The translations under genes and the position numbers were made by a program. Positions 1-64,000 of a stretch of 64,000 bases of DNA are shown here, piece by piece. The stretch covers positions 7,316,001 through 7,380,000 of the forward strand of contig CATNEN010000038.1 in assembly GCA_950097015.1 (NCBI GenBank). Reading direction: 5' to 3'. Numbering within the stretch: position 1 is the first letter of the stretch; each line of letters begins with the position of its first letter. The DNA comes from Macrostomum hystrix. Its lineage: Eukaryota; Animalia; Platyhelminthes. The notes beneath the pieces were generated by a model. The model did not search any database and had not been told where the DNA came from. It saw only the letters and a program-made list of their open reading frames with translations.

Positions 1-270
1 GTATCATGTCATGTCACCAGGGTCTTTGACAAGAATCACTACTGTCGATACTGTCGTCGGATGGCTTTGAAAGTTATAGTTCATCGTTAAATCGAGGACA
101 CCTAGATCTAATGATCATGCGACATGCGTATATGGACGCTCGTGCATACCTCACTGCATAGCCTAAGGAAACGGGTGTATTCCTAAGGGCCTTCTCCTCA
201 GTATTTAGTATTGCAATGCCTTTCACTACAGCCAATTAACACGCGGACGCATTCATGCTGTCACCTTCAG

Positions 271-1382
271 GTACGAAGGTCTGGACTTCTTTGATGCGTC
301 TCTAGATCTACCGTGAGTTTGACCTACTTGCATCTTTTCATTTCAGCAAAGTGCATTAGTTCAGGGACAAATTTCTTTTTCAACCAACTCATTCAGATCG
401 GATGGTCAGCCGTACCGAGACAATTGGGACTCTGTTCGCCTCATCGGCCGGGGAGGCTTCGGCGAAGTTCACGAGGTGCTCACCGACAAGGGCATCAGGT
501 GTGCTACGAAAACGATCAAGATGAAAATGCAGCTTGGTGGCCAGCTAGAAATGAGCAGAGACATTGACAAGGTGATTGCGAGTGAGAGGAACCTATGCCA
601 ACTGAATCACGTCAACATCGTCAGGTTCTTGTATATTGTTCAGTCCGAGCCATCGACTGTTGTTCTGTTTATGGAGCTGTTGAACGGCTGCAGCCTGGAA
701 GCATTTCTCGATCGCAAGCCACTAGATGAAGAAACGATTCGAGACTTCAGCGGACAGGTAAGCTTGTGTGACCCAGTATAAGGGCAATTTTTCTTTAAAT
801 CCTCCGTCAAATTGACGGATGCCATGATTTAAATCATTTCAGATCTGCAATGCTCTGCTCTACATACACAGCCGACGGCCGCCAGTGATCCACCGAGACA
901 TCAACTGCAGCAACATTGTAGTGCTAGCCAACAGCCAGAGAATAAAGCTGATCGATTTCGGCTTGTCCATCAAGCTGGAGCGGTCATTCAGCCACATTTC
1001 CGGCTCCAGTGCGACTCCCATTGGCACTCTGAACTTCATGGCGCCAGAGCTGCTGGGCGCTGGGACACCAGAGAGCGTGCAGTACAGCAGAGAGTCCGAC
1101 ATCTGGGCGTTCGGCTGCTCGATCTTCCAGATGGCCAGCGGAGCCAAGCCTTACGCGACCGTCTGGAACTTTTACCAATTGGCTCAACTGCTTGAGAAGA
1201 GAGGCGCGCCCGCCCTGCCTGACAACTGCTCAGCAGTTCTGAAGGATTTCTACAGCCGCTGCACCGCCAGAGACAGAAAGTACCGGAAGCCTGCCGCAGA
1301 ACTGCTGAGACATGAATTTCTGACTGGTGAGAAGCCCAAGAAGCGAAGGACTTTTAGTGCACTCTTCGGTGACCAAAAGTGA
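271..1382 (+). CDS. Ser/Thr protein kinase, STE11/MEKK-like (exons ~271-312, 397-757, 843-1382; 5' end uncertain)
   Basis: Spliced translation gives GRGGFG glycine loop, CATK lysine, HVNIVRF, HRDINCSN, IKLIDFG, GTLNFMAPE and SDIWAFGC. Intron 758-842 (GTAAGC...TTCAG) keeps the frame. The 271-312 exon is tentative. Confidence 0.9.
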
Positions 1383-2378
1383 TCGTTTGCGGTGGATAAA
1401 AGAAATTAATTATTTATTACATTTATATTAGATCGAACTTTATATGATTTGTATTTACAAGCCCTAATTTAATGCTTCATGAAATCTATACTGCAGGATT
1501 TTTGTCTCAATTTCCTTGAGCAATAGACGTTCAGGAACCCAGTGTGAACCGCATCGTAATAACTGAATACAATATTACAGATACTTAAAGTACAATCAAT
1601 ATAGGTATACATAATTATTAATGATGCAAGACTCGATTCGTACAAACTGCGACACATCGCGTACTCAAATGTTAACGCTCTGTAGCTGTACTTAGAAACA
1701 AAAAATTCTCAAAAATGGACATGGACCTTTCAAGTTTTGACGAGGCAAATTTACTGAAGTGGGCTGTACAGTATTGTCTCCAGGAATCTGTTGTAAACAA
1801 CCTTTCAACACATTGCTGTATAGAAATTTTTCGTTTTTATTGCTTTGTGTTAAATGGCATGCATTCAACTTAGCCACTTCAGTTTGTCTATAGTCTATTT
1901 TTTCTTTTCATTTCTATTCCTTTCATTATTTATTCATTCCTTCCTTCCTTCCTATTCATTCCTTTCGCTATTTGAATAAGTACATTTGCAATTTTCTAGC
2001 TATTAATAAGATTTAACTCTACTTTTCAAATAGACAATTTTTTTACTCCAAAAGAAGAGTATCTTATTAGCAAGGTCTTAGCGGGCCAAAGAGAGAAAAC
2101 CTAAAGGACGACAGTGGGCCGCTAAGAAATATGAGATAGGGGAGACACGGGAGAGTTGAGATAGCGGAAAGATGAGACAAAGGAGATATTAGACAAAGGA
2201 GAGAATGGGCAAAGTAGAGATGAGACACAGGAGAGATGAGACACGGGAGAGATGAGACACGGGAGAGACGAGACACGGGATAGATGATATTGGAAACTGC
2301 AGTATGTAGCTATATATTAGATAAAGTGGCATCCATATTGGTAACTCAGCGCCAACATTCACATTGACAGAGGCTAAT

Positions 2379-2625
2379 TGTAGCCTTGAGGTTAAAGCGT
2401 AGGACTCACGACTTGAAGGTCGGGGTTCGATTCCTGACTCGACTGGAACAATGTGTCCTTTAGCAAGACACTTAACTCTGCGTTCAGTTCGACAAGCTGT
2501 TTAATGGGTACCAGCTAGCAGCTGGTGTCAGCTGGTTATTGAGGGTAAGGCGCGTGGCGTTTCCCCAGTCCATGGACTGAACAGCCCTACACAGTCTTCA
2601 GACGCGCCGCGCAGCCACTGCAGAA
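2379..2625 (+). mobile_element. tRNA-derived SINE, family A
   Basis: tRNA-like head with B box GGTTCGATTCC, central GTGTCCTTTAGCAAGACACTTAACTC...AATGGGTACC and 3' part with palindrome CAGTCCATGGACTG. Homologous copies at 31949-32210 (-) and 37159-37420 (+); fragments near 4624, 7290, 32613, 38393 and 43890. Confidence 0.85.
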
Positions 2626-3227
2626 ACACGCTTTCTTAATTTTATGGGTAATTTTAACCCCAAATTAGACCAATCTGCGAGGTGGATGTCCGGCGGTAGC
2701 TTAAGCCAAGGTGACAAGTCAATAGCTGACTCGCGGCCGCCGTCCTGAGCCCCGATGTGGCTTCTTGCCGACGGTAAACAGTTCGTGAGGCTGGGTCGCT
2801 CGCTGATTAGCCGAGATCCTGTAGCCCAGGGGAAGCGCTCGTGGGGTTGGTGGCGTCCGCTCCCCCGGCTGCAGGTCCGGCCCGGCTCGGCGTGATTGAC
2901 ACTTAGCTAAAAAACACGCGTCTAAAAATAATTTACGTGACAACTGAGAAATAACTCTGAAAAAATATAAATAACACCGGGTGACAGAAGGACAAAAGGA
3001 CAAACAAGCTGACACTACAAAGTTAGGATCATATTCTGTTGAGGATTCCAAAGACTAGTTTTAGCACATGCTGTAGACATGAAAACTGCATGTACTGATC
3101 GCCCAGCTGCTGGTATACGATGTAGGATAGCCTATGGCCCTATGCAATTAAGCAAGGGAATTAACAAACTGTTAGTTGGACAATATTGATGGGATTTACG
3201 TGTGTGTGACCATTAGTAACTAATTCT

Positions 3228-3271
3228 CAGGGACTATACTAAATACTCCCTGCTAATTTTAGTAGTCCCTG
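3228..3271. mobile_element. 44-bp hAT-type miniature element
   Basis: Termini CAGGGACTA...TAGTCCCTG, flanked by the exact 8-bp direct repeat CTAATTCT (3220-3227 and 3272-3279). Confidence 0.7.
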
Positions 3272-5051
3272 CTAATTCTTTTTGCAAAAAATGAACTGAC
3301 ACCTTTTAAAATGACAATTTATTTATTAACGTTTTTTCTAGCTATTATAAAAATATGCTTATAACAATGTAATTAATTAAAATATTACTTTAGGATATAA
3401 AATATATGGCTGCAGTTTCACTCCAAACCCATTCAATAATAAAGCATCACTAAACTCCACGCTTTCGCTTGAGAAGTGATAGGAGTGCTCAAGTTGTTGC
3501 AGACAAGCACCACTAGAATAAGATCTTAAGTCCTTAAGTTAAGATATTAAGCTGAAGAATGAACACGATCGCAACTAATAAAAGCGTTGTCGTAAAATAT
3601 GGTAAAATATATTCATACTAGAACTACAAGACATTTTAAAAAAAAAATAATCTGTTTGGCAACTTTTTACTCTAAATATTTATTATGCATTAAACTACAT
3701 AGAACCTTTTTGCTTAACTGCGTTAGCTAAGGAAACTTTACATGTTTGACGTAAAAACGGTTTGTTCAATTTCATTGTTAAACTTACCCAAATGCCAAAT
3801 ATCTACGACACGCAGTCACAGGCTTGAGAGCATTCTGGTCTGCAAAATTAATTTTACCACTTTACATTTTTAGTACTTAAAAGCATTTGATAACATAATA
3901 TTTTTAATTGAAAACAGCAAATCCTTTTGTTCCTTCTCTCATGCCGATGCCGCATTATACTTAAGAACATTTTCCAATTCGAAATTATAGGCCTACAACA
4001 AGGAACCATTCGTTAGGATGTATCTTGATTGAGTTTGATAGTTGAGAGTTTTGAAATCTAGATTAAACTTTTTAAATTTTAAGTGTCTCTAACCGCATAT
4101 TTTTTTCTTGTAATAAACTTGACTCAAAGCGAGAAATCGTAATTTAGAAGAGTCTCCTATATGTAATTAATGTTATTTCTCATATATTGCATTTTCAATA
4201 GGAAATATTTTTTATTAGCTGCTTTTTTAGAAATGCGACACATTTATTTATTTTTTTGTTCATAGTAACATTAGCATAACGCAATAGCCTAGAGTTAGAG
4301 TAGAATACAATTTTTACAGAAATTCGTGTTGACTGGTTAGACATCAGGACCATTTTTTAAATAAAACATGGTTAAAAATATTTAACTATGAATATAAACA
4401 AGATGTACTGTATCTTAAACTTAAAGCTAGACTAGAAAATGCTCTTAAATAGACTGTTATATTGTTGTAAATGGTTTAGTAAGAAAAATTACAACTTTGT
4501 GCAGTTTTAAATATTTTTGCCTTGCTTTGATTCTTGCTCAACCGTTCTTTTTCTAGAGTTTAAACCCAGTTTTTAGAATTGAAATCATCTCGACTTAAAG
4601 ACTTGAATATTGGGGTTCTATATACTGAACACCTATATGCAGCCTTCAGATGTGCCGCGCAATAGCTGCTGTCTGCTGGACATGTGGTCCAATCTGAACT
4701 TCAGTCCATCAAGAACCACTAGGAGCAGAAGGACAGGAAACTACGTTTCTTAGAAAAAATTTAACACTGGTTTCACGAAAAAATACACTACGGAGATAGG
4801 AAATTTTTATGATCTAAATGGTAACAGCTTTTGATTGAAAGCAGATAAAAATCTGTTCTTTTTTATTACTTGCTTAACATGTTGCTCCACTGAATATTAT
4901 GAGTATAAAGTTTTGTACATTTTCAAAACCAAAAAACCAGCCTTCAATTTTTTTCTCTAAGAAACGTAGTTTTTCCGCCCTTCTACTCCCAGTGGTGCTT
5001 GCAGTCCATGTGGACATAATTTATTATTTTATTATTTTCTTTTATTTCCAG

Positions 5052-5727
5052 AAGACTTGGCTCAGCAGATGTGAGCATGCCATTCCTAGCTCACGCGTAT
5101 CTGAATAACACAGACCCCAATGTAAGGAATCTGCTGATTCAATTTTGCAACTTGTACAACAATTACATCTGCGCTGGCGGCTTGCAGTGCAGATGCGATG
5201 ATGCAATGCACAACCTTGCCTGTCCAGTAAATTCGCTAATTGAGTCACGATTCAGCAGCCTGATTAGGCAGGCTAACTTGAACCCGGGAGAGACGGGAGC
5301 CTGGCTAGCACTGCTATTTGAGAGCGACCTCACGGCGGCCTATCTCAGGTCTCGCATTGATGCTTCCATCGCCCGCTACGCAGCCTCGTGTCCAACAGTG
5401 GCTGGTCTCGAAAACTTGCGCCTTCTGTCTGGCAGCCTAGCCAACCTGAGCAAGTGGCACGGCTACAACCCGCTGAGAACTTGTGTGACGCGAGTCGACA
5501 ACGCCAAAGATGCCGCCGCTTGCCTACTACCGAGCCTGCTGCTGGCATCACCGCAGCGTTTGCTGCCGCCAAACAGCATGCGCTATGGGCTGTTCTGGAA
5601 CTACCTGTCCACCTACCTGGCTGATGTGGAACAATGGCCAAATGCGGCTGTGATGTACAGAGTTGGCTATGCGGGATTATTCGGGCGATTGCAGACCAGC
5701 AGTCGGGTGAGACAGACTGGTCATTGA
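5052..5727 (+). CDS. Orphan protein-coding exon/ORF (~220 aa), function unknown
   Basis: Long GC-rich open frame after a polypyrimidine acceptor (TTTATTTCCAG, ending 5051); no motif recognised. Confidence 0.65.
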
Positions 5728-5746
5728 AAATTTTAATATCTACAGG

Positions 5747-6304
5747 ATGGCTGAGGCAAACATTTCAATTCGTCTACCATCGCAGAACGGTTCCCAGCTT
5801 ACCCTGGCGCAGGCCTTCGGCGCCGCCTGCGCCGAGTGTTCAACAATCGAGCAACTGCTGCGGGTCCTATTTGAAGGCGTGTTCTGCCAGTGCGGCCGTC
5901 TGTTCCTGCTGGCTCTCACCAACCCGAGACTGGACGAGTTGCAAAGGCGGTCATCCTTTGTCGAGCGCTCGCGTCTGCTGCGTTCAATGCGTCGATTCAG
6001 CTGCTTGCAGGGCAATGATCGGCGCTGCGAAAAGAGGCGGTCGAGCGCACCTGACAGGTATAGGCTAGTTATGCGGCGCACGGTGTGCTTGACTATGCAG
6101 GGCAGGAGTGACATTCGCGCCCGACTAGAGCTTCTGGTGAAGCGATTGGATTGGTCCGATGACGTCACATACCGTCAGGCCGATGCTGGTGACGCTGCTC
6201 TGGAAACTGTGAGCAAACTTTGTAATCATTCGCGGCGAAATTACAAAGCATGTTGTAACAAGTTTTCGTGCGAAAATCAAAACTATAGCTTACGTAATTT
6301 ATGA
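5747..6304 (+). CDS. Orphan ORF/exon; true 3' boundary probably near 6210
   Basis: GC-rich coding-like frame. The ATG follows the acceptor CTACAG/G, and composition turns AT-rich after ~6210. Confidence 0.6.
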   Translation: MAEANISIRLPSQNGSQLTLAQAFGAACAECSTIEQLLRVLFEGVFCQCGRLFLLALTNPRLDELQRRSSFVERSRLLRSMRRFSCLQGNDRRCEKRRSSAPDRYRLVMRRTVCLTMQGRSDIRARLELLVKRLDWSDDVTYRQADAGDAALETVSKLCNHSRRNYKACCNKFSCENQNYSLRNL

Positions 6305-6460
6305 AAGTCAACTTTACGTTAATCATTTGTGAAATGGATCAACTGCAGTATTATCTGGTCTTGTGACTTTCTCAGTTGACGTAATGAACAGTTGTATTTA
6401 AGGCTTTAATAAATAAATGATAGTTAATAAGTAATTTACATTATTAACTTATGTACTCGT

Positions 6461-6710
6461 TTCGCTGACTCCTAAGCACACACGCACACAGATACTGTAC
6501 GCAGGCACACGCTCAGTTAGATGTGTACAACTGCTCTGACTTTTCTCATCGTCTGGAGTGTACTGCACTTTCACTGTGCCTTGTAGTTTGGCCCTCAAGG
6601 GCGTAAATTGCACGACAAGCCCCCAAAGCCTTTTCTCCGCGGCTGCGCCCCAAATAAATGTTGCCTCGCTGCGGAATCGAGCTCAGGGACCTTGGTGCGA
6701 GAGGCGAACG
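6461..6710 (-). mobile_element. tRNA-derived SINE, family B (partial)
   Basis: Reverse complement matches the full copy at 34604-34980. Confidence 0.85.
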
Positions 6711-6773
6711 AAAATTATCAACTATCAGACTTTCTATAACAGGCTAAAAGTCTTTCCGCTTAGAAAACTTTAG

Positions 6774-7140
6774 ACTCTTGTTCTCCCATTGCGCCGCCTC
6801 GCAGCAAAACTGTCCTGACAACGGCGCGGTGCTGCTGCTGCTCAGCTCCGAGTTGTGTTCCGGCGCTTTAACTGACGATCCCGAGCCGGATGCTTTAAGC
6901 CCAGAGGCGCAGCTGTTCTGTGAGGTCTGGCGCCAGGTTGAAAATCGTCAGCAGATGCTAGGCAGATCGGACGCGCTTACCTTTATCATTGCCACCGTCG
7001 ACTTGACTAAGTCGGCGCTGCTGCTGTGGACTCAGCGGCTGGGTCTGCCTAGGGCCGATGTTACAGTCGTGCCCTTTGTGGAGCCGTACGAGGCCGCGGC
7101 CTGGAAGTGGCTGCTCACCGCGCTGCTGCTGCCGACTTGA
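6774..7140 (+). CDS. Probable terminal coding exon of the orphan locus
   Basis: GC-rich open frame ending in TGA, with AATAAA ~35 nt downstream. Separated from the previous ORF by a SINE-containing interval. Confidence 0.6.
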
Positions 7141-7289
7141 CTCTCCTAGCCAACGTACAGTTTATGGATGTCATGAATAAATCTTCCTAGAGCGTTTACT
7201 GCCTTTTCCTGCATCTTCAGAACGATTTCGGACATTCCGGTTATATCTGAGAGTGTTTTTTAACTGCTTTTATTTTTGTTTGAAGGGCT

Positions 7290-7478
7290 TGTAGTCCTTG
7301 AGAGTGTTTAGATCGTCGAATTTGCTACTCGACGGTCACGGGTTCGATTCTCGAATCCACTTTAACAGACTGTTTTTTAGCAATTTGGGCACTGCGTGTC
7401 TAGTGTGGGTTTATCAGAATTTGCTGGGGTAATTAAAGGTGGGTGTGGCGTCCCCCCAGTCCATGGACTGAACGTGTG
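7290..7478 (+). mobile_element. SINE family A, degenerate copy
   Basis: GGTTCGATTC B box and GTGTGGCGTCCCCCAGTCCATGGACTGAAC shared with the other copies. Confidence 0.7.
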
Positions 7479-8289
7479 TAATGAGAGATTTTTATTCGCA
7501 AAAAATACGAAAAGCATTCCTAGTACAAGTATCCTACAGTTTCTTTTGCTGGGATTTCGCTTTTACTTTGTGTATAAATAAAAAAGAATTGTTATCGCAT
7601 TGGAAAATAACAATTATTGAATTTGCCATTTTTAGCATTATAATCTCATTACTAAGTCTATTTTTTTCTGGATCAGATTTTACAGAGAAGTTGCCATTTT
7701 TTCTAAGAATTTGCCTGCTATTATTTGCCAACGAAGTAATTTTTTGCTAACACTGCTAGGTTTACAAGCTTCTGCGTACGGTATGATTTTCTATTAATTT
7801 CTATTATCGTTTTATAGCTACTAATAGTAGTTTTAGTTAATAAGTAAACACTTTCGATTGTTTTCATGCCTCGCATTGTTTTCCTTTTATTTTTCTTACA
7901 TTTCTACTTACAGAACAGTAGTTAGTATTCATGATTTTCGTCATTCTGCTTTCTCTTTTGTCCCCGCAAAAAAAATTTCTTTACGATCGATATTTCCTCT
8001 TTCAGCCAGCCAATCAGGGCGTCTTGTTGAACCCCCACCTGCTCGCTTGTTTAATCTCACTTTCTATACTATATAATTGACCTGAATTTCGGCAAACTAG
8101 AAAATAATATATATTTCACAAGGCCATGCGTATCCAAGAGAGATAAAATATTCAGCGCTCCCAAAGTGTCATTTTTGTTAATAGCTAGTATCGCTATTGT
8201 TAATCTAAATGATAATTTGGACACTCAAAACGATCATGTCTGTGGTCTCATGCTATTCGGCCATAGAGTTAAGGATATTCAGAATGAAA

Positions 8290-8745
8290 AAGCGGCAATC
8301 AAAACGGTGATGTTGGGCCCCTTTGAGTGCGCCTCACTGGCTGTCCCTTGATTGAGCGGCCTTGGCAGCGCCTAAGCCAAAGTTTTAATCCCGTCTCATC
8401 AAGGTAGACGGTGTGAACTGCAGGATCCAGATGTAGCATAAAATCCACGTACTCTCTCCTTGATCTGCAGGTTTTCATTGGTTTTAGTTGCCAGGCTCAC
8501 TGTATTGCTCACTGAAAACTGGTTTTGTTCCAGCTCGTTCTGAAGGCTGGCCTTCGTCTCTTCGTCCACTTTGCATTAGCAAGTGGACGGCGCTTCCACT
8601 CTTGGTAACGCCTGAACCCTTTCTTCCTGCGTATATGCTCGCATAATTCTATACGCAGTTTCAATCGGCACTTGCAGGATGTCTGCTGCAGCTTTTAGTG
8701 TTGCCCCTTGCTCTATAATTGCAGACACCAAGCGTTGCCTGTCGA
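8290..8745 (-). pseudogene. Tc1/IS630-type DDE transposase remnant
   Basis: HTH-like N-terminus (DRQRLVSAIIEQGATLKAAADILQVPIETAYRIMR). After a stop and frameshifts come KVDEETK and VYLDETGLKLWLRRCQGRSIKG...GPNITVLIAA, the first-Asp region of the DDE domain. Confidence 0.8.
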
Positions 8746-9227
8746 CTGGGCATTTGAAAAACAGCAACAAGAAATAGCAAAGAAAGAAGCGAGAGAAAAC
8801 CAAACAGGCGGAGAGCAAGGCAAGGGACTTTTTCAGCTTTCCGTTCCGAGTTTTATCATTTGGTTTGGTTGTCTATGGTCGAAAGGGTGAATTTTCTTCC
8901 GAGTGGCTGAATTGATTCTCGTTTTAAATGCCCCTTTCTCGTTTTGGTTGTCCAAACGTTTATGTTCTCTAGCGGCGAGGTTTACTTAGAGGATAGTTAA
9001 ATCCATGGCCATTGTCATATAGTCTAGCCAACAAGTGAGTCAAAATAATGGAGATTTTACCATAGACAATTGACAATCAGGGTGCAATAATGCAGCAACA
9101 CAAACTTTATATTTACGAAAAGCAAACGTAGCAAATAGTTGAACATTTTTAACGAGCTCTTTGTCTAGTAGTCAGTGCTCTAGTAGTAACTCGAAAACTC
9201 AGTAACTCACTCAGTACTCATCAGTAC

Positions 9228-10878
9228 TCACTGATCACCGAATTTGAAGTTGCAATTGCTGAAACTACCACTCAGATGAATATGTAGCTCCGGTCGAACA
9301 GTATCGGCCGAAGATGCTTGAACGTCAACCTTGACATTTTGGATTGACGTCGTCATTCCGACACTTGCCACCCGCTTTGGGACCTCGGAGATAGACGTAG
9401 CATCCCCCGCCGAATCCATATCGCCAGATAGTCCGACGATAGCCACAGACTTTATCGTTGGTCGCAGAAGACGAACTGGCTCCATACAGCGATGCTGACA
9501 ACACGTCGGACATCTTGCCCAGTTCACTCGCCTTGCACTTGCCATTTGTTAAGTAGCTAACGAAAGTACGTACAGAAAATGTTTTTTTTTACTTTTAAGT
9601 ATACAATGTACTACAAACAGGAGAATTTTATTGGCAGCCCGATGCTGACACTTACCGCTGAACAGTCTTCACGTCTTTATGGCCAGTTATTTTGCAGATC
9701 TGCTCCAAACGAAAGCCAGCTTCGTGCAACTCAGAAATGACGGTTGGACGAACGTTGTGCCCAGTGTAGACTTTAGACAACTGTGCAGTCGCTGAAATCC
9801 GGGCCATCAGATTCTGAAGCGCATTCACGCCCATTGGCTTTGTTGTGTACCAGTGAGCAGTCTTTTTGACGATGCTAGGCATAAGAAACAGAGGCATGTT
9901 ACTCTCGGCAGTCCCAGCCGAAAGGCTAGACTCCCGCTTTTCCAAGTACAACTTGATCGCAGCCACAGGGCAGTGCTCTCCGCCGGTCGACTTCACAATG
10001 GCTTCTCGATTGTCTTCCATTGCGCCCGGCGATAGTCTTGTGCCCACGGTTTTCTCGAGTCCTCCATTAAGTCGCAGTCTCCACTCCACTCCGCAACTTA
10101 AACACCAGACTGGGGACATTGAGCGATCGGAGCCATTCACGACCTCGCTGACCGAAGTAATAGAGCAGAATGAAGTACACCTCGTGTAGAAGCTTCGTCC
10201 CATTTGAGCGGTCGAAGTACGTCCACAGTTTGTTCAGATCGTCCTTCTCCATCGCCTCGTAATGCCGAATGCGACCGCCATTTTTTAGGAACATTCGACA
10301 AACGGCCTTCAAGGCTAAATTCGCAATATGAAACTTTTTTTCACCTTTAATGATGTTAATGGCCCTGGTACGCCTGAAATACCGAAACAATTGCCGGCTC
10401 GAAAGCAGATTAGACTAGACGGTGCGTAGAAGCTCCCATCTTGCTTTCTAAGAGTGGCATAGAAGAACTTCAGCTTTTCCGCAAGCTCGTCCTCAGTGCA
10501 GGATCCAGCTTCAAAGCTTTCGAATTTGTACTCTCGAAGAAATACTTGGAAGCGGGCAATAGCCGATTCTTCTCGCTTTTCGGTAGAGATGACCTTGGTC
10601 TCCTCGTCCTGTCTGTCGACAATCGCTTGCAGTTCAGTTGTGGAACCTCCAACATCCGGAATTGATTCCGAGTCTTCACCCTCCACCAAGGGAATCAGAT
10701 TGAACAGTTCTTCCAGAGTAGGTAGGAGTGGCTCATCATCATCGAACATCGTCCGCTCGATCAACGCACTTCTGTCCATGAGCTCTATGTGCTTCTCGAT
10801 TTCCGCCGTAGTCAAGCCGGTTATGCAAAAATTGTCCGGGAATTGAGACAGATGAATCATGTTTTCAAATGAACCCAC
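9228..10878 (-). mobile_element. Crypton-type tyrosine recombinase transposon gene (DUF3504-like), one intron, frameshifted
   Basis: FFYATLRKQDGSFYAPSSL, YYFGQRGRE (Arg), HCPV, YTGHNVRPT (HxxR) and TGHK. Splicing intron 9557-9655 (GTAAGT...TTAG) gives TVQR-YLTN with the catalytic Tyr; the C-terminus is FSNCNFKF. At least three frame changes. Confidence 0.88.
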
Positions 10879-11066
10879 ACTGAGACGAACTAATATCGCG
10901 CTGTAGAAGCTCTCTCTCCGTGCACTATCTTTCCATTGTTACCCTCAAATTTCTTGCATTGATCAAGTTAAAGACAATCTTAACAACATGGAATTTTGCT
11001 AGTAGTCAATGTAGAATTTTGAGGGAAGCTTTAACTAGAGTGGACTAGAGAGGAGATATGTATCGA

Positions 11067-11930
11067 CTCTGAGCCTAGATATCTATCAATTCTGAGCCTA
11101 GATATCTATCAATTCTGAGCCTAGATATCTATCAATTCTGAGCTTAGATATCTATCAATTCTGAGCCTAGATATCTATCAATTCTGAGCCTAGATATCTA
11201 TCAATTCTGAGCTTAGATATCTATCAATTCTGAGCCTAGATATCTATCAATTCTGAGCTTAGATATCTATCTATTCTGAGCTTAGATATCTATCAATTCT
11301 GAGCTTAGATATCTATCAATTCTGAGCTTAGATATCTATCTATTCTGAGCTTAGATATCTATCAATTCTGAGCTTAGATATCTATCAATTCTGAGCTTAG
11401 ATATCTATCAATTCTGAGCCTAGATATCTATCAATTCTGAGCTTAGATATCTATCAATTCTGAGCTTAGATATCTATCAATTCTGAGCCTAGATATCTAT
11501 CTATTCTGAGCTTAGATATCAATCAATTCTGAGCTTAGATATCTATCAATTCTGAGCTTAGATATCTATCTATTCTGAGCTTAGATATCAATCAATTCTG
11601 AGCTTAGATATCTATCAAATCTGAGCTTAAATATCTATCTATTCTGAGCCTAGATATCTATCAATTCTGAGCCTAGAAATCTATCAAATCTGAGCTTAAA
11701 TATCTATCAATTCTGAGCCTGGATAATCGATTCTGAGCGTAGATATCTATCAATGCTGAGCCTAGATATCTATCAATGCTGAGCCTAGATATCTATCAAT
11801 GCTGAGCCTAGATATCTATCAATGCTGAGCCTAGATATCTATCAATGCTGAGCCTAGATATCTATCAATGTTGAGCCTAGATATCTATCAATGCTGAGCC
11901 TAGATATCTATCAATGCTGAGCCTAGATAT
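11067..11930. repeat. 23-bp minisatellite (TCTGAGCCTAGATATCTATCAAT)n, ~37 copies
   Basis: Direct periodicity; palindromic core TAGATATCTA. Confidence 0.97.
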
Positions 11931-12475
11931 GGTAACTGCCGAAGTACTAATTGAAACAGCCGAAGTATGAAAAATGGCCGAATCTGCTTTCAAGCAGAAA
12001 ACGAAAGCTCACGCGAAGGCTGTAGTGGGTCATTAAAGCAACGCAGCTATTAGTTAGATTAATTAAGCAAATGTTTAAGCAAAGAGCATTGCTTCACTTG
12101 CTCAAACGCATGTTCTGAAAACCAACCACTAAATTTTGAATTAACTCAAGCGCGATGAAATTCTTAGAAATTCTGCAAAACGCCGACAGGAGGCATCACC
12201 CAAATGTCCCACAGCAGTCTGCCGCTTTCGCCAATTTTATTCCCCGAATCTCAGGGATGAAATGCTCAGCCAGGGACTTCTGACAGGCTCTGCTTTCAAC
12301 TCATTTGGGAAATTTTTGGGGAGGTCGGGAGAGTTCGAGAGAGGTCGGGGCTCGAATCCCAGCCCAAGTAAGCGATTTTATCCCAAATATTCTCACCTTT
12401 CCACCCAGATTTTTTAAACAAAATTCTCTAGATTCATTTATTCACTTCTTACAACTGCACCTCAATACTTTTTTT

Positions 12476-13335
12476 CAGAGAGAGAGATCAGAGAGAGATC
12501 AGAGAGATCAGAGATATCAGAGAGGTCAGAGAGATCAGAGAGATCAGAGAGATCAGAGAGAGATCAGAGAGACCAGAGAGATCAGAGAGAGATCAGAGAG
12601 ATCAGAGAAATCAAAGAGATCAGAGAGATCAGAGAGAGATTCAGATCCCCTCACTGACATTCTGTTCCCTTCACTGACATTCAGATCCCTTCACTGACAT
12701 TCTGTTCCCTTCACTGACATTCAGATCCCTTCACTGACATTCTGATCCCTTCACTGACATTCAGATCCCTTCACTGACATTCTGTTCCCTTCACTGACAT
12801 TCAGATCCCTTCACTGACATTCTGATCCCTTCACTGACATTCAGATCCCTTCACTGACATTCTGTTCCCTTCACTGACATTCAGATCCCTTCACTGACAT
12901 TCTGATCCCTTCACTGACATTGAGATCCCTTCACTGACATTCTGATCCCTTCACTGACATTCAGATCCCTTCACTGACATTCTGATCCCTTCACTGACAT
13001 TCAGATCCCTTCACTAACATTCTGATCCCTTCACTGACATTCTGATCCCTTCACTGACATTCAGATCCCTTCACTAACATTCTGATCCCTTCACTGACAT
13101 TCAGATCCCTTCACTGACATTCTGTTCCCTTCACTGACATTCAGATCCCTTCACTGACATTCTGTTCCCTTCACTGACATTCAGATCCCTTCACTAACAT
13201 TCTGATCCCTTCACTAACATTCTGATCCCTTCACTGACATTCAGATCCCTTAACTAACATTCTGATCCCTTCACTGACATTCAGATCCCTTCACTGACAT
13301 TCAGATCCCTTCACTGACGTTCAGATCCCTTCACT
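12476..13335. repeat. Compound satellite: ~9-bp (AGAGATCAG)n to ~12640, then 20-bp (TCAGATCCCTTCACTGACAT)n
   Basis: Direct periodicity. Confidence 0.96.
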
Positions 13336-13339
13336 GGTC

Positions 13340-14215
13340 AGTTCGGAGTCGCTAAGCCTCTCTGGCAGGCCGCCCGTCTGTATGAGGAGCAGTGGCAGGA
13401 CCCGCTGCTTAGCAAGACGTTCCAGGCGTTGGCGACAGGCGACGGTCTGTCTGAGACCTGGGCGGCCCAGGGTCGCGAGCTGCTGGACGAGCATCATTAA
13501 GTGCGGCGAGCGTTCTGCAGTCCCACGGCAAGTCAGTCATCCCGGGCCGCCTGCGGCCGAACTTCCTGCAGGCGTCGCATTCCTTCTACCACCTGGGTGC
13601 TGACAGGACGGTGGCGATGCTGGCGAAGCACTGTTGGTGGCTGGGCCCTTTTTCAAGATGTGTAACACCTTCTTCAAGTGGATGGAGACATGGCGATTGA
13701 CGCCTGGATAGTGGTGGATGCAGCCGGCTCTGCGAGAAGCTGGACATCGAGAAAACTCGCACATCGCTATTCCACCCAAGCGGCAAGGGCGTCGTGGTGC
13801 ACGGCAACCGAACACAGGGCGAAATGTTGCCGATGGTTGTGTCAGAGAGCCAGCAGAACTGGGCCTCGGCCTACGACACCTCCGTGCACAGAACAACCGG
13901 CCTCAGGCCATTCCAGATCCTGCACGCCACGGCCCGGAGTAGAGTGTACACGCCTGCGTGCGTGTTGGCGGGCGTGCTTGGGGGATGGGTACGCTCACCC
14001 CAGTGTTGCTGCCGAATTCGCTCGTATAGCAGCTAGCGGGTCGGTGTTGTGCGTACTACCTGACAAACCCGCGACTTACAACCGCGACTAACATTATACT
14101 AATGCTTCCGCAAAAATAACTGATGATTGCTGTTTTGTGATCTCTATGCTTTCTTTTATTTAAGGCTTCTGCTGTAGTTCAATAAACTGTGCGTGAAACC
14201 GAATAATGTTCACAA
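13340..14215 (+). mobile_element. Degenerate Ty3/gypsy LTR retrotransposon fragment (integrase; possible 3' LTR ~14004-14215)
   Basis: Fragments LYEEQWQDPLL, VIPGRLRPNFLQASHSFYHLGADRTVAMLAKHCWW (zinc-binding HH part) and LCEKLDIEKTRTSLFHPSGKG...NRT...AYDTSVHRTTGLRPF (integrase core), with stops and deletions. Purine tract at ~13980 and AATAAA at 14181. Confidence 0.85.
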
Positions 14216-14782
14216 TAAAATATCCAGAATAAAAATTTTACATTTCAGTGTGACAGTCTCATAACATTCCCGAGAGTAAAGTTATATTTTCTGACCTTAA
14301 AGCCGCGGTCAGACTGCACTTTATTCTCTTACCATATGTGTACGTTCTACCCCTCTGCTTGTCCCCCACCCCACTCTTGATTTTGTTATTTTTCGTTAAG
14401 ATTAGCTCTGTCCTTTGTACAAGTGTTATTTGTTCCGTGTGTTTTGATACTGCGAGACTGCAGCTTCAACCAAATACGGGTAGAAGGCCTTTTAAGGACT
14501 TGTTGGTCTTCACGCAATCAGCCAACTGGGCGAACAATTAATTTTACGTTAAGGATATCAGTTTTGGATATTTGAATGTCTGAGTTACATTTAGGATATC
14601 AGCTTTGAGGTATTATTATTGATAATGGCTTTTAGCCAATCTAATCTGTTTATAACAAAAATGTGAGAATAGTTTAAGATCTGTTAAAGAAAACAAAGTA
14701 TGCTAGCCAGTTGATCACTTTTTTAAGCAGAAACTTCGTGGATTCTTTTATCAAGTCTTTGATGAAGTTTATGATGGAGTAT

Positions 14783-15497
14783 TTACCGAGCTTCAGCTGA
14801 GCCTCGCCACTGAGCGGCCACTGCGGCGAATGCGGCGAATGCGGTGATTTTTGGGTTGGCAGTCAGGCCCACGCCGACTTTGGAGGCCACGTTGGTGCGT
14901 TGTAAGATCCACTTGTTGATCCAGTCGAATTTGGGGTGTTCGAAGATCCAGTTGGTGATTCTGAAGGGATGGTTGCATAATTCCTCGTCACTCAGGGTGC
15001 ACTTCACGAGCTCCATGGAGATTAGCGGATAATTTCTTGCCTTTTCTGTGCAATTATATCTGTCTAGATGTGTACCCCGTGCAAAACAATGGCTAGCATA
15101 CTGCAATGTTAAAGAGAATGGCAGGAGTCACAATTTTCACCTTTCAGAGTTAATTAGTAACTAGCACAGCTTAATGAAAGTAGTATAGCTTACAGTGATT
15201 TCGTCGCCATTCCGTATTTTAGTCATTTCAGCATAGCATGCTTTGCAGTTCCGTCCAATTTGGGCCTCGGACGGGACGGGCTTATTTTTATCGAAGGGCG
15301 TGTCGAAAATTTTGTAGCACCGTACGCTTTTGGTGGAGGCAACTGCAATAGTCAAGCTTACAGAGTGTCAAACTTCGAGAAGACTAGACCAATATTAAAC
15401 AGTTCTGGAACTCTAATTAAATAGATACAAAGCGTTACTACTCACCAGAGAGGAGCAGCACTAGCGCAATCAGTAACAGTGCCTGCAGATTGTTCAT
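14783..15497 (-). CDS. Secreted/GPI-type Ly6-uPAR (three-finger)-like protein; exons 15446-15497, 15194-15342, 14783-15100
   Basis: Signal peptide MNNLQALLLIALVLLLS, then VRCY, CKAC and further Cys to LCN, and a moderately hydrophobic tail. Both introns are GT-AG with matching phases. Confidence 0.75.
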
Positions 15498-16228
15498 CTT
15501 TGGGGTTGACTACTGAGTTTAGTGAGTTATTGCTGAGGTTGACTTCTGAGTTTAGTTTTACAAATATTGTTGGTCTTGTCATTAAGCTGTTTCGAGCTAA
15601 ATAGGCTAATATAGATAGACCATCCGCTGTGCCTGTACCTGCTCACTCAGCTGCCTTTAGTCTATGGCCAAAATCACTGAGCGACCGAATCTTGCCTTAA
15701 ACAAACAAGCAGTTTGCACTACCCCTAAACTGCTGCTCGGAATTCTATTCACCAGCGTTAGCTTGCGGAGCAGGCCCTAGATATTCCAGCTTAATTTTGA
15801 CACCACCATAGCCTGCGATAGCAAGCTGCGTAGGATAACCATGAAAGCAAAGAACAGGTGGAGTGGGCGGGTAATGGGTGGGAGTGTGAGTAGATGTGAG
15901 TTGATGTGATATAAATTATCATTTAGATTGACAAAAGCGATGCATTAAAATAGCATAAATAAGTTCAGCCTTTAAAGCAAAAGCAAAGCAGATAAAACGT
16001 CTTTAACTTGTAATTTAACTGCCCTGACTTTCTCATCGTCAGTCTGTGCGTCATCACAATGTTTGACAACCGAGCCTTCTCCTCGCGGCTGCGTTGGGAT
16101 TAGTATAACCCTGCCCTGGGATAACATCTTGGAGCATTGCATGCAAAATATTACAACAAAAAGTAGTTTATTTCCAGTTGACCTTTGATGTCATCGGTGT
16201 CAAGCCAACCTTTTTGAATTATCAATTT

Positions 16229-19147
16229 TCAAACATTCTGCTGTTTCTCGCTGCGAATCTTCTGAATCATGCTGCAGGCCATGACAACGCAGATGATCTG
16301 GAATAAGAGTTGCGAATTGGGGTCGTGAATTATTGGCCCCTAAAAGTACAATGATATCATTTAAATACAGTTTCCACAGTGGCAAGTGTCAGCAAAAACA
16401 TGTGTCAACCGATGTGTGAAACGTAGGTAATTATTAATATTAGTATACAGAGGCATATACGAGCTTAATAAAATATTATTTACTAATAATAATGACTCTT
16501 GACACTGATGATGTATGCAGCACACAGTTTTTCATTGTCAGGCAGTGTACACTCTCACTGTGCCTTGGAGGTTGGCCCTCAAGGGCATAAATTGCACGAC
16601 AAGCCCCCAAGCCTTCTCTCCGCGGCTGCGCCCCAAATGAATGTGGCCTCGCCGCGGAATCGAGCTCAGGGACCTTGGTGCGAGAGGCATTGACTTGGCA
16701 ATATAAACGAAAGATTAGCAGTGCCTGACGTTTAAGTTCTCCGTCTTAGTTTAGATCAACGATGTGCACTACAGAGAGTTTTGTACTTCGCTTACAAATA
16801 AATGTACAGGACTTCCAGCTGGCTTTTAGATTCACAATGTGTGGGGGGAAGTTAGAAATAAAATTTCATTTCTCAATCAGATCGATTAAGCTCTATTTAG
16901 AGTTTGAGCAGATGTTCAGCGGAGGAAGCAATACGCAAGTCGAAGCTACTCAAAGTTGTGTTGGCCATTTAGAAAAAAGTTATTTATAGGAAAAAAAGAA
17001 TAAGAAATACAGAAGAAAACTTTTACGAAAAACATTCATTTGGTTTTTTGTCGCAGTGACGGCATGACCTTCCGCTCATAAAAGAAGCCCTTTCTAAGAA
17101 CTCCTTCAATTTTCAACTTACCTCAAACATGCCAACCAAAATTCCCACAACAATGATCGCCACTGTGTACTTGTCAATGTAGTCGTTTAGCTTGGTGTAG
17201 CAGCCCTGAAATGGTTTAATAGATAGCATTCACTTACTTCTTACCTATACGAAGAAAAGTAACTTACAAAACTCAAGAATGAAATTTGCTCCCTCACAAT
17301 GAAGCTTCACTCACAAGAAACCTAGCTAGCTCAGCAACCAAGACTTCACTCACAAGAAACCTAACTATAGCTCGGCAACCAAGACTTCACTCACAAGAAA
17401 CCTAACTATAGCTCAGCAACCAAGACTTCACTCACAAGAAACCTAACTATAGCTCAGCAACCAAGGCTTCACTCACAAGAAACCTAACTATAGCTCAGCA
17501 ACCAAGACTTCACTCACAAGAAACCTAACTATAGCTCAGCAACCAAGGCTTCACTCACAAGAAACCTAGCTAGCTCAGCAACCAAGACTTCACTCACATG
17601 AAACCTAGCTCAACAAGTTGTTGGAGTAAACAACAAACCACCTAAAATAAAATTTGAACACAGACTTATGTACCTCCATGTTGATATACGAGCTGCTAGC
17701 ATTGTATGGGCAATTCGGATCAAACAGGTAGCTATCAATTCTGGACCAGTTTTGGTGTGACAGCAGCTCATCTCGCTGTTTCATCATGCAACAGGTGACA
17801 GGCACAACCAGCGTCTTTCCGTTGTACAATCGAGTCGAATTGTGCCACAGGGTGTTATTGCCCGTGATGTCACGTATGCTCGTCACTCCACAGCATTGAA
17901 GCTAAAAATATTATAGTGCAAGTCAAGTTTTTCTCATAGATATAACTGACGCACGATAATTAGTAAAATTATTAGAAATGAGTTCAGTTTTCATGCGAAC
18001 CGAAACTTGAGCATAGTTAACTAGCGATGAGAACACTGCATTCGGCGAGCTGGTGTTGCTAACGGCCAGGTTAATTGGCAGGTAGCGCGTGGCCTCCAGC
18101 CGCTTCAGGGTTGGCTGCAGCTCTGTACTAATCTGTGCTTTGAAGACTCCGGCTGCGATTCCGCCTGCGATCTCAACTAGCAGCACCACCGTGATAGAGC
18201 CTGCGTACTGCGTTGCGAGATGTGAGGCTTCTCAGGCATTGCAGGTATCAAATTATTGAATAAAACAATTCATTCACGTACATTTCATTCACAAAAAATT
18301 GATGTGTCTTCGTATAGGGTAAATGGCAGAGTGGCAGAAGGCGGTTATACGCGTTTGCCTCTCGCACCAAGGTCCCTGAGCTCGATTCCGCGGTGACCCC
18401 ACACTCATTTCGGGCTCAACCATAGAGAGAGGCTTTTGGATACTCACCTAATTTACTACGGCCTTGATGGGCAACCTACAAGGCACAGTGAAAGTGCATG
18501 TCACTGCCTCAAGACTTACAGGTCAAAAGCAGTGAAACAAATGCTGGTAACTTTTACTTCAATACTTATGATAGACTTGTCGATGTCGATCCGAAATGTC
18601 GAGCCTAGAACGACTGGGGACTCCGATTAAAAATAAAAGCATGAACAGTCCAAAGCCGTTCTAGGCCATAGACAATGATTTCAAGCGGGGTTATCATTTT
18701 TAATTGCCGCTTGGCTTGAACCATAGACTACGATAGAACCATAGACGAGATTTGATTAGCCCGGCAATTTTCCAGCGAGTCCGGGTCGCGACACATTCGT
18801 GACCGCACATGAGCGACAATTACTTTATATATAGCTAGACTCACAAACATGAGCAGGCAGCTGCTCTCCCTAATGGCTCCGCAGCAGCCGCAGAAGCCGA
18901 TGACAAAGGACAGCGCGCCGAATGCTAAGATGACATAGGCGGCTGCCACCAGGGTGGAGGTGGAATTCTGATAGCTGGCCAACGCCGCATTGTCAATGTT
19001 GGAACCCTGGGTGCTTAGGTGCACCAGCTTGAACAGCGAGTCCTTGGACGCGATCACCCAGATGGAGACGCCCACGATGGCAGCTCCGGCGAGCAGGAAG
19101 GTTATGTTAACTATCATCAATACCAGCTTGTTGATGCAGTGGCACAT
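16229..19147 (-). CDS. Tetraspanin; exons 18845-19147, 18001-18207, 17674-17901, 17122-17205, 16229-16297
   Basis: Four TM segments, GFCGCCGAIRES, LQCCG motif, PVTCC and GCY; all introns are phase-0 GT-AG; ends IRSEKQQNV*. Confidence 0.95.
16530..16690 (-). mobile_element. SINE family B (partial)
   Basis: Near identity to 6540-6705 and 51180-51340. Confidence 0.85.
17305..17610. repeat. 41-bp minisatellite in tetraspanin intron, ~7 copies
   Basis: (CTTCACTCACAAGAAACCTAACTATAGCTCAGCAACCAAGA)n. Confidence 0.95.
18316..18530 (+). mobile_element. SINE family B, diverged copy
   Basis: GCGTTTGCCTCTCGCACCAAGGTCCCTGAGCTCGATTCCGCGG head shared with the other copies. Confidence 0.8.
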
Positions 19148-21623
19148 TGTTGCGAAGAAGATATTTTGCAAGCGAGAAAAATTATTCAGATCAAAGCAAG
19201 CCTTCCTAGTTACCCAGTTACTGTTGTTGCCTGTAAGCTTTTAAGGCCGCGGCCCCACCCCACCCTCCCTCCCTCTATCCCAAGCGTTTCGCAGCCAATA
19301 CTTGGTTAAGGAAGGGGCTTGGCAGCCAGCAATATCATAGCTCCATTGCCCCAAGTCAAACCTTTCTCCCAGTAGAGGCTGATATCCGTTCAGTCTGTCT
19401 TCGGCCAACACTCCGCTTTCTGATTCTAGTAGCAGCATCGATTCTGTCTGTCCACTATCGCCAGAAATTATGCTACAGCTGGGGGGTCGAATCGCAGAAG
19501 CAGCAAAATTGTATTTGGATTCGTATTTTTGCGGGATAGACGATCAAACTGCATTAGCTATGGTGTGTGTGCGCGTGTATGGAATGCTTCAATTTCAGCT
19601 GCATGCGGCTGAGGCAGTTAATTCCATCCATTTCCCCAAAGGCTTAATTTCAGCCTGTCGGAGCCCCCACTTGCCCGCTGCGGATTGGGTCGTAAATTTT
19701 TTGTGTTTCTATTTTTAGAATTTGGAATATTTCCCTTAGCAAGAGCTTCATTTAGCTGTAAAACAGTAGCACATGACTCAAGCTGATCGTCTGACCTTTA
19801 TTTTGCATATATTGTGATTGTTTATTGGCACATTTCTGTGAGTGTACCGGATGCCCTCTGAGGGGTGGGTATTTGAATGTGAATTCTGCCAACCGCCTAC
19901 AAATCCTGCAAGTCCACAGCCACACAATCAGCACAGGCCCACAGGGCGGCAATCCTACAATCCCACCCCGCTAAAATCATGCAATCCAACCAGCCTATAG
20001 CCTAAGTATCTCAGGAATCCAAATAAAAAATCCTACAATCCCAAAATCAATTCTTAATCCTAAGTCTTAATTCTTAAATCCCAAAATTTCATAATCCTAC
20101 AAAAAAACAATCCTTCAATTCGTCAGTTTTACAATCTAATAGTTTTTAAATCCCAAAAATCCGAAAATCTTAAAAATCCTAGAACCCTATTAATATAATA
20201 TAACCCTACAACTCAACAGTCTGCAATCAAAGCATCCTACACTTCTAGAATCCTACAATCTTACATTAGTAATAAAAAATGGTTTGAAATTTTAATCACA
20301 GCGAAGGGTATAAAGTCTAAAAGTTGCCCAGACAGGGAGGGCATAAGACGAAGACAGTATAAAGAAAACTTAAAATACCAAAGAAAGCCACAGGAAAGCT
20401 TGAAAATTCAGGAAAAACGTTTTTTAAATTAAACACCTTATATTTCATAATATTTTTTGTATTCGAAATTCGCTTGAGGTGGGTTAACTCAAAGGTTAAC
20501 TCAGTGAGGTACTTAACTCAAATAAATTAAGTAAAGTTGCTATTACTTGCTCTGATCGATTAACTAAAGCAAGTAAAGTATTACACGACAGCCCAAACAA
20601 CAATCCGACGTCGACTGACTTTCTCGTAGTCACCGACGTCCAGCGACATCGTTGGCAAATTGGAAATTTTACCGTACATTACAATAGCAGAGATTCAGAG
20701 GAAACACGGATCGAAGAAGATGTTGAAATGCTGAATCATCGCGCATAATTAAACAATCAGTACCAGACATTACAATCCTAAAATCATACAGACCTCACGT
20801 ACAATCCTTACACAAGGACCATTAGGATCGTAGTGATCCTTGTCCTTTAAATCCTATACAAAAAATACAATCGTAAAATCCTATAAACCAGCAATGCAAA
20901 AAATTGAAATCAGACAAATCGACAATAGTATTTAGCAGATAGAGAGAGCCAAAACAGTTTTTGCCCTTCTAAATACCGCAAATAACAATTTTAAAGTAAA
21001 ACAAATCTTAGTGAATAAGTTTGCATAAAGCAACACAGATGCGCAGCAGGTTATATGATTAGACTCATTAGTTATGTTTTCGTTTAGTTTCAAGATAATT
21101 CTGCAATATATATTGACATTTTGATGACTAATACTGTAACGGTATATTAACATGTAACGACGATATGAGCCAGTCCAATTTACAAGAAAACGAAGTATAA
21201 AAAATACTTATTAATCGAAGTTATTATTGTGAGTATTTTAAAAAATTTTAGCAGAACAGGCAAATAATTCGAGCTAGCTGGTATATTTAAAGTTGGTATA
21301 TTTACTTTTAAAAAATATTTTATGACATTAGGTACATTGGGGCAATGCTCATAGGCCTAGTTAGTTAATAGTCATTATGTTCGGTTCCTGGACACTTAGT
21401 CATCTAGCCAATTGGTGAATGGTGAATCTTATACATAGTTAAAGTTAGGTCAGTTTGTTAACTACCCATAGAAACTACAGTGTTGATTGATTTATAGTTG
21501 TCAATGAGTATGGTATATGGAAAACTGAGGGCAAACTATAAGAATTCCAGTTCCAGGTGATCACAAATGTTTAAATTCATACTAGGGCCTAGGCCCTACT
21601 GTGAAAGAAAAGTGATCATTATT

Positions 21624-22589
21624 TAGGGCTCCAGTGAGAAATTAAAAAAAATCCATATTTTTGGTCTTCTTGTGTTACAGATCTTGCTTGTCTGAGTTAA
21701 AAGACACATGACTCATAAAAATTGGTCAAGTAATAAAAAAGTTACAACACTTTTTGATCAACATTTTAGTTGTTTTTGTAACGTATTTTTCCCATAAGGG
21801 GGCTGTGATCAAGATGACCGGATAGATTTGACTTAGAAAACAAAAAATTGCAAATTTTTTTTCTAATGGATTTTAAAAGTTCCAAAAGCATATAGTTCAT
21901 TTTTTCATTATCTACACTATGGAATATATATATAATATTCTATTAACCACTCAGTATTAAAGTATTAAATTTCAATTTTACATTGAATAGTATTACTATG
22001 CTGACAAGACATTTATTTGTTTACAATATAAAAATCTTTTGGCTTAAAAGAAGTGGCAAAGCCATACCTATTCCATGGCTTATCAAATATATGTTGCATA
22101 GACATCAATTTATTTTTTACATTCAATTGCAAAAGCCATCTGAAATGTGTAAAGGGGGTATATTAGAGATATGTTTGTGGGAGATTCCACTAAAGGAAAA
22201 TAAAAAGGTTTGAGTATATTATATTCTACATAAAATTCTATGTACAATTTTAATGGGATACACTTAGAAAACACTATAAACAATGATTGAAAAAGAAAAA
22301 GAAAATTTCAGTATCAATGCATTAGAAAATTTTTATGTTCTACATAAAGTAGTTTTTATAAATTTTGATCACATAGGGAATACTAAAAAAATAACACATT
22401 TTGGCACCATGTAACTTTTTGTTTTTGTAGCATATAAACACTTGCTGTAAAGTAAATTTTATCTTCTTTCTATTGATAGTAGGCTTTATTTTCTTAACAT
22501 AAAATTTGTTCTTTTTTGTCAGAACATAGCATTCTTTTTTATTAATTTAATTTTTTTTCTATATATTTTTTCGCTTACTAGAGTCCCTA
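21624..22589. mobile_element. Non-autonomous hAT-type DNA transposon
   Basis: Imperfect TIRs TAGGGCTCCAGTGAG / CTTACTAGAGTCCCTA and an exact 8-bp TSD TCATTATT (21616-21623, 22590-22597); AT-rich non-coding interior. Confidence 0.8.
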
Positions 22590-23967
22590 TCATTATTAAA
22601 CTGTATAGTTAGTTGGTATATTTGTAAACAGACTAGGGAAATCTAAGTAATCTAAGCAATTAAAGTAAATAACTAAAAAATACTAGGCTTATGATTATTG
22701 AGATGGTCAATTTGAAACTCAAATTTCTAAAAAAAAAATTTTCACAAGGCACAAACAAAGACAGCAATTAAACAACTATTGCTAAAATTGGTTGGACTTG
22801 AACTTTTTTTTAAATCATCAAGATGACAAAGTTTCTACAAGTCTTGGTACCTATGCTATCCACCCTCTTAGACCCTGGACACTTTGTCATCCAGATGACA
22901 AAAAGCTGTAGCCCATACTTGGCCAGCCAATGGATATCCATCTAACCAATAAGGCCTTGGCCTTGTGCCATCAATTCACTTTAATTGATACTGAGACCTG
23001 AGTTAAGCTAGCTAGGCCTAGTCAGTCTAACTTCTTAAAGGTACACATTTACAGTAGCTAAAGGTTGCTTAGTCATGATTCTGTGGCTGAAAATATTGTC
23101 TATAAAAGTGCATAAAATTAGAAGTTAATTTAACACAAAAATCTTCCAAATTCAACTGCTGGCTAAATTACTTAAGTTACTATAAGTTACTTTTGGCTAC
23201 TGCTAGCAATTAACAATATTTTATTACTTTTCTGTCTTAATAGCTCTGGCAAATGAAGATAGCATATTACCATGTACTATATTGATTATGACATTAAAAA
23301 TCCCAATAATTTAGGATCTAAACATTATAATTATCAAAATCTGAAGACTAATAATCATTGGATTTTGAATTCTAGAAAATCCTTGCAGATAATAGCTCAG
23401 AGAAAAATATAGTTTACCATTTCCATTTTTGCTCTAATTTTTTTAATATTGCTATTTGAATTCTAAAATATTTACCCTTCATTTGTTTCAATTAGTGTCA
23501 ATGCTTATTTAAGAAAAATTATTCATATTTAAAATTAGACTATATAAAGCATTGTAATTCTTTTTTAATTTTAAAGCCCTGGACTTCAATCCTAATATGT
23601 GGGATCCCAAAACATTAGAATCTTTTAATATTCAGTTCAAGGATTTCATCCATAAAAATCCTAAAAGTAAATTACTAAAAAATAAGGACCTAATCTCTAG
23701 CTTGTGGAAATGGCCTAAGTATACATAGCAAAGTTTATGAAGCCATCCTAATGCTCTTGTACCAAATTCTAATAAACTAATTTCAAAGTCTTCCATTTCA
23801 AGCCCAAACAACATTTCTAATTACCAAAAAAGTTTAAATCAATTTGCTTCAATTGAATCATTGAGCACTGCTTATATGTTTCCTCACTTTACAGTTTTCA
23901 AATTGTTTTTTTTGCTACAAGATACAATACTTCGTTAAAAAAGGGTTCAAACAGAGATTAAACAGAT

Positions 23968-26900
23968 ATGTCAGCTCTAGCTTCTAAACGTGAAGACTTC
24001 TACAAAGATCGCAGCTATGATCCGCTGGCAAAATATAGTCGGGATCGCAGCGACCTGCTCTCTAAGCTGGACTCCACATCGACTTCTTCTGCCGGAATTG
24101 GAGGCAAATCTCTTGGGGATAAGACAGGTTTGGGCAGTCTAGACGACAAAGCGGCTGCCGATGCTGGGGTTGGTTTTGCCAACCTTCCTAATCAGGTTAG
24201 TTTCCATGACAACTGATGCAACTGACTGAATGACCAGCTGATGCAACTGAGTGAATGACCAGCTGATGCAACTGACTGAATGACCAGCTGATGCAACTGA
24301 CTGAATGACCAGCTGATGCAACTGAGTGAATGACCAGCTGATGCAACTGACTGAATGACCAGCTGATGCAACTGAGTGAATGACCAACTGATGCAAATGA
24401 GTGAATGACCAGCTGATGCAACTGACTGAATGACCAGCTGATGCAACTGACTGAATGACCAGCTGATGCAACTGACTGAATGACCAGCTGGTGCAACTGA
24501 CTGAATGACCAGCTGATGCAACTGAGTGAATGACCAGCTGATGCAAATGAGTGAATGACCAGCTGATGCAACTGACTGAATGACCAGCTGATGCAACTGA
24601 GTGAATGACCAGCTGATGCAACTGAGTGAATGACCAGCTGATGCAACTGACTGAATGACCAGCTGATGCAAATGACTGAATGACCAGCTGATGCAACTGA
24701 GTGAATGACCAGCTGATGCAACTGACTGAATGACCAGCTGATGCAAATGACTGAATGACCAGCTGATGCAAATGAGTGAATGACCAGCTGATGCAACTGA
24801 CTGAATGACCAGCTGATGCAAATGACTGAATGACCAGCTGATGCAAATGACTGAATGACCTGCTGATGCAACTGACTGAATGACCAGCTGGTGCAACTGA
24901 CTGAATGACCAGCTGGTGCAACTGACTGAATGACCAGCTGGTGCAACTGAGTGAATGCCCTGCTGATGCAACTGACTGAATGACCAGCTGGTGCAAATGA
25001 GTGAATGACCAGCTGGTGCAACTGACTGAATGACCAGCTGATGCAACTGAGTGAATGCCCTGCTGATGCAACTGACTGAATGACCAGCTGGTGCAACTGA
25101 GTGAATGACCAGCTGATGCAACTGACTGAATGACCAGCTGGTGCAACTGAGTGAATGACCTGCTGATGCAACTGACTGAATGACCAGCTGATGCAAATGA
25201 CTGAATGACCAGCTGATGCAACTGAGTGAATGACCAGCTGATGCAACTGACTGAATGACCAGCTGGTGCAACTGAGTGAATGACCTGCTGATGCAACTGA
25301 CTGAATGACCAGCTGATGCAAATGACTGAATGACCAGCTGATGCAAATGACTGAATGACCAGCTGATGCAACTGACTGAATGGCCAGCTGATGCAACTGA
25401 CTGAATGACCAGCTGATGCAACTGACTGAATGACCAGCTGATGCAACTGACTGAATGGCCAGCTGATGCAACTGACTGAATGACCAGCTGATGCAACTGA
25501 CTGAATGGCCAGCTGGTGCAACTGACTGAATGACCAGCTGGTGCAACTGACTGAATGACCAGCTGGTGCAACTGAGTGAATGACCAGCTGATGCAACTGA
25601 GTGATTCATCTGTGTGCCACTGTGTTCCCATTCGCAGATCTATCGCCGGGCTGTTCGAAGAGGCTTCGAGTTTAATTTGATGGTTGTGGGCGAGTCTGGC
25701 CTGGGCAAGTCCACCCTGCTCAACAGCATGTTCTTGTCTGAGCTATACAACGCCGACCACATGGGCCCGTCCAAGAGGATTAAGAAGACGGTTAGTAACC
25801 TGTCACCTGACTCCTGTCACCTGACTATCATATCACCTGACTCCTGTCACCTGACTCCTGTCACCTGACTCCTGTCACCTGACTCTTGTCACCTGACTCC
25901 TGTCACCTGACTCCTGTCACCTGACTCTCCTGTCACCTGACTCCTGTCCTTCTATTCTCCTATCCTTTTATTCTCCTATCCTTCAATTTCTATTCTCCTA
26001 TCCTTCTATTTCTATTCTCCTATCCTTTTATTCTCCTATCCTTCAATTTCTATTCTCCTATCCTTCTATTCTCCTATCCTTCCATTCTCCTATCCTTCTA
26101 TTATCCTATCCTTCCATTCTCCTATCCTTCTATTATCCTATCCTTCCATTCTCCTATCCTTCTATTATCCTATCCTTCCATTCTCCTATCCTTCTATTAT
26201 CCTATCCTTTCATTCTCCTATCCTTCTATTATCCTATCCTTTCATTCTCCTATCCTTCCATTCTCCTATCCTTCAATTTCTATTCTCCTATCCTTCTATT
26301 ATCCTATCCTTCCATTCTCCTATCCTTCTATTATCCTATCCTTCCATTCTCCTATCCTTCTATTATCCTATCCTTTCATTCTCCTATCCTTCTATTATCC
26401 TATCCTTTCATTCTCCTATCCTTTCATTCTCCTATCCTTCCATTCTCCTATCCTTCCATTCTCCTATCCTTCTATTATCCTATCCTTTCATTCTCCTATC
26501 CTTTCATTCTCCTATCCTTCCATTCTCCTATCCTTTCATTCTCCTATCCTTCCATTCTCCTATCCTTTCATTCTCCTATCCTTTCATTCTCCTATCCTTT
26601 CATTCTCCTATCCTTCCATTCTCCTATCCTTCCATTCTCCTATCCTTCTATTCTCCTATCCTTTCATTCTCCTATCCTTCCATTCTCCTATCCTTCCATT
26701 CTCCTATCCTTCTATTATCCTATCCTTTCATTCTCCTATCCTTCCACTCTCCTATCCTTCCATTCTCCTATCCTTCCATTCTCCTATCCTTCTATTATCC
26801 TATCCTTTCATTCCTGTTTGTGTCCCCGCTGGCAGGTGTACGTGGAGTCGCACACGGTGCTGCTAAAGGAGAACTCGGTGCACCTGCGCCTCACCCTCAT

Positions 26901-29047
26901 CGACACGCCCGGTTTCGGCGACGCTGTGGACAATTCGAACTGCTGGAACCCGGTGCTGGACTACATCGATGCCCGATTCGAGGACCACCTGAACGCGGAG
27001 CAGAAGGTTAGCAGGGGCCAGCTGATCGACAGTCGGGTTCACTGCGTCCTGTACTTCATCGCGCCTACCGGACACGGCCTGAAGCCGTTGGACATTGAAT
27101 TTATGAAGCGATTGCACGACAAGGCCAACATTGTGCCAGTGCTGGCCAAGGCAGACTGCATGACAATGGACGAGCTGCGCGATTTTAAGAAGACCATCAT
27201 TAATGAGCTTGCCCAGCACAAGATTCGTGTCTATGACTTCCCGGAATCTGTCCTGGCCGCCGCCGCAGCCGCCGCCTCCGGCGATTCCAACGCCGTCTCG
27301 GCTGTTTCCGGCGGCGCGTCAGACAATTGCGACGATGAGAAGTCGGTGAAGCGGCTGAAGGAGCGCTTGCCGTTTGCCGTTGTCGGCGCCAACTGCTTGG
27401 TGGAGTCCGCCTCCGGTGGCAAAGGCGGCGGCAAAGTTCGCGGCCGGTCCTATCCCTGGGGCAACGTTGAGGTTGAGAATCTGGAGCACAACGACTTCCT
27501 AGCCCTGCGCAATCTCATGCTGCGCACCCACATGCAGGACCTGCGCGAGACCACTAACAATGTGCACTTTGAGAACTACCGCTATCTCAAGCTGTCCGGC
27601 ATCGCTCAGGAGTCCAAATTTCGCACCACAGACGGCAAAGATCCCATGGCTCAGATGGAGACTGAGAAACGAGATCACGAGCTCAAGATGCGCAAAATGG
27701 AGGCAGAAATGGAGGGCGTGTTTGAGATGAAGGTAATTCGGATTTGACAAGATTGATGCAAAGGATTTAAACATCTAGGAATTTATAGTTTCGGAACCTA
27801 GGAACAGGGATGTCCTAAAACTTCAGGCTTCAGTACATTTATACAAATTCATGTTTTAGTAGGTTTATCAAACTTCAGGTTTCAGTAGATTTTGAAAACT
27901 TCAGGTTTCAGTAGATTTTGAAAACTTCAGGTTTCAGTAGATTTTGAAAACTTCAGGTTTCAGTAGATTTATAAAACTTCAGGTTTCAGTAGATTTTTAA
28001 AACTTCAGGTTTCAGTAGATTTATAAAACTTCAGGTTTCAGTAGATTTTTAAAACTTCAGATTTCAGTAGATTTTAAAAACTTCAGGCTTCAGTAGATTT
28101 TGAAAACTTCAGGTTTCAGTAGATTTTGAAAACTTCAGGTTTCAGTAGATTTAGAAAACTTCAGGTTTCAGTAGATTTAGAAAACTTCAGGTTTCAGTAG
28201 ATTTTGAAAACTTCAGGTTTCAGTAGATTTTTAAAACTTCAGGTTTCAGTAGATTTATAAAACTTCAGGTTTCAGTAGATTTTTAAAACTTCAGATTTCA
28301 GTAGATTTTTAAAACTTCAGATTTCAGTAGATTTTGAAAACTTCAGGTTTCAGTAGATTTTTAAAACTTCAGGTTTCAGTAGATTTTTTAAACTTCAGGT
28401 TTCAGTAGGTTTATAAAACTTCAGGTTTCAGTAGGTTTATAAAACTTCAGGTTTCAGTAGATTTTGAAAACTTCAGGTTCCAGTAGATTTATAAAACTTC
28501 AGGCTTCAGTAGATTTATAAAACTTCAGGCTTCAGTAGATTTTTAAAACTTCAGGTTTCAGTAGATTTATAAAACTTCAGGCTTCAGTAGATTTTTAAAA
28601 CTTCAGGTTTCAGTAGATTTTTTAAACTTCAGGCTTCAGTAGATTTTTAAAACTTCAGGCTTCAGTAGATTTTTAAAACTTCAGGCTTCATTCGACTATA
28701 ACTTCAGGTGTCAAACTTAGATTTGAAAAGTCGGGAAAAGATGTTTCCCAATTCCCTGCCCGCAGGTGAAAGAGAAGAAGCAGAAGCTGAAGGACTCGGA
28801 GGTGGACCTGCAGCGCAGGGCGGATCAGATGCGGAAGCAGCTGGAGCAGCAGGAGGCGGAGCTGGCCGAGCGTCGCCGTCAGTTCGAGGCCGAGAAGCGG
28901 GTCTGGGAGGCGGCGCAGGCGCAGGGCGGTGGCGATTACAACGCCGGCGACCTCGGCGGCGGCGGTGGCGGCGTCTCTGCCACAATGGACGCCATACACG
29001 GGAAAGAGAAAAGCAAGTCCGAGAAGAAGAAGGGCCTGTTTAAATAA
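23968..29047 (+). CDS. SEPT7: Septin 7 (peanut-like); exons 23968-24195, 25638-25790, 26836-27732, 28766-29047
   Basis: [35 protein letters not shown] (G1), DTPGFGD (G3), AKAD (G4), RGRSYPWG, C-terminal coiled coil and KKKGLFK end; phase-0 GT-AG introns. Confidence 0.95.
24210..25605. repeat. 25-bp minisatellite (ACTGACTGAATGACCAGCTGATGCA)n filling septin intron 1
   Basis: ~55 copies, direct periodicity. Confidence 0.97.
25799..26812. repeat. 14-bp (CCTGTCACCTGACT)n then 16-bp (TTCTCCTATCCTTCYA)n filling septin intron 2
   Basis: Direct periodicity; the unit switches at ~25950. Confidence 0.96.
27870..28690. repeat. 26-bp minisatellite (AAAACTTCAGGTTTCAGTAGATTTTG)n in septin intron 3
   Basis: ~31 copies. 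Confidence 0.96.
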
Positions 29048-29457
29048 TTTTTAAGTTTTAGATTGGACTTGATCCTGCAAGAACATTCAGCACACTACTG
29101 CTAGATACTACTGATGTCTCTACTAACCATTGGGTTTTTTAATCTCCCTTTTCGGTAGTTAATCTCTCTACTACATAGCTTTAATTGCGAGTAGTAAGTT
29201 ACTATTTGTATAATTATTTTTAAGTGCAATTGTTCCTAATTCTTATAACATGTCGAATTATGCGCTCGCGCCTGCATGCTTAATGAAGCTTTTGTACTTT
29301 TATAGTTGTGTACTTTTACATGCGCTTTGAATCGTGTTTCAATTAACCGCTGATTGCTAGAATTAAAATTAGTTTTAAGCATTTTTAACCTTTGTTTTTT
29401 TAGGTCACTTTCTAACTCTAAATCGTGAGAATTTTCACAAGCCATAAGCTTTTTGTT

Positions 29458-30892
29458 TAGCTGCTAGATAAGATGTTAATTTAATCTAGCTGCTAGATAA
29501 GATGTTAAATTTAATCTAGCTTCTAGATAAGCTGTTAATTTCATCCAGCTTCTAGATAAGATGTTAAATTTAATCTAGCTGCTAGATAAGCTGTTCATTT
29601 AATCTAGCTGCTAGATAAGCAGTTAATTTCATCTAGCTGCTAGATAAGATGTTAATTTCATCTAGCTTCTAGATATGCTGTTAATTTCATCTAGCTGCTA
29701 GATAAGCTGTTAATTTCATCTAGCTGCTAGATAAGCTGTTCATTTAATCTAGCTGCTAGATAAGCAGTTAATTTCATCTAGCTGCTAGATAAGATGTTAA
29801 TTTCATCTAGCTGCTAGATAAGCAGTTAATTTCATCTAGCTGCTAGATAAACTGTTAATTTCATCTAGCTTCTAGATAAGCTGTTAATTTCATCTAGCTT
29901 CTAGATAAGATGTTAAATTTAATCTAGCTGCTAGATAAGCTGTTAATTTCATCCAGCTTCTAGATAAGATGTTAAATTTAATCTAGCTGCTAGATAAGCT
30001 GTTCATTTAATCTAGCTGCTAGATAAGCAGTTAATTTCATCTAGCTGCTAGATAAGATGTTAATTTCATCTAGCTGCTAGATAAGCTGTTAATTTCATCT
30101 AGCTTCTAGATAAGCTGTTAATTTCATCCAGCTTCTAGATAAGCTGTTAATTTAATCTAGCTGCTAGATAAGCTGTTAATTTAATCTAGCTGCTAGATAA
30201 GCTGTTAATTTAATCTAGCTGCTAGATAAGCTGTTAATTTAATCTAGCTGCTAGATAAGCTGTTAATTTAATCAAGCTTCTAGATAAGCTGTTAATTTAA
30301 TCTAGCTTCTAGATAAGCAGTTAATTTCATCTAGCTGCTAGATAAGCTGTTAATTTCATCTAGCTTCTAGATAAGCTGTTAATTTCATCTAGCTTCTAGA
30401 TAAGATGTTAAATTTAATCTAGCTGCTAGATAAGCTGTTAATTTCATCCAGCTTCTAGATAAGATGTTAAATTTAATCTAGCTGCTAGATAAGCTGTTCA
30501 TTTAATCTAGCTGCTAGATAAGCAGTTAATTTCATCTAGCTGCTAGATAAGCAGTTAATTTCATCTAGCTGCTAGATAAGCTGTTAATTTCATCTAGCTT
30601 CTAGATAAGCTGTTAATTTCATCCAGCTTCTAGATAAGCTGTTAATTTAATCTAGCTGCTAGATAAGCTGTTAATTTAATCTAGCTGCTAGATAAGCTGT
30701 TAATTTAATCTAGCTGCTAGATAAGCTGTTAATTTAATCTAGCTGCTAGATAAGCTGTTAATTTAATCAAGCTTCTAGATAAGCTGTTAATTTAATCTAG
30801 CTTCTAGATAAGCTGTTAATTTAATCTAGCTGCTAGATAAGTTGTTAATTTCATCTAGCTTCTAGATAAGCTGTTAATTTAATCTAGCTAGC
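29458..30892. repeat. 29-bp minisatellite (ATCTAGCTGCTAGATAAGCTGTTAATTTM)n
   Basis: ~49 copies; each contains the inverted repeat ATCTAGC-T-GCTAGAT. Confidence 0.97.
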
Positions 30893-31948
30893 TTAATCTA
30901 ACAGCTTCCCGATAAACAGTTTATTGATCAAGTTTATGTTACGGTTAAATCAGAAGTAACACAAGTTTTAACGGAGGTGATCGTTTCAGCTCTCGGTCAG
31001 CGGAACCTGTGTAAGATTGTCATCCCAATGAAATCCCTACATTGAGTCCAATCGAATAGTACCCACCAAAGCTGCTTTGACTCATAACTTCTGCCGGTTT
31101 TTTTGCCGGTTAAAACAAATTTAAGCTAGCTGAGGCTTTTGTTTTTAACCCGTCATGTTTAATATTTAATTACCAAATTCGCTTAACTTGATTAAACTCA
31201 TTTGCATCGATATTTGCTTTAAGCATTGACCTTTCTGTCTTGTCTGTTGTAAGTAGCATATGAGGCGTTGAACTCCCTGTTTTAACACAAAAAACTGTTG
31301 TTTGATTTAATTAGGAAATTATTAACTGCTGCTGCACTTTATCGATTTGCCGCTAGTCACTTGTTTAATTGTCAGCTTGTGACTTTTTTATTATAGTCAA
31401 CATTTACTACTGATATTTTTATTTTAGTAGTATGATAACGTTTTACTATATTCTGTTAAGAATGATTTATTTAAATTTGTCATCTTAGCTTTGGTGAAAT
31501 TATGCATCATTCTATGCGATTCGCTTTTCTAAATTTTCTCTTTACGCAATTTTATCAGTACTTTGATGCACAGTGTTTTCAATTGTTCTTGTTGTGCAAT
31601 TTTATATCTTTAAATTTTACAGTTTTGATTTTCTCTGCGCTAATTTTTAATTTACTCACAACTTATTTTAATCTGATATTGGTAAAACTCATATATTCGA
31701 TCAAATAGCATGATACGGAATATAATTAATAAACTAACACGCCTAAAACAGTTTATTGTATGTAAAAGCTTTATCAAACTGCAATTAATGTGTAAGCTGC
31801 ATATTACAAAATTCAACATGCAAATATTTGCCTAAATCTTTGACTGAATTTGATTTGCTTTATTTGATTTATCTAACATATCGCATTGGTTTGACAAATA
31901 GCTTATTTATGAGCAGGTAGGTAATTAATAATTTATTATTATTTACAC

Positions 31949-32210
31949 TTGCCCCTGTCCATGTGCAGCCGACAGCACAGCCGCAGCTATTGCGCGGCGC
32001 ATCTGAAGGCTGCGTACGGCTGTTCAGTCCATGGACAGGAGCTGAACGACACAGCCACCATCAAATTACCCCACCTAATTCTGGTACCATTTAACAGCTG
32101 GGCGTACAGAGCCAAGTGTCTTGCTAAAGGACACAAATTGCTCCAGTTTAGTCAAGAATCGAACCCCCGACCTTCAAGTCGCGACTTGTAACGCTCTAAC
32201 CTCTTGGCAA
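31949..32210 (-). mobile_element. SINE family A
   Basis: Reverse complement homologous to 37159-37420 and 2379-2625. Confidence 0.85.
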
Positions 32211-32390
32211 TATCCTTGTACGCAAATCTATCAATACTACTTTTAGTAGGCTAACTAGGATGAGGAATTTTGTTGGGGTTTTTAGCATTAATAATGACAG
32301 AACTGTGTAAATCTGTTTATCTCTTTCCAGCTCTAGTCCATTAATTTCCAGTAATAATTTCTTGATACTCAACAACCAGTTTCTACGGCG

Positions 32391-33357
32391 ATGTCATCCC
32401 TGCCTCCCGGATGGAGTTCCAAGGTCAGCAGCAAGACTGGTCGAACCTATTATATTAACGAGGCCACCAAGGAGACTCAGTGGGAGATGCCGACCCAGCC
32501 TGCCGCAGGTGATTCCATCAGAAATTTCTTTCAATTGATCAGTAGTCATAAATCTTTGATTGTACACGCGATTTGTCTGTTGTTTAGGTTCATAGAAAAT
32601 ATTGCACCCTAACCAGTCCATGGACTGAACTGTTCACAGGCATTTTAAAGGTCTGCGGTTGAGCCACACCGGCTGTAAATCTGAGAATTCTGGGCTAGGT
32701 CCATCCATCTACGAGTCTATCAAGATATTGGATAGGGGTAGAAGGATTGCACGAGTAAGGACTGGACAGAGGGGTGAGGAAAGAGAGACGAGCAGCTAGC
32801 CAATCAGAGACGAGGGACAGGAAAGTTAAGTGAAGGTTAGCTAAGAAGTTAAACGTACAGTGGGGGAGAGACGAGAAAGTACAATAAAATGGCTCGCGAA
32901 CGTAAAAAATCAAAGAGAGAAGGTAGAAATAAACAAATCTTATACTCCGCCCAGGAGTCGGTCCCTGTCTCACGCTCTGTTTATTGGCCTCATGTTAACC
33001 TCGCAAGGTGGCAATGACGGAGGCAAAGTCCGCTGCCTGCACCTACTCGTGAAGCACCGCGGCTCGCGCCGGCCATCCTCCTGGAAAGAGGAGACGGTCA
33101 CCCGCAGCCAGGAGGAGGCCGAGTCGATGGTTCGGGAATTCCGGCGCCGTATCGTGTCAGGCGAAGCCAGCTTCGAGGAGCTGGCCAAGCGCGAGTCGCA
33201 CTGCAACTCGGCGAAGCGAGGCGGCGATCTTGGCGAGTTCGGCCGCGGCCAAATGCAGCCGCCGTTTGAGAAGGCCGCCTTCGGCCTTCGGATCGGCGAA
33301 ATCAGCGACCTGGTGTACACAGACAGCGGTGTGCACGTCATCAAGCGGATCGCCTGA
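32391..33357 (+). CDS. PIN1: Peptidyl-prolyl isomerase Pin1; exons 32391-32508, 33008-33357
   Basis: WW domain LPPGW...GRTYY...TQWEMP joined by a phase-1 intron to a parvulin domain [15 protein letters not shown]...[11 protein letters not shown]...MQPPFE...[10 protein letters not shown]. Confidence 0.97.
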
Positions 33358-33577
33358 CTAAATCACTATATACTAATGCATACGCGCGTATTTTATGTTT
33401 TTTGTTGCTGTTAATCCATAAATACATTGTCTTTGTCACTGACATTTCATTTGCAATTCGTGTTATTGCTCATTTATTGCAATTCAATAACTTTTCTTCT
33501 GTGTCTTTTGTTTCCTTTTCCATTGTATTGTTTGCCTTTTCGTCGACAGAATCGTCTATCGCATATATGGAAGGATG

Positions 33578-35225
33578 GATCCTTCCATTCATCCATCCTT
33601 CTATCCATCCTTCTATTCTTCCTTCCATCCATCCATCCATCCATCCATCCATCAATCCTTCTATCCATTCTTCCATCCATTCTTTGATCCGTCCTTCCAT
33701 CCATCCCTTATTCCATCCATTCATCCATCCTTCTATCCATCCTTCTATCCATCCTTCTATTCTTCCATCCATCCATCAATCCATCCAACCATGCATCCAT
33801 CTATCCATTCTTCCATCCATTCTTTGATCCATCCATCCATCCATCCTTCTATCCATTCTTCCATCCGTCCATCCATCCTTCTATCCATTCTTCCATCCAT
33901 CCATCCATCCTTCTATCCATTCTTCCATCCATCCATCCATCCTTCTATCCATTCTTCCATCCATCCATCCATCCATCCATCCATCCATCCATCCATCCTT
34001 CTATCCATTCTTCCATCCATTCTTTGATCCATTCATCCATCCATCCATCCACCCATCCATCCTTCTATCCATTCTTCCATCAATTCTTTGATCCGTCCTT
34101 CCATCCATCCAACCATCCATCCATCTATCCATTCTTCCATCCATTCTTTGATCCATCCATCCATCCATCCATCCATCCATCTATCCATTCTTCCATCCAT
34201 TCTTTGATCCGTCCTTCCATCCATCATCCATCCTTTTTTGCATCCATCAATCCTTCCATCTGTCCATCCATCCATCCAACCATCCTTTATTCCATCCATC
34301 CATCCTTTCTTCCATCTATCCATCCATCCATCCATCCTTTATTCCATCCATCCATCCTTTCTTCCATCTATCCATCCATCCATCCATCCATCCATCCATC
34401 CATTAATCCTTCCATCCATCCATCCATCCATCCATCCATCCATCCATCCATCCATTAATCCATCCATCCATCCATCCATCCATCCATCCATCCATCCATC
34501 CAACCATCCATTAATCCTTCCATCCATTAATCCTTCCATCCATCCATCCATCCATCCATCCATTAATCCTTCCATCTATCCATCCATCCATCTATCCATT
34601 CTTAGGGGGTCGGTGGCAGAGCGGTTATTGCGTTTGCCTCTCGAACCACGGTCCCTAAGTTCGATTCCATGGCGAGACCACATTTACTTAGGGCGAAGCC
34701 GCGGAAAGAAGGCTTGGGGGCTTGTCGTGCAATTTACGTCCTTGAGGGCCAACCTCCAGGGCACAGTGAGAGTGTACACTGCCTGACGATGAGAAAGCCA
34801 GGGCAGATGTACACACCTGTGTGAGCGTGTGCCAGCGTAAAGTATCTGTGTGCGTGTGTGCTCAGGAGTCAGCGAAATGGGCAGAATTGCCTCCTCGCTG
34901 GCTGTGGGTCTAGTGTCACTAAATGATGTGCCATTGCCCGCAGCCCTCCTGCAATTATTATTATTATTATTATTATTATTATCTATCCATTCTTCCATCA
35001 ATCCATCCATCAATCCTTCCATCCATCCATCCATTCATCCGTCCATCCATCCATCCATCCATCCATCCATTCTTCCATCCATCCATCCATCCATCCTTCC
35101 ATCCATCCATCCATCCATCCTTCAATCTATCCATCAAGCCTTCTATTCAATCTATCTATCCAATCTATTCCCATTCAATTTTCTGTCTATCCACCAATCC
35201 ATCTGTCCGTCCATCTATCCATTCG
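33578..35225. repeat. Degenerate (ATCC)n microsatellite interrupted by a SINE
   Basis: Direct periodicity. Confidence 0.96.
34604..34980 (+). mobile_element. Full-length tRNA-derived SINE family B with (ATT)n tail and 14-bp TSD
   Basis: A box TGGCAGAGCGG, B box GTTCGATTCC and (ATT)n tail; direct repeat ATCTATCCATTCTT at 34590-34603 and 34981-34994. Confidence 0.92.
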
Positions 35226-35437
35226 TCTCTCTATTCGTAAGAAAAGCGAAATGATCAGAATCTATCCATCATTTTTTTTCGAATGTTGATCAAATCTGTT
35301 AGCTATGGCGATGGTGTAGAGGCCACCACCACCTCCACACCACCATAGAGGAATACTCTAATTATTTGTAACCAATTTGTACTCATTCATATCAGATCGA
35401 TGGCCACGACAGATGCGAAAGCACAACTACGAGTAGT

Positions 35438-36405
35438 TAGAGATATTGGTTTTCAATTTCTATTTTTCTAACTAAGTAACTTCAATTTCGTCCGCGGGGA
35501 GGGGGATGCTCGTGTGTACCCGATTAGTAACTTCAATTTCGTCCGCGGGGAGGGGTATGCTCGTGTGTACCCGATTAGTAACTTCAATTTCGTCCGCGGG
35601 GAGGGGTATGCTCGTGTGTACGCGATTAGTAACTTCAATTTCGTCCGCGGGGAGGGGTATGCTCGTGTGTACCCGATTAGTAACTTCAATTTCATCCGCG
35701 GGGAGGGGGATGCTCGTGTGTACCCGATTAGTAACTTCAATTTCGCCCGCGGGGAGGGGGTGCTCGTGTGTACCCGATTAGTAACTTCAATTTCGTCCGC
35801 GGGGAGGGGTATGCTCGTGTGTACCCGATTAGTAACTTCAATTTCGTCCGCGGGGAGGGGTATGCTCATGTGTACCCGATTAGTAACTTCAATTTCGTCC
35901 GCGGGGAGGGGGGATGCTCGTGTGTACCCGATTAGTAACTTCAATTTCGCCCGCGAGACCGGCCTGTCCAAGTTAGATTAAATCAATTTCACAGAAAAGT
36001 AACTTCTATTTCGTCTCTTCAGCACAGCGATTTGTGCTCTCGTTCGCTCTGTGAAATACGGACTTTGTCCTTGCCTTTGATCTTCGCCGACGCGGCCACC
36101 GACTCCGCAGCAATGCAATTATAATAATTCTGTCGAGTGTCGAGAGATTTATGGCCCTGTGAATTTATGACCCTTTAGCACGGAATCACAAAAAAATCCT
36201 GCCGCTTTTGAAGCTCCAATCTTATTTGATCTACAATACTAGCTCTTTTGTAGTTTGGTCTCTTGCCAAAGACGTCAAAATTATTTTTGAAAGTACAGGC
36301 CCAGGCCCATCATGGCCTATATTAATGTTTGAAGCCGGATGGACAAAATGCAAAACGAAATTGAAGTTACTTTTGAAATAGAAGTTGAAAACAAATTCGT
36401 CTCTA
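35438..36405. mobile_element. Non-autonomous TIR DNA transposon (TAGAGA...TCTCTA) carrying a 51-bp tandem array
   Basis: The left end TAGAGATATTGGTTTTCAATTTCTATTT..AAGTAACTTCAATTTCGT matches the reverse complement of 36355-36405; no clear TSD. Confidence 0.7.
35474..35955. repeat. 51-bp minisatellite, ~9.5 copies
   Basis: (TAGTAACTTCAATTTCGTCCGCGGGGAGGGGTATGCTCGTGTGTACCCGAT)n. Confidence 0.96.
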
Positions 36406-37158
36406 TCTTAAGTTGAAAACCAACAGTGACATATTTTAAAAAGATGATCGAAAGTGCCGAAGTTTGTTAAAATATCGGTCATTTATTCCATTTCGTGTAT
36501 CCATTTACATTTATCGTTTTTGTATATTTAAAGTAGATAATTAATTGGACGGAATGAACGAGAAAATATGCGTTTCAATTGGTTATAAAAACAAAAATGG
36601 AATCTCAATCGCTGGGGGTAGAACTTCGATAGCAAAATATTTCAGATTTAGTTTGAGCGAAAAAATGTGATAAAAATAAGAGACACGTATAGAAAATACC
36701 TTTTTGAAATCGCACACATACTTTGAAAATTGTAAAGCATTAAACTTTTAATTCGAAGTTAAAATGTTCGGTTTCGCATTTAAGTAGCATGTTGTGCTGA
36801 TGTTACTTAAAAATGGTGTAAAATGTGCGTTTTCTATATTCTAGTGTTCTTGGGTCCATAAAACTTCCTTAGCAACACTTAAAAAAAACAATTTTAAAGC
36901 AAAAATTTAATGGTGATACGTTAGTATATAACGGAACCTACAATCTAAAGCGTTTTGATTTTTGATTCTGAAATTGTTGTAATTTTATAATATCGTCGAA
37001 TTTTATTTAGATTTGAAAGAACATTAGACTGGTTACGAAAAAGTATTTTCGTACACTGCTTTCTTAGACACTGATAAGCTGATAAGCTTATGTACATAGC
37101 TACTATCCTTTAGACACTGATAAGAGTCGTTCTATTTTTAGCCACAAACAAGAGGATT

Positions 37159-37420
37159 TTAGCCTAAGTGACTAGGGCGTCGGACTCACGACTTGGAGGT
37201 CGGGGGTTCGATTCCCGACTCCACTGGAAAAATTTGTGTCTTTCAGCAAGACACTTAACTCTGCATTGCTTCTGTTCACCCAGCTGTTAAATGGGTACCA
37301 GCATCAGCTGGTGTGATTGAGGGTTGGGTGTGGCGTCCACCCCCAGTCCATGGACTGAACAGCCGTACGCAGCCTTCAGATGCGCCGCGCAATAGCTGGC
37401 CCAATTGGGGCAGTTGTAAT
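37159..37420 (+). mobile_element. SINE family A, best-preserved copy
   Basis: tRNA-like head with GGTTCGATTCCC, central CACCCAGCTGTTAAATGGGTACC and the shared 3' part. Confidence 0.88.
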
Positions 37421-37628
37421 CAATTAGAATTTTTTTTCATATAGTTATTACTACTTATTTTTTATGTATTATTAGCCAATGCTTAACTGTCTCAAATGTT
37501 CCTAATTATTTATTATTAGCAATCACATCCATCCATCCATCCGATAAAGTGATTACAACACAATATCCCATCAATAGATTAAAAATTTCATTCTCTTCAA
37601 CAAGTGTCTTTTTTGACAAGCCGCTAAA

Positions 37629-40490
37629 TCAGTGCCGCTTTGCGGCCGACGCTTCCACCTGGCGTTTTCGCACCTGGAAGCCGCGGAAGCCGGCCTGAAT
37701 TTTTGCCGCCGCCGCCGCTTCCTCGGAGTCAACATCTTCGACTGCTTCAGCGGTGGCGCCTCCTGCCAAGCGGGCTAGCAGCCTCTCAACCGCGGCCTTA
37801 GCAATGGTCTTATTCTGCTGATTAGCAGCCGACAATGCGTCAGTTTCGTTAAACAGTACGAAGTCAAACAGCGATTTCACCTCCTTGAGAACGTCGTCCA
37901 GCTCTTTGTCGCCAAGCACCTAAATGAAACATTTTTTGGATTTGCGCTACGTTGGACGCGAGAGGAGTGAGGTTGGTGAGAGGAGTGGGTGGGTGAAAAG
38001 AGTGAGGTGGGTGAGAGGCGTGAGGTGGGTAAAGCGAGTGAGGTGGGTGAGAGGAGTGATGTGGGTGTGAGGAGTGAGGTGGGAGAGATGAGAGAGGCGG
38101 GTAAGAGGAGTGGGGTGGGTGAAAGGAGTGAGCTGGAGAACTTACAATGCAGAGCAGCCCAGCCTCGTCGAAGTGTTGAACCACTGGCAGCGTCTCCTCC
38201 TTGAAGCGGCGCATTCGCTGCGCTGCGGTATCAGCCGACTGCGGCCCCGCTTCCGCCAGGCGTTCTAGCATGTCCGCCTCGTGACAGTCGATCAGAACCG
38301 CCAGGTCCGGGGCTCCCAGGCTGGCGTACAGAGCACGAACGGTTTCCTCAGTCTCAGGAAATCCCTAAGAAATATGTGCGAATTGAAGCTCTTAAATTGG
38401 TACCAGCATCAGCTGGTGTAATTGTGTGGCGTCCCCCCAGTCCATGGACTGAACAGCCGGACAAGTGCAATCAAAAAAAATTATTTTATTATGCTTTAGC
38501 TTTTTATCAAAAGATGATTGTTGGATTTTAATGGGAAAAATACCTCAACATTTCTATCTCCGCAGTGTACTTTCGGGGAAACCATCCTCTTAAACATTTC
38601 TTAAGAAACATTTTCTTTAACGTTTCCCGCCCTTCTTCTCGTTGTATTCCTTGAATCCACCTCATCCTCCGACAACTCCCTCTCCCAGAATCGGCTGAGA
38701 CTATTAATGCCAGCGAAATGTTCACCTTCACAACAATGGGCTTGTTCTCAGAAACAGCCTCTTCCAGCCTGGCCAGTGCTTTATCAGTGTCATCGCCGCA
38801 GTCCGCCAAGTCCACGATGCTCAGATCGCTGTTCAGCCGGCCGAGGCGCTGCAGGCAGGAGCTTCGACCGCTGCCCGGACCGCCCAGCAGCACAGCCAGT
38901 GGCGGCCTGGCATTGCGGACAGCCGGCTGGCCCAGATTGGTCAGCTGGCGAATGCTGGCCACACCCTGGCTGACTTTGCTACTCGGCTTCGTCTCCGGCT
39001 TCGACGAAGTCAGCAGAACGTCGAGCACGCGGACCGCCTCTTCGCCGACAGAGTCATCGCCGGCGCCAGGATCCACTGGCAGCACCAGCAGTTTGCCATC
39101 GTCGTCAAGAACTCGGCAGGCCGGCAGGCAGGCGGATTTGAAGGCCGAGATGCGGCGGGCGATACCGCCGGGCTGGTCCGCGTGCTCAGCCAGCAGGCGC
39201 TGCTGCAGGCTCGACTCCTCGTGGTCCAGCAGCAGGGCGTGGTCCACCCGGTATATCTGCGAATAGGTTCAGAGCAGGGGGGCAGCAGGTAAGGCTGGCA
39301 TCACTGCTCGCACTCGCTACTACTATTAGTAGAAGTTCTCAATTGTCTCACGTGTTCCAGATAATCCTCCAGCTGGCGCAGACTTCTCGGATAGCCTTCA
39401 ATGACGAGGCCACCGCACGGGCCGCTGGCCGCGGCCTCATTTACGGCGCCGATCACGGCGGCTAGCGCCACATCGTCTGGCGCCATTTCGCCGTCCACCG
39501 CTCGTAGCAGGGAGCCGGCGCTGACTACCTTGTAGCCGTAGCGATCGGCGATGAACCGGGCGACGCTCGCCTTACCGCTGCCGGGGCCGCCGATGACCAG
39601 AAGGACTGGACAGTCCAACTCCCTGGCCAGCTTAGGAGCGGCATCGCCAGCTGCGGTGGTGGATCCGATTGGCGGCAGCACCGGCTTCTTGTCGAACAGC
39701 GAGTCTGCGCGAGATGAGGCTGCGGGTGTTTCGTCGGGTTTAGTGAGTTCTGCAATTAGACTACAGAACTAGAGGAGTGATGTAGGTAGGATGGGTGAGT
39801 TAAGTCAGTGGAGAGAGGTTGGCGAGTGGAGTGTGGTTGGCGGGTGGAGTGAGGTTGGCGAGTGGAGTGAGGTTGGTGGGTGGAGTGAGGTTGGCGAGTG
39901 GAGTGAGGTTGGCGGTTGGAGTGAGGTTGGCGAGTGGAGTGTGGTTGGCGGGTGGAGTGAGGTTGGCGAGTGTAGTGAGGTTGGTGGGTGGAGTGAGGTT
40001 GGCGAGTGGAGTGAGGTTAACGGTTGGAGTGAGGTTGGCGAGTGGAATGTGGTGGGTGAGTGAGAGTAATTGGGTGGGCGTATTTAGCTCGTGAGCAAGA
40101 ATAAATGAATAAGGCGAGTTTTTGAGGCTGTTAAAACTTCAATAAGGCCCACCTCGGCTGGAAGTTGGCCGACTGCTCCTTTGTAGTGGAGTGACTGGTG
40201 GCAGCGGTGTCTTGGCCCGCTTGGCCTCCAGGAACAGGTCCCAGCGCACACTCGACACACCCTTGGCCTTGATCTTCTCCAGGCAGTCCTGCAGGTAAGC
40301 CACATGATCGCTAGGCCGGTGGTACATAAGACCAGTCATTAGGCACTGCGAATTATCGTGAAACAAAAATAAATTGCATTGCAATTTTACTATTATTAAC
40401 AAAGAGAAAAGAATATATCGGCATACAATAACACACCTCAAAAAGCTGGGGAATTTCCCTTTTGGTGATGTAGTCTTTGGCATCAGACAT
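37629..40490 (-). CDS. Adenylate kinase 5-like protein (N-terminal docking domain, two AK-like domains, C-terminal IQ motif); exons 40437-40490, 40153-40345, 39352-39749, 38726-39256, 38146-38364, 37629-37919
   Basis: MSDAKDYITKREIPQLFE-CLMTGLMYHRPSDHVAYLQDCL (AK5-type N-terminus), P-loops GGPGSGK and GGPGSGR, EGYPR and GFP motifs, and AAAKIQAGFRGFQVRK; all splice phases consistent. Confidence 0.88.
37962..38132. repeat. Degenerate 18-bp GA/GT-rich repeat in AK intron
   Basis: GAGGAGTGAGGTGGGTGA-like units. Confidence 0.8.
39800..40060. repeat. 18-bp repeat (GGAGTGAGGTTGGCGAGT)n in AK intron
   Basis: Direct periodicity. Confidence 0.9.
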
Positions 40491-41659
40491 TATTTATTTT
40501 CTCTGAAAATGTACGGTTTTGTGCATAAAGAGAAAAGAATCAAGTGCATTACCAGCGTTTTATTTTTTATAAATCCTAAATAAAAACAGTTCAAAAATAC
40601 AAGTCTGTCATGTCGTTAAATAAAAAATTTAAAGCTTATGCAGTCACTTTAAAAATACACTTATAAATAATTAAAAATGTTTCTACATAAAAAGATACAC
40701 CTAATAAACTATAAAACCAAGCATAATTTGCATTTTATAATCTTTTTTTTCTAATGCTGTTTTTGCAGTTTTATTAAAACAATTTTCTTTGCATAGTTTA
40801 TCATCTTATGTGAATATTTTTTCCAATCAAAACTATTGCAGTCAAAAATAAAATAAGCATTCTAACTTAATTATATAGGACTAACTAATACCATAAACAA
40901 ATGATTTATAATTTTATTCACTTCATATAAAAATAATAGACTATTTATATAAAAACAGCGAAATAATGAAAAAACGGTCTTAAATATTGAATCAAATAAA
41001 GCAAAGAAGCGAATATCTAATTCAATATTGCAAATTAGTAGATTTGTTCGTTAAAATGTTAATTGTATTATTTTTAAAAGACTGCTAAACAGCCACACTT
41101 TTACAGACTAAAAGTTTAGTTCTACGAAGTGATCCAACTTCATTTCTTTTGTGTCAAGTGATGGAAATAAAAATACATGACATCTACAAAGTACAAAAAG
41201 TTAGTAAACGTTTCAGTAAAGTTATAAAAACAAGGAAATTCTGTTTTCTGTTTGCTTGTTTCGAAAAATGATCTGCTCTAAAATTAAATGTTTCGGTTAT
41301 CCAGCCCCTTTAAAGTTAGGCTCGGTTGTTAAGGAGAAACTTGATTAATAATTATATAAAGTTTTAAAGACATAACAAAATAAACATTTCTAAAGGCGCA
41401 TAATTTTTCGTTTTCGTTTAGCTTACAAGAAGAAAAGCTAAATATTATCTTTGTTTTACTAAATGTTTTGCAACTATTTCTAAATTCCTTTTTTAACTAC
41501 AAAATGGCAACAAACTGATCAGTTGATTTTAACGGAAACATCAAATGTTAGCTGAATAATTAACCCGTACATTATTATGTAAGCACCGGCTCTTCTTCCA
41601 TTATAGTCACCCAGTCGAACGTTAGCAAGCATTTTCGCAAACTAAAATATGCAAGGTCC

Positions 41660-41803
41660 AACCTCCAAGGCACAGACGTGCTGTTTGCGTGTGTGCTCAG
41701 GTGTTAGCGGAATGGGCAGAATTGCCTCCTCGCTGGCTGCAGGTCTAGTGTCACCAAATGATGTGAAATTGCCCACCTAGCCCTCCTGTAATAGTATTAT
41801 TAT
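41660..41803 (+). mobile_element. SINE family B 3' fragment
   Basis: ATGGGCAGAATTGCCTCCTCGCTGGCTG...GCCCTCCTG plus ATT tail. Confidence 0.8.
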
Positions 41804-42571
41804 CAACTAAAATGTGCTATATCAATATACTAATGTTACGTGTAGATTTATACGTACTGAATGTACGTATCCGTACATCTATCCCCAATGCAAGTCAATG
41901 ATTTTCATGTAGTGTGAGCCTTACAGTTAAAGAGTAAATACATATAATGAGATAAGAACCTCATAGCTTCAACAACTCCAAAAAACTGTTGTTCCGTCCT
42001 CTTATTTAATTTTCGTTATTACATGTAGCCATTCGAAGTAGCGCAGCACAGGTTCACGCTATGATCATGGACATGCATTATGCTGCATCGGATCAGTCAA
42101 ACGCTACATTCGCATCCATTTACTGATATTTACCTCCATCCGTACTGAATAAGTTTCGTTATGCAAAAGTAGCGAATTCAGTTGAGTTTTATCTGCAAAC
42201 TGCAATCGCGAAATTGCCGCCTAATTTTCAGTCACTCATGGATCTTCAAAAAGCGCAGCAATCTTCTTGAGATCCGGAATTCCTCCCAAAGAAAAATCAT
42301 ACAAGTTTTCATAAACTGAACAACTTGCAAGTTAGAAAGTGAGCTGAATTTCTTACAAAAAAGTTGTGGTCGAGCTAAATTTCTTCGCAATTTCCTTCAG
42401 TCGAGGGTGCTCAGAAAACAATTGTGTGCAATGGGTTAATATTACACGACTGCGAGCAATGTCAAGTTCTTGTTGACTCAGCCATTATCAGTTAATATCT
42501 GTAAAACGATCGGACCAAACATGTATAAACATTTTATATCTTATACATTTTATACATTTTACATGTATAAA

Positions 42572-43400
42572 CTCTGTCTCCTCTGTCTCCTCTTTCTCCT
42601 CTGTCTCATCTGTCTCATCTGTCTCATCTGTCTCCTCTGTCTCATCTGTCTCATCTGTCTCATCTGTCTCCTCTGTCTCATCTGTCTCCTCTGTCTCATC
42701 TGTCTCCTCTGTCTCATCTGTCTCATCTGTCTCCTCTGTCTCATCTGTCTCATCTGTCTCCTCTTTCTCCTCTGTCTCCTCTGTCTCTTCTGTCTCATCT
42801 GTCTCATCTGTCTCATCTGTCTCATCTGTCTCATCTGTCTCCTCTGTCTCATCTGTCTCCTCTGTCTCATCTGTCTCATCTGTCTCATCTGTCTCCTCTG
42901 TCTCATCTGTCTCCTCTGTCTCATCTGTCTCATCTGTCTCATCTGTCTCATCTGTCTCATCTGTCTCCTCTGTCTCATCTGTCTCCTCTGTCTCATCTGT
43001 CTCATCTGTCTCATCTGTCTCCTCTGTCTCATCTGTCTCATCTGTCTCCTCTTTCTCCTCTGTCTCATCTGTCTCATCTGTCTCATCTGTCTCCTCTGTC
43101 TCATCTGTCTCATCTGTCTCATCTGTCTCCTCTGTCTCATCTGTCTCATCTGTCTCATCTGTCTCCTCTGTCTCATCTGTCTCCTCTGTCTCATCTGTCT
43201 CATCTGTCTCATCTGTCTCATCTGTCTCCTCTGTCTCATCTGTCTCATCTGTCTCCTCTTTCTCCTCTGTCTTATCTGTCTCATCTGTCTCCTCTGTCTC
43301 ATCAGTCTCATCTGTCTCATCAGTCTCATCTGCCTCCTCTGTCTCCTCTGCCTCCTCTGTCTCCTCTGCCTCTTCTTTCTCCCCTGTCTCATCTGTCTTC
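42572..43400. repeat. 9-bp repeat (CTGTCTCAT/CTGTCTCCT)n
   Basis: Direct periodicity; a related unit occurs inverted and diverged at ~2130-2285. Confidence 0.96.
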
Positions 43401-44226
43401 TGTCTGGAAAAATTGAAAAAATTCGGACAAATAAATTAGAAAAGTAATTCATTTTTCTGTCCAATCTTGCTTTAGTGATCCGAATGCCACTTAATTTATA
43501 TTAACTATTTCTATTATCCATCCGTTCTTAAAACTTTGCTATCGAATATTTGCTTTAACTAATTATTTGAGTATAAATTTCTTCATTCCAAAGTTGTACA
43601 GGATTCTCCTTGCGTCCGTCACTGACTGACGGTTCCAGGCCAGTGACTTGGAAAATAAACAGCATTGAACGGAAACTTCCAATGCATCCCATGAGACAAG
43701 ACAGACACACATCGAGACTGCTCTAATAATAGCGACTCTCGTAGCTTTCCAAGTTCGGAGAAATACTGTACTAATCTGGGCGGATTAACTCGGGGGATTT
43801 GGGATTAAGATTTTGAAATCCAATTATCCTCGGACTCCTTAACAGAGCGGTTCGAAGTTCAACTCTGAGTTACAGAGAACTGAGCTGGCGGTCCATGGAC
43901 TTAACAGCTGTACACAGCCGTTCGAAGTGGCGCGTACTTGAAATGCCACTGGCTGTACACGTGACCCTTCTGCTAGGTAATGTAACGTTGCTGTAAATAT
44001 AAGCACAAAAATAAGTCTTTAAGTCTGATTGTTTAAATAAATTAGCCAAGCACTCCCAAAAGTTGCTATTTTTGCACCCCTGTCGTGCCTAGGCCTAATT
44101 TTTTATTTGTTGCAAATTTTCTTTTGCTCTTAATTTTTACAGCACAATTAAACACATAAAAACTGTTTGCTTTAAGTTCCAAAGGAAATTGTGTCACATT
44201 GCACTCGTCAACTGGGTGTGACAACT

Positions 44227-45506
44227 CTAGCGCTTTCTATAGTCGGCGAATCGCTTTCGAAAATCGGCGAATCGCTTGTAATCGGCGAATCTTTTTCTGT
44301 AATCGGCGAATCTTTTTCTGTAATTGGCGAATCGCTTGACATTCGCAGTGGCCTCCGCTGACTCGTCAAGTCGATCAGATAGTTCGGCCAGGTAATCAGG
44401 CTTCTCTAGAGTAGATTGATGAATTGATCTACTAATTTATAGACTGATTCACTGATACACTAACAAATAAAAAATTAGATTGGTTGATCTCCCATCACTC
44501 CTTATGTCTTATCTCCCATCACTCCTCATACCTTATCTCCCATCACTCCTCATACCTTATCTCCAATCACTCATCATACCTTATCTCCCATCACTCATCA
44601 TACCTTATCTCCCATCACTCCTCATACCTTATCTCCCATCACTCCTCATACCTTATCTCCCATCACTCCTCATACCTTATCTCCCATCACTCCTCATACC
44701 TTATCTCCAATCACTCATCATACCTTATCTCCCATCACTCCTCATACCTTATCTCCCATCACTCCTCATACCTTATCTCCCATCACTCCTCATACCTTAT
44801 CTCCCATCACTCCTCATACCTTATCTCCCATCACTCCTTATGTCTTATCTCCCATCACTCCTCATACCTTATCTCCCATCACTCGTCATACCTTATCTCC
44901 AATCACTCCTCATACCTTATCTCCCATCACTCCTTATGTCTTATCTCCCATCACTCCTCATGTACCTTATCTCATCTCCCATCACTCCTCATACCTTATC
45001 TCCCATCACTCCTTATGTCTTATCTTCCATCACTCCTCATACCTTATCTCCAATCACTCCTCATACCTTATCTCCCATCACTCCTCATACCTTATCTCCC
45101 ATCACTCCTCATACCTTATCTCCCATCACTCATCATACCTTATCTCCCATCACTCCTCATACCTTATCTCCCATCACTCCTCATACCTTATCTCCCATCA
45201 CTCCTCATACCTTATCTCCCATCACTCCTCATACCTTATCTCCCATCACTCCTCATACCTTATCTCCCATCACTCCTCATGCCTTATCTCCCATCACTCC
45301 TCATACCTTATCTCCCATCACTCCTCATGCCTTATCTCCCATCACTCCTACTCTCTTGATAAATTGATAACCAGATTTCCAGATAGATTACTAGATTGAT
45401 AAGGCGCTAATATCGATTTAGTCTCACCCTGACGCCGCTCATTGCTGCCTGCATCGACTGTAAGTAGAACAGCGGCCGCAAGTAGGCAGAAAAACTTCAA
45501 ACTCAT
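44227..45506 (-). CDS. Neuropeptide prohormone (85 aa) encoding FANY, 3x FADY and FADF; exons 45428-45506 and 44227-44405
   Basis: MSLKFFCLLAAAVLLTVDAGSNERRQ|EKPDYLAELSDRLDESAEATANV-KR-FANY-RKR-FADY-RKR-FADY-KR-FADF-RKR-FADY-RKR*. Phase-1 intron GTGAGA...CTCTAG; synonymous codon variation between repeats. Confidence 0.88.
44488..45350. repeat. 24-bp minisatellite (CTTATCTCCCATCACTCCTCATAC)n filling the prohormone intron
   Basis: ~35 copies. Confidence 0.96.
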
Positions 45507-45956
45507 GACGCCTTTTTTTGCTCTTGGCTCGATATTTTTCAATGCACTGGACATTGTTGAAAGCGGATGTTGAGGCATTTTTGGCATGATAATCGTAGCT
45601 ATTTCATGTAAATTTATATTGCATGAAAATAATAAAAACACCTTGGTCATTCTACTGTGAGAAAAAGATTTTAGAAGTCTTTTTCAGTACTTTAATTTTT
45701 TACTGGCTCGAGAGAGTTGGCTCAAGAGAATCTATGCTGCTATCAAAGACCAACTCGTGTGCCTGGACAGACACTCAGCTGTCCATCAAGGACCCCCTTC
45801 AAACGTTCGTGTCAGGGGATTAAGCTTCCCCATCCGTCTCACCTGATAGACTCAGAGCTTAATTATTACCGAGTCAACTGAGATATTTTTGCTTTTACAG
45901 CTAAACAGGCGTGCCGTTTTTCTGTTCCGCTTTTTGCGGCTAATTGCTCCGAAATG

Positions 45957-48692
45957 CTAAGAGGGTGCGCCTGCGGAGGGTGAAGGTGGTGTGGGAGGAC
46001 CAGATACGCTTTGTGCAACTGGAAAAGAGAAGAAATATAACGACAGATCTCTAGAGCAACCATTTAACATTTTATTGAAAACGTGCTTTCTTCGCGAACT
46101 AAAAAGCTAAAAAAAACTGCTGAAATGCAAGCGGCAACAGGCTGAGTTTCAAGCTAATTCGCATGCTGGTAAAATGGGAGGGATGGAGAGATGGGAGATT
46201 TGCGAGGAGAATGTATAGATGACAAGGAAGAGATGGGAGATAAAGAAGGAGGAGAGATGGAAGATAAGGGAGGGGAGATGGGAGAGATGGGAGGAGAGAT
46301 GGGAGATAAGGAAGGAGGAGAGATGGGAGATAAGGAAGTAGGAGAGATGGGAGATAAGGAAGGAGGAGAGATGGGAGATAAGGAAGTAGGAGAGATGGGA
46401 GATAAGGAAGGAGGAGAGATGGGAGATAAGGAAGTAGGAGAGATGGGAGATAAGGAAGTAGGAGAGATGGGAGATAAGGAAGGAGGAGAGATGGGAGATA
46501 AGGAAGGAGGAGAGATGGGAGATAAGGAAGTAGGAGAGATGGGAGATAAGGGAGGAGGAGAGATGGGCGATAAGGAAGGAGGAGAGATGGGAGATAAGGG
46601 AGGAGGAGAGATGGGCGATAAGGAAGGAGGAGAGATGGGAGATAAGGAAGGTGGAGAGATGGGAGATAAGGAAGGTGGAGAGATGGGAGATAAGGGAGGA
46701 GGAGAGATGGGAGATAAGGTAGGAGGAGAGATGTGGGATATACTGAGGAAGCACGAAGCACAGAGCAGCTCTTGATTGTCGCAGATCATGGAATAGTCAT
46801 AAAAGTCGCAGTTGAACAGCCAGTTGCAGTTGCTATGGCACTGGGTGGGGCGTGTTTTTACAACGCTTTCGACTGGAAGTAAATTTTTACAACTTGCCAA
46901 AGTCATAATTTTTTCGTGCCGCATTAATAATGAAATCTAGCTGGTACAGAAACCACTGAATACCCACTTTTTCTCCAACCGCAGTAAAAATGGCGCATAT
47001 CTTTTCAGAGCAAAGCATAAAGCAATTTATTATGCGTAAATTGATCATATTGCCAACTGAGCTTTGATTAGTCAGGTCTTAGTTAAACCTTCAAGAAGGA
47101 AGGATTCCGATATGTACGGCTATGAACAAAATGGAATCTAGTATCATAGAAGTTCTAGGAAACAAGGAGACGGGTCGTTGAGATTCTAAGAAACAATGAG
47201 AGATATTGTTGAGATTCTAAGAAACAATGAGAGATTTTGTTGAGATTCTAAGAAACGATGAGAGAGATTGTTGAGATTCTAAGAAACAATGAGATATATT
47301 GTTGAGATTCTAAGAAACGATGAGAGAGATTGTTGAGATTCTAAGAAACGATGAGAGACATTGTTGAGATTCTAAGAAACGATGAGAGAGATTGTTTAGA
47401 TTCTAAGAGGCGATGAGGGAGAGCTTCTGAGATTCTAAGAAACGATGATGGAAAGCTGCTGAGATTCTAAGAAACGATGAGGGAGAGCTTCTGAGATTCT
47501 AAGAAACGATGAGGGAGAGCTTCTGAGATTCTAAGAAACGATGAGGGAGAGCTTCTGAGATTCTAAGAAACGATGAGGGAGAGCTTCTGAGATTCTAAGA
47601 AACGATGATGGAAAGCTGCTGAGATTCTAAGAAACGATGAGGGAGAGCTTCTGAGATTCTAAGAAACGATGAGGGAGAGCTTCTGAGATTCTAAGAAACG
47701 ATGAGGGAGAGCTTCTGAGATTCTAAGAAACGATGAGGGAGAGCTGCTGAGATTCTAAGAAACAATGAGGGAGAGCTTCTGAGATTCTAAGAAACGATGA
47801 GGGAGAGCTTCTGAGATTCTAAGAAACGATGAGGGAGAGCTGCTGAGATTCTAAGAAACAATGAGGGAGAGCTTCTGAGATTCTAAGAAACGATGAGGGA
47901 GAGCTTTTGAGATTCTAAGAAACGATGATGGAAAGCTGCTGAGATTCTAAGAAACGATGAGGGAGAGCTTCTGAGATTCTAAGAAACGATGAGGGAGAGC
48001 TTCTGAGATTCTAAGAAACGATGAGGGAGAGCTTCTGAGATTCTAAGAAACAATGAGGGAGAGCTTCTGAGATTCTAAGAAACAATGAGGGAGAGCTGCT
48101 GAGATTCTAAGAAACGATGAGGGAGAGCTTCTGAGATTCTAAGAAACAATGAGGGAGAGCTGCTGAGATTCTAAGAAACAATGAGGGAGAGCTGCTGAGA
48201 TTCTAAGAAACGATGAGGGAGAGCTTCTGAGATTCTAAGAAACAATGAGGGAGAGCTGCTGAGATTCTAAGAAACAATGAGGGAGAGCTGCTGAGATTCT
48301 AAGAAACAATGAGGGAGAGCTGCTGAGATTCTAAGAAACGATGAGGGAGAGCTCTTCTGAGATTCTAAGAAACGATGAGGGAGAGCTGCTGAGATTCTAA
48401 GAAACGATGAGGGAGAGCTGCTGAGATTCTAAGAAACGATGAGGGAGAGCTGCTGAGATTCTAAGAAACGATGAGGGAGAGCTCTTCTGAGATTCTAAGA
48501 AACGATGAGGGAGAGCTTCTGAGATTGACAGTGACAGTTGGGGTTTAAAGAAGCGAAGATTGAGACTGAAATTTGAACCATAAAATACATTTGCCAGTTA
48601 AGTTAATATTTCTGTTGCTTACCTTTGCAGATTCGAACTATGCCCCTCCTGTAGCAGATATAAGGTGCTGCTGAGCGCGAATTTCGCTGCTC
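45957..48692 (-). CDS. Putative small Cys-rich protein (PAN/apple-like Cys spacing); exons 48623-48692, 46744-46872, 45957-46018; start not found
   Basis: Three phase-compatible GT-AG exons give EQRNSRSAAPYICYRRGIVRICKVESVVKTRPTQCHSNCNWLFNCDFYDYSMICDNQELLCASCFLIAQSVSGPPTPPSPSAGAPS*; both introns are minisatellite-filled. Confidence 0.5.
46188..46735. repeat. 24-bp minisatellite (GGAGAGATGGGAGATAAGGAAGGA)n
   Basis: ~22 copies; the reverse complement is related to the 44488-45350 unit. Confidence 0.95.
47150..48526. repeat. ~32-bp minisatellite (GAGATTCTAAGAAACGATGAGGGAGAGCTTCT)n
   Basis: ~42 copies; left units more diverged. Confidence 0.96.
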
Positions 48693-48915
48693 CTAGTGTC
48701 TGAGACTCTAATAGAAAGTTAAAGCGAAGCGAGCTCTCCAATCCTGACCAATCAGAGTTTGAGCGCATTGGAAAAAGGTTTTGGATTTGGACTTTTAGGT
48801 GAAATTATATCTCTCTTGGAAGAAATCCGTTTTTTACATTCAGTCATTCAGTACCTTCTGATTGGAATGCTATGAAAATGCTGACTTTATTTTAAGTAAA
48901 TAAACTTGTTAATTT

Positions 48916-49860
48916 TCAGGAAGTTGAAGAAGTCTCATCAACGGAGAGCTTCTGGCGGGGCAAGTAATTCTCCCTGCAAAGCTGCTTTACCTGCTCCAAA
49001 AACGGATGCATCTTTGCCAAAGGTTCATCAGCGAGTGGGGCTGCAGTGTCATAGAATCTCAGGCAGGAAAGAATTTGCTTAAAGCGATCTCTCGACAGAG
49101 AGAACGACTGAGCTAGAAAGCCACAGTGAAACACGGAATCACCGGACCAGTAGTGGGCCAGCTCCGGCTTCTGGTCGATGCCCATGAGCAGTATAATGCC
49201 AATAAGCTTGCGCATTTCATCAGTTGAGCAATCCTTCTAATTCAATATGATTTTGGGGACAGCATCCAATGTCTCGCATTCTTGAAAAATCTTCCAAGCC
49301 TTGTTGTTGGTCCATCTGCGAAGGTTCTCGAACAACTTGACGTCCGGCAAATACAACTTTAGGTAGGCCGACTCATTTCCATCGGCAGTTTCTGGTGGCT
49401 GCCAGTTGGGCCGAACTCCAGTGGTTCCCAGAAACTCGGGGACTGGAGATGGTCTGTTGTCAAGAGTTTCCTGAACGAGCTCCCAATCACCGACTGGGAT
49501 TACAGGGTCTTCATTAATCTCTTCGAAAAGCTCTTTGAAGTCGCTAGCAGATTCATCGTCGGTTACAATGGGTGAATCTAACGCAGAATCTATTTCAGAG
49601 TCAGAACTCATGATGCGTTTTTGCTGTCTTAGTCTGTTGTCGAGAAAATCTCTTTAAAAATTAGGCTTGACAGCCTTAAAAAACAGAGGAACGAAGAGAA
49701 TCTAGTTACTACGTGGCGAATCTGTTTGAAACATGCTTTCAGTCGTGAAGGGTGTGTATGTGAGTTAAAAATTTTCTACCAAAAAAATTCTATGGCACGA
49801 TTTCGGTCCAAGCCGTCAGGAACGGGTGTGTGTGTATAAAAGGGCAGTCATGAAAAGGAT
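48916..49860 (-). mobile_element. 3'-truncated piggyBac (PGBD4-like) transposon remnant
   Basis: Acidic N-terminus and RWTN. An in-frame TAG at 49237 falls where Trp is expected (N*KDCSTDEMRKLIG), then LAHYWS, SRDRFKQILSCLRF and LSVDE (first catalytic Asp), followed by truncation. Terminus-like TTAT-CCTTTTCATGACTG on the minus strand at ~49860. Confidence 0.88.
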
Positions 49861-50515
49861 AAAATAATAAGAAATTTCTAAATTAAGCGACGCATTGTTA
49901 GATTTGCTACCTGATTCATTCAACAGAACGGTTTAAATCGCAGAGTCACACATTGTTGAATTCCTGCATGGTTTAAATTTAAAAGTACATAAAAATTTTG
50001 TTTAAACAAACACGTCTATTTCGGCTAGAAAAACTTCTTTTGAAAATGTAACAATAAAACAAAACATTTTTTTATTTCAAATTTTAATTTCGCGCAGCAA
50101 AAAATTCACTGTCAAAAAAAGTTTAGACAAAAAATAGTTGCGTGAGACTGCCAATTTTCACATAGCTTTCTGGCATTGGCAACTTGACTATCTGGGCTTT
50201 GATGGCTTGACAGTGAATGATGCCGAATTCTCAGTTCTGAAAAAATCGATTGTTACAATGCCAGGCCTATAGTCAGAAACAACCGAATGGGAGTAAAAGC
50301 ACTTCTGATTTCTCTGAAGAAAATTAAGGCTAGGATTACCCATAGACTAATTTCTAGCTTTCTTCACAAAATAATCAACTATTTTTATTGCTTATATGCA
50401 GCTAGTTGTCACCCTAGTTGTTCCAAAGTACTCTTAAACAGACTGTTAAAAAAAGCAAGTGTGGCTTCACTTTGATAAATTCTGCTAATTTCGGTAAGCC
50501 ATTGGGATTCTGGAA

Positions 50516-53500
50516 ATGGCAGAATTAATTTGGACTGAACTCTGGAGACTTGAAAAAACTGGTAGTTTCAAAAGAACAAGCTGTGACTGCTCGTGGCCCT
50601 ACATTCACCACTCGAAATGGAAACCGCCAACGAAAATGGACGAGTACGGGTTCATATTCTCTGAAGAGGATTCTGTCACAGAGTTCAACATTTTGTGTGC
50701 ACTGTTTTTCGGCCTGTTTGGCTTAATTATTGTCCTGCTGCACATGGTGGGCAGGTACAACACCCGGCGTAAGTACTACGAGCCACTCGCCACCGAAGTC
50801 AGCGCCTACTCTGCCGCTATGGGCAGCACGGTAAAGAAGACCGCCGTCGATAGAGCCATCTTTGACTGCCAGGAGGTTTCAGAGTTCGCCGTCAGCCTAA
50901 TGCTGGCCATGTTGGACCCACTAAGCTTGAGCTATTCATTCGATGTGGCCCTGCACGACTATAGCAGGTGAGGCCATGTTGGATTCAAGATACCCAGTCT
51001 AATTAATTAGTAATTAATAACTGCAGGAGGGCTGCGGGCAATGGCACATCATTTGGTGACACTAGACCCGCAGCCCGCGAGTAGGCAATTCTGCCCTTTT
51101 CGCTGTCTCCTGAGCACACACGCACACAGATACTGTACGCAGGCACACACTCAAACAGGTGTGTACATCTGCCCTGACTTTCTCATCGTCAGGCAGTGTA
51201 CACTCTCACTGTGCCTTGGAGGTTGGTCTTGAAGGGCGTAAACTGCACGACAGGCCCCCCAAACCTTCTCTTCGCGGCTGCGCCCTAATTTAATGTGGCC
51301 TCGCCGCGGAATCAAACTCATCGACCTTGGTGCGAGAGGCAAACGCGTTGACCGCTCTGCCACCGACCCACAGAAACAAAAATTCACAAAACATCGGCAC
51401 CATCGAGATATTCATCGATTGTCGTCAGAGCGTCTGGTCGCAAGAACCACGTCCACAAATATAAACATATTTTTTCTGCTCACAAAACTTCATAATGTAA
51501 CCCTGTCCGCTTTGTAAACTATTTTCGATAAACAATCACGAACTCAAACAGGATGACCGTGTTCACCATTCTGATAGTGGCACTGACTCGCGGCTTGTAC
51601 TACATAGTTGCCTACCACGTTTTCACCTACTGCTCAAGAGAGAACTTTAGCTGCCTGCATGAACTACTCAGCAGACGATTTAACTCGTTGAGTTTGGCAA
51701 GTGTTTCATCCACCATCATGCTAGCTCTCGAGTTTTGCCAGCTGGTGCTGCTGTACAACCAGATTGCCAGAGAGTTAAATAGCATTGTTGGCTATAGCTT
51801 TCATTTCTGGATCTTCTGCTTGTGCTTCGTTACCTTGTTCATGGCAATGAGCGGCTTTGGCAGCCTTGTCAAATTCTCAGCCCTGATCTACGGAGCATGG
51901 ATTTTCACATTTTTCTGGATGTCCCTACAGCTGAGATTCACATTTGCAATGGATACTCCACACAAAAGCTTTGCGGCTTGGCTTCTCAAAGCCTACGAGA
52001 CTCAGCAAGAGCTGGCGCTGACTATGACGGATACATTGCTGTACGAGGGCAACCTGGTGTGCGCCTTCATTGCTGCTCCTTTGCTGCACACTGCAGCCCG
52101 TTTGAACCAGGTTTGATAATTGAGTGTCACTGTAGGGGACATTGTGAGTGGCACTGTAGGGGACATTGTGAGTGGCACTGTAGGGGACATTGTGAGTGGC
52201 ACTGTAGGGGACATTGTGAGTGGCACTGTAGGAGACATTGAGTGTCACTGTTACATTACATTACAACGACGCAAGGGGCATGATGGTCAACGGGGTACTC
52301 TTGCGCGCACGCAGTCACGGAAAAGGGGTGCAGGACAGAACGCAGCAGTCCTCGGGGTCAGACCTCGGGGTCAAAGTCTGGGTCCGACCCTGGCCACGAC
52401 GCAGTCGCTCGGTTGGCTGGTTGAGGGTGACCAAAGCCAGGGGGTTGTCCTCGCCGCGGGCTGTCCTCCGCAACCAGTGCCCCAGCAGGGTCTGACGCCG
52501 CCGGCGCAGGGTGACGCTCATGGGCGGCAGGCCAGCTCGCTCTGCCAGCTGGGCCGTCGAGATGGTCTCGGGGTAGTGCACATCTAAAGCCTGGCGCAGC
52601 AGATTTCCGTGCATCCCATCCAGAACCCGCTCTCGGGTGGGGGTCATCGGGATGGCCTCCATTCCGTAGAATAGGATCGGCTCTACGGCGGCGCAAAACA
52701 GTCGAATCTTCAGATCGTCTCGCGCTCCGGAGGTGAAGACTGGTGTCACTGCTTGGGGACATTGTGAGTATCACTGTAGGAGACATTGTGAGTGTCACTG
52801 TAGGAGACATTGTGAGTATCACTGTAGGAGACATTGTGAGTGTCACTGTTTAGGGACATTGTGAGTGTCACTGTAGGAGACATTGTGAGTGTCACTGTTG
52901 GGGACATTGTGAGTGTCACTGTTAGGGACATTGTGCCTATCAAATTGTGAGCACACTTCAGACGCATCAGTCTCCCCGCCGTCGCCAACCTGCAGACTGA
53001 GTACAATGTCTACAAATCACTGAATCGTCGGTATCGACAGCGCCGCGTCTTTGTTCGCGCATTCTTGATCAACCTCTGCGTCAACCTCTGCCACAAGACG
53101 TTCATTCGCTCACTGTTCGCCCTGCGAAACAAGGAGGGCTGCGACTTGATTTCAGCTGGCTTCCAGTGCCATTACACCATCCTGAGCGACGCCTTGAAGT
53201 CACACGGGTGCCTAAGGGCTCTCTTCGTGTCGCTGATGTTCTACAGAGCCTGCTGGCTTGGCGGTGTAAAAGTTCTGGCGTCGGCCCACTCAGCCTCAAA
53301 GAGTCACATTATGCGCTCCTTTGTTGAGCTGTGTCTCATTGGCAAGCGGTGGGCGGCAATGAACCGCTGGCGCAAGCAGAACGGTATGATTCTGTTCAGA
53401 GGCTGCCAACTAATCGATTTGCAGAGCTACGTGTACAAGGTGAGCTGACGGGGTCGGGCATTGTGGTACAATTTCATGATGGCTGCGTCTCACTATCGCT

Positions 53501-54432
53501 CTGTTCAATTTCAGACGTTCATTGTAGTATTTATCAGCTGCGCTCTGCTGTGCAGCCTAGATTATCTGCCCCTGGATCCGGCCGCCATAAAGGTGCAATT
53601 CATCAATTATCTGTTCCTCGACCTGATGTTCATTGTCTGCCTAAACAGCACATTGCTTGGACTGGCGTTTCGTCGTTTAACTAGATCCGGTATCTATGCA
53701 ATTCTGACTTTCTCAATTCTGATCTACGCCTATCAGCTCCTGTGGGCAGATCGGATCACCTACGACCTCCTGCAATTCAAGCTGATGACCCCGCTGGGCA
53801 AGACTCACGCAGCCTGGCTGCGCCGAAACTGTTCAAAGCAAGTCCGCCTGCGACCAGTCATCAATGTTGGCAAACGAATCACGGATCACGAAGTGATTCA
53901 CCTGGTTAACTCGGATGCATTTTATCCCACCATTCTAGGCCTGACCTGGTGCCTGGCGTCCATTGCCGGCTGCCTGTTCTCCAGCCGGCTGGCAGTGCTG
54001 AAGAGTCCCTACTATTGCATTGGAGACGTTTTAAACGCCAGCGTCGCCCGCAGCATTCAGTCAGGCCTGATTGACCGGGCGTCGCACCTTGTCAGCGCAG
54101 CCAGGGCCTCGCTGCAATCAGTGCGCTGGAGTGACAAGCGAAACAGCCATCAATTCTCGAGCCCTGCGAGCTGCCTCTGCCTCCGATGCTGCCGCAGCAG
54201 CTCCGCTTCGACGACTAAACTAATTCAGCAGCAGCAGCATCTGCTGGAGCAGCCGCTGGTGCAGAATGAGGATCTGGACACAATGGCAATCGCGGCCCAG
54301 CTTGTCAAAGAAAAACGCACAATTGAAGAGACCGAGATTATCTTAAGCACCCTAACTGAGGCGGGACTTAGACAGCGACTCATTGATGGCGAGAGGCGAC
54401 TGAGTGTGCAGAGTGCGATCTCTGAGCAGTGA
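50516..54432 (+). CDS. Multipass membrane protein, possibly STRA6/RBP-receptor-like; exons 50516-50967, 51552-52110, 52996-53439, 53515-54432
   Basis: Phase-compatible GT-AG exons and many hydrophobic helices. AYSAAMGSTV, AGFQCHY and DRITYDLL recall STRA6-family motifs in the same order (from memory, not searched). The start may be the Met at 50636. Confidence 0.7.
51003..51370 (-). mobile_element. Full-length SINE family B in intron
   Basis: Reverse complement homologous over its whole length to 34604-34980. Confidence 0.92.
52121..52935. repeat. 24-bp minisatellite (TGAGTGKCACTGTAGGRGACATTG)n split by a LINE insertion
   Basis: Arrays at 52121-52250 and 52743-52935. Confidence 0.93.
52251..52742 (-). 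mobile_element. 5'-truncated RTE-like LINE
   Basis: LKIRLFCAAVEPILFYGMEA...LLRQAL...LRRRRQTLLGHWLR (RT C-terminal region), (TGTAA)n tail and flanking direct repeat GTGTCACTG. Confidence 0.88.
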
Positions 54433-54665
54433 ATACCTGTTCACCTATAAACTTGAGTACTATAATACCTGTTCACCTATCAACTTGAGTACTATAATAC
54501 CTGTTCACCTATCAACTTGAGTACTATAATACCTGTTCACCTATTAACTTGAGTACTATAATACCTGTTCACCTATTAACTTGAGTACTATAATACCTGT
54601 TCACCTATAAACTTGAGTACTATAATACCTGTTCACCTATAAACTTGAGTAACAAAATACCTGTT
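54432..54665. repeat. 32-bp minisatellite starting at the stop codon, ~7 copies
   Basis: (AATACCTGTTCACCTATNAACTTGAGTACTAT)n. Confidence 0.95.
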
Positions 54666-55071
54666 TACATGTAAACAAAGTACCTGAACACGTGAATATC
54701 TGAATGCCTGAAAATTCAAAGTTACGAGTAAACTACCTGTCAAGTTATTTATGCTAAGGTGTTATAAAATAATCTAACTTTACGTTGATCGAAATAATAC
54801 CTGAGATTATTCAAATCAACGGACGCTTAAAGTACAAGACCCCTTTGATCCTAAATGTGGATCTTTGTACTACCTAACTTTTGCTTCGATTCAGATTTTC
54901 CTTTTTCGTCAAAATTTCTTGCCCTGTTTTGCTGCCAGCTTTCTTGAAAAATTTGTTTAAAATTTCTTATTTAGCTTCGCCTATATGAAATAAATTCGAA
55001 GAAACACTGATTCAACGGTAACCTAAATCAAGCGTCTCAGTAAAGTGAGCTTCTTTTAAAATCGAAGCGAT

Positions 55072-55655
55072 AAACTGCTATCAGAATCGCAGCAAGAAAC
55101 TGCTATCAGAATCGCAGCAAGAAACTGCTATGAGAATCGCAGCAAGAAACTGCTATCAGAATCGCAGCAAGAAACTGCTATCAGAATCGCAGCAAGAAAC
55201 TGCTATCAGAATCGCAGCAAGAAACTGCTATCAGAATCGCAGCAAGAAACTGCTATGAGAATCGCAGCAAGAAACTACTATCAGAATCACAGCAAGAAAC
55301 TGCTATCAGAATCGCAGCAAGAAACTGCTATCAGAATCGCAGCAAGAAACTGCTATGAGAATCGCAGCAAGAAACTGCTATCAGAATCGCAGCAAGAAAC
55401 TGCTATCAGAATCGCAGCAAGAAACTGCTATGAGAATCGCAGCAAGAAACTGCTATCAGAATCGCAGCAAGAAACTGCTATCAGAATCGCAGCAAGAAAC
55501 TGCTATCAGAATCGCAGTAAGAAACCGCTGTCAGAATCGTAGCAAGAAACTGCTATCAGAATCGCAGCAAGAAACTGCTATCAGAATCGCAGCAAGAAAC
55601 TGCTATCAGAATCGCAGCAAGAAACTGCTATCAGAATCGCAGCAAGAAACCGCTG
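55072..55655. repeat. 25-bp minisatellite (AAGAAACTGCTATCAGAATCGCAGC)n
   Basis: ~23 copies. Confidence 0.96.
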
Positions 55656-56396
55656 TCACAATCGGAATCGTTGCCATAAAAAATATTTTTTGAATCGCAG
55701 TAAATATATTATTATGAGAATCGCAGCAAGAAACTGCGAAGTGGGAGGAGAATATAAGTTTGTTTATTTTGAAATAATCGAACTTCCCTCGCATTGCATA
55801 CGTACTGCACTTGTAACCAAGACTATAAAAAGTTGCCAATATTTACAATGGTTAAGCGCATTGGAGGTGTAAATATTAATATTTATTAATATTATTACAT
55901 CCCGAAATCATGCTTGATGAATTTAACTGCACCAGACAACAGACAGAATAAAAAAACACGCATAAAGCATCGTATAACACTACTTTTCGACTAGCACAGG
56001 TAGCATAATACGCATTTTTTTATATTTTTAATGGAAACAGAAGTTTAAAGAGTTTTGGCACTTTATGTAATACTTCTAAAATTTATAGGCATCTTATTCA
56101 TCAGTTTCACTGACACAGCAAGGATTTTCACTGCTTTTTAAAGCACAACACAAATTTTTAAAGAAATTACTGATTCTATTTTGCATCACAAAAAGTTTTT
56201 GCTGAATTTCATCGTTTTTAATACCAAAGCGGCATTTCACAAGCTAAAGGGTCAAAACTGGAAAAGTACTTTTGGAAGCAGTAATTAGGACAATTAAACC
56301 CTTCTGAGTGATAAGGCTGCAATGTTTTAGGATCTTGAAGTTAGGGAAATGAAAGTTTTAAGAATTTAAATTTTTCAGAGTCAAATTTTCAGATTT

Positions 56397-57500
56397 CAAA
56401 GTTTCTGGGAATCGGAGTTTCTGTGAATAAAAGTTTCTGGGAATCAAAGTTTCTGGGAATCGAATTTTGTGGGAATCGAATTTTCTGGGAATCAAAGTTT
56501 CTGGGAATCGGAGTTTCTGGGAATCAAAGTTTCTGGGAATCGAATTTTGTGGGAATCGAATTTTCTGGGAATCAAAGTTTCTGGGAATCGGAGTTTCTGT
56601 GAATCCAAGTTTCTGGGAATCAAAGTTTCTGGGAATCGAATTTTCTGGGAATCAAAGTTTCTGGGAATCGAAGTTTCTGGGAATCGAATTTTCTGGGAAT
56701 CGAAGTTTCTGGGAATCGGAGTTTCTGGGAATCGGAGTTTCTGGGAATCGTTGTTTCTGGGAATCGAATTTTGTGGGAAACGAAGTTTCTGGGAATCAAA
56801 GTTTCTGTGAATCAAAGTTTCTGTGAATCAAAGTTTCTGGGAATCTAAGTTTCTGGGAATCTAAGTTTCTGGGAATCTGAGTTTCTGGGAATCAAAGTTT
56901 CTGAGAATCAAAGTTTCTAGGAATCAAAGTTTCTGTGAATCAAAGTTTCTGGGAATCGTTGTTTCTGGGAATCGGAGTTTCTGGGAATCTAAGTTTCTGG
57001 GAATCGAATTTTGTGGGAAACGAAGTTTCTGGGAATCAAAGTTTCTGTAAATCAAAGTTTCTGGGAATCGAAGTTTCTGGGAATCAAAGTTTCTGGGAAT
57101 CTGAGTTTCTGGGAGTCAAAGTTTCTGTGAATCAAAGTTTCTGGGAATCGAAGTTTCTGGGAATCGAATTTTCTGGGAATCGAATTTTCTGGGAATCGTT
57201 GTTTCTGGGAATCGGAGTTTCTGTGAATCGAATTTTCTGGGAATCGTTGTTTCTGGGAATCGGAGTTTCTGGGAATCTAAGTTTCTGGGAATCGAATTTT
57301 GTGGGAAACGAAGTTTCTGGGAATCGATGTTTCTGGGAATCGAATTTTCTAGGAATCGAATTTTGTGGGAATCGAAGTTTCTGGGAATCGAAGTTTCTGG
57401 GAATCGAATTTTCTGGGAATCGAATTTTCTGGGAATCGTTGTTTCTGGGAATTGGAGATTCTGGGAATGAAAGTTTCTGGGAATCGAACTTTTATAGAAT
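56397..57500. repeat. 16-bp minisatellite (GTTTCTGGGAATCRAA)n
   Basis: Direct periodicity. Confidence 0.96.
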
Positions 57501-57656
57501 CTAAGTTTTTGAGAATATAAGTTTTGTGATTCCTACAAACTGAAGTTTTTAGGAATTGAAGTCTCGGGAGTTTGGGGCTTTAGAAATCTCCTCAATTTAA
57601 AATTTCGGGATTTAAGAAGTTATAGGATATTTAAGTTTTTACGCGTAAAATCTGGC

Positions 57657-60600
57657 CTAGAGCATTATCCGCAGCAACAGAATGCATGACGCAATGCTGA
57701 AAATCAGAAATTTCTGCTGAAGTCCCGGACAAGCCGAATTGGGCAAGCTGACTCGAACGAACCGGCTGACCTCCTCAGACTGGGCAAATTTCTGATTGAA
57801 GTGAGGCACCGCCGGTTCATGCAGCGGTGACACTTCGGCGTTGGGTCTGGACGATTCCTCGCCGTCAGCTGTGGTGAAAAAAAAAGCGGTCTCGGGTCCG
57901 ACAGACAGCTGATTGTTGGGGTAGGCGTGCACTCGCAGCTTCACAATGTACAACGTGGCTGGGGTTAGGCGCCGAATAATTAGGCTGGTGTTTTCCTGCA
58001 AAATGTAAGCGTGAGTAAGACGTTGGAGTCTAACAGGTGATCCCAAAGTCTAACAGGTGATCCCTAAAGTCTAACAGGTGATCCCTAAAGTCTAACAGGT
58101 GATCCCTAAAGTCTAACAGGTGATCTCTTAGGTCTAACAGTTGAACCCAAAAGTCTAACAGGTGAACCCAAAAGTCTAACAGTTTAACCCAAAAGTCTAA
58201 CAGGTGATCCCAAAGTCTAACAGGTGATCCCTAAAGTCTAACAGTTGAACCCTAAAGTCTAACAGGTGAACCCAAAAGTCTAACAGGTGATCTACCAACC
58301 TTTTTTAGTACCCGGCTGACCGCTCTGTCGGGGTCTATCTGCGGCCGCAGTCCAGTCCTGCTGTAAGCCGATTGGCTGACTGGCTCCTCCTTCCGCGGAC
58401 CCCATTCGACACTGTAGGCCGCCGGTTGAGCACCGCTGAGGCCGTTGGCGATTTCTGGCGCCTCCCAGCTGATTCGGTAGGTGAGCTGGCCCTGCTGACT
58501 GTCTGTCAGCCGCTCAACCCGGATGTTGGTGGGTTCGCCCGGTGAGCCGGTTTCTAAGGATCGAGCATTGTTCGAATATTGTAATTATAAAATGCAATTA
58601 GTTTGAGCATAGCCATCGCCCGTGAACTGAAAAGGTCGCCATTCTAACCGAAATTCCTGACTTGTTGCTGGATGCGCAATTTACGCCCTTGAGGGCCATC
58701 CCATCTGCTATTGTGCTCGGGAGTCAGCGAAATCACCTCGCTGGCTGCGGGTCCATTGTCAGTGCCTACAGCCTTCCTGTAATTATTTCATTGCAAGCTC
58801 ACCTCCGCACGGTGGCAGCCTGTTGCCGGTGGCGACGCGGACTCCGGCACAACGCGGAGTGCTGAAGCACAACTCTTTGGTTGCTTCTACGGGGTAAGTC
58901 GATTCAGCGCTGTCCTCCGATCGAACACTGTCGGTGTCGTCCCAGTCGGTGTTGTCTAGCTCCGACACAAGCGGTCTGATCAGAATTGAATAGCGACAAT
59001 TGAACTGCAGCCGATCGATTGTGAATTCTTGGCCCTGCAGGAGTGCGGAAACAGGTGGGTGGGGTGAGTGTGTTGGGGGGCTTGCTGTGCAATTTGGTGT
59101 ACATTGCACAGTACATTATTCAGTGTACATTGCACAGTACATTAGTCAGTGTACATTGCACAGTACATTAGTCAGTGTACATTGCACAGTACATTAGTCA
59201 GTGTACATTGCACAGTACATTAGTCAGTGTACATTGCACAGTACATTAGTCAGTGTACATTGCACAGTACATTAGTCAGTGTACATTGCACAGTACATTA
59301 GTCAGTGTACATTGCACAGTACATTAGTCAGTGTACATTGCACAGTACATTAGTCAGTGTACATTGCACAGTACATTAGTCAGTGTACATTGCACAGTAC
59401 ATTAGTCAGTGTACATTGCACAGTACATTAGTCAGTGTACATTGCACAGTACATTAGTCAGTGTACATTGCACAGTACATTAGTCAGTGTACATTGCACA
59501 GTACATTAGTCAGTGTACATTGCACAGTACATTAGTCAGTGTACATTGCACAGTACATTAGTCAGTGTACATTGCACAGTACATTAGTCAGTGTACATTG
59601 CACAGTACATTAGTCAGTGTACATTGCACAGTACATTAGTCAGTGTACATTGCACAGTACATTAGTCAGTGTACATGATACTGTGTTTATCATACAGTTA
59701 ATTATACTGTGTACATCATTAGTGTACAGTATTCTGTGTATATCATACATCGTACATCATGCAGTGTACATTCACACAAGCATTGTATAATGATTTATAC
59801 ATGCATTACAGGCATCGCAGAAATACTTCAGCTCTGTGTGCCAGTAGCCTGACCTAAAACGCTCACCTGCGGCACCCGCAGCAGCCCAGTGGCTCCCAGC
59901 CGGGTGTCGCGAACCGTGTCGGGCGTGTCGATGCACACCAGACGGCGCCACCTGACGTTGAACTTCGCGAAGCCGGCTCCGGCGGCCGGCGGGCCGGAGC
60001 CGACTCTGAGTCGAATGCTCAGACTGTCTAGCTCAAAAGTTGGCGCCCGCGCCACTGTCAGGGTCCAACCGTAGAAGGAAGACTGGTCGCCCTCACGCTG
60101 AAGGCAGGCGGGTGTCGGGTGCTGCTGCCGCTGCTGCTGCCGCTGCTTCTCCAGTGCCTGCTGCTCGGCTTGATGCTTATTTGCTGTGGCCCGCCCTGTT
60201 GACACATAGATACTGTTCGGCTGACCCATCAGCAACCGATCACCCCAGATTGAGATGGCCCGAACCTTGAATATTCAGGAATTTCAACTACCAATGTTAG
60301 CTACTGTTAGTAGTCTGAAGCGGTGTTGATGCTTGCTTGTTTCGTTGAGACAGTATGCTTAGAAAAATTTACTAAGCATACTATAATTTCCTAAAAAAAA
60401 TAAATATTAATTTACACAAAAAGTCTCTCTACTTCTCACACCGTCTCTATCTACTTCTCAACCAGTCTCAATCTACTTCTCAACCCGTCTCTATCTACTT
60501 CTCAATCCGTCTCTATCTTCTTCGCAACCCGTCTCTATCTACTTCTCAACCCGTCTCTATCTACTTCGCAACCCGTCTCATCTACTTCGCAACCCGTCTC

Positions 60601-63600
60601 TATCTACTTCTCAACCTGTCTCTATCTACTTCTCAACCTGTCTCTATCTACTTCTCTATCTACTTCTCAACCCGTCTCTATTTACTTCGCAACCTGTCTC
60701 TATCTACTTCTCTATCTACTTCTCAACCCGTCTCTATATACTTCTCTATCTACTTCGCAACCCGTCTCTATCTACTTCTCAACCCGTCTCTATATACTTC
60801 TCTATCTACTTCTCAACCCGTCTCTATCTACTTCTCTATCTACTTCTCAACCCGTCTCTATCTACTTCTCAATCCGTCTCTATCTTCTTCGCAACCCGTC
60901 TCTATCTACTTCTCAACCCGTCTCTATCTACTTCTCAATCCGTCTCTATCTTCTTCGCAACCCGTCTCTATCTACTTCTCAACCTGTCTCTATCTACTTC
61001 TCTATCTACTTCTCAACCCGTCTCTATCTACTTCTCAACCCGTCTCTATCTACTTCTCTATCTACTTCTCAACCCGTCTCTATCTACTTCTCTATCTACT
61101 TCTCAACCCGTCTCTATCTACTTCTCAACCCGTCTCTATCTACTTCTCAACCCGTCTCTATCTACTTCTCAACCCGTCTCTATCTACTTCTCAACCCGTC
61201 TCTATCTACTTCTCAATCCGTCTCTGTCTACTTCGCAACCCGTCTCTATCTACTTCTCAACCCGTCTCTATCTACTTCTCAATCCGTCTCTATCTACTTC
61301 TCAACCCGTCTCTATCTACTTCTCAACCTGTCTCTATCTACTTCTCTATCTACTTCTCAACCCGTCTCTATATACTTCTCTATCTACTTCGCAACCCGTC
61401 TCTATCTACTTCTCAACCCGTCTCTATCTACTTCTCTATCTACTTCTCAACCCGTCTCTATCTACTTCTCAATCCGTCTCTATCTTCTTCGCAACCCGTC
61501 TCTATCTACTTCTCAACCCGTCTCTATCTACTTCTCAATCCGTCTCTATCTACTTCGCAACCCGTCTCTATCTACTTCTCAACCCGTCTCTATCTACTTC
61601 TCAACCCGTCTCTATCTTCTTCGCAACCCGTCTCTATCTACTTCTCAACCCGTCTCTATCTACTTCTCAACCCGTCTCTATCTACTTCTCAACCCGTCTC
61701 TATCTACTTCTCAACCCGTCTCTATCTACTTCTCAATCCGTCTCTGTCTACTTCGCAACCCGTCTCTATCTACTTCTCAACCCGTCTCTATCTACTTCTC
61801 AATCCGTCAATATCTACTTCGCAACCCGTCTCTATCTACTTCTCAACCCGTTTCTATCTACTTCTCAACCCGTCTCTATCTACTTCTCAAACCGTCTCTC
61901 TACTTCTTACCCCCGCCTCTCTACTTCTCACCCCGTCTCTCTACTTCTTACCCCATCTCTCTACTTCTCTCAAAATCTCTGTCTACTTCTCACCCCGTCT
62001 CTCTACTGCCCACATCGTCTCTCAGATTCGATTTGAAACTCAATTTTTAACATTTTTACTTACTTACTTACTCAGCCTTAATATAGAAGCAAATTGAGAA
62101 CGGCAAACTTAATTAAAATTTACAAATTTAAAATCCTTCAGTCAATCAAGTTGATGCTCGCATGAGAAACTAGCCAGGTGCTCTGACACCTGAGTTATTG
62201 TTTGACTTCAAGGCAGTATTTTGACTGACACGCTGTAGGGAGATGACAGGCAAGGGTTGAATAGGCAAACAGTTTTGTGCAATTTCAAACTTGCTTCTGT
62301 GCGGACTGGGTCAATACAAACATAGTCCCGAAGAAAGGCCTAACAGATGAAGGAAAACTGACAGCTTGCATGCTTTGGGAAGTGACTTGTGCGGCCCAAG
62401 CCAATCCATTTGGACTTTGATGAAAATCAGACATAACATGGACGGTGTCTGTAGGTAGCGAATGCTTCTCACATGTTTCCACATCCTATTTGTTTTATTG
62501 CTTTACCGTACTTCTGCTTTTGGATCACTTTAGATATCTCTACTCTATCTTTATCTCCATCTACTTCTCATCCCATCTCTCTTAAATTCTCATGCCATCT
62601 CTCTACTTCTCATGCCATCTCTCTCTACTTCTCATGCCATCTCTCTACTTCTCATGCCATCTCTCTTAACTTCTCATGCCATCTCTCTCTACTTCTCATG
62701 CCATCTCTCTCTACTTCTCATGCCATCTCTCTACTTCTCATGCCATCTCTCTTAACTTCTCATGCCATCTCTCTTAACTTCTCATGCCATCTCTCTCTAC
62801 TTCTCATGCCATCTCTCTTAACTTCTCATGCCATCTCTCTCTACTTCTCATGCCATCTCTCTTAACTTCTCATGCCATCTCTCTTAACTTCTCATGCCAT
62901 CTCTCTACTTCTCATGCCATCTCTCTCTACTTCTCATGCCATCTCTCTCTACTTCTCATGCCATCTCTCTACTTCTCATGCCATCTCTCTTAACTTCTCA
63001 TGCCATCTCTCTACTTCTCATGCCATCTCTCTCTACTTCTCATGCCATCTCTCTCTACTTCTCATGCCATCTCTCTACTTCTCATGCCATCTCTCTTAAC
63101 TTCTCATGCCCTCTCTCTCTACTTCTCATGCCATCTCTCTTAACTTCTCATGCCATCTCTCTCTACTTCTCATGCCATCTCTCTCTACTTCTCATGCCAT
63201 CTCTCTACTTCTCATGCCATCTCTCTCTACTTCTCATGCCATCTCTCTTAACTTCTCATGCCATCTCTCTCTACTTCTCATGCCATCTCTCTTAACTTCT
63301 CATGCCATCTCTCTCTACTTCTCATGCCATCTCTCTCTGCTTCTCATGCCATCTCTCTCTACTTCTCATGCCATCTCTCTCTACTTCTCATGCCATCTCT
63401 CTTAACTTCTCATGCCATCTCTCTTAACTTCTCATGCCATCTCTCTTAACTTCTCATGCCCTCTCTCTCTACTTCTCATGCCATCTCTCTTAACTTCTCA
63501 TGCCATCTCTCTTAACTTCTCATGCCATCTCTCTCTACTTCTCATGCCATCTCTCTTAACTTCTCATGCCATCTCTCTCTACTTCTCATGCCATCTCTCT

Positions 63601-64000
63601 TAACTTCTCATGCCATCTCTCTCTACTTCTCATGCCATCTCTCTACTTCTCATGCCATCTCTCTCTACTTCTCATGCCATCTCTCTCTACTTCTCATGCC
63701 ATCTCTCTCTACTTCTCATGCCATCTCCCTCTACTTCTCATGCCATCTCTCTCTACTTCTCATGCCCTCTCTCTCTACTTCTCATGCCATCTCTCTCTAC
63801 TTCTCATGCCATCTCTCTCTACTTCTCATGCCATCTCTCTCTACTTCTCATGCCATCTCGGTCGTCTTTACTAATTTACTTCCGGCACCGTTGTCTACTT
63901 CTAAGACCACGTGATTATGCTCGATGTTCATCTATAATCGGGCAGTCAAAATATTGAAGGCCAGCTAAACTTACCTCAATCTTATACGAGCTGCCCTGCT
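57657..64000 (-). CDS. Anosmin-1 (KAL1)-like FN3-repeat protein, 3' part; exons 63975-64000+, 59867-60265, 58803-59034, 58300-58553, 57657-57995
   Basis: GSSYKIE-VRAISIWG, FTIDRLQFNCRYSILI, FSTPRC...PPC, PGEPTNI...ISW...YSVEWG and LIIRRLTPATLYIVKL match the anosmin FN3 series; hydrophobic C-terminal tail; phases consistent. Confidence 0.8.
58028..58292. repeat. 21-bp minisatellite (GTCTAACAGGTGATCCCTAAA)n filling intron
   Basis: ~12 copies. Confidence 0.94.
58672..58790 (+). mobile_element. SINE family B internally deleted fragment
   Basis: GCAATTTACGCCCTTGAGGGCCA and GGAGTCAGCGAAAT..CCTCGCTGGCTGCGGGTC blocks. Confidence 0.7.
59097..59676. repeat. Near-perfect 26-bp minisatellite (GTACATTGCACAGTACATTAGTCAGT)n
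   Basis: ~22 nearly identical copies. Confidence 0.97.
60423..62020. repeat. 22-bp minisatellite (CTATCTACTTCTCAACCCGTCT)n
   Basis: Direct periodicity. Confidence 0.96.
62560..63859. repeat. 20-22-bp minisatellite (CTACTTCTCATGCCATCTCTCT)n
   Basis: Direct periodicity; shares the CTACTTCTCA core with the preceding array. Confidence 0.96.

Follow-up and report, generated by a model that had tools for sequence, protein, structure and literature searches.

The window analysed here, a 64,000-nucleotide stretch of the Macrostomum hystrix genome, carries on its minus strand a small gene with two coding exons, to which we refer as the FADY gene after the tetrapeptide that it repeats. Together, the exons specify a predicted prepropeptide of 85 residues that contains no other domain. 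The first exon encodes a signal peptide, and the second, entered through a Glu codon split G/AG across the exon junction, reads KPDY...ATANV and then passes directly into an array of very short peptide units separated by basic residues. An acidic spacer followed by five FA(D/N)(Y/F) copies bounded by KR or RKR had been proposed in an earlier reading of this stretch from sequence alone (the sequence-only reading), and both are read in exon 2. Because the FADY frame of this exon has no start codon of its own, it is missing from the mechanical list of open reading frames (ORFs), as that reading had also pointed out, whereas the minisatellite that fills the intron yields spurious ORFs of 291–295 amino acids on the plus strand. 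The coordinates of all features are collected in Table 1, together with those of two related loci elsewhere in the genome.

Table 1. Features of the FADY gene (positions within the 64,000-nucleotide window) and positions of its two sister loci (genome contig coordinates).
Feature	Position	Strand	Remarks
5'UTR, minimum observed extent	45507..45549	-	loose end of the longest cDNA contig, if colinear with the genome; first 30 letters displayed
Coding exon 1, 79 nt	45428..45506	-	start codon, signal peptide and first propeptide residues including the RR site; ends in phase 1
ATG start codon (likely)	45506-45504	-
Intron, GT-AG, phase 1, 1022 nt	44406..45427	-	donor GTGAGA, acceptor CTCTAG; skipped by cDNA contigs of three runs
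24-bp minisatellite inside the intron	44487..45349	.	35.7 copies, 93% matches
Exon 2, whole coding part	44405-44227	-	starts at the A behind acceptor CTCTAG
Start of exon 2: rest of split Glu codon and 22-residue acidic spacer	44340..44405	-	spacer pI 4.05
Peptide array KR-FANY-RKR-FADY-RKR-FADY-KR-FADF-RKR-FADY-RKR	44230..44339	-	36 residues, 16 basic and 4 acidic; pI 11.3
FANY	44331-44320	-
FADY, first	44310-44299	-
FADY, second	44289-44278	-
FADF	44271-44260	-
FADY, third	44250-44239	-
Stop codon TAG	44227..44229	-	immediately behind the last RKR
3'UTR	44055..44226	-	contigs colinear down to 44077 (X3) or 44055 (X4, X5)
AATAAA signal in the 3'UTR	44107-44102	-
YADF precursor (sister locus)	C7:4600087-4600505		locus L002
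FADF array (sister locus)	C1:4877528 onward		loci L009, L003

The signal peptide and the cleavage sites were judged by sequence rules. Exon 1 places a Lys at position 4 ahead of a hydrophobic core of 13 residues (residues 5–17; 12-residue Kyte-Doolittle mean up to 2.8), and the predicted signal cleavage, V-D-A/G-S, obeys the -3/-1 rule and is followed by a short stretch containing the RR site. The ATG at 45506 is the likely start codon. An alternative in-frame ATG lies at 45554-45552, 5 nt past the end of the longest contig (~45549), and initiation there would merely extend the n-region of the signal peptide.

To establish whether the two exons are joined in a transcript, as the sequence-only reading had supposed in describing an in-phase splice across the minisatellite-filled intron, we turned to public sequencing runs. 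All sampled words of exon 2 and the 3'UTR are present in four small runs from a single 2020 study (P2, organism B), and a small share of them in two runs labelled organism A. We aligned the Logan contigs of three P2 runs (X3, X4, and X5) and of one organism-A run on positions 44000-44486, the segment beside the minisatellite. X3, X4, and X5 each contain a contig of 445–473 nt that matches the genome from 44055 or 44077 to 44406 with zero differences, the base aligned at 44406 being identical to the last base of exon 1. Past the junction, these contigs have loose ends of 93, 115, and 121 letters, compared with the 78 nt of exon 1 that lie upstream of its last base, and the 30 displayed loose-end letters, once reverse-complemented, match exactly the 30 exon-1 bases that precede the final G. 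Intron bases 44407-44486 were covered by no contig of X3, X4, X5, or the organism-A run. The junction 45428/44405 is thus confirmed in cDNA contigs of three runs: the contigs skip the intron, which identifies them as cDNA and indicates expression of the gene in no fewer than three samples, all from one study. Since all three runs derive from that one study, they amount to one independent source of transcript support rather than three. Contig depth was 33–41 in runs of only ~40 million letters. Colinearity of contigs and genome extends past the stop codon and the AATAAA signal, indicating that no further coding exon follows. Hence, the gene is real, transcribed, and spliced in phase from the signal-peptide exon to the repeat exon. 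Separately, the organism-A run X1 holds a 51-nt contig that lies over the last FADF and FADY units (44231-44277) with 3 differences; it could reflect allelic variation, a different strain, or a related species of Macrostomum, and hints at an existing orthologue.

The array is also a DNA tandem repeat, and its copies were compared codon by codon. All five units use one codon for Phe and one for Ala; GAT and GAC both occur for Asp, as do TAC and TAT for Tyr. At the basic positions, AGA, CGA, CGC, AAA, and AAG are all found, so that the cleavage sites differ among copies (AAG CGA, AGA AAA AGA, CGA AAG CGA, and AGA AAG CGC). All of the synonymous differences that the sequence-only reading had listed are thus present. 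Only two differences between copies change a residue, both conservatively (D to N and Y to F), in addition to one gain or loss of a spacer Arg. The same nucleotide differences alter residues in frame 1 and give a stop in frame 2. Numbers this small do not allow a formal selection test. The FADY frame is nevertheless supported by the splice phase, which picks it out, and by the end of the ORF directly behind a cleavage site. Taken together, the comparison points to the FADY frame as the one under selection, and the chief argument for this is that three diverged loci have retained one core.

These loci emerged from a six-frame search of the genome (220,453,370 bases in 42 contigs) with the exon-2 peptide as query, which returned two true sister loci, a YADF gene on contig C7 and a FADF array on contig C1. 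The C7 gene opens with a 79-nt signal-peptide exon (L002:1343-1421) followed by GTGAGT and a phase-1 intron that ends in AG at 1500-1501; in its second exon, an acidic spacer precedes seven YADF units, one YTDF-G, and one YTEF-G, set between KR, KKR, and RKR sites. The C1 gene has a 76-nt signal-peptide exon (L009:7529-7604) and a phase-1 intron that, as in the FADY gene, is filled with minisatellite; its second exon begins at L003:1040 with a GAG split codon and continues into dozens of FADF units with KKKR, KKR, or KER spacers. In all three loci, a phase-1 intron directly follows the signal peptide, the first coding exon measuring 79, 79, and 76 nt in the FADY, YADF, and FADF genes, respectively, and two of the three use GAG as the split codon. 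The sisters therefore share with the FADY gene the two-exon build, a signal-peptide exon of 25–26 codons, the aromatic-Ala-Asp-aromatic core, and KR, RKR, or KKR spacers. In an alignment of the three loci, the Ala-Asp and Lys-Arg columns are invariant, while the signal peptides and spacers have diverged and are only weakly alike. The sisters differ from the FADY gene in their C-terminal residue, which is Phe rather than mostly Tyr. The YADF gene alone adds two Gly-extended units, which are predicted to be amidated, and the FADF locus stands apart through its dozens of copies with KKKR spacers.

A DNA pattern for the shared units, R-[FY]-A-[DN]-[FY]-basic-basic-R, gave 19 matches in the 220-Mb genome against 0 in the reversed control, and all 19 are confined to the FADY gene, the YADF gene on C7, and the FADF gene on C1. 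By the sequence criteria described above, the FADY gene is one of a three-locus family built around an aromatic-Ala-Asp-aromatic core and not a singleton. The C1 member is extreme in its copy number, from dozens to upwards of 100; its protein is very basic and could also function uncut. A second, far longer KKKR-FADF run lies downstream of the first C1 array (C1:4881480-4883800; L034:660-2910), extending for ~2.3 kb with the FADF frame open; the two runs may represent one gene, two genes, or in part satellite.

Weaker matches of the genome search, on C37, C25, C33, C5, C8, C1, and other contigs, were rejected as family members: they are minisatellites whose translations contain K/R pairs, and several are open on both strands. 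Two arrays of KKR-FESF or EKR-FESL units, at C25:5843700-5845400 (L013) and C1:7190600-7191600 (L019), look precursor-like. Both strands of these FESF/FESL arrays are open, and such arrays recur at several loci; they are hence most likely DNA satellites.

We then searched for relatives outside the genome, using the exons as separate queries. A word-indexed protein search with the exon-2 peptide, covering proteins of 32–101 amino acids, yielded no candidate. An exhaustive HMMER search of 1.84 billion representative proteins gave 7 matches and no credible relative among them; all 7 were dismissed as repeat proteins with no relation to the query or as satellites in translation (KTCADYR, RTGDYRL, MFADFAI, and the like), and none of them combines a signal peptide with KR-flanked units. 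In the ESM Atlas, the best score was 0.83, under the useful range, and its low matches include several clusters of multi-copy neuropeptide precursors, which are a lead at most. These protein searches found no orthologue in another species, and any conservation beyond the M. hystrix genome is hypothetical. A full-text literature search for KRFADY, RFADY, FADYRKR, FADYKR, and KRFANY turned up personal names and chance strings but no peptide paper. FADF, FADY, YADF, and DFKR were likewise absent from the accessible portions of the planarian prohormone paper of Collins et al. 2010 and its supplements (PMC2953531). The sequence-only reading had not recognised the peptide family, and the peptide matches no flatworm peptide described in these sources. 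The planarian prohormones (npp/spp and others; PMC2953531) nonetheless belong with the FADY gene in kind: they too are small prohormones of flatworms, of which many are confined to one lineage and escaped ordinary annotation; the difference, as far as the accessible text goes, is that they lack FADY-type motifs.

The anatomy of the gene is that of a multi-copy precursor processed by prohormone convertases, in agreement with the sequence-only reading: it has a signal peptide, an acidic spacer, five copies flanked by KR or RKR, and an in-frame spliced transcript, and the genome encodes several P-domain convertases, the Pfam P_proprotein domain scoring above cut-off at no fewer than six loci (at least 6). 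The reading as a precursor is well supported, through this anatomy, the two paralogues, and transcription. We consider it probable that the FADY gene encodes a two-exon, 85-residue secretory prepropeptide giving rise to non-amidated tetrapeptides that act as extracellular signals, and we treat it as a candidate on these grounds. In this scheme, which we infer from the precursor anatomy and the established maturation pathway of peptide hormones, the signal peptide would be removed after V-D-A, and subtilisin-like proprotein convertases of the regulated secretory pathway would cleave behind KR and RKR, and perhaps also behind the RR of the propeptide. A carboxypeptidase E/D-type enzyme would then trim the basic residues. 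The predicted products are three copies of FADY, one of FANY, and one of FADF, all with free C-termini, plus one acidic spacer peptide that would possibly begin with Gln after the RR site. No Gly stands ahead of the basic sites, and amidation is therefore not expected, as had also been anticipated from the sequence. The tetrapeptides would signal extracellularly, as a neuropeptide or peptide hormone, through a putative receptor. The Gly-KR units of the YADF sister are classical amidation signals and thereby tie the family to the peptide-hormone pathway. To our knowledge, non-amidated peptides of four residues are unusual as ligands.

Among described peptides, the nearest analogue by sequence is the AxxxDF family of nemerteans and brachiopods, which is closer than achatin. 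These are hexapeptides, ASWLDF in nemerteans and AKFNDF in brachiopods (Thiel et al. 2021, PMC8557429), that occur in many non-amidated copies between KR sites and have been confirmed by mass spectrometry in the nemertean Lineus (PMC8557429). Their precursors share with the FADY gene a signal peptide, an acidic spacer, and KR-flanked non-amidated copies, the brachiopod copies abutting directly, and the peptides of both groups end in aromatic-x-Asp-aromatic (W-L-D-F and F-N-D-F against F-A-D-F, Y-A-D-F, and F-A-D-Y). The likeness raises the possibility that FADY is a shortened flatworm member of this family, and so a diverged representative of a described group. Besides the common build and the common ending, the genome itself could be read in favour of this, as a DNA pattern for AxxxDF-type units gave 0 matches in it, leaving no separate gene of that type. 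The two features that define the family, hexapeptide length and Ala1, are however both absent from the FADY gene, whose tetrapeptides begin with Phe, lack the N-terminal Ala-x, and mostly end in Tyr: one of the five copies ends in Phe, three in D-Y, and one in N-Y, while the sisters end in A-D-F. Moreover, no similarity is detectable between the precursors outside the peptide motif, and three shared positions are too few to establish homology. Descent from an AxxxDF-like ancestor is thus possible on motif grounds, but membership in that family strikes us as rather unlikely. The resemblance to achatin suggested by the sequence-only reading fared worse. Achatin/GFFD-type peptides, which are found in molluscs, annelids, and nemerteans, have Gly1, an aromatic residue at position 2 that is isomerised to D-Phe, and a terminal Asp or Asn. 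As with FADY, many copies of a non-amidated tetrapeptide sit between dibasic sites, and the tripeptide F-A-D in such a setting is the sole element of sequence in common. FADY has no Gly ahead of Phe, carries an additional aromatic residue behind Asp in place of a terminal Asp or Asn, and places Phe as residue 1 rather than as the isomerised residue 2; in the YADF sister, the first residue is Tyr. An achatin-type DNA pattern occurred in the genome at chance level (3 matches against 18 in the control). We regard a derived achatin (GFAD-type) precursor as very improbable.

Other explanations concern the role of the product rather than its kinship. The precursor might be processed and secreted by gland, epidermal, or reproductive cells, yielding a seminal-fluid, pheromone-like, or defensive peptide instead of a neuronal one. 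In Macrostomum, many secreted reproductive transcripts evolve fast, are restricted to a lineage, and are difficult to match between species (PMC10468722), and no orthologue of the FADY gene was found outside the M. hystrix genome; the contig depth, although a poor measure, suggests fairly strong expression. Very short, identical units spaced strictly by two or three basic residues are typical of neuroendocrine precursors, however, and the amidation signals of the YADF sister point in the same direction, so that we judge a non-neuronal secretory role to be unlikely while giving it some weight. A further possibility is a secreted protein that functions without cleavage, its head acidic and its repeat tail basic and aromatic, or else a young, functionless ORF that arose from a coding minisatellite. 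The array has a tandem-repeat period of 21/39 at the DNA level and lies in a minisatellite-rich genome, look-alike satellites with open frames exist elsewhere (the KRFESF-type arrays open on both strands being an example), and the repeat part has a strongly basic pI (Table 1). Against this stand the in-phase joining of the array to a signal peptide, an ORF that stops exactly behind a cleavage site, between-copy variation that is synonymous in the FADY frame, and the preservation of motif and gene structure at three diverged loci. An uncut or functionless product is in our estimation quite improbable, and a cleaved precursor of signalling tetrapeptides is the reading that we favour.

On this favoured reading, the gene is a lineage-restricted candidate peptide-hormone precursor, a solid but fairly ordinary one that belongs to the well-known class of multi-copy precursors. 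A more far-reaching proposal is that the FADY, FADF, and YADF tetrapeptides form a distinct flatworm signalling system with a receptor of its own, which we put forward as a speculative idea with a small chance of being correct. In one version, this system may correspond, in shortened flatworm form, to the spiralian AxxxDF peptides; in another, the peptides may carry a D-residue at position 2, which here would be D-Ala. Known animal peptide isomerases act at position 2, as in the dermorphin-type Tyr-D-Ala-Phe peptides. If the link to AxxxDF were true, an orphan spiralian peptide family would reach into the flatworms, and if either version were true, three easily made tetrapeptides could deorphanise a receptor in a tractable flatworm. 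The products are tiny and cheap to synthesise, and Macrostomum offers RNAi, in situ hybridisation, and positional RNA-seq, which makes both function and receptor testable.

The FADY gene adds a third member, ending in Tyr instead of Phe, to a family of peptide precursors that is absent from the protein databases and the literature searched. It also illustrates a blind spot of annotation, in that small two-exon peptide genes with a minisatellite-stuffed intron and a satellite-like peptide exon escape both ORF-based and homology-based approaches.

The whole 64-kb window is very rich in minisatellite arrays. Beside the gene lie a 9-bp unit repeated 44 times (43000-43398) and a 31-bp unit repeated 11 times (47153-47486), and another 24-bp minisatellite is found 900 bp upstream of the gene at 46229-46740. 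G-rich units with GGGAGATAAG or GGGATAAAGAG occur in three minisatellites, namely those of the gene's intron, of 46229-46740, and of the intron of the C1 sister (L003:1-560). Related minisatellites seem to colonise introns of the aromatic-Ala-Asp-aromatic gene family.

Three further ORFs of the window have recognisable domains. An exon-sized ORF at 885-1382 on the plus strand matches the protein kinase domain (Pfam Pkinase, E 2e-26), of which it encodes the C-terminal half. On the minus strand, the ORF at 9652-10203 weakly matches two domains, tyrosine recombinase (Phage_integrase) and DUF3504, a pairing that we take to suggest a Crypton-like element or a gene descended from such an element. 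Finally, an intron-free ORF of 309 amino acids at 26818-27747 on the plus strand contains the septin GTPase domain in full length (Pfam Septin, E 1.5e-91).
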